Source of the DNA: a virus
Lineage: Duplodnaviria; Caudoviricetes
Virus record (IMG/VR): IMGVR_UViG_3300005323_000358
Span: 1 to 30,213 of that record
DNA: 30,213 nt
Reading direction: 5' to 3' (one strand)
Positions 1 to 30,213 of the stretch are shown here, piece after piece. A model generated the notes under the pieces. It was not told where the DNA came from and made no database searches. It saw only the letters and a program-made list of their open reading frames with translations. Each line of letters opens with the position of its first letter. Position 1 is the stretch's first letter. Position numbers and translations under genes: made by a program.

Positions 1-327
1 GTAAGTTCTAAGGGCAATGTAATTTGCTACGTTATTACTCACTTCGTCAAGTTGTCCAGGATAAACGTTATCAATAATCCAGTCGTAGGTGTCTTCTATT
101 AAATCTCCAAATTGTCTTTTATCGTCAGATTTACGCTTTGCAAAATTGACACCAGCCAAATCCATAGCTTTACGCTCTGTTCTAGTTAACGCCCGCGGTG
201 CTGGCACACTACCAGCGGATATCAATTCAAGCAAAATTTCTCTATTTCTAGCTTCCTGAGCCTCGCGTTTTTCTTCACGTTCCTTTGCTTCTTTTAGTTC
301 CAATTCTTTTATTTCTTGTTCAGTCAT
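1..327 (-). CDS. Probable tail assembly chaperone, 3' end off-window
   Basis: Not in the ORF track. Read by hand: ATG at 327 after RBS AAAGGTGG, MTEQEIKELELKEAKEREEKREAQ..., open to position 1. Lies directly downstream of the tail tube gene. Confidence 0.6.
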   Translation of the reverse strand, partial: MTEQEIKELELKEAKEREEKREAQEARNREILLELISAGSVPAPRALTRTERKAMDLAGVNFAKRKSDDKRQFGDLIEDTYDWIIDNVYPGQLDEVSNNVANYIALRTY

Positions 328-350
328 GTTAAATTACCACCTTTTATTTT

Positions 351-1295
351 TTAATATGTTGCCTGTCCATTTACTAAAGTTACGACAATAACCGCATTTT
401 CCACGCTATTACGATAAAATGCCTTAAAAGCTAACTCCACCATAACGCCCTTAGGCCCATCAATAGTAGGGCTGTTACGCTCATACATTAATTCCGGTAT
501 TTTAAATTCCAAAGAGTGCGTACTATTTGTCAGTTTTAAAGCTATTTTTGAGGTTGTCCCTGCCATAGCCTTATTTAGCAGTATGGCATCTGTAAATAAA
601 GCCGTAATGTTACCAGATACGCCAATAATGCCCTCATTTACACTACCCCTAAAACCGCCCCCGCCTAAAACGTACGTGTCTCCATCAAGGCCCATATCTA
701 AATTAAGATCAGCTTTAGTAACTACTGCTAAACTAACCCCATTATCTGTAATAGCTGCTTGAAAATTACCGAACTTTGTGAGTGGTATTTCCGTAGGCGT
801 AGTATCAAAACTAGTTGCGGAGATCGTTTCTTTTGCTCCCATCACATCAATGCTAGCAGTTAGGTCACCATCTCCACCAAAACTGATTCCAAGTTTTCCA
901 ACCTTGCACCCGTTGAATAAAAAATACTGATTGATATCGGGGAATGCTTGTTCAAGTACCATGGATGGTTGAGTAAGACCAGGCTTAAAAACATGTGTAT
1001 ACGGATCGCCTGTTCCTGTTGTTGTCGGACTGCCAAAAATCGCTTTTAACCAATATCCTATAGCAATCTCATCGACTGGTACTGCAACTGGTCCCGAAAC
1101 ATCAATAAACCCCATTGATGGCTGAGCAGGATCGCGCCTACCTGTAATTGTTTTATCTTCAGCAAGATTTTGCTTTGATCTAACTTTGCTTGACTGGATA
1201 GGCATTAAAATACCATTTGGTACATCTGGTGTAGTGTTGTAGGTTGTCTCAAAATCCAATGTTAACCGACCGCGATAACCTTGGGCTTGTCCCAT
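351..1295 (-). CDS. Major tail (tube) protein
   Basis: 314 aa, Gly/Thr-rich, beta-type composition, typical siphophage tube pattern (YTHVFKP, FNGCKV..L.I). Follows the tail terminator gene. Confidence 0.8.
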   Translation of the reverse strand: MGQAQGYRGRLTLDFETTYNTTPDVPNGILMPIQSSKVRSKQNLAEDKTITGRRDPAQPSMGFIDVSGPVAVPVDEIAIGYWLKAIFGSPTTTGTGDPYTHVFKPGLTQPSMVLEQAFPDINQYFLFNGCKVGKLGISFGGDGDLTASIDVMGAKETISATSFDTTPTEIPLTKFGNFQAAITDNGVSLAVVTKADLNLDMGLDGDTYVLGGGGFRGSVNEGIIGVSGNITALFTDAILLNKAMAGTTSKIALKLTNSTHSLEFKIPELMYERNSPTIDGPKGVMVELAFKAFYRNSVENAVIVVTLVNGQATY

Positions 1296-1309
1296 AAAAT
1301 ATCAACTCC

Positions 1310-1789
1310 TTAATAAACTAAATTTGTACCCATAATCACCTGCATATTTAAAGTTAAATTCATTCTCCCTGGATATTGGGGGAAATTACTGCTCGGGTCA
1401 ATATCATAATCAATGTCGTTTACTGGATAACTTGGGTTCAATTCAGCCACTGTCTCTAGTATCAATTGTCCCAATGTATCAGTTTCTCTCAATCCCGGAT
1501 ATGAAATATCACTACCGACAATAATCGGTGTTTTATTGCAAATGCACCACGCTATTGTGAGCATGTAAGCGTTTTCTGATCTTCCTGCACCTTCCCCTTT
1601 TGCCCCTGGCAGTAAAGCTACATATGGGCAATCAGCAGCAGTAGGTGGCTTTTTTTCATCATAGCCATCATAAATTTTAAACGTCTTGCCGTATTTTTCT
1701 TGGCAAAACGCTTCAATTTCAGCACTAGTACGAATAGCCACACGCCACCGCTCTGAAATGTCAGTAACCTTAATTGTCGGTATATACAT
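1310..1789 (-). CDS. Putative tail terminator/completion protein
   Basis: Size (159 aa) and position just upstream of the tail tube gene. Confidence 0.55.
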   Translation of the reverse strand: MYIPTIKVTDISERWRVAIRTSAEIEAFCQEKYGKTFKIYDGYDEKKPPTAADCPYVALLPGAKGEGAGRSENAYMLTIAWCICNKTPIIVGSDISYPGLRETDTLGQLILETVAELNPSYPVNDIDYDIDPSSNFPQYPGRMNLTLNMQVIMGTNLVY

Positions 1790-2319
1790 TACACACCCCG
1801 CGATTTATTAATATAGTCCCAAACCTTATCCTCTACCATCTTCCCAATTTTACCTTCCAAAGCATTACGCATAGGCTCAAAAGTTCTTCTAGCAGGAATA
1901 ATCATTGCAGGTTTTGCCGACAGCGGAACATTTCTTGATTTAAAATAATCACGCATTTTCTGCGTGATCGGTCTTACTTGGCCTGATTCAATTTTTTCAC
2001 CGCGCTTGATCGCTGATCTAGATAACCAACCAACCGAAACTGATAAATTGCTAGGATCATATTTCGACCTTACGGCACTTGCCATTTTACCAAGAGTGCT
2101 AAATTTCTTTTTTCCCGTTTTTTCAAGTTTTGCCCTCATTTCAGCGGGCATAAATTTAGCATATCGCACCCCACCAGGAGCACCACTTTTAATGCCGTCT
2201 TTGATTTCCTTGCGAACAAATAATCCAGTTGATTGCATAGCTTTCCTAGTCCATATAGGTTGATTTTTAATCATATCCTGCAGGAATGGCGTGGCTCCAT
2301 TAGATATATTTATTTCCAT
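1789..2319 (-). CDS. Putative tail completion/neck protein (lambda gpZ / HK97 gp10-like)
   Basis: Basic protein with a C-terminal IPARRTFEP motif; neck-module position. Likely start is ATG 2319 (track start 2334). Confidence 0.6.
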   Translation of the reverse strand: MEINISNGATPFLQDMIKNQPIWTRKAMQSTGLFVRKEIKDGIKSGAPGGVRYAKFMPAEMRAKLEKTGKKKFSTLGKMASAVRSKYDPSNLSVSVGWLSRSAIKRGEKIESGQVRPITQKMRDYFKSRNVPLSAKPAMIIPARRTFEPMRNALEGKIGKMVEDKVWDYINKSRGV

Positions 2320-2320
2320 A

Positions 2321-2830
2321 TCAACCACTCTCACGATAGTACTTAACTATCGTTTCCCATTTGTCTTGATTTTTTAAAACGTGTTCTACGGCCTCACGCC
2401 CTGCTCCATAACCACCACTTAAATTAGTAACATAGTTAGCCACTTCTTTTATCTCAGGCACTGCATTTGCTACTGCAATGGAATAACCACATTTGACCAT
2501 GGCCGCTAGATCGTTTAGATCATCACCAACGTAACACATTTCAGACATTTTTATTTTAAAACGATCGCAAATATCAATAAGGGCGGTTGTTTTTCTAGCA
2601 ATTCCTACATAAACCTTATCTATTTTTAGCTCCTTTGCCCTATATGTTGTGGAATTACTTTTTCTACCTGTAATAAAAAATACCGATATTCCTGCACTTT
2701 TTGCGTAAATAATACCGCCAGCATCTAGTGTACAAAACGATTTGAACAACTCACCTGTGGGGCTAGTATGTATTTTCCCATCGGTAAGAGTTCCATCCAC
2801 ATCAAAAATAATTGCTTTTATGTTTTTCAC
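2321..2830 (-). CDS. kdsC: KdsC/YrbI-family HAD phosphatase (KDO-8-phosphate phosphatase-like)
   Basis: Motif I FDVDGTLTDG, ITGR, GDDLND and the family signature GGYGAGRE; 169 aa. Confidence 0.88.
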   Translation of the reverse strand: MKNIKAIIFDVDGTLTDGKIHTSPTGELFKSFCTLDAGGIIYAKSAGISVFFITGRKSNSTTYRAKELKIDKVYVGIARKTTALIDICDRFKIKMSEMCYVGDDLNDLAAMVKCGYSIAVANAVPEIKEVANYVTNLSGGYGAGREAVEHVLKNQDKWETIVKYYRESG

Positions 2831-3147
2831 ATCGCACTCTCATTAGTGGTACACTCAATGCGGTATACGCCAGCAGAATGATTAACAGTGTGAGCATAAT
2901 GCCAATCTTTATTTTTATATGTGATTGTATCGCCTAGTGCTGGTGCTGGTACATCAGATTCCATTACCTCAAAAAATGCCCTGTCGGAAGATCCCTGCTG
3001 ATCAAAAGTATTTCCTTGGGCGTTATCCTCGCCAATTTCTACTATAGCCAAAATTTCTACACCTTTATACAAAATGGGATCGGCATGTTCTTTAGGATTA
3101 AAAATGATGGTAGCTAAATCAGCTACCATCAAATCTTTTAAGCTCAT
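2827..3147 (-). CDS. Head-tail joining protein (lambda gpFII-like)
   Basis: 106 aa, MSLKDLM..DL..IFN..E start, P..GDTI motif; position after the capsid genes. Confidence 0.65.
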   Translation of the reverse strand: MSLKDLMVADLATIIFNPKEHADPILYKGVEILAIVEIGEDNAQGNTFDQQGSSDRAFFEVMESDVPAPALGDTITYKNKDWHYAHTVNHSAGVYRIECTTNESAM

Positions 3148-3149
3148 GA

Positions 3150-3485
3150 TTAGTAATTTAACCTGATAACCGCAACAGCATCAGCAGCGGCTTTAGCAAC
3201 TACCGCGATACCTGCTCTTGTGTTATCAGTATCCGTTTTCGTTAATACATTGGCAGTGTCATCCCAATACAATACATCCCATAATGTAAAAGCCTCTCCT
3301 GTTTTAGCCACTACATTAAACACACCTTTAGTTTTTAAAACACCCGATTTCCCTGTATCAATATCATTTAATGCCACACCAACACCAACAACACCCATCG
3401 GTACAATCTCGCCAACTTTTACATCAGCAGTTGCCGTAAAATCTAATCTGTCATCACCCATTACATATATTGCTTCTTTAGCCAT
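3150..3485 (-). CDS. DUF2190-family capsid-associated protein
   Basis: ADVKVGEIV..GVALNDI..G..G...GVF, LYWD and AGIAV pattern; directly after the capsid gene. Confidence 0.8.
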   Translation of the reverse strand: MAKEAIYVMGDDRLDFTATADVKVGEIVPMGVVGVGVALNDIDTGKSGVLKTKGVFNVVAKTGEAFTLWDVLYWDDTANVLTKTDTDNTRAGIAVVAKAAADAVAVIRLNY

Positions 3486-3527
3486 TTATAAGTTCACTCC
3501 TTACTTTTTAATATTTAAAAAGGGCTA

Positions 3528-5402
3528 TTATGCCCCTGCGTTTTTAAACAAACCACGGAAATCAAGAGCACTCACGCCAACATCTAATCTGATACGGTAC
3601 TCAATGCCATCAACATCAAATCCAGCGCGTGATTCCATAACAGGAGCTTCTACACCATTTAAATAGTTGACCTCAATAGTGTCAATCATTCCAGAATTAG
3701 CCGCCAAATACCATGCTTTTGCATCTTCTAATTCGGCATCAGAAATAATTTTAAACATGCCCTTGATCGGATTAATGACCTCATTGCTTTTCGTGCCATC
3801 TACAGCGGAATTAATAACCTGACTTGCCAACATAGCCAACTCTGGAGGCAGTATCATAAATTCAGGACTAATATTTAATTTTTCTTTTTTGCCAATATTG
3901 GTTTGACGTTTCATTTTTGCAAGAGCTTCACTGATTGCCACGATACTAATAGCGGCTGCTGTCCCTATGTTTTTATGATCAGCATGGAATAAAGTTTTAG
4001 AATCTTCCTGCATTACTGGGTTTCCAGTCAGTATCGCATAAACCATACGATTAATCATACGCTTGGATGCCATGGAATACTTTTGCGGAATGGTGGATAA
4101 TGCACCAAGATCATCATTGATAATAGCTTGCCGAGAAATGCTCCAACGTCTGCCATAAGTGCCAAGGCTTACAGTCTGTTTACCTTCGGTAATTTCAGCA
4201 TGTTTGAATTGACCAAGCTCGTTTAAAGGGGCCAGTTCGTCAGCTTCAGATAATCTTAAACGAGTAGCGGTTTTAAAATCTGACAGACTACCTTTGCGTG
4301 TCCAGTCTTGATAAGTAGTTTGTGCGGCTTGATACGCCTGGCTCATTGATTTATTGGCGATATTAGACAAAATACCTGGGAAATCGGATGTGCCAGTAAT
4401 TGCATCACGCACTAACTCCATAGGATCTGCATAGCTGGCACGTTTTCCAGTTTTGCGTTCTAGGCACTCACGGGCTAAATCCATTAGTTTCATACCACGA
4501 AATTGATCTGATCCTGCAGTTGGTGTAGCAATTACGATGCCAGACCGCAACGATAATCCATCTGTAACGGCAGCGCGAAATTTATCAGCCTCATCAGCAC
4601 CAACTTGCACCGTTGAAACAGCTTGTTTCTCTTCAAAAATCTTGTCCATTACGGCAGCACGGGCTTGCTCTACTGTTTTGCCTTCGTTAATAAATGCGTC
4701 AGGTTCAACACCGAACTTGCGACACATTGCTGTAATTTCTATGGTTCTTACTCTTTCATCTGAAACAGCAGCTGCTCTAATTTCATCTTGGTTTACTATA
4801 ATTACCGGATCACTTGTTTTAATTGACATATTTACACCTCTTTTATTTTTTTCTTCTTCAGGAACCTCACCACGTCCCACACCAACAGAAGAATCTGCTG
4901 GGATAGTCACTATTGATATTTCAGGAACGCTCCATTTACGGGCAATGTGGCAAGGGCCTGCAAAGCGACCATCGATAGACATTTTACCGTTCTCAACGTA
5001 TTCCCAATTTGCCACGTTGTATCTACAACTAACAGCTTTCATTGTCCTATTTTTCACCTTTTGGAAAACCTTATCTGATTCTTCATCAGTATCAAATTTA
5101 ACAATAGCTTCACCACGGTTATTTTCAATCCACGCCTTTTCAATACTGCCAATCGGTAATCCATAAGAATTATGATTAAGCAGTAACACGCCAACCTCAT
5201 TTAACCTAGTTAAGTCACAGGCTCCTGGCGAATGGTCAAGTATCTCAACATCGCCCCAACGAACCACTTCAGTTGTCTCGCTGGAAAAAGAAAGCCTAAC
5301 GGTTCGTTCCTCCTCGTTAACTGCGGAGCGTTCAAACGTTAGGTTTCTTTGTAAATTTTCTTTGTTTTCTTCCCATGTTGGCGTTTTATTTTGTATTATC
5401 AT
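3528..5402 (-). CDS. Prohead protease-major capsid protein fusion
   Basis: N-terminal HK97-type protease (LLLNHN, EISIVTIPAD). C-terminal capsid domain (TSDFPGIL, DFK, TYGR, AIINDDL, YLNG, DFRGL). RBS AGGAGG precedes ATG 5402. Confidence 0.9.
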   Translation of the reverse strand: MIIQNKTPTWEENKENLQRNLTFERSAVNEEERTVRLSFSSETTEVVRWGDVEILDHSPGACDLTRLNEVGVLLLNHNSYGLPIGSIEKAWIENNRGEAIVKFDTDEESDKVFQKVKNRTMKAVSCRYNVANWEYVENGKMSIDGRFAGPCHIARKWSVPEISIVTIPADSSVGVGRGEVPEEEKNKRGVNMSIKTSDPVIIVNQDEIRAAAVSDERVRTIEITAMCRKFGVEPDAFINEGKTVEQARAAVMDKIFEEKQAVSTVQVGADEADKFRAAVTDGLSLRSGIVIATPTAGSDQFRGMKLMDLARECLERKTGKRASYADPMELVRDAITGTSDFPGILSNIANKSMSQAYQAAQTTYQDWTRKGSLSDFKTATRLRLSEADELAPLNELGQFKHAEITEGKQTVSLGTYGRRWSISRQAIINDDLGALSTIPQKYSMASKRMINRMVYAILTGNPVMQEDSKTLFHADHKNIGTAAAISIVAISEALAKMKRQTNIGKKEKLNISPEFMILPPELAMLASQVINSAVDGTKSNEVINPIKGMFKIISDAELEDAKAWYLAANSGMIDTIEVNYLNGVEAPVMESRAGFDVDGIEYRIRLDVGVSALDFRGLFKNAGA

Positions 5403-6885
5403 CTTCTTCCTCCTTATCAAATAAGCTCGGATCTATTAGCGAGTTATCTATAAAATCAACTTCTAAATCTAGTCCTAACTTCTTGGCATAAGCCTGCTCT
5501 AATGCCCTTTGCTCTAACACCTCCTGCCAATCCTTGCCTTGCGTTCCACAAACTTCGGCAAGTGTCGTAATTCCTGATTTAAGTTGCACCACGCTGGCAT
5601 TAACTTCTTTCAGCGGATCAATCCAAGTCCATCCCGGCGTTATCCAAGTTACATCAAAATATCTTTCCCGATCACTAAAAAAATCAGGGGCATTAATAAG
5701 ACCAGCCATTACGCAGGAGGTTATAAATTCCTCCCATACTGGCTGGCAAAAATGTTTAATTATAAAAGTTTGCAGCGGTTTAAATGTTTTGCGATCTTCT
5801 AGCATGTTTTGTCTTGCAGCTGAAAAATTACCTTTAATATCACGCGTAACAACATCATATGATATTCCAGTACCTGCACTTGCCCTACGTGATTGCATTT
5901 CCACATAGTCTTTCGCCGTTCCAGCATTGCGCTTGGGTTCAGCAAATTTAACAGTTTGTCCTGGTCTTAAATGTTGTATAATACCTGGTCTTAATTCTGA
6001 TATAGATTTACCTTTGCTATCAGTTCCAGTTCTACCTGGCTTTCCACCATCATCTGATTCAACAAATGCTGCAAAACATGCAGCCGCTCTTACAGCAGCC
6101 ATCTCAGCATCTAAATATTGATCAGTATCATGGATTTTACTCATAACTCTTGCGAGCTCTGAAATACCACGTATTTGAGTAGCGCGACGTTTTTTAAACA
6201 AATGAATCATATTTTTGCTTAATATCCGGTAAGGCTCAAATGTTTGAAATCCAAAAGGATCAATATGGTAAAACCAATAGGCTATAGGTTTGAGTGTTTT
6301 TGTTACTTCTACACCAGATTGTATCGCATTACCTTGATACTCAGTACTATTACTGCCCATTTGCTCTTGTTCCATCATTTGTAACTGAAAAGGTATTCGC
6401 TGTGACTTATCAGATGTTTTATAAAAAAATGACTCTCCGTCGTAATACATACGCCGTAAAGCCATCGCCTGCAACTCGTAAAAATCACTTTGCCCCGTTA
6501 CATCACAATTTTGAGGTTTTACCCATGATTTCCAGAGTTTTTCTATTGTTTTATTAGTTTTTTCATCAAATTCCTTCCCTGATTTAGTGCGAACTTTAGC
6601 CTGTGGCTTAATCCCTTCGCCTATTACATTACGTTCAATAGCACTTACAATACCTTCCGCAAGATCACTATTACGTTCCAACGCTTGGGCGCGTTTGCGA
6701 ATCAAGTCCCTATACGGTTTATCTACCTGCTCACCACTACCATTTGCTGTAACCCAATCACTATTAAGCCTATCATTTTGTGCGGCATCATAATTTCGTA
6801 ATTGATTAATACCTAATTTATACTGCGCTCGTTCAAATGCCCATTGCGGGGAAAATACTTCAATTGCTTTATCTAAAAAGTTCAT
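5386..6885 (-). CDS. Portal protein, lambda family
   Basis: YDAA, RA..LERN, DGE, Q.RGIS, NFSAAR and WIDPLKE motifs. Confidence 0.93.
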   Translation of the reverse strand: MNFLDKAIEVFSPQWAFERAQYKLGINQLRNYDAAQNDRLNSDWVTANGSGEQVDKPYRDLIRKRAQALERNSDLAEGIVSAIERNVIGEGIKPQAKVRTKSGKEFDEKTNKTIEKLWKSWVKPQNCDVTGQSDFYELQAMALRRMYYDGESFFYKTSDKSQRIPFQLQMMEQEQMGSNSTEYQGNAIQSGVEVTKTLKPIAYWFYHIDPFGFQTFEPYRILSKNMIHLFKKRRATQIRGISELARVMSKIHDTDQYLDAEMAAVRAAACFAAFVESDDGGKPGRTGTDSKGKSISELRPGIIQHLRPGQTVKFAEPKRNAGTAKDYVEMQSRRASAGTGISYDVVTRDIKGNFSAARQNMLEDRKTFKPLQTFIIKHFCQPVWEEFITSCVMAGLINAPDFFSDRERYFDVTWITPGWTWIDPLKEVNASVVQLKSGITTLAEVCGTQGKDWQEVLEQRALEQAYAKKLGLDLEVDFIDNSLIDPSLFDKEEEDDNTK

Positions 6886-7103
6886 GATCTACCCCATTGA
6901 ACATATACCATGCCACTACCATCATTACTTGAATTTTGTTGGCTTGCAATTCTAGACATTAAGTCTTTTTCCCTCGCATATAATGCCGGTAATTCTGATC
7001 GTCTGACACGTCGACCTCCAATACTATATTCAATCCCTTGTTCAGCTGCTGAAATTGCAGATTGCACATCCTCAAGTTGTTGTTCTAATGTTTTTATTGC
7101 CAA
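6882..7103 (-). CDS. gpW-like head completion protein
   Basis: AI......EYSIGGRRVRRSELPAL motif, between terminase and portal. Likely start is TTG 7103 after GGAGGTG. Confidence 0.75.
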   Translation of the reverse strand: MAIKTLEQQLEDVQSAISAAEQGIEYSIGGRRVRRSELPALYAREKDLMSRIASQQNSSNDGSGMVYVQWGRS

Positions 7104-7124
7104 TGTTCTCACCTCCCTTCACTG

Positions 7125-8984
7125 CTACCCAAACCAACTACTGCCGCTATTAAACCAACTACTTTTAGGTGGTATTGGTTCTTCTTCGATTTCTTCCTCC
7201 ACTTCTTCAAGTGGCCTTAGGTATCTAACTCCCATTTGTTCTGCTGCTGAAAACGAATAAACCGCCGCATCAAGTAAATGATTGGCGGCTCCACTAGTTA
7301 CCTTTTGCCATTCTTCCGTAATTACCCCAGTACGTTTATCCCTAATCGTCACCTTTTGCTCACTGGTTAGTTGGTCTATATATTCCTCAGGGCAATCTTT
7401 AAATATGCTTAAGCTCCCTGGTGAGTTAGGATCTTTTTTCATTCGTCCAAAAATCATGTCCTTGAAGTAATGTCCATCAACAACATATAATTTAAGACCC
7501 CCAAAACCTTCTTTATCAATACTTGTAACACTATAAGGAGATGTTAGTCGTTTTGAGCTACCTTTTACTGGTCTACATACTTCGGGAAACTGGGAGCAAA
7601 AAGTATAAACTTCATCAGTGCGATAACCACTATCGATGTTTGCCAAATTTACCATAAATGGTTCTCCATCAGCATTACAATATCTACGATTGATTAATAC
7701 TTCTTCTAATTCAAACCAATTTTCTACCCGCCCATATTCTATAAGCCTGCCAGTTATACCATAAGACCAGGCTTTAATCTCATACCAAAAATGATTGAGC
7801 TGTACATCAACTCCCGCAGTGATAAGTTGCGTATCATCAGGGACGACTCCGCGCCCCCATACGTGTTGCTGTTTTTTTAATGTCGCGACATTATTTTCTG
7901 TCTTCTTATCTTTCCATGCTTCTCCTAGCCAAGAGTTTACAAAATTCATAAATTTTTCAGGATGTGGTTTGGATTTAATAAACTCGGCGGCCACATCACC
8001 AAAGGTAAGCCATGGAGAATAAATACTGTTAATATGAAAACCGACTTTCCTTACAACGTTAGTTGTGGATTGTCTGTTTTTCCACTTACCAGCTTTTAGC
8101 ATATTTAATTTATGATTATCATTTATGATGCCACTACATTTTTCACACTCATACCATGCAGTGTCTTTAGCGGTTTTGGCTGTTGATCCTTTAGGCCATT
8201 TAATACCTTTCAGTTTGAATATCTGTTCATGCCCACAATGAGGGCATGGGACATGGTAGTCTCTTACTACATCACAATCGTCCAGCTCTTGTGAAATGGC
8301 CCCTGTAGGTAATGTAGGAGTTGAGCAGTATAAAATCTTGCGGTTGTTTTTATATGTTTTAGTACGTTCTTTAGCTAATTGTATTGGTCCTGCTTCACGT
8401 CCTGCAAATAAAGGAAATTTATCCGTCTCATCAAAAATAACATATCGGCATGGTCTTGATGCCAAATCAGCCGGACTGTTAGATCCAATCAAGGCAGCAT
8501 ACATACCAGGGAATTGCAATTCACACTTACTAGATTTGTTTTTCATGAATTTATTAGATAGTGCTGGTGACTTTTCCAGCATTGGCTGGATACGGTTTTC
8601 ACTGGTCCACTCTGCAAGATCATCAATAGGATATACAATAATCGTCGGGCTTGGATCTTGGTCGATAATAAAGCCCAAAATATTCATAAGAGCCTCAGTA
8701 CCGCCAATCTGTGATGCTTTGCAAAATACTATTTCTTCAACATCAGGCTCATTGTACTGATCCATGATCTCTTTTAAATATGGTGTTCTTTCGGTACGCC
8801 ACGGCCCTGCTTCATTACTTGTCTTACCATCAAGTATACGATATTTATCCGACCACTCAGATACAGTTAATCGTTCTGGTGGTTTCCACGCTTGCTTTTC
8901 AATTTCTGACCAATTAGGTTTTGCCCTTCCTTGGCGTGTACGCTCCGTCGCGGCTGTAGCTTTCGAGGAGGTAATAGACTTCAT
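7125..8984 (-). CDS. Terminase large subunit, lambda GpA family
   Basis: W+PP..LTVSEW, TPYL, KASQIGGT Walker A, FDETD Walker B, STPT, CPHC/CEKC Zn pair, GVDVQ, IDSG, NHLLD. Confidence 0.96.
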   Translation of the reverse strand: MKSITSSKATAATERTRQGRAKPNWSEIEKQAWKPPERLTVSEWSDKYRILDGKTSNEAGPWRTERTPYLKEIMDQYNEPDVEEIVFCKASQIGGTEALMNILGFIIDQDPSPTIIVYPIDDLAEWTSENRIQPMLEKSPALSNKFMKNKSSKCELQFPGMYAALIGSNSPADLASRPCRYVIFDETDKFPLFAGREAGPIQLAKERTKTYKNNRKILYCSTPTLPTGAISQELDDCDVVRDYHVPCPHCGHEQIFKLKGIKWPKGSTAKTAKDTAWYECEKCSGIINDNHKLNMLKAGKWKNRQSTTNVVRKVGFHINSIYSPWLTFGDVAAEFIKSKPHPEKFMNFVNSWLGEAWKDKKTENNVATLKKQQHVWGRGVVPDDTQLITAGVDVQLNHFWYEIKAWSYGITGRLIEYGRVENWFELEEVLINRRYCNADGEPFMVNLANIDSGYRTDEVYTFCSQFPEVCRPVKGSSKRLTSPYSVTSIDKEGFGGLKLYVVDGHYFKDMIFGRMKKDPNSPGSLSIFKDCPEEYIDQLTSEQKVTIRDKRTGVITEEWQKVTSGAANHLLDAAVYSFSAAEQMGVRYLRPLEEVEEEIEEEPIPPKSSWFNSGSSWFG

Positions 8985-9441
8985 CGCGTAACACCCTTTC
9001 CACCTCTCTTATTGACTGATTTGCAATTTGCGGTGCAATTTTTTTTTCTAGCTGTCTAAGTCCTGATTTTAATTCTAAAATTCTACTAGCCCATTCTGCT
9101 TGAACGTCATCAATATGTATTAACTCCCCTTGTATTTTATCAAGGGCTATTTTTTCTTTTTCCGATTTAGTTTCACGATAATCTGCATCAGCTTTCAACT
9201 TTCTTGCTTCATCGCTGATCGTTTTTTGTTCACTATTCCCGTTACTAGCACCTTTCCCAAGCCATTCATTTAACTTTTTTATATCCCAACTTCCGCGGCC
9301 TTCTTTTGGTGCTCCTTTTTTAGCCCAACCTGACAAAGTTTCACGACTCACGCCAAAAAAAATACAAGTATCCGAAGTACCATGAACAAATGTACCATCT
9401 ACCTTTTGCGTATTTTCTTTTTTTGTATTTTTTGCAACCAT
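8914..9441 (-). CDS. Terminase small subunit (Nu1-like)
   Basis: N-terminal winged HTH (FGVSRETLSGW..KGAP), then coiled coil and GELI. Overlaps terL. RBS GGAGG precedes ATG 9441. Confidence 0.85.
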   Translation of the reverse strand: MVAKNTKKENTQKVDGTFVHGTSDTCIFFGVSRETLSGWAKKGAPKEGRGSWDIKKLNEWLGKGASNGNSEQKTISDEARKLKADADYRETKSEKEKIALDKIQGELIHIDDVQAEWASRILELKSGLRQLEKKIAPQIANQSIREVERVLRDEVYYLLESYSRDGAYTPRKGKT

Positions 9442-9498
9442 CGCTACCTCCATTTGTCAGAATGTCAACCTAAAAAAACACTTTTTAGGCGAGAAAAT

Positions 9499-9544
9499 GC
9501 CGGAGTTTTCCGACCCTCGGCTAATTTCGCCCTAGGGAGTACCT
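9499..9544 (-). other. Putative cos site (cosQ-like plus cosN-like)
   Basis: GC-rich patch just upstream of terS: AGGTACT, then GCCGAGGGTCGGAAAACTCCGGC with terminal GCCG/CGGC symmetry. Layout resembles lambda cosQ GGGTCCT followed by cosN. Confidence 0.5.
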
Positions 9545-9578
9545 TTTATTTCCATGGATACCCCATATTATTAAGCAT

Positions 9579-9749
9579 TTACTCACTATTGCCCATTCCT
9601 GTTGTCTTGTTAATGGTTATACATGTAGGTGAATAGTTACATTTAGTGCATATACAACATCTAAGACTAGGGCTAAACGACATACTACCCTTGGCCCTGC
9701 AATCTGGACAGTCACCACTATAGATTCCACCTATTGCTATACGATGCAT
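9579..9749 (-). CDS. Small Zn-ribbon protein
   Basis: CPDC...CICTKC; RBS AAGGGGG precedes ATG 9749. Confidence 0.55.
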   Translation of the reverse strand: MHRIAIGGIYSGDCPDCRAKGSMSFSPSLRCCICTKCNYSPTCITINKTTGMGNSE

Positions 9750-9772
9750 AATTGCCCCCTTCAATTGAATGT

Positions 9773-9800
9773 AAAGAAAAGCCGTCCTAAAGGACGGCTT
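9773..9800 (-). terminator. Intrinsic terminator
   Basis: Inverted repeat AAGCCGTCCT-aa-AGGACGGCTT with a T-rich tail on the minus strand. Confidence 0.75.
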
Positions 9801-9999
9801 AATCAGATGGTATATTTAATTCCTTTTCTGGTAATGTTTTAGTTATATCTATTTCAAATAAATTGTACCCAAATTTACTTTCAGTCTTAAACTTTTCCAT
9901 ATATTGTTCAGCTAATTCCCTTGAAATAAATATACCGACAGGCCATCTATCTTCCCAATCTTCTTCCATTAATAAATAAACTTTATTATCGGTTAACAT
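9799..9999 (-). CDS. Hypothetical phage protein
   Basis: 66 aa, KVYLL...VGIF.SRE.AE pattern common in small phage proteins; RBS GAGGTGA. Confidence 0.65.
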   Translation of the reverse strand: MLTDNKVYLLMEEDWEDRWPVGIFISRELAEQYMEKFKTESKFGYNLFEIDITKTLPEKELNIPSD

Positions 10000-10012
10000 T
10001 AACTCATCACCT

Positions 10013-10225
10013 CTATTTAGACGGCTTTACACTTACTACTATATCTGATTTTAAAAACAACTTATCACGCAGTGTTTGCTTTACTGGTGTCAATTTACCA
10101 CCCTGCACTATCTTATCTATGTTCTGACGTGAACACCCCTTTAGCTCAGCTACTTCCATAGTGGTAATAATATTTTCGGCTATAAACTTTTTCAATTCAT
10201 CGTCTGATTCAAAAACATATTTCAT
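10013..10225 (-). CDS. Small HTH DNA-binding protein
   Basis: ITTMEVAELKGCSRQNI...V..GKLTP, a MerR/excisionase-like HTH. Confidence 0.8.
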   Translation of the reverse strand: MKYVFESDDELKKFIAENIITTMEVAELKGCSRQNIDKIVQGGKLTPVKQTLRDKLFLKSDIVVSVKPSK

Positions 10226-10392
10226 TTTACAAACCGTCCTAAAATCCTATTAGCAACTATCACCACTAATGCCACAACTGTCAGTATGTCGGCTGTATTT
10301 TGTAACGAACTACCATTCTCTTGACGTGTTAAATAATACAATGCTGTACACATCACAAAAAACATATCACCATTTCTTTTAAACCATTTCAT
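10222..10392 (-). CDS. Small membrane protein (56 aa)
   Basis: Read by hand: MKWFKRNGDMFFVMCTALYYLTRQENGSSLQNTADILTVVALVVIVANRILGRFVK. ATGA overlap with the HTH gene. An in-frame ATG also exists at 10401. Confidence 0.65.
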   Translation of the reverse strand: MKWFKRNGDMFFVMCTALYYLTRQENGSSLQNTADILTVVALVVIVANRILGRFVK

Positions 10393-10426
10393 ATTTTCCA
10401 TTGCAAGTGTTATAATATATTTGGGT

Positions 10427-10447
10427 GAGGGTGTTTTTCACACCCTC
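10427..10447. other. Intergenic hairpin
   Basis: GAGGGTGT-ttttc-ACACCCTC, 8-bp stem. Confidence 0.6.
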
Positions 10448-10457
10448 TGGAACTGGC

Positions 10458-10649
10458 TCATCTTTTCCGCTTTTGCTTGACTGGCTGGCGGTTTGGGTGA
10501 GTCTTTTGCTTTAGTCTCGCCTTTAGCTTTCTAGCTATCCATTTCAATCCTTTCAACATTCTTTCGAGTAGTTGAATGCCATTATTTACGATTGCTAGAA
10601 GAGCCGCTGTGATGACTACCATTTCCTTAACCCTGTCATCGACTTGCAA
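10458..10649 (-). CDS. Small protein with a hydrophobic N-terminal helix and a basic tail
   Basis: Strong RBS AAAGGAGGT before TTG; MVVITAALLAIVNNGI followed by a K/R-rich C-terminus. Confidence 0.7.
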   Translation of the reverse strand: MQVDDRVKEMVVITAALLAIVNNGIQLLERMLKGLKWIARKLKARLKQKTHPNRQPVKQKRKR

Positions 10650-10674
10650 TTTATTACCTCCTTTCCATGTATTA

Positions 10675-10706
10675 ATTATATCATTTTAGTTGCTTTGTGT
10701 CAACTA
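10675..10706 (-). promoter_or_regulatory. Consensus sigmaA promoter with overlapping palindromic operator
   Basis: TTGACA-17-TATAAT with extended TG; TAGTTG-N8-CAACTA (10687-10706) covers the -35. Confidence 0.85.
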
Positions 10707-10752
10707 TTTTTATTGATTTATTACCATATTTGTTATATTTTACAGTGTTTTT

Positions 10753-11151
10753 TTAATCTCTAAACGTCCTTAGCTCCTGTACTTTAAGATCAATCAGTTT
10801 CTTTACTCCCTGGTACTGCTTATCTCGCCCTTCTAATTCAGCTTTACCCATGATCAACAATACTTCTGCCTGTTCTAATAAAGTTGCCATCTCAATCACA
10901 TATGGCTCACCTTCAGCCATAGCTTTAATAAGTGTCGCGGATCTCACATCTTTATGTATTACAATAGCTTTCCCTAATGCATTCTTATAAGCTCTTTGGG
11001 CTGACTTAAAGCCAATTTCATAACCACCGACTATCTTGGATAATCTTGCTACCTCATTGGATAACCTGCAACCTAACTGGTTAAGCTCTTTAGCTTCTAA
11101 GTCTTCCGATATAAATTCTGGCAATGTACTTGGATCGTACCCATTACTCAT
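10753..11151 (-). CDS. Hypothetical helical phage protein
   Basis: 132-aa ORF in the late operon; no family recognised. Confidence 0.7.
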   Translation of the reverse strand: MSNGYDPSTLPEFISEDLEAKELNQLGCRLSNEVARLSKIVGGYEIGFKSAQRAYKNALGKAIVIHKDVRSATLIKAMAEGEPYVIEMATLLEQAEVLLIMGKAELEGRDKQYQGVKKLIDLKVQELRTFRD

Positions 11152-11263
11152 AATCTATACCTATAGCAAATAAGCCTATAAATATCTCAAATCTTTTTCA
11201 CTCTTTATGCCAAGCAAAACCTATCATAAAGTTAAATGGATGTAATATATAACAATCAATCAT
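11144..11263 (-). pseudogene. 39-codon ORF with one in-frame TGA
   Basis: MIDCYILHPFNFMIGFAWHKE*KRFEIFIGLFAIGIDYE; overlaps both neighbours; TGA at 11198-11200. Confidence 0.4.
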
Positions 11264-11577
11264 TTGCTTCCCCCCCACTCTTTTGGATATAAATTGCTTA
11301 GATATTCAATACACTGCCGTTTTATTTCTACAAGACCTTCTTTGCCGTGATGACGTATCTGATGGCAACGCTCACATAGTAAGCAGGCTTTTTCAATCCT
11401 ATCTTCCTTATCGGGTCCACATGGTTCATGATGAAATTTCTCCCCAGGTAAAACATAACGACCACACCCGCTGATTATGCAAGTATGGTCGTCTCGTTCA
11501 TGAATATCTGTATTAAGTTGTGCTAATGCCCTACCCGTTAGTCTTATCTTCTTTTCTTTCTGCATTAATTTTGCCAA
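11260..11577 (-). CDS. HNH endonuclease
   Basis: ERDDHTC...CG, FHHEP, LLCERCHQIRH. Confidence 0.85.
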   Translation of the reverse strand: MAKLMQKEKKIRLTGRALAQLNTDIHERDDHTCIISGCGRYVLPGEKFHHEPCGPDKEDRIEKACLLCERCHQIRHHGKEGLVEIKRQCIEYLSNLYPKEWGGSK

Positions 11578-11607
11578 TTAATAACACCACCTTGTATTAT
11601 ATACAGC

Positions 11608-11637
11608 AAAAACCGCCTACAAATTCGTAGGCGGTTT
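11608..11637 (-). terminator. Terminator-like hairpin in the late leader
   Basis: AAACCGCCTAC-aaattc-GTAGGCGGTTT with a T run on the minus strand. Confidence 0.65.
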
Positions 11638-11666
11638 AATTATGTTCGTATTTATTTTATGCTACC

Positions 11667-11711
11667 ATATTACCACATTCGTTTAGACACTGTCCAGACA
11701 CGTTTCCGACA
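11667..11711 (-). promoter_or_regulatory. Putative late promoter with activator-binding repeats
   Basis: Three TGTC repeats at 11-bp spacing, then TG-g-TAATAT; no -35; lies at the 3' end of the activator gene. Confidence 0.55.
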
Positions 11712-12213
11712 TTCCACTGATACTATCAATGCCGAAAATCAAAGCACTTAATCTATCTTCAGCAGCTCTTAAATCTCTTAAGCATGTTCTTTCGTCAACA
11801 TCTTCAATAATTGCAATGTCCGCTAATTTCTTATTGTCAAAATAATATTGTTTTAATACCCTACTTCTTCTTACTTCTATATCTCCATTTTTATCACAAT
11901 ATATTTGATAAATTTCTAGCATAGTTCTAATATGAGACATTATTATATTAGTTCTTTTTACAGATTTTTTAATTGAATTAATATAAATAAATTCATCTAT
12001 ATCGTCAATTTCATCTAAAACATCAATAGCAGCACCGCAATAAATCGCTTTATCAATATGATCTTTTAAATGATTATAATGTTTGAGTAATAATCTTGTA
12101 TTCCTTAGTCTTCGGTCTTGCCTAGACTTTACTGCTTTAACCTTTTGCTTATCATTATATTCTAGAGTGGCTTTAGCAATTCGGTCTATTAATTCTGCTT
12201 CGGATATAGTCAC
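11683..12213 (-). CDS. Late transcription activator, ArpU/RinA-like
   Basis: RLRNTRLLLKHY; C-terminal sigma4-like HTH (VLKQYYF...LADIA..EDVDERTC.RD...A...LS.LIFG); last early gene before HNH/terminase. Confidence 0.78.
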   Translation of the reverse strand: MTISEAELIDRIAKATLEYNDKQKVKAVKSRQDRRLRNTRLLLKHYNHLKDHIDKAIYCGAAIDVLDEIDDIDEFIYINSIKKSVKRTNIIMSHIRTMLEIYQIYCDKNGDIEVRRSRVLKQYYFDNKKLADIAIIEDVDERTCLRDLRAAEDRLSALIFGIDSISGMSETCLDSV

Positions 12214-12297
12214 CCTTCATCACCCCACTAATTATTAAACATACAGATAGGGAGGTCTAGCCTCCCTTTATAAATTACCGTTTTTTATCATAATTCC

Positions 12298-12322
12298 AAA
12301 TGTGTCCGAATTGGACACATTT
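12298..12322. repeat. Palindrome directly after parA (parS-like or terminator)
   Basis: AAATGTGTCC-gaatt-GGACACATTT. Confidence 0.55.
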
Positions 12323-12323
12323 T

Positions 12324-13082
12324 TTATTCGCCTAAATATTCTTTTACCAAAGCTAGATAATCCTTTGCCGCTTTGCAGTTTTTAGAGTATTGCACAATCG
12401 GTTCACAGCTAAAGGTACTTTCATCAATCTTTACTGTACGGCTGATTGATGTTTTAAACATTGGATACTTACAGCCATTATTTAACCAATCTTCCCCCTG
12501 GGTATTTACCTTATTTTTCGTGTAATGGGTTATTAGGCAACCTTTGAAGTGTAGCGATGGATTCAATTCTTTAAGTTCTTCAAACTGCTCTATTAGCTGA
12601 TCGAGGCCATCAAAGCTGAATTGATCTATTTTTATCGGCACAATAACCTCATGAGCAGCAACTAGTCCATTGATTACGCTAATATTAATGTCAGGAGCAT
12701 TATCTATAATGCAATAGTCATATTCTGACTTGACTTGCTGTAATGCTTTTTTTAATATCGTTTGCTGTTGGCGTGACATATCCATGATGATTGCTAAATT
12801 AGCATTCAATAGGTTCATATTCGCACTGATTAGGTCTAGCCCAGGATGTTGGGTTTTATTAATCACTTTATGAATATCAAAATTCTTTTCAGTTAATAAA
12901 TCGGCTATGGTTAGCATTTCATAGTTATGTAATTTGAAAAACTTTGACGTATTGCCCTGTTTATCATTATCTATGAGCAGTACCCTTTTGCCGTGGACCG
13001 TTGCTAGTATGTGAGCCATGTTGATAGAGGTTATAGTCTTTGCTACGCCACCTTTTAAATTTAATATAGATATAATTTCCAT
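12324..13082 (-). CDS. parA: ParA/Soj-family ATPase
   Basis: NLKGGVAKT, LIDNDKQGN, YCIIDNAP, AAKDY. Confidence 0.92.
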   Translation of the reverse strand: MEIISILNLKGGVAKTITSINMAHILATVHGKRVLLIDNDKQGNTSKFFKLHNYEMLTIADLLTEKNFDIHKVINKTQHPGLDLISANMNLLNANLAIIMDMSRQQQTILKKALQQVKSEYDYCIIDNAPDINISVINGLVAAHEVIVPIKIDQFSFDGLDQLIEQFEELKELNPSLHFKGCLITHYTKNKVNTQGEDWLNNGCKYPMFKTSISRTVKIDESTFSCEPIVQYSKNCKAAKDYLALVKEYLGE

Positions 13083-13099
13083 ACTTATCTCTCCTCTTT

Positions 13100-13570
13100 T
13101 TATGCTACATCAAATAATTTACCCTGTGCCCTATCGCCATTAATATAAAGCTCACACTCGGCGTATAATTTGTATAAAGCTTCAATACATTTATCTGGTA
13201 AGAGTTGCTTCTCATCGGCAGGAGCATCGGAATAAGATTCTGATGCTTTATGAGGAGTATTTAGGTTTAAATTGCAGTTTGATTTACTTAGTTTCATTTG
13301 TGAACTGATTGTTGCACCCATTACCTCATTTTCACCGCCGTAGGATACCGATACGCTTCGTACTTCTATTCTTTCAAGGTACTCCCCAGGAAGTTCACAC
13401 ATTTGAATAACATAAGGGGCTAAATTCCCTATTGCTTGATAAAATTCAGGTCGTGCCTGATCCGAACAAGTAAATGAATATTCATCCCATGATCCTGTTC
13501 TTACTTGCTTTTCATGGGTTATAGATATTTTGTTATCAGAAGTTACTTTCACTTTTCTTATCCTAATCAC
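13100..13570 (-). CDS. Hypothetical phage protein
   Basis: 156-aa ORF with RBS, ends YINGDRAQGKLF. Confidence 0.75.
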   Translation of the reverse strand: MIRIRKVKVTSDNKISITHEKQVRTGSWDEYSFTCSDQARPEFYQAIGNLAPYVIQMCELPGEYLERIEVRSVSVSYGGENEVMGATISSQMKLSKSNCNLNLNTPHKASESYSDAPADEKQLLPDKCIEALYKLYAECELYINGDRAQGKLFDVA

Positions 13571-13593
13571 CTTATCCCGCCCCTCCCGTAATT

Positions 13594-14091
13594 TTAATAA
13601 GCCGTACTTGATACTAATGCCACACCATTATCGTAATACCAACCACCTTCATTGATAAATTCAAACATAACTACCTTATCTTTGTTATATTCATCAAGGT
13701 TTACTGTTAGTTTTAATGCTTCTAATACAGTAACTGGTGTACAATCTTCAACCTCAATATCATCAAAACTTTTGTGATGCTCTATAACTTGTTCTTGCGA
13801 ATCACCTAAATACCAGTGACTTTCTCCATCTTCAACAACGAACAGTAATTTACCATCTTTATTGACGGCCTGTTTTGTTTCTCGTTCTTCCATATATTTT
13901 TTTACTTTGCCTTCACAGCCCATGCAGCAACTTTTTACCTTTGTCCAATCTTCGGTTTTCGGTTCACCTGGAACCCAATTGGGATTAAAAAATATCCTTT
14001 CCCAACTAAAATCCAGTTCACGTTCACAGAAGAAGCATTTATCTGCATTACCTAACTCTGCCATGGCAGCGTCCTCCATCTCATTTATCAT
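13594..14091 (-). CDS. Hypothetical protein with N-terminal CxxC/CxxC
   Basis: CFFC...CCMGC; acidic. Confidence 0.7.
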   Translation of the reverse strand: MINEMEDAAMAELGNADKCFFCERELDFSWERIFFNPNWVPGEPKTEDWTKVKSCCMGCEGKVKKYMEERETKQAVNKDGKLLFVVEDGESHWYLGDSQEQVIEHHKSFDDIEVEDCTPVTVLEALKLTVNLDEYNKDKVVMFEFINEGGWYYDNGVALVSSTAY

Positions 14092-14198
14092 TATCCCGCC
14101 CCCTATACTTACTCTGCTATAATATCCATTTGCTTACCTTTTGCCAGTAATTCAGCCCTCTTGTCAGTTAAATAAAACTACTGCTGTATCCTTATTCA

Positions 14199-14429
14199 TC
14201 ACTTACCACCTAATTTAACCTTTCCGTCTTCATCAGCTTTGGCTAATATCTTAAGACAACGCTTGCAGGTTACTTCTTCCGCTTTAGCTTCATAAACGAC
14301 ATCATCTATATTCCAAACACCGCTACAAACGCTAAGATGCTTAATTTCACGCCCTATGCGAAACTTACTTCCACAATTCAGAATCTTTTTTCTTTTAACA
14401 ATGTTAACAAGTCCTATAAAAGCCATCAC
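14199..14429 (-). CDS. Small Zn-binding hypothetical protein
   Basis: H...C...VTCKRC; ATGA overlap with the upstream gene. Confidence 0.6.
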   Translation of the reverse strand: MMAFIGLVNIVKRKKILNCGSKFRIGREIKHLSVCSGVWNIDDVVYEAKAEEVTCKRCLKILAKADEDGKVKLGGK

Positions 14430-14629
14430 TTCGCCCCCTCAATACATTTACGCCACTCAGGACAGGCGGCATTAGCAAAATGCACACTACTATGTCTTTT
14501 TTGCTCAACTCGCAAGCGGCAAGCACCAAATCTATATGTATTTAACACCCTTGCTGAAATATACTCAGCGCAATTGCAACATTTCGGCTGTCCTTTTCTA
14601 CCGCGATTATCTTTCATCCATTCCCTCAA
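14426..14629 (-). CDS. Small Cys-rich hypothetical protein
   Basis: CCNC..C..ACPEW; RBS GGGGAG. Confidence 0.6.
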   Translation of the reverse strand: MREWMKDNRGRKGQPKCCNCAEYISARVLNTYRFGACRLRVEQKRHSSVHFANAACPEWRKCIEGAK

Positions 14630-14759
14630 CTCCCCGTATATTTATATAGAATTTGGCAATACTACTAGTGACATAAATTAATCTCTTTTCATTGGCTCTA
14701 TTCTTGGGGCTATTTTTTTATCCCGCCCCCTCTAATTAGCTATAAGCTTATTGCTTGTA

Positions 14760-14963
14760 CTATTTAACAACCTCGCCCGATTTAACTAAAACCAAGACAT
14801 ATGGGTCTTTAGCATCTGCAGGATAATGAGCAGGATGCACATGTTGTTTATTTAACATATCCCTTAGTTTCCTGGCATCTGCAAGTGTTTCACTATGGTG
14901 TTCTGCCCTTAAGTTGTAAATATTAACGATAAGATAACAATGGGTAACTTGAATTGCTTTCAT
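14760..14963 (-). CDS. Hypothetical protein
   Basis: MKAIQVTH...; likely ATG 14963 (track start 14990). Confidence 0.55.
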   Translation of the reverse strand: MKAIQVTHCYLIVNIYNLRAEHHSETLADARKLRDMLNKQHVHPAHYPADAKDPYVLVLVKSGEVVK

Positions 14964-14986
14964 ATTATTACGCCCACCTTGTATGG

Positions 14987-15217
14987 TCATTGTTCTTCAT
15001 CTCCTCTATAAAAATCCAATTTCTGTCCATCTCGCTCATTACAATTCATCCTCCGGTAATAGCTTACTGCCTGTTCGAATTTGCAGTCTTTTTCCATTTG
15101 GTCAATAAAGCTGTAAAATCTATCGCTATCTTGACTAATGTTACAAGGAATAACGCATATCGTAACCCCTTGTTCATAAAGCTGTTTTGCTTCTGTTTTG
15201 GTCAGTTTCACCATCAT
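14987..15217 (-). CDS. Hypothetical protein
   Basis: 76 aa, overlaps its neighbours. Confidence 0.6.
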   Translation of the reverse strand: MMVKLTKTEAKQLYEQGVTICVIPCNISQDSDRFYSFIDQMEKDCKFEQAVSYYRRMNCNERDGQKLDFYRGDEEQ

Positions 15218-15924
15218 TCTTCATCATCCCTAGTAATAAATTTATCGATAATCTTATTTCCGCAGAATGGGCAGTATTTAGAATCAATATTTTGCTGATC
15301 ATCACAAGGTATCTCTTCATCAACCTCAATGGCAATAACGCAACCATTACATATTTGTCGGCCACATTCCTTGCAGTTATATATTGCATCGTCATCCGGG
15401 TTATCTGTGTCTCGACAGCAATCGCATAAATAATATTTAGATATCCCTTTTTCATATTTACTGAACAATTCAGCCATTGTCATACCGTTTTGCTTTGCTA
15501 AATCAGTACATAAAGCACATACATTTCTAGGTTGCGAAGCTCCTATTTCATCACATAGGTATTCGGTCAAATATTGGTATTCTCGCGGTGTACTAAGCCG
15601 ATCAACTACAGGAAGTTCCTTGTTTTCTTCTTCCTGTTCTTCTCTACCAGCACCATCCCACGCTTTGATGTAATGATTATTAATCTTAAAACGCCGATGA
15701 ACTAACCCCATGTTTGATCCTTCGGCTGCTCTCCACCATTCTTCATCTTGATATGATTTTTCTTCCGTGGCTGACAGTTTTTCAAATTCTTCTTGGCTAA
15801 GTTCCCAAACTTGATATGTACCGCCGCCATACCGTGTACCTTCCCATGTCTTTTTTGCTTGAATTCCCGTCCGCGCAAAATAGCTATCCATGCTACCTGC
15901 TAAAATTTCTATTCTTATATCCAT
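15214..15924 (-). CDS. Hypothetical protein with C-terminal Zn-finger cysteines
   Basis: CDCC, CKEC, CNGC, CPFC; good RBS. Confidence 0.72.
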   Translation of the reverse strand: MDIRIEILAGSMDSYFARTGIQAKKTWEGTRYGGGTYQVWELSQEEFEKLSATEEKSYQDEEWWRAAEGSNMGLVHRRFKINNHYIKAWDGAGREEQEEENKELPVVDRLSTPREYQYLTEYLCDEIGASQPRNVCALCTDLAKQNGMTMAELFSKYEKGISKYYLCDCCRDTDNPDDDAIYNCKECGRQICNGCVIAIEVDEEIPCDDQQNIDSKYCPFCGNKIIDKFITRDDEE

Positions 15925-15927
15925 TTC

Positions 15928-16050
15928 TTATCCCGCCCTCCCCATTATTACCTCACGCCTACCATCCTTATAGACGATATACGCCAAAATTTTATATTTA
16001 CGCCGTATCCACTTCCAACTAGATTTTGCACTGACCTGCTTCAGTTTCAT
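15928..16050 (-). CDS. 40-aa basic hypothetical protein
   Basis: Read by hand: MKLKQVSAKSSWKWIRRKYKILAYIVYKDGRREVIMGRAG; ATGA overlap with 16047..16277. Confidence 0.5.
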   Translation of the reverse strand: MKLKQVSAKSSWKWIRRKYKILAYIVYKDGRREVIMGRAG

Positions 16051-16277
16051 GACGCGCCTTTAGCTAGTACGGGCCTGTCCTGCCACTTGCCCTTTGATAG
16101 CTTATACCGGGCAAATACTATCAGTTTGGGATCTGGTGCTTTTTCCTCATCTGAGAAATGATACTTTCTTTTTTCTAGGTCAACCATCAGAATGAAATTC
16201 TTCAACCCGTTTTCCTCGGCATGTTCTTTTGCAGCACTTCTTGCCGTGCCTTTGGATGGATATGGAATGCTTATCAT
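16047..16277 (-). CDS. Hypothetical protein
   Basis: 76 aa, RBS and ATGA overlap. Confidence 0.65.
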   Translation of the reverse strand: MISIPYPSKGTARSAAKEHAEENGLKNFILMVDLEKRKYHFSDEEKAPDPKLIVFARYKLSKGKWQDRPVLAKGAS

Positions 16278-16744
16278 GCTATCCCGCCCTCCTTCAATTC
16301 ATCATATAAATCTTTCAACTCTGGCGTAATATAGTCACATCCAATTGAATCTTCTAACGCCCCACACAGCACCGCAACCTGCGATCCCAACTTATTAGCC
16401 ACATTCATCCACATTTCCATGTCTTTAATAGCTTGATTATAATCTTTCTCCAGCTTCCCGATTTTCTTTGACAGTTCGCCTGCTCGTTTTGACTGTTCAA
16501 TATAATCTGCTTGAAAATAATCACGCATTTTTTCTACCTGCTCCAGCTTGGCGCGCAACTTAATATTTTCTCTTTCCACGCCCTCAACGGCATCAGCTAA
16601 TTTATACCCATTTGCCACATATTCATCTGTTATATTTGCAAACTCTTTATTTTTAGCACGAAGGTCGGCGTTTTCTTTTTCCAGCTTGGCAATAGCATCC
16701 AGGGCAACATCTGCCATTCTTTCTGCAATATCGTTCTGTCGCAT
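16274..16744 (-). CDS. Coiled-coil hypothetical protein
   Basis: Heptad pattern; likely start MRQND at 16744 because another gene occupies 16746-16913. Confidence 0.65.
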   Translation of the reverse strand: MRQNDIAERMADVALDAIAKLEKENADLRAKNKEFANITDEYVANGYKLADAVEGVERENIKLRAKLEQVEKMRDYFQADYIEQSKRAGELSKKIGKLEKDYNQAIKDMEMWMNVANKLGSQVAVLCGALEDSIGCDYITPELKDLYDELKEGGIA

Positions 16745-16745
16745 C

Positions 16746-16913
16746 TCACTCACCGCTACCACCGTCCTGTTCTTTTTCAATAACATAAAATTGATATCCA
16801 CATTCACATTTCGCTGAACCATCACCGCAAAAGCTGTAAACACGTTCGCCACATTTAGGACAGTATTGTATTTCATTAGTATCTGATACACCGCTAACTA
16901 ATCCATAACTCAT
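16746..16913 (-). CDS. 55-aa Zn-ribbon protein
   Basis: Read by hand: MSYGLVSGVSDTNEIQYCPKCGERVYSFCGDGSAKCECGYQFYVIEKEQDGGSGE; RBS AAAGGTGG. Confidence 0.65.
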   Translation of the reverse strand: MSYGLVSGVSDTNEIQYCPKCGERVYSFCGDGSAKCECGYQFYVIEKEQDGGSGE

Positions 16914-17059
16914 TTTTCAATACCACCTTTACTACTTAACATGCAGTTTTTCTCACGTTCACGTAATTGTTGAAGCTCCTGGAGCATCCCAAGCAACTTT
17001 ATATAATCCTTGCTACTTAGGCGAAAATTATCTTCAAGTATTTTTAGTGCTTCTTTCAT
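16910..17059 (-). CDS. 49-aa hypothetical protein
   Basis: Read by hand: MKEALKILEDNFRLSSKDYIKLLGMLQELQQLREREKNCMLSSKGGIEK; ATGA overlap downstream. Confidence 0.5.
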   Translation of the reverse strand: MKEALKILEDNFRLSSKDYIKLLGMLQELQQLREREKNCMLSSKGGIEK

Positions 17060-17131
17060 TCCCCCGCCCCCGTTGCATAAGATTCTTTGCTTTTTTAAGG
17101 TTCCGTTTACTTCTCTGCCCTGGGAGCTGGC

Positions 17132-17548
17132 CTAAAAAGGGATTTCTTCGCTATCTTCTGGATCTACCTCTGTCCCAAAACTGCTCATATTATATCCCTC
17201 TTTGGCAGGAGCAGGACTGGTATTATTGTTATTACTTACAGCCTGTTTCGTGTCCAAAAACTCTACATTTTGAGCAACGACCTCAGTTGTGCGCCGTTTC
17301 TGTCCGTCTTTTTCATACTGACTAATTTGCAAACGTCCTTCAACCAGCACATTGCGGCCTTTGGTAAGGTTATTCCCACAAATCTCAGCCAGCTTGTCCC
17401 ATACCACTATAGGAATAAAATCCGCCCGTTTATTTTCTCCAAACCCCGTATTCACTGCCACGCTAAATGAAGCTACTGCCGTACCCTTTTGGGTATAGCG
17501 CACTTCTGGATCTTTGGTCAAACGACCAACTAATATAACCTTGTTCAA
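17132..17548 (-). CDS. ssb: Single-stranded DNA-binding protein
   Basis: NKVILVGRLTKDPEVRYT, ADFIPIVVW, VEGRLQ and acidic EEIPF tail; TTG start 17548. Confidence 0.97.
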   Translation of the reverse strand: MNKVILVGRLTKDPEVRYTQKGTAVASFSVAVNTGFGENKRADFIPIVVWDKLAEICGNNLTKGRNVLVEGRLQISQYEKDGQKRRTTEVVAQNVEFLDTKQAVSNNNNTSPAPAKEGYNMSSFGTEVDPEDSEEIPF

Positions 17549-17728
17549 GCTCTTTTCCCCCTTTTCATCCCCATCTTGGGACATTTTATAGTTCTTTCAT
17601 GTATTAACAACCACTGATTATTACTGCGTCCTATGAGATAATTTCATTAAGATAACTTTTGTCGGAATAACAGCAAACTATCTGACAAGAATCTCTGATA
17701 CTATGTTATTAACAGGCCAATTAGAGAA

Positions 17729-18469
17729 TTATATTCGGTCTTCGTCATAGCCTGGGATTTTAATCATTCTGTAAAATAAATATGGATAATGATGTTCAGT
17801 ATGACCTCTCTTGACAACTGCAATGTAATAACCCTTTAGAGGCTTTGGCTCCTCTTGCCATGAACTAGCATGTACTACTTTTATTTTTGGTTCTGGATGG
17901 ATTAAGTTATTACTGCTGATCCAGCGGCGACCGTGTACTTTATCCTCGGTATTAAATGTGTTTTTACTCTCTTTAATAAAATAATTTGTAAGCCTTTCAC
18001 AATCTTCTGGTTCTCCACCGAAAAGCTGTATTTTAGTAAAACCAAATTTCCAAAACTTTTTAATTAGCTTGATTCCTAAATCAGCATTATTAATTAGTAA
18101 ATGGTGATGTATCCGCCCTTTTTTATGTTCTGTTACGCCTATATATTTCAATACAGCTCCTACTTTTTTGTATTGGTAACGTAATTTATCAATATATTTT
18201 GTAAAAAAGACTTTTGCCTCTTTAGGTTGTGGTTCTTCCATGTGTTTTCCATAAGTACAAGTTAGGTATAAATCATCTGCTTTAAAATTAGCACTCATGT
18301 CATAGTACAGGTTGTCAAAGGATCTTCTTTCATTGCCTTTTTGTTGTAATTCAGAAGTAGTATTCATATTTTTACTTCTTGGTCGTTTATGTGAGCTATT
18401 TCTAGCCGTATGGTATTTTATAACATCTTTGACCTTTCCTGCTGTTATTGTTTTCTCTCTGTACGACAT
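17729..18469 (-). CDS. HUH rolling-circle replication initiator-like protein
   Basis: Motif 1 YLTCTY, motif 2 RIHHHLLIN, W.FG, motif 3 LTNYFIKE, RRW.SSNNL; RBS AGGAG precedes ATG 18469. Confidence 0.82.
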   Translation of the reverse strand: MSYREKTITAGKVKDVIKYHTARNSSHKRPRSKNMNTTSELQQKGNERRSFDNLYYDMSANFKADDLYLTCTYGKHMEEPQPKEAKVFFTKYIDKLRYQYKKVGAVLKYIGVTEHKKGRIHHHLLINNADLGIKLIKKFWKFGFTKIQLFGGEPEDCERLTNYFIKESKNTFNTEDKVHGRRWISSNNLIHPEPKIKVVHASSWQEEPKPLKGYYIAVVKRGHTEHHYPYLFYRMIKIPGYDEDRI

Positions 18470-18610
18470 ATAATTTCTCCTATTTTCAACTATATTTTCT
18501 ATTCGGTATATTATTTTCAAAATTGAATATACTGTGAATAGGAAGTATATAGTTTTCTTCTAGTATTAATTAACTTTATCAAGTCAATTACGGCCTCAAG
18601 CCGTTTTTTA

Positions 18611-18720
18611 TTGATATTTTTTCGTACATAGAATATAATTAATTAAGCGAATTACATCATATGTACAGACCTTTCTAGTAAACCCTTACGAGCTATTTGC
18701 AGTAGCTTGTAAGGGTTTTT
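18611..18720 (+). ncRNA. Putative ~75-nt antisense RNA (promoter plus terminator) upstream of rep
   Basis: TTGATA-17-TATAAT (18611-18639) and a 16-bp stem terminator 18680-18720 with a T tail; no ORF between them. Confidence 0.55.
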
Positions 18721-18740
18721 AGTTTACCTCCATCAAAAGT

Positions 18741-19661
18741 TTATTGTAATTTCTCTGCCATTTTGCCAAGAAGTCCGTTGACAGCATTTTTATATTTTCC
18801 ATATGTTTCCATGTCAACTTCTTTGATCTCAGCTAATGACCCAAGCAATCCCTGAAATCCACTTTTTATTGAATCAAAATAAACAGCAAACTTTAGAATC
18901 TCAGGACTTTGCCGACTGGCTTGCTCTTCGAGGCTCTTATTTTTTTCTCTTAATTCATTAAGCTCCTGCTCAATCTCTTCCGGGACTTCTTTAATGACCG
19001 TAGGCTCTAATGTGATAGGCTCATTGATTTTATCCGTTAACTCCTGCACTTTTTGCTGAGCTTCTTCTAGATCAGCTTCTAACTGGCTTATCTTCTCGGA
19101 ATCGCCATCCTCTTTGGCTTCTTCCAGCAAGGCATTTACCTTTTTTAGAGATTCCTCGGCATCCTTTGCCCTTTTTTCAGCGGCCTGTTTCAATATGTTT
19201 TGGCTTTCTTGGGCCGTTACAGCTTCACTAGCTTTCTTTTCCGCTTCTTCGGCTCTTTTCTCCGCGTCTTTTTGGGCTTTAACGGCCTCCTGCAGTTGAC
19301 GGGTAGACATGTTTTCAATATCATTTTCTTGGATAAATTCTTCTTTATCTGGTACTCCGAGAAGGGCTACAGCCTGCGTGTAGCTTAGATTTCCAAGCGC
19401 TTGGCTTTTTGAATTATCGCCAAATAAGGCAATTTGATTAGCTCCGTATTCCTCGAAAATTCGCATTAAATTATTTGCTGTACTTTTTGAGTAATCTATA
19501 TGGTTTTTCAGCCAATCTCCCCACTCTCCATGATCAACTAATAACTTAGCTTCATGTAGTCTACGCCCAATTTCAATACTGTTACAAAGAATCATGGTCC
19601 TAGTTTGGTCTTTAATGCTATTGATTTCAGCTGCTATGATTACTGGTGTTCTTACCGTCAC
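18741..19661 (-). CDS. DUF3102 domain protein
   Basis: IEIGRRL.EAK..V.HGEW..WL, STANNLMRIFEEY, LSYTQAVALL; coiled-coil tail. Confidence 0.88.
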   Translation of the reverse strand: MTVRTPVIIAAEINSIKDQTRTMILCNSIEIGRRLHEAKLLVDHGEWGDWLKNHIDYSKSTANNLMRIFEEYGANQIALFGDNSKSQALGNLSYTQAVALLGVPDKEEFIQENDIENMSTRQLQEAVKAQKDAEKRAEEAEKKASEAVTAQESQNILKQAAEKRAKDAEESLKKVNALLEEAKEDGDSEKISQLEADLEEAQQKVQELTDKINEPITLEPTVIKEVPEEIEQELNELREKNKSLEEQASRQSPEILKFAVYFDSIKSGFQGLLGSLAEIKEVDMETYGKYKNAVNGLLGKMAEKLQ

Positions 19662-19690
19662 AACTTCACCTATGTTAATTCCTCCCCTTA

Positions 19691-21298
19691 TTATGCAGAT
19701 ATAACTTGTTTGGCTATAGGTATGGTCACGTCATGTGTTTTTATATCAATGTTTGCCTTTTCAGCCCAAGAGATTACCTCAGTATTTAACTGATCATCCT
19801 TGGCCAATCGTTGATTATTAATAAGCTTAGCTTGTACTAAGGCATTTCCTACAACCTCAAGGCACGCTACCAGCTTTCCTTTGTCGTTGGCAACTAGTAC
19901 AATCCATTTTTTATGACCTTCCATTGCGACTGCATAACTGGCTACACAATTATGCAGTTCTTTCCCAGCTGCGACTAGCTCCCTTGATTCTTTAGGTAGG
20001 AAGAATTTAATTTGTTCCTTCTGCATCGATAAGCGATTAATAATATAATCCGGAACATCTAAAATTAAATTTTTATGCCCCTGTTCACGATGTTTTTTAG
20101 CCATCCAATTATGTAAATCTCTAATTCTTATGCTTTCATCCATTAGGGTGCGCTTACTGTCTTTAGTTAGCTGGTCGTAAAGCCGAGAACAGTCGTCAAT
20201 ATTTATTTTTTCAGCGTTTTCTGCTAAATCTACTAATCCACTTTCACCGTATTTAACTAGCATGCCATGTAAAAAATTAAATAAATTTTTCATATCCAAC
20301 CGCGCTTGTTGCTTATTCAATATTAGCTTAATCGTTGTATACATTCTGATTGCATAATCGTAATTTTTTACTAAATTAAATGATTCTACTAATCTTCGAT
20401 ATTCAAAGAAGTCTTTTTCTATTTCACGTCTTACTGCTGCTTTATTTGGCAATCCTGTCGAGGTAATAACTGCTGTTATGAAATCAGTACCTTTTCTAGC
20501 TATGGACATAGCCTGTTGTATAAAAGAGTAATCCGTGATCAAGTGTCTTTCCCACATAACTTTTATATCTGATATATGCTCTCGGTACATCTCAGATAAA
20601 TTATGTGCATCAGGGAAGGTTACTCTAAATGCTATATTTTTTAGTGGAGTTAAGAACATACCATGACGCGTTCCTGAACTAACATACATAGATTTTATTT
20701 TGTGCCCGAAGTGTTTTTCCATTTTATTCTGCACGGCTTCACGCAGTTCTTTTATAAATGCAACTAATTCAGGCTTTCGATTAGTGACTACTAAACTATC
20801 TGCTGTGAAAAATCTCAAAATACTGTCTTGGAATAGATCCAGTTCAAAAGGATTTCCAATATCAATTGCATGTACAGGTGATTTATTAAGCCAGCTATTA
20901 AACGTTGCAGTTTGTTTTGCTATATCAAATCTAAAAGTTTCTTTACCTCTTCTGCTCCGCACCCTGTATGCACCATCAAAGAAAACTGCGTCATAATATA
21001 CTTCTAAAACAACTAAATCCTTAAATGTTTTTAAGCTAAGCCTAACCTTATTAGGGCAATACTCATTATTTTTTAGGTAGGCAACATTCTTATAGTGTTG
21101 CTTCCCACAATAGGTGCAATGAAAATATGTCCCTCGTTCATACATGCTCATACTGCCAGGCGATACTCCCCAAGCACTGGCAAAGGCCTGGTCGCACTCT
21201 TCGCAAAAGTATTGGGTATGATTAAGCTGATTTACACAGCCCAGACGTTCCGCGTAAGCCGTGAACATTTGAGGGATTTTAATTTCTGAAACATTCAA
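19691..21298 (-). CDS. PcfJ-domain protein
   Basis: C-terminal LHNW...LPK...EL...G..LHNCVASY...ACLEV...LVQAK..NN; N-terminal CxxC pairs. Confidence 0.85.
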   Translation of the reverse strand: MNVSEIKIPQMFTAYAERLGCVNQLNHTQYFCEECDQAFASAWGVSPGSMSMYERGTYFHCTYCGKQHYKNVAYLKNNEYCPNKVRLSLKTFKDLVVLEVYYDAVFFDGAYRVRSRRGKETFRFDIAKQTATFNSWLNKSPVHAIDIGNPFELDLFQDSILRFFTADSLVVTNRKPELVAFIKELREAVQNKMEKHFGHKIKSMYVSSGTRHGMFLTPLKNIAFRVTFPDAHNLSEMYREHISDIKVMWERHLITDYSFIQQAMSIARKGTDFITAVITSTGLPNKAAVRREIEKDFFEYRRLVESFNLVKNYDYAIRMYTTIKLILNKQQARLDMKNLFNFLHGMLVKYGESGLVDLAENAEKINIDDCSRLYDQLTKDSKRTLMDESIRIRDLHNWMAKKHREQGHKNLILDVPDYIINRLSMQKEQIKFFLPKESRELVAAGKELHNCVASYAVAMEGHKKWIVLVANDKGKLVACLEVVGNALVQAKLINNQRLAKDDQLNTEVISWAEKANIDIKTHDVTIPIAKQVISA

Positions 21299-21311
21299 CT
21301 AATCCACCCCC

Positions 21312-21683
21312 CTACAGAAAATCATCAAGGCTGATATCAAAGTCAACCTCTGATTTCTTTGGAGTAGTAACCGGCTTTTGAATGGTAGCTGCCACTGGTG
21401 CCGGAATAGTTACTGCTGATCCAATTCCGAAATATTTTAGTACAATAGCAAACCCTTCTTCAGGAGTAAACATCGCGCAATTATCAACTTTCTTTTTACT
21501 AGCCTCTTTGCGCATTTCATCTAGGCTCTTGGCAATGGTCTTATCCTGGACCATAAATTTATCTGCATCCTGGTTGTTTTTATCTAAGTGACTGAGTAAA
21601 AATCCTCCAACTACCTGGACGTAAGAATTTTTCTTGCTACTTTCCATTTCAGCTTTTAACTTTTCAACCGCTTGCTGATACAT
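21312..21683 (-). CDS. PcfK-like protein
   Basis: DKTIAKSLDEMRKEASKK..NCAMFT.EEGF.IVLKYFG, acidic SLDDFL end; directly upstream of pcfJ. Confidence 0.7.
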   Translation of the reverse strand: MYQQAVEKLKAEMESSKKNSYVQVVGGFLLSHLDKNNQDADKFMVQDKTIAKSLDEMRKEASKKKVDNCAMFTPEEGFAIVLKYFGIGSAVTIPAPVAATIQKPVTTPKKSEVDFDISLDDFL

Positions 21684-21686
21684 ATA

Positions 21687-21884
21687 TCATCCTACCCTTT
21701 CAATTTTTCTCGTTTTTTCGAAATTGGTACAAGCCTTTTGGTCTTCTGATACTGTTATTGCCACTTTCCGATCACCGTTACGTTCTACTTGATAACAAAC
21801 TTTTTTACCCGCCCCACGATATGCATCATGATTAATAAAATGACAGTCACCACATCGGCGCGGTTGATATGCTGCTTTAGCCAT
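21687..21884 (-). CDS. Small Cys-containing hypothetical protein
   Basis: CGDCHF..C..ACTNF; RBS AGGGGTGA. Confidence 0.65.
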   Translation of the reverse strand: MAKAAYQPRRCGDCHFINHDAYRGAGKKVCYQVERNGDRKVAITVSEDQKACTNFEKTRKIERVG

Positions 21885-21933
21885 ATAATCACCCCTTTTA
21901 CTTTAGGTATTAATATTTACTTGTCTTATAACT

Positions 21934-21958
21934 AGGAAATTTATGGTTTTTGTCGAAG
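21934..21958 (+). promoter_or_regulatory. SigmaH-type promoter overlapping a Spo0A box
   Basis: AGGAAAT-11-GTCGAAG; TGTCGAA at 21951-21957. Confidence 0.6.
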
Positions 21959-21986
21959 TATCACTTCGAAGGGAGGTGATACTTCT

Positions 21987-22370
21987 ATGAAAAATAAAAC
22001 ACCAAAAAAATATGTAACTATAGATCTTTCTGATAAAGAGTGTAAATCTATTTTTGAAGCCATGGACATGCTAGACCGACATATTTACGAGTTTGATGTA
22101 AGAGTCCCTGGAAAGACTGCTTCCTGCATCGGTTCTGCTCTTGCTAAAATGAGAAATTTCAACTTTGACATTGACACTAGCGATAAGGAGATTGAACTCC
22201 CTTTAACCAATAATGAATTCGCTGCTGCGTGCTATTCTCTAACCTATATTCTGCATTTAATAAATGAAGAAGGGTATGGAGCAGATGAACTAGATGATTT
22301 TCTCGTTGATTCCGACTTTATACGTGGTTTATTCGAAAAAATCCGTCTTTTTCTCGACCCAGATTCTTGA
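21987..22370 (+). CDS. Counter-oriented accessory gene (acidic, 127 aa), unknown function
   Basis: RBS GGGAGGTGA, its own promoter and a terminator at 22456-22484. Confidence 0.78.
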   Translation: MKNKTPKKYVTIDLSDKECKSIFEAMDMLDRHIYEFDVRVPGKTASCIGSALAKMRNFNFDIDTSDKEIELPLTNNEFAAACYSLTYILHLINEEGYGADELDDFLVDSDFIRGLFEKIRLFLDPDS

Positions 22371-22450
22371 TTTTGATAACTCAATACTGTCCTCTCTTCT
22401 TTTACTTGGTTAATCACTATTTTTGCAACGTACGGCATTTTTACCCTCAC
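22244..22450 (-). CDS. Possible small protein overlapping the accessory gene tail-to-tail
   Basis: 68-aa ORF; GTGAGGG precedes an in-frame ATG; most of it is antisense to 21987..22370. Confidence 0.35.
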   Translation of the reverse strand: MRVKMPYVAKIVINQVKEERTVLSYQNQESGSRKRRIFSNKPRIKSESTRKSSSSSAPYPSSFIKCRI

Positions 22451-22455
22451 CTTCC

Positions 22456-22484
22456 GCCTGGCAGATTGATACTGCCGGGCTTTT
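22456..22484 (+). terminator. Intrinsic terminator
   Basis: GCCTGGCAG-attgata-CTGCCGGGC-TTTT. Confidence 0.7.
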
Positions 22485-22511
22485 CTATTTACTTATAACG
22501 AAAGGCAGGTC

Positions 22512-22826
22512 TTAACCCGCCCCTTTTAATGCTTCTGGTATCGGGATACCGTTTTCGTTCATATATTTAATGCTCTCTACAACATCTAAAATAGTGAACC
22601 ATGTCACCCCAAATACTTTCTTTTGTAACTCATACGGCATTTTCCCATTGTCGTATTTCCGTTTTACCAAAATAACCTCTGCTTCTATTTTATTGAAAAG
22701 GTTAAGAGTAACCTGAGCTGTTAAATCATTCTTACTGCTCATGCTAATATTAAGAGCCCCAGGTTCGGATTTGAAAACATTAGCCACAATCGTTAAATTT
22801 GAAGATAATTGCTCGATATTCATCAT
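22512..22826 (-). CDS. Hypothetical protein
   Basis: 104 aa, ATGA overlap. Confidence 0.68.
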   Translation of the reverse strand: MMNIEQLSSNLTIVANVFKSEPGALNISMSSKNDLTAQVTLNLFNKIEAEVILVKRKYDNGKMPYELQKKVFGVTWFTILDVVESIKYMNENGIPIPEALKGAG

Positions 22827-23083
22827 GCTACTGCCACCATCCTTATCTCTACTGGCTCATGGAGCATTTCCGCAATCGCATAAGCGTGCCCAAATGCATT
22901 ATAATTATTCCTAACACCAATTTCTAAATAGGCTTTCCAAAGCTCTTCTAACTCCTGACGATCTACTGACTGGATTAATTCGGACTTCATGGCATACTCA
23001 TAACCTTTTTGATATTCAATAACGTTCTGCTTTAAAAGCATATTGTGCATTTTTTTGAAATACTTAAATGTTAATCCACTCAT
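22823..23083 (-). CDS. Hypothetical protein
   Basis: 86 aa, RBS AAGGAGG. Confidence 0.7.
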   Translation of the reverse strand: MSGLTFKYFKKMHNMLLKQNVIEYQKGYEYAMKSELIQSVDRQELEELWKAYLEIGVRNNYNAFGHAYAIAEMLHEPVEIRMVAVA

Positions 23084-23096
23084 AATAACGCCCTCC

Positions 23097-23184
23097 TTGA
23101 CCTCCGACTACACGGCGTGTTATAATCGGGGTGAATTTGATCAACTTTTTAAAGTCATCTGCGCTCCAACGCAGGTGATTTTTT
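23097..23184 (+). ncRNA. Putative ~55-nt antisense RNA unit
   Basis: TTGACC-18-TATAAT with extended TG; terminator AAAGTCATCTGCG-ctccaa-CGCAGGTGATTTTTT. Confidence 0.5.
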
Positions 23185-23229
23185 CATGTCTAAACCACTA
23201 TCTCTCTTTTAACTTTACAAATTATTACA

Positions 23230-23255
23230 AGGATTTTTCTTCCTTCTTGTCGAAT
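23230..23255 (+). promoter_or_regulatory. SigmaH-type promoter overlapping a Spo0A box
   Basis: AGGATTT-12-GTCGAAT; TGTCGAA at 23248-23254. Confidence 0.68.
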
Positions 23256-23281
23256 ATTGACGGTGAAGGGAGGTGATATAT

Positions 23282-23527
23282 ATGCAATTAGGGTTAACTG
23301 CCGAACAGATGGTGAAAATTACTAATCATATTTGGGAAAGTCATCACGAAATATTTGACAAAGCCGTTACTAAAGCAACAGAGCGCGGTGAAAACGACAT
23401 AGTAAAATTATCAAATGGGCTTATTGCTGTTTCTAAAATTGTTGTTCCAACTGCGATATTTACGGTTATCGAAGAAAACAACAAACTCATTTCTGCTCAG
23501 ATTGAGGAGTTACTAAAGCAGAAATAG
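23282..23527 (+). CDS. Counter-oriented accessory gene (81 aa), unknown function
   Basis: RBS GGGAGGTGA before ATG 23282; terminator at 23595-23627. Confidence 0.72.
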   Translation: MQLGLTAEQMVKITNHIWESHHEIFDKAVTKATERGENDIVKLSNGLIAVSKIVVPTAIFTVIEENNKLISAQIEELLKQK

Positions 23528-23642
23528 CCGTATAGCTCATAGAATCATTATTTAACATTTCAACCATTAAAGAAACTTTTTCGCTTTCATTCCGCTGGTC
23601 TGAATCTTCCCCATTCAGGCCAGTTTTATTTTTATCGGTCAT
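23487..23642 (-). CDS. 51-aa hypothetical protein
   Basis: Read by hand: MTDKNKTGLNGEDSDQRNESEKVSLMVEML...; RBS GAGGTGA; overlaps the 3' end of the plus-strand gene. Confidence 0.5.
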   Translation of the reverse strand: MTDKNKTGLNGEDSDQRNESEKVSLMVEMLNNDSMSYTAISALVTPQSEQK

Positions 23643-23687
23643 GATCTCACCTCGCTTTCAGCTTGTACACTTTTGGGGTAGCAGGGG

Positions 23688-23849
23688 TTAGCCTGCTTTA
23701 TTGTTGAAAAGTTCAACATAATTAACTTTGGGATCAATTTCTTTTATTTTTTTCGCCCCCATTGGTATTAACAAAGCATCAAGCTTGGCTTGTTGTTCCT
23801 TCGAGGGGCAATTATTCCACTGACCGTTGTAATACCAACCTATGAACAT
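23688..23849 (-). CDS. 53-aa hypothetical protein
   Basis: Read by hand: MFIGWYYNGQWNNCPSKEQQAKLDALLIPMGAKKIKEIDPKVNYVELFNNKAG; RBS AAGGAG. Confidence 0.6.
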   Translation of the reverse strand: MFIGWYYNGQWNNCPSKEQQAKLDALLIPMGAKKIKEIDPKVNYVELFNNKAG

Positions 23850-23994
23850 CTTTTATCACTCTCCTTTTTATAAAGGTATGATTGACTGGTTGTCCAAAAT
23901 TACGCTTACTAATAGCGATGTAATCCGAGTGCATCGAACCGCTACCAGGCGCAATATTTTATTTCCTACACATGCCATGAACCCGCCCCTTTCT

Positions 23995-24234
23995 TTATGC
24001 TGTATGGCTTTTATTTCTTTCGCAAATAGCGACATTGTCAATTAAAAAAAAGCTGTTCAAATCATCAACAGATAGTATTTCAGCAATAGCGACTAACTCT
24101 TTAGCTAAAACTTCCTGTTTACCACTTTCAATTCGCGATAACCACCCACCATAATGCCCCATTCGTTCTTCTATAAATTTTTGCATTATACCTTTTGACT
24201 CTCTAATTTCGCGAATCCTAGCACCGATCGACAT
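23995..24234 (-). CDS. Cro-like XRE HTH regulator
   Basis: IGARIREIRESKGIMQ...WLSRIESGK; first gene of the leftward operon. Confidence 0.88.
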   Translation of the reverse strand: MSIGARIREIRESKGIMQKFIEERMGHYGGWLSRIESGKQEVLAKELVAIAEILSVDDLNSFFLIDNVAICERNKSHTA

Positions 24235-24278
24235 ATTAACACCTCGCTTTACTTTTTATTTTACCTTTCGATAAATTT

Positions 24279-24364
24279 ATTATATGTCTCCATTTGCGTA
24301 ATGTCAATATTTTCTTTCTCTATTTGAGAAAAAAATTGATTTTTATCTTAAAAGAAAGTATAAT
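24279..24364. promoter_or_regulatory. Divergent lytic/lysogenic switch promoters
   Basis: Minus strand TTGACA-17-TATAAT (24307-24279); plus strand TTGATT-17-TATAAT (24336-24364); palindrome TTTCTC-tattt-GAGAAA (24315-24331) between them. Confidence 0.85.
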
Positions 24365-24396
24365 TTGATTATAGCGACATGCAAAGGGGGTGTATT

Positions 24397-24768
24397 ATGG
24401 ATAATAAATTAAAGTTCACAATTGGTTCACGCATTAAGCAAGCGAGAGAAAAATCTGGTAAAACACAGAAGGAAGTAGCTACAATGCTGGGTTTTAAAAC
24501 TCCATCAATAATTAGTGAGTTTGAAAGCGGAAAAAAGGATATTACAGCTTCTGACCTTGGGAAGTTAGCTGAGTTATTAGGAGTGTCAATTAATTTTATT
24601 TTTGGAGTAGAAGAAGCACCAGCAACTAAACTTAAGTCTATCGCATTAGAAGAATTGCAAATAATTGAAGATGTCAGAGAATTTGATGAAGTAGATCACA
24701 ATATATTAAATCAATTAAGAGAGCGTAATAAAAATAAAAACAAAAACCTTTTCTCTTTTTCCTCGTAG
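24397..24768 (+). CDS. CI-like XRE repressor
   Basis: IGSRIKQAREKSGKTQKEVA...ISEFESGK; divergent from cro; RBS GGGGGTG precedes ATG 24397. Confidence 0.9.
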   Translation: MDNKLKFTIGSRIKQAREKSGKTQKEVATMLGFKTPSIISEFESGKKDITASDLGKLAELLGVSINFIFGVEEAPATKLKSIALEELQIIEDVREFDEVDHNILNQLRERNKNKNKNLFSFSS

Positions 24769-24769
24769 T

Positions 24770-24796
24770 TGTCGAAAACAGTTAAAAATTGTCGAA
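24770..24796 (+). promoter_or_regulatory. Two perfect Spo0A boxes, 20 bp apart
   Basis: TGTCGAA at 24770-24776 and 24790-24796. Confidence 0.55.
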
Positions 24797-24815
24797 GCAA
24801 TGCAGTATAAACCAA

Positions 24816-24853
24816 AATCCGCAACCGTTATTAACGGTATGCGGATTCTTTTT
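24816..24853 (+). terminator. Intrinsic terminator after the repressor
   Basis: AATCCGCAACCGTT-att-AACGGT(A)TGCGGATT then CTTTTT. Confidence 0.75.
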
Positions 24854-24870
24854 GTTTCAATGGCGTTTTC

Positions 24871-24910
24871 TACGACTGGCTACTACTAGCTTCAACTAGC
24901 TTACAGTAGC
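24871..24910 (+). repeat. Four imperfect 10-bp direct repeats
   Basis: TACGACTGGC TACTACTAGC TTCAACTAGC TTACAGTAGC, upstream of TG-c-TATAGT. Confidence 0.6.
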
Positions 24911-24939
24911 TAACTCTAATGCTATAGTATTTCTAAGAG

Positions 24940-25125
24940 GTGAAAATCTTGGGAGATCTAAAGCACAGGGGTTATTTAAACACTATAATACCTTTAGAAC
25001 AACGCGAACAAATTAGGACACTATCCAAGAAAACCAATATTCCTATTTCTAGATTGGTCGAAGAAGGTCTAAGAGATTTGTTAATAAAATACCACGTAAA
25101 CAGCCCATTACCAAATAAAAAGTAA
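24940..25125 (+). CDS. Ribbon-helix-helix DNA-binding protein
   Basis: LKHRGYLNTII...LSKKTNIPISRLVEEGLRDLLIKY, an RHH_3-type pattern. The start could be GTG 24940 or TTG 24949. Confidence 0.8.
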   Translation: MKILGDLKHRGYLNTIIPLEQREQIRTLSKKTNIPISRLVEEGLRDLLIKYHVNSPLPNKK

Positions 25126-25138
25126 TAGGCTGTTTTTA

Positions 25139-25182
25139 TTCGACAACTTATGACAAATTTTATAAATGTTACATGTTATATT
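25139..25182 (+). promoter_or_regulatory. Reverse-oriented Spo0A box pair plus extended -10
   Basis: TTCGACA (25139-25145), TATGACA (25149-25155), TG-t-TATATT (25174-25182). Confidence 0.5.
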
Positions 25183-25204
25183 GTGAATAAAAGGATTTGA
25201 TTAT

Positions 25205-26107
25205 ATGAATTTTGTTGCTATTGATTTTGAGACAGCGAATGAAAAAAGAAATAGCGTTTGTGCTCTTGGCATTGTTTTGGTTAATAATGGTGACATCGTT
25301 GAAAAACGATCATGGCTTATAAAACCACTAGAAGTAAGATTTGCACCAATAAACATATTCATACATGGAATAACTGCTGAAGATGTTAAGTTCGCTCCTA
25401 AATTCAATGAGATATGGAGTGAAATTTCCCCATACTTAGAAAATAACATTATTGTCGCCCATAATGCTGGGTTTGATATAAGTGTCCTTAGAGAAATATT
25501 ATCTACATATAGAATACCTTTCCCAAAATCTAAATATTTCTGTAGTTTAAAGACAGCTAAAAAAATATGGCCTGGTTTATTTAGTTATAGATTAAACGAT
25601 ATTGCCGATCATCTAGCTATTGACTTTATACACCACAAAGCTGAGGATGATGCTTACGCTTGTTGCGAAATAATAAAAAAAGCATGTGAAAAAAATCAAT
25701 ACAGTTCTATTAACGAATTAATATCAGAATTAAATTTTAAGGTAGGAGAATTATCTGACTCTCATTACTCCCCTGCTAAATACACAGAAAACATTCGTTC
25801 TAAAGATGTTAAGCCAGAAAATTTTGATTTTAATAATGATCATCCATTTTTAAATAAGCATCTCACTTTTACAGGTAAATTAGAGTCGATGCAAAGAAAA
25901 GAAGCTATACAAAAGGTTGTTAATGTTGGAGGGTATGGTTCTGATAACGTTACAGAAGAAACAAGATATTTAGTTGTTGGAGAATTAGATTACCGCACAC
26001 TAAAAGATGGCAATAAAAGCAATAAAATAAAACGTGCCGAACAACTACTTGTTAAAGGTCAAAAAATAGAAATGATCACAGAAATGGATTTTTTAAAAAT
26101 GTTATAA
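25205..26107 (+). CDS. DEDDh 3'-5' exonuclease (DnaQ-like) with C-terminal BRCT domain
   Basis: FVAIDFETAN, VAHNAGFD, HHKAEDDA; BRCT FTGKL..MQRKEA...GG...YLVVG. Confidence 0.93.
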   Translation: MNFVAIDFETANEKRNSVCALGIVLVNNGDIVEKRSWLIKPLEVRFAPINIFIHGITAEDVKFAPKFNEIWSEISPYLENNIIVAHNAGFDISVLREILSTYRIPFPKSKYFCSLKTAKKIWPGLFSYRLNDIADHLAIDFIHHKAEDDAYACCEIIKKACEKNQYSSINELISELNFKVGELSDSHYSPAKYTENIRSKDVKPENFDFNNDHPFLNKHLTFTGKLESMQRKEAIQKVVNVGGYGSDNVTEETRYLVVGELDYRTLKDGNKSNKIKRAEQLLVKGQKIEMITEMDFLKML

Positions 26108-26112
26108 CTAGC

Positions 26113-26152
26113 AAAGAACCTACCGATAATGAATAAACGTAGGTTCTTTTTC
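26113..26152 (+). terminator. Intrinsic terminator
   Basis: AAAGAACCTAC...GTAGGTTCTTTTTT. Confidence 0.7.
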
Positions 26153-26205
26153 CATGTATAAATTTTACTTTTTATGGTATGCTACTTTTGAAAGGAGCTG
26201 ATCTT

Positions 26206-27627
26206 ATGATAGCAGTTTATGTACGTGTTAGCACCGAAGAGCAGGCGAAAACAGGTTATTCTCTCGCTGATCAAATTAGACGATGTAAAGAAAAAGCAAA
26301 CACTACCGATACTAAAGATTACATTGACGATGGCTATTCTGGTGAATTTTTAGATCGTCCTGCATTAAATGAATTGAGGAATGACCTGCATGCAGGATTG
26401 ATTAAAACGGTCATTGTGTACGACTTGGATAGATTGTCCCGCGAAACAGATCACCTACTTATACTTGTAAAAGAGTTTGAAAAAAAAGCAGAATTAATAT
26501 TCGTAACTAATGAGTACGCCAAGACTCCCGCAGGTGAGTTATTCATGACAATTCACGCGGCTATGGCAAAATACGAAAAAGAAACAATCAAGAGCCGTAC
26601 AATGCGTGGAAAACGCCAAAAAGCACTCTCTGGCAAGCTTATTTTCGATGATAAGGCCTTTGGGTATGACTTTAATAAAAGCGAGTTTATGTATGAGGTA
26701 AACGCTATAGAATCAGAAGTGGTAAAGCTGATTTTTAACACCTATGTTGACCGAAAATATGGCGTTAGATCGTTGTGTTCTGAATTAGAAGCATTAGGCG
26801 TAACCAATAAAAAAGGTAAGCCATTTACCGTTAGTAACCTGCACCGAATATTAATTAACGAGATGTACGCAGGAACAAAATGGTCATTTAAATTTTATGA
26901 GAAAAAAATAGGACAATACCAGTCCGAAAGAACGCTCCGTGACCAATCAGAGTGGATACCTATAGCTGTACCTGCGATCGTTGATAAAATACTGTATGAT
27001 AAGGTTCAATATATGCTAAAACAAAATGTTAATTTTTCAAAAAGAAATACCCAAAGAGAATATTTATTGCGTAGTATAATACGTTGCGATAGTTGCGGTT
27101 ATTCAATGATTGGATCTCGAAAGATTAATAAGGGCAAAGAATACTTATATTATACCTGCCCCTCAAAGATGGAAAAAAGAGAATGTGATAATGGCTCCGC
27201 TCGTGCTGATATAATAGATAATGAAGTCTGGTCATATATTTTGAAGTGGACTAGAGATGGTTATGATATTAATAATTTAACAAAAAACACATCACCCAAT
27301 ACTGATGCAATTGCAAAAATAAAAGACCAAATAGCTGGTCTAAATAAATCTAAGACCGATATTTTATTTTTAATTAGAAAAGGTAGGATTAACATAGATG
27401 AGGCTGACAATGATTTGGATATTATTAATAAAGAATTGAATACAGTCAATAGTGTTTTAAAAGCACTCACAGAAAACAGCACACAAGAAACAACCATTAC
27501 TAATGAGGATGTTTTAAATGCTGATACTTTTGAGAAGAAAAGGAATATTTTATTGGAGTCGGGATTGGTAGTTCGTGCTCGAAGAACTGGCTGGAAACCA
27601 GACAATATCAAATGGGGATTTAGATAA
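26206..27627 (+). CDS. Large serine recombinase (prophage integrase), SpoIVCA-like
   Basis: MIAVYVRVSTEEQA with catalytic Ser, DRPAL, DRLSR, recombinase domain and Zn ribbon CDSC..C..C. The N-terminus closely parallels B. subtilis SpoIVCA as recalled. RBS AAAGGAG precedes ATG 26206. Confidence 0.95.
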   Translation: MIAVYVRVSTEEQAKTGYSLADQIRRCKEKANTTDTKDYIDDGYSGEFLDRPALNELRNDLHAGLIKTVIVYDLDRLSRETDHLLILVKEFEKKAELIFVTNEYAKTPAGELFMTIHAAMAKYEKETIKSRTMRGKRQKALSGKLIFDDKAFGYDFNKSEFMYEVNAIESEVVKLIFNTYVDRKYGVRSLCSELEALGVTNKKGKPFTVSNLHRILINEMYAGTKWSFKFYEKKIGQYQSERTLRDQSEWIPIAVPAIVDKILYDKVQYMLKQNVNFSKRNTQREYLLRSIIRCDSCGYSMIGSRKINKGKEYLYYTCPSKMEKRECDNGSARADIIDNEVWSYILKWTRDGYDINNLTKNTSPNTDAIAKIKDQIAGLNKSKTDILFLIRKGRINIDEADNDLDIINKELNTVNSVLKALTENSTQETTITNEDVLNADTFEKKRNILLESGLVVRARRTGWKPDNIKWGFR

Positions 27628-27654
27628 CATTGGTTTGTCGTTTGTGTTGCGTGG

Positions 27655-27971
27655 TTCTCAATCCTCGATACATAGGACCTAGAAATACCTAACAATTTAG
27701 CAATATCTCGTTGTGTCTTTCTATCTCCATCCGGCATACCAAATCTCATTTCCAATACCCATTTCTCTCTGCCACTTAATCGGTTAATCTGTTTACTGAG
27801 TCGTTCATTTTCACATTGACTTTCTACAGCTTCTGCCACTATATCAGGAGCTGTACCCAGTACATCAATTAAGGTAATCTCATTGCCTTCTTTGTCAACA
27901 CCAATAGGATCATAGAGGCTCACTTCCGCACGAGTACGCCTCGTACTTCGAAGATGCATTAAGATTTCATT
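27655..27971 (-). pseudogene. sigK: Internal fragment (105 codons) of sporulation sigma factor sigK, interrupted at both ends; probably reconstitutable rather than dead
   Basis: NEILMHLR...EVSLYDPIGVDKEGNEITLIDVL...RFG...KTQRDIAKLLGISRSYVSRIE, with no internal stops or shifts. The SRSYVSRIE variant matches SigK rather than SigE. Confidence 0.93.
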
Positions 27972-29724
27972 TGCTATTCTCACATAACGGCTCAGAATTA
28001 TTCCCCTCAGTTTCAATCAGTCCGTCGCTCTTTGAAAGGAAGTCATCCGGCGGCAATTCAATACCACCGCTGTCATCAGAGCCAAATAGATACACATGAA
28101 CATTCTCGCCGTCCCAAACCACCTTTTTCACAAAGGTGCGTAGGGCGGCGCGTTTTTGTTCAACGCTCATATCGTCGATCGTATCCCTAAAGGTTGTGAG
28201 CATCTGACGGATAATATCAAACTCAATATTAGAAAGGGTGTGACTAGCGGTAAGGCTTTCTATTTCAGCAATACGGCTTTTCATCAGTTCCCCCTCACTG
28301 TGCAGCTCGTCAATCCCTTTAACGATACTCCCCTTAGTTGCTGTATCCTCCAATTCAGCAAGTGATACTACCAACCTAGCAATTTTCTTTTCATTCTTCG
28401 CAAGTGCACTGCACAACTGATCTAAATCGTCGTATCCTTCAAGATTGCCTTCCAATTGTGTTTTGCCTAGCTCAAGCTGACGGATAAATTCTGAGCTATC
28501 TGCGCCAAGTCTTTTTATTTCTTCACAGACAACTCGATCAAGCATATTTCCGTTAGCATTCTTCATATTGCAAACATGACAGCGGCTTTTTTCTTTCATA
28601 GCACAAAGATAAGAATAAATAAACTCGCCTTGTGCATCTAGACGTTTACTCAGTTTCGGACGCATATAGTCACCACAAGAACAAAATAACAGACCAGACA
28701 GTAGCGCAACATTGCTTCTAGGTTTACGGAAGGACTTAGATCGATTCTGCTCTAAATATTCCTGTACCTGAATCCATTCTACACCTTTAATCATACCAGT
28801 ATGTTTCCCCACCGCCACAATCCATTCTTCCATTGAACGTATTTGGTTAGCCTTGCCTGATTTTTGAATAGTACGGTTATATGCCATGATGCCATGGATA
28901 CAGTCAAAACTTTCTTTTCCAGCAAATAAATCTACCTCATTTTCAACTAAGTAGCGATAAGCGTCTCCATCAGCAATCATATACACAGGATTGGTAAGGA
29001 TATTACGAAGAGCAAAACGGGTAAATAGTTTTTCATTTTTTGTTTTGTAGCCATTGTTAATAAAGTAAGTTTCTGTTTTAGTTAATGAATTAGTTTCCAA
29101 AAACACCTTGTAAATCTGTTTGATGAGATCAGCTTCTTCGGGAATAAGTTCTAACTTACAAGCTTTTTTTATTTTTCCATCTACTGTTATCTTCTCCACT
29201 TGTTCAGACTTATACCCTGTTGGCGATATACCACCAAGCCATCGGCCTGTTTTCGATAACTCATGCATATTATCACGTATACGCTCAGCAATCGTTTCAC
29301 GTTCCAGTTGAGAAAATACAGAGGAAATATACATCATAGCTCTGCCCATAGGAGAGGAAGTATCAAATTGTTCCTTAATAGAAATAAAGGAAACATTCAA
29401 ACCGTCCAATTCCTCAATCAGCTTGGCAAAGTCACCTATGTTACGACTTATGCGGTCAAGACGATAGCAGACAATCGCAGAAAACTTCTTTGTCCTTGCT
29501 TCAGCCATCATCTCCTTAAATCGAGGACGCTCCATATTGCCGCCCGAAAATCCTTCATCTTCATATATCAAGATACCTTCGTCATTGCAATTTGGGTAAC
29601 GTGGACGGATATACTGTTTGCAAAGCTCAACCTGATTTTCTATGCTCTCGCCTTTACCTGTGTATTTAGATTTGCGAGAATAAATAGCAATCTGTTCCCC
29701 TGTATTTTCTTTCGTTTGCTTCAC
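27967..29724 (-). CDS. Large serine recombinase of the second element
   Basis: IAIYSRKS, DEGFSGG..RP.F, YRLDRISR, FSQLERETIAERI, LLSGLLFCSCG..C..C Zn ribbon, coiled coil. Confidence 0.96.
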   Translation of the reverse strand: MKQTKENTGEQIAIYSRKSKYTGKGESIENQVELCKQYIRPRYPNCNDEGILIYEDEGFSGGNMERPRFKEMMAEARTKKFSAIVCYRLDRISRNIGDFAKLIEELDGLNVSFISIKEQFDTSSPMGRAMMYISSVFSQLERETIAERIRDNMHELSKTGRWLGGISPTGYKSEQVEKITVDGKIKKACKLELIPEEADLIKQIYKVFLETNSLTKTETYFINNGYKTKNEKLFTRFALRNILTNPVYMIADGDAYRYLVENEVDLFAGKESFDCIHGIMAYNRTIQKSGKANQIRSMEEWIVAVGKHTGMIKGVEWIQVQEYLEQNRSKSFRKPRSNVALLSGLLFCSCGDYMRPKLSKRLDAQGEFIYSYLCAMKEKSRCHVCNMKNANGNMLDRVVCEEIKRLGADSSEFIRQLELGKTQLEGNLEGYDDLDQLCSALAKNEKKIARLVVSLAELEDTATKGSIVKGIDELHSEGELMKSRIAEIESLTASHTLSNIEFDIIRQMLTTFRDTIDDMSVEQKRAALRTFVKKVVWDGENVHVYLFGSDDSGGIELPPDDFLSKSDGLIETEGNNSEPLCENSK

Positions 29725-29762
29725 TTTATTACACCAATCCTCTATGTTTCATTTTATTATCA

Positions 29763-29771
29763 ATTATAACA
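29763..29771 (-). promoter_or_regulatory. Extended -10 promoter for the second recombinase
   Basis: TG-t-TATAAT about 40 bp upstream of the GTG start; weak -35 TTGTTT at 18 bp. Confidence 0.5.
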
Positions 29772-29795
29772 TAACGTCTACAATATAAACAAAAT

Positions 29796-29842
29796 AAAAG
29801 ACAAGCCGCTGATCCTATCATAGGATCAGCAGCTTATCTTTT
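29796..29842. terminator. Long, probably bidirectional terminator
   Basis: AAAAGAcAAGCcGCTGATCCTA-tca-TAGGATCAGCaGCTTaTCTTTT. Confidence 0.8.
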
Positions 29843-29858
29843 AGAGATATTCCATCAA

Positions 29859-30213
29859 TTAAATTTTTCCACCTACGCCTTTAAACTTATCTATAAAGGC
29901 AGAATTTTTCTGAAAAACGCTCTGCTTTTTTTGTTAAATATTGAGGATTTAGAGAACTAATTTTTGGAAGAATTTCATTTAGTTCCATTCCATTTCTACT
30001 GCCATATTCTCTTTTTAATGAGTTCAAAATATATCTTTTAACAACCTCTTTATTTAATTTTTCATTATTAATTAATTCTTCCGCTTCACGTTTTTGCTCA
30101 GCTTGAGCAAATGTAAAGAAGACATGAATAATACTTGCTTTATCTTGAATTTTTTCTAAATTAGTTTGGTTGATAAAATCGACTACTAAGCTTTCCTTTT
30201 CGTAACTTCCCAC
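29859..30213 (-). pseudogene. hsdR: C-terminal part of type I restriction subunit R (EcoR124-type HsdR), with a +1 frameshift
   Basis: [12 protein letters not shown]..., [14 protein letters not shown]. Removing one A from the A7 run (29926-29932) restores [21 protein letters not shown]-stop. Confidence 0.8.

Follow-up and report, generated by a model that had tools for sequence, protein, structure and literature searches.

A sigK gene interrupted by a skin-type element and a prophage, probably requiring two excisions

How a full-length SigK could be obtained from a gene of which only the middle is in place is the question raised by the 30,213-nt stretch of DNA analysed here (the window). On its minus strand, positions 27657-27971 hold a stop-free frame of 105 codons (NEILMH...SRSYVSRIE) that encodes regions 3 to 4.2 of SigK. 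The frame matched positions 111-215 of the 227 in the SigK profile TIGR02846 (E 8.6e-45), and the SigE profile fitted it less well (2e-34). This agrees with an earlier note on this DNA, in which a clean SigK segment without its N-terminal half and its last helix had been described. Here it is proposed, with a probability of about 0.75, that sigK is cut by a skin-type island at its ENE codons and by a tailed prophage at SRIE|K, so that full SigK needs both excisions.

The middle piece is conserved as a protein: in comparison with six relatives the amino-acid identity was 85-91%, with pN of 0.05-0.12 and pS of 0.70-0.95. The closest named SigK proteins are those of Sporomusa (85-87%), named homologues of the integrase on the left belong to Pelosinus and Sporomusa, and the host is a spore-former of the Sporomusa/Pelosinus group. 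Sequence from the host itself consists of the window, and statements about the host are based on the window and on metagenome contigs. In a run from a second groundwater study (X2), one contig spanned positions 27393-27833 and another 27805-28527, both with 0 differences to the window. Both junctions are thus bridged, and the split of sigK is no assembly artefact.

The middle piece lies between two genes (26206-27627 and 27967-29724) that both encode whole large serine recombinases with Resolvase, Recombinase and Zn-ribbon domains; the catalytic YxRxS motif, recombinase domain, zinc ribbon and an open frame are present. A large serine recombinase on each side had been noted before. The description of the two as unrelated enzymes has to be given up, since they are distant members of one family that share just 22-23% identity. 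On the right, the TGA stop of the recombinase falls inside the AATGA core; on the left, the gene stops ∼30 nt from the predicted crossover.

The upstream break lies at the AATGA of the codons CIE-N-EILMH. In B. subtilis, attB(skin) is AATGA at these codons according to a published supplement (PMC6957869), and the proposed identity of the right junction with the B. subtilis skin break is therefore borne out to the codon. The attR of the right element occupies positions 27967-27996 (minus strand), with the AATGA core at 27967-27971 and the element arm to the right, and the adjoining recombinase of 585 aa is encoded at 27967-29724 (minus strand). Recombinases at the same sigK junction were 85% (G011 and G016), 87% (G138) and 81% (G058) identical to it. 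A phylum-wide search for the right recombinase gave 2 of 401 genomes. In G011 and G016 both sigK pieces are present, the arm of the element is nearly identical to that in the window, and the attP deduced for these two has the AA of the Asn codon as its centre, with 16-17 of 25 pairs. The right element thus interrupts sigK in a register in which the AATGA core and the G011 and G016 pieces restore the frame, and carries a SpoIVCA-like serine recombinase at its edge, as a skin element does. The G011 element measures 25.2 kb and has no obvious phage genes on inspection of its list of ORFs. In the window, cargo of the right element is represented by the C-terminal end of a type I restriction subunit R (29887-30213, minus strand, PF12008). 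The 5′ piece of sigK would be located at the far end of this element; no branch at the ENE junction was seen in run X1, the probable source of the window.

Upstream of the right recombinase a TG-TTATAAT box (29763-29771, minus strand) is conserved in 5/5 aligned copies and is preceded by a terminator (29796-29842). This arrangement suggests a vegetative promoter of the sigma-A type. A sigma-70 scan gave fewer hits than expected by chance (9 vs 14.4), so that the extended -10 box is supported by conservation alone. Vegetative-type expression has been reported for CD1231 of C. difficile (PMC5025042), and the right recombinase seems to resemble CD1231 in this respect, in contrast to spoIVCA, which has a SigE promoter.

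The left element is a tailed prophage, the part of which within the window extends over positions 1-27657; it is inserted near the 3′ end of sigK. Its genes include terminase, portal, a protease-capsid fusion, tail, SSB, replication and repressor genes, and a divergent pair of a cro-like (23995-24234, minus strand) and a cI-like HTH gene (24379-24768, plus strand) occupies 23995-24768. The large serine integrase (26206-27627, plus strand; PF00239, PF07508, PF13408) has 473 aa, or 482 aa if the upstream ATG at 26179 is used. The prophage attL lies at 27630-27665 (minus strand), with an 11-bp core at 27655-27665 and the phage arm to the left, and the predicted crossover is the GA of the Glu codon at 27658-27659. 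The break lies in the recognition helix of sigma-4, at SRIE|K and at the prophage end. Without excision of the prophage, SigK would end in about 131-132 residues that are not SigK-like; the phage arm supplies no equivalent C-terminus.

A contig of run X1 departs from the window at 27655 and its sigK frame goes on as KKAIGKL. The contig of the probable source run also continues for ∼35 kb past the window, and an 84.6-kb contig is recorded for both recombinases. The 19-base motif encoding KKAIGKL had 37 metagenome matches, of which 36 were unrelated and one, the contig L084, was sigK; two further matches in viral contigs were both due to chance. L084 carries tail, holin and amidase genes, a phage arm, the 11-bp core of the window and then a SigK end of 16 codons, KKAIGKLGNHLSAEDR-stop. 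The short 3′ piece that had been predicted beyond the prophage is thereby found, next to a matching core. The two sequences do not overlap; what connects them is the 19-base motif, the shared core and the symmetry of the arms. We infer from these that the far end of the prophage (tail, holin, amidase and attR) corresponds to L084:1-9290. Tetranucleotide likeness did not single out L084 as belonging with the window, and its host-side genes showed no synteny with the relatives.

When attP was deduced from L084 and the window, the best dyad centre fell on the GA of the Glu codon with 15 of 25 pairs. With a fixed centre, 15 pairs were reached at 14 of 30,123 positions of the window; when the most favourable of 24 centres was taken, 30 of 3,000 random draws reached this number. 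Through this presumed link to L084, the left prophage shows a common core, dyad arms and the missing piece of sigK, as expected of an attL/attR pair. A prophage-free sigK junction is present in one X1 contig, which may represent excision or a second strain. The latter is possible because a minority variant occurs in X1 at 28379-28522 (depth 4.4 vs 11.3).

In an alignment with SigA, the last piece of sigK falls on the second half of the recognition helix, which is part of the sigma-4 fold. The piece is conserved as a protein: over its 16 codons pN was 0.08-0.15 and pS 0.74-0.94. Relatives of the left integrase near 40% identity are mostly inserted elsewhere, with 1/30 loci abutting sigK; no viral relatives were obtained with the integrase alone as query, and none of 43 viral loci found from an integrase alignment had the SRIE break.

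The arrangement was then compared among 401 genomes drawn from Negativicutes, 64 of which matched the C-terminal part of SigK. Classified by the length of the open frame and by inspection, 30 of these have an intact gene, 25 are split upstream only and 9 also contain a downstream element; the 25, in part of which the 5′ pieces were checked, include G075 and G052 (divergent ends), G014 (deletion) and G081 (extra fragments). The nine carry a relative of the left integrase, with 40-73% identity, at the same SRIE codon, and all nine are split upstream as well, at the EGNE codons. An upstream split thus accompanies the 3′ element in 9/9 genomes vs 25/55 without it (Fisher p 0.002, uncorrected for kinship). 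In a short-marker tree, the three-piece genes appear in three places, 7/9 within the clade of the window, and the nine genomes are about three independent cases. Since seven belong to one clade, the 9/9 association does not represent nine independent events. G011 had also been considered as a three-piece case, and turned out to be a two-piece gene plus a duplicate 3′ copy; duplicate sigK 3′ parts are likewise found in G003 and G008.

In five of the genomes (G103, G088, G045, G128 and G098) the three pieces lie on one contig and could be rejoined in silico with 0 internal stops, and in G090 all three pieces are also on one contig. The rejoined proteins keep an N-terminal extension, which we take to resemble the pro-sequence of B. 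subtilis SigK. No second full-length SigK was found in the eight of the nine genomes that were searched with the protein, nor in G005; G123 has a second, unbroken sigK 3′ part of ambiguous status on another contig. G138 is broken at ENE, EGNE and SRIE, which implies four pieces; its first and last pieces, and the last piece in G005, were not found. Among the loci with both ends, the attP dyad is centred on the same GA in 8/8, with 15-19 of 25 pairs.

The 3′ elements range from 48.4 kb down to 2.4 kb, and in the five smallest, of 2.4-2.9 kb, the integrases are whole. Six pairs of 3′-element integrases, including that of G138, gave dN/dS values of 0.09-0.18, which indicates that the integrases of the shrunken elements are under purifying selection. 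A further stage is represented by G113, in which the C-terminus of sigK is rejoined and the adjoining integrase absent, and in which a relic att site and a duplicate last piece lie 1.1 kb downstream. The series from a whole prophage (48 kb) through an integrase-only remnant (2.4 kb) to a relic makes it testable whether the host retains such intervening elements as regulators or tolerates them as passengers.

Each of the two recombinases would be expected to have its own directionality factor. In the minimal elements, a conserved ORF of 55-65 aa beside the integrase is a candidate for this role. In the window prophage, a 53-aa ORF just after the cro-like gene (23688-23849, minus strand) is a weak candidate. 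The G103 prophage, which has the integrase and few other genes in common with the window prophage, contains an ORF of 60% identity at the corresponding position. A family search with the 53-aa ORF gave no match, and neither profile likeness nor an alignment connected it to the 55-65 aa family; the profile of that family matched nothing in the window, L084 or G103.

These observations are best explained by separate acquisition of the elements at ENE and SRIE|K, and it is likely that two excisions are needed and used. Each serine recombinase would excise its own element at its own att pair, likely in the mother cell by analogy with skin and SPbeta, and most likely only the doubly excised chromosome would encode full-length SigK. 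The three pieces and two precise excisions described in the earlier note are well supported by the 3′ piece and by the five relatives that rejoin without stops. The AND logic of its two-recombinase gate follows from this anatomy. An adaptive, regulatory AND gate, as opposed to two mobile elements tolerated in a mother-cell gene, is less probable: sigK is unbroken in 30/64 relatives, and the majority of relatives get by with a single interruption or with an uninterrupted gene. Most likely, sigK would act as a multi-site landing pad. Because growing cells do not express the gene and only a terminal cell requires it, several elements can reside in it if each leaves on time. The AND logic would probably be a by-product, maintained afterwards by selection.

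It could be argued that only the upstream excision matters and that SigK up to SRIE plus a phage-derived tail suffices. Indeed, 105 of about 120 C-terminal codons remain before the break, and in some relatives, e.g., G128 and G045, the element provides a short basic tail. However, these tails are unconserved, ranging from 5 to 132 residues, and the one in the window does not resemble SigK. Purifying selection acts on the true last piece, which holds half of the recognition helix, and even tiny elements retain the integrase; this explanation is very improbable. Alternatively, the lysogen might be a recent dead end for sporulation or use another sigK copy, the prophage leaving by lytic induction only. 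The left element, with its cI/cro switch, does look like a complete prophage, the middle piece would likewise be undecayed if the insertion were recent, and duplicates of the 3′ part exist in G011, G003 and G008. Since long-resident elements of 2.4-6.3 kb without a phage module occupy the same site, and intact prophages in sigK or spsM have been published (PMC3442830, PMC13141910; SPbeta, PMC6957869), such a dead end is improbable.

A more far-reaching view is that the double break is an adaptive timing device, acting on SigK as a coincidence check or an ordered cascade. The association of the 3′ element with an upstream split and the persistence of minimal elements with their conserved 55-65 aa ORF would fit this, as would the finding that skin excision sets SigK timing in C. 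difficile (PMC5025042). It is nevertheless rather unlikely: 30/64 relatives are unbroken and 25 have a single break, the association may reflect kinship, and an excision that is simply obligatory would likewise keep the integrase under purifying selection. The usual checkpoint, moreover, seems to be present in the form of the pro-sequence-like N-terminal extension. Carried furthest, SigK would be made by ordered multi-step DNA splicing in which the last cut is a prophage domesticated into a 2.4-kb switch that establishes only in genes already split upstream, a doubtful proposal. If true, a domesticated switch in the recognition helix would add a second checkpoint or delay to late sporulation.

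The proposed double excision by a skin-type island and a prophage can be set against known systems. The skin of B. subtilis (recombinase SpoIVCA, RDF Skr) is like the right element in its gene, its break codons, its AATGA core and a serine recombinase that ends against the 3′ gene piece; it breaks sigK once, whereas in the window the 3′ piece is itself interrupted by another element. Fifteen skin elements, including some in Negativicutes, were described by Galperin et al. (2022; bioRxiv 10.1101/2022.02.25.481979) as split sigK genes with an edge recombinase, like the one here; in the accessible portion of that work all consist of two fragments, with no mention of a three-piece gene or of an interrupted recognition helix. 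PhiS63 of C. perfringens and MMB025 of Alicyclobacillus are, like the left element, whole sigK prophages with a serine integrase, and the MMB025 integrase is the best phage match to the left integrase (39% identity, E 7e-74). The published descriptions present both as single breaks, in contrast to the twice broken sigK of the window. The attP arms of MMB025 differ from those of the window prophage, and the site of PhiS63 is nucleotide 427, at EGNE, which differs from SRIE|K and is where the nine three-piece relatives have their upstream break.

Reassembly of a single gene through several excisions in a terminal cell is otherwise found in cyanobacterial nif genes. Two elements are deleted from nifD of Anabaena cylindrica in heterocysts (bioRxiv 10.1101/629832), and in heterocyst-forming cyanobacteria 10/87 genes have several elements, up to four (PMC4874684). 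Those are enzyme genes of another phylum; here the gene encodes a developmental sigma factor. Published precedents thus comprise skin elements that break sigK once, infectious prophages in this gene, and nif genes of cyanobacteria with multiple interruptions. The literature searched, in partial texts that included few subscription papers and also comprised PMC5595907, PMC5553647, PMC10745906 and PMC10747680, yielded no account of a sigK gene with two splits or with a break in the recognition helix. In the skin paradigm, one element separates two fragments; here, two excisions would be required for the master regulator of late sporulation, and the layout recurs in 9/64 related genomes. The locus further provides a pair of serine integrases whose att sites are defined, separate and 315 bp from each other. 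The split also explains why sigK in such genomes would be missed or labelled as a pseudogene.

A middle piece of SigK that extends from approximately residue 69 (KKF) to the EGNE codons also occurs in two further viral records, at 2857-3096 in locus L331, which shares its contig with locus L303, and at 2523-2765 in locus L339. In both loci this piece is flanked on either side by a serine recombinase, which points to three-piece sigK genes that use yet another pair of sites. In the related genome G138, a SigK micro-piece of ∼30 codons bounded by the ENE and EGNE sites was identified (L218, contig C330, 376-476), which together with the SRIE break in this genome implies four sigK pieces. A sigK fragment of genome G081 (L255, contig C54, 2222-2437), which has other sigK pieces, ends at GISRSY, possibly a further insertion site.

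Relic element DNA was observed behind a rejoined sigK C-terminus in L247 (1776-2960), L216 and L248 (975-1100), and within L247 and L216 the last sigK piece is present in duplicate. Rejoining of sigK with a relic behind it could be an escape route once the integrase is lost. Genomes G011, G003 and G008 each have a duplicate, partly decayed copy of the sigK 3' part (L120:13467-13748, L125:8492-8762, L126:6569-6722), which follows the working gene at a distance of 3-5 kb on its downstream side.

Relatives of the left integrase adjoin the 3' ends of genes other than sigK in L136, L137, L139, L140 and L144, and the gene abutted in L144 resembles yabG. A conserved ORF of 55-65 aa, divergent from the integrase (L251:15961-16146, L252:4101-4268, L253:4437-4685, L215:807-995, L213:7340-7684), matched no Pfam family and might constitute a new directionality-factor family. 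Weaker look-alikes of this ORF adjoin serine integrases elsewhere (L149, L161, L144, L182, L163).

Within the prophage, the lysogeny module of the window (25205-26107) encodes a DnaQ-family exonuclease with a BRCT-like end. On L084, the metagenome contig inferred to carry the far end of the prophage, an ORF with a LexA DNA-binding domain and a Spo0E-like ORF are located directly inside attR (8799-9223), and this phage may influence sporulation entry.
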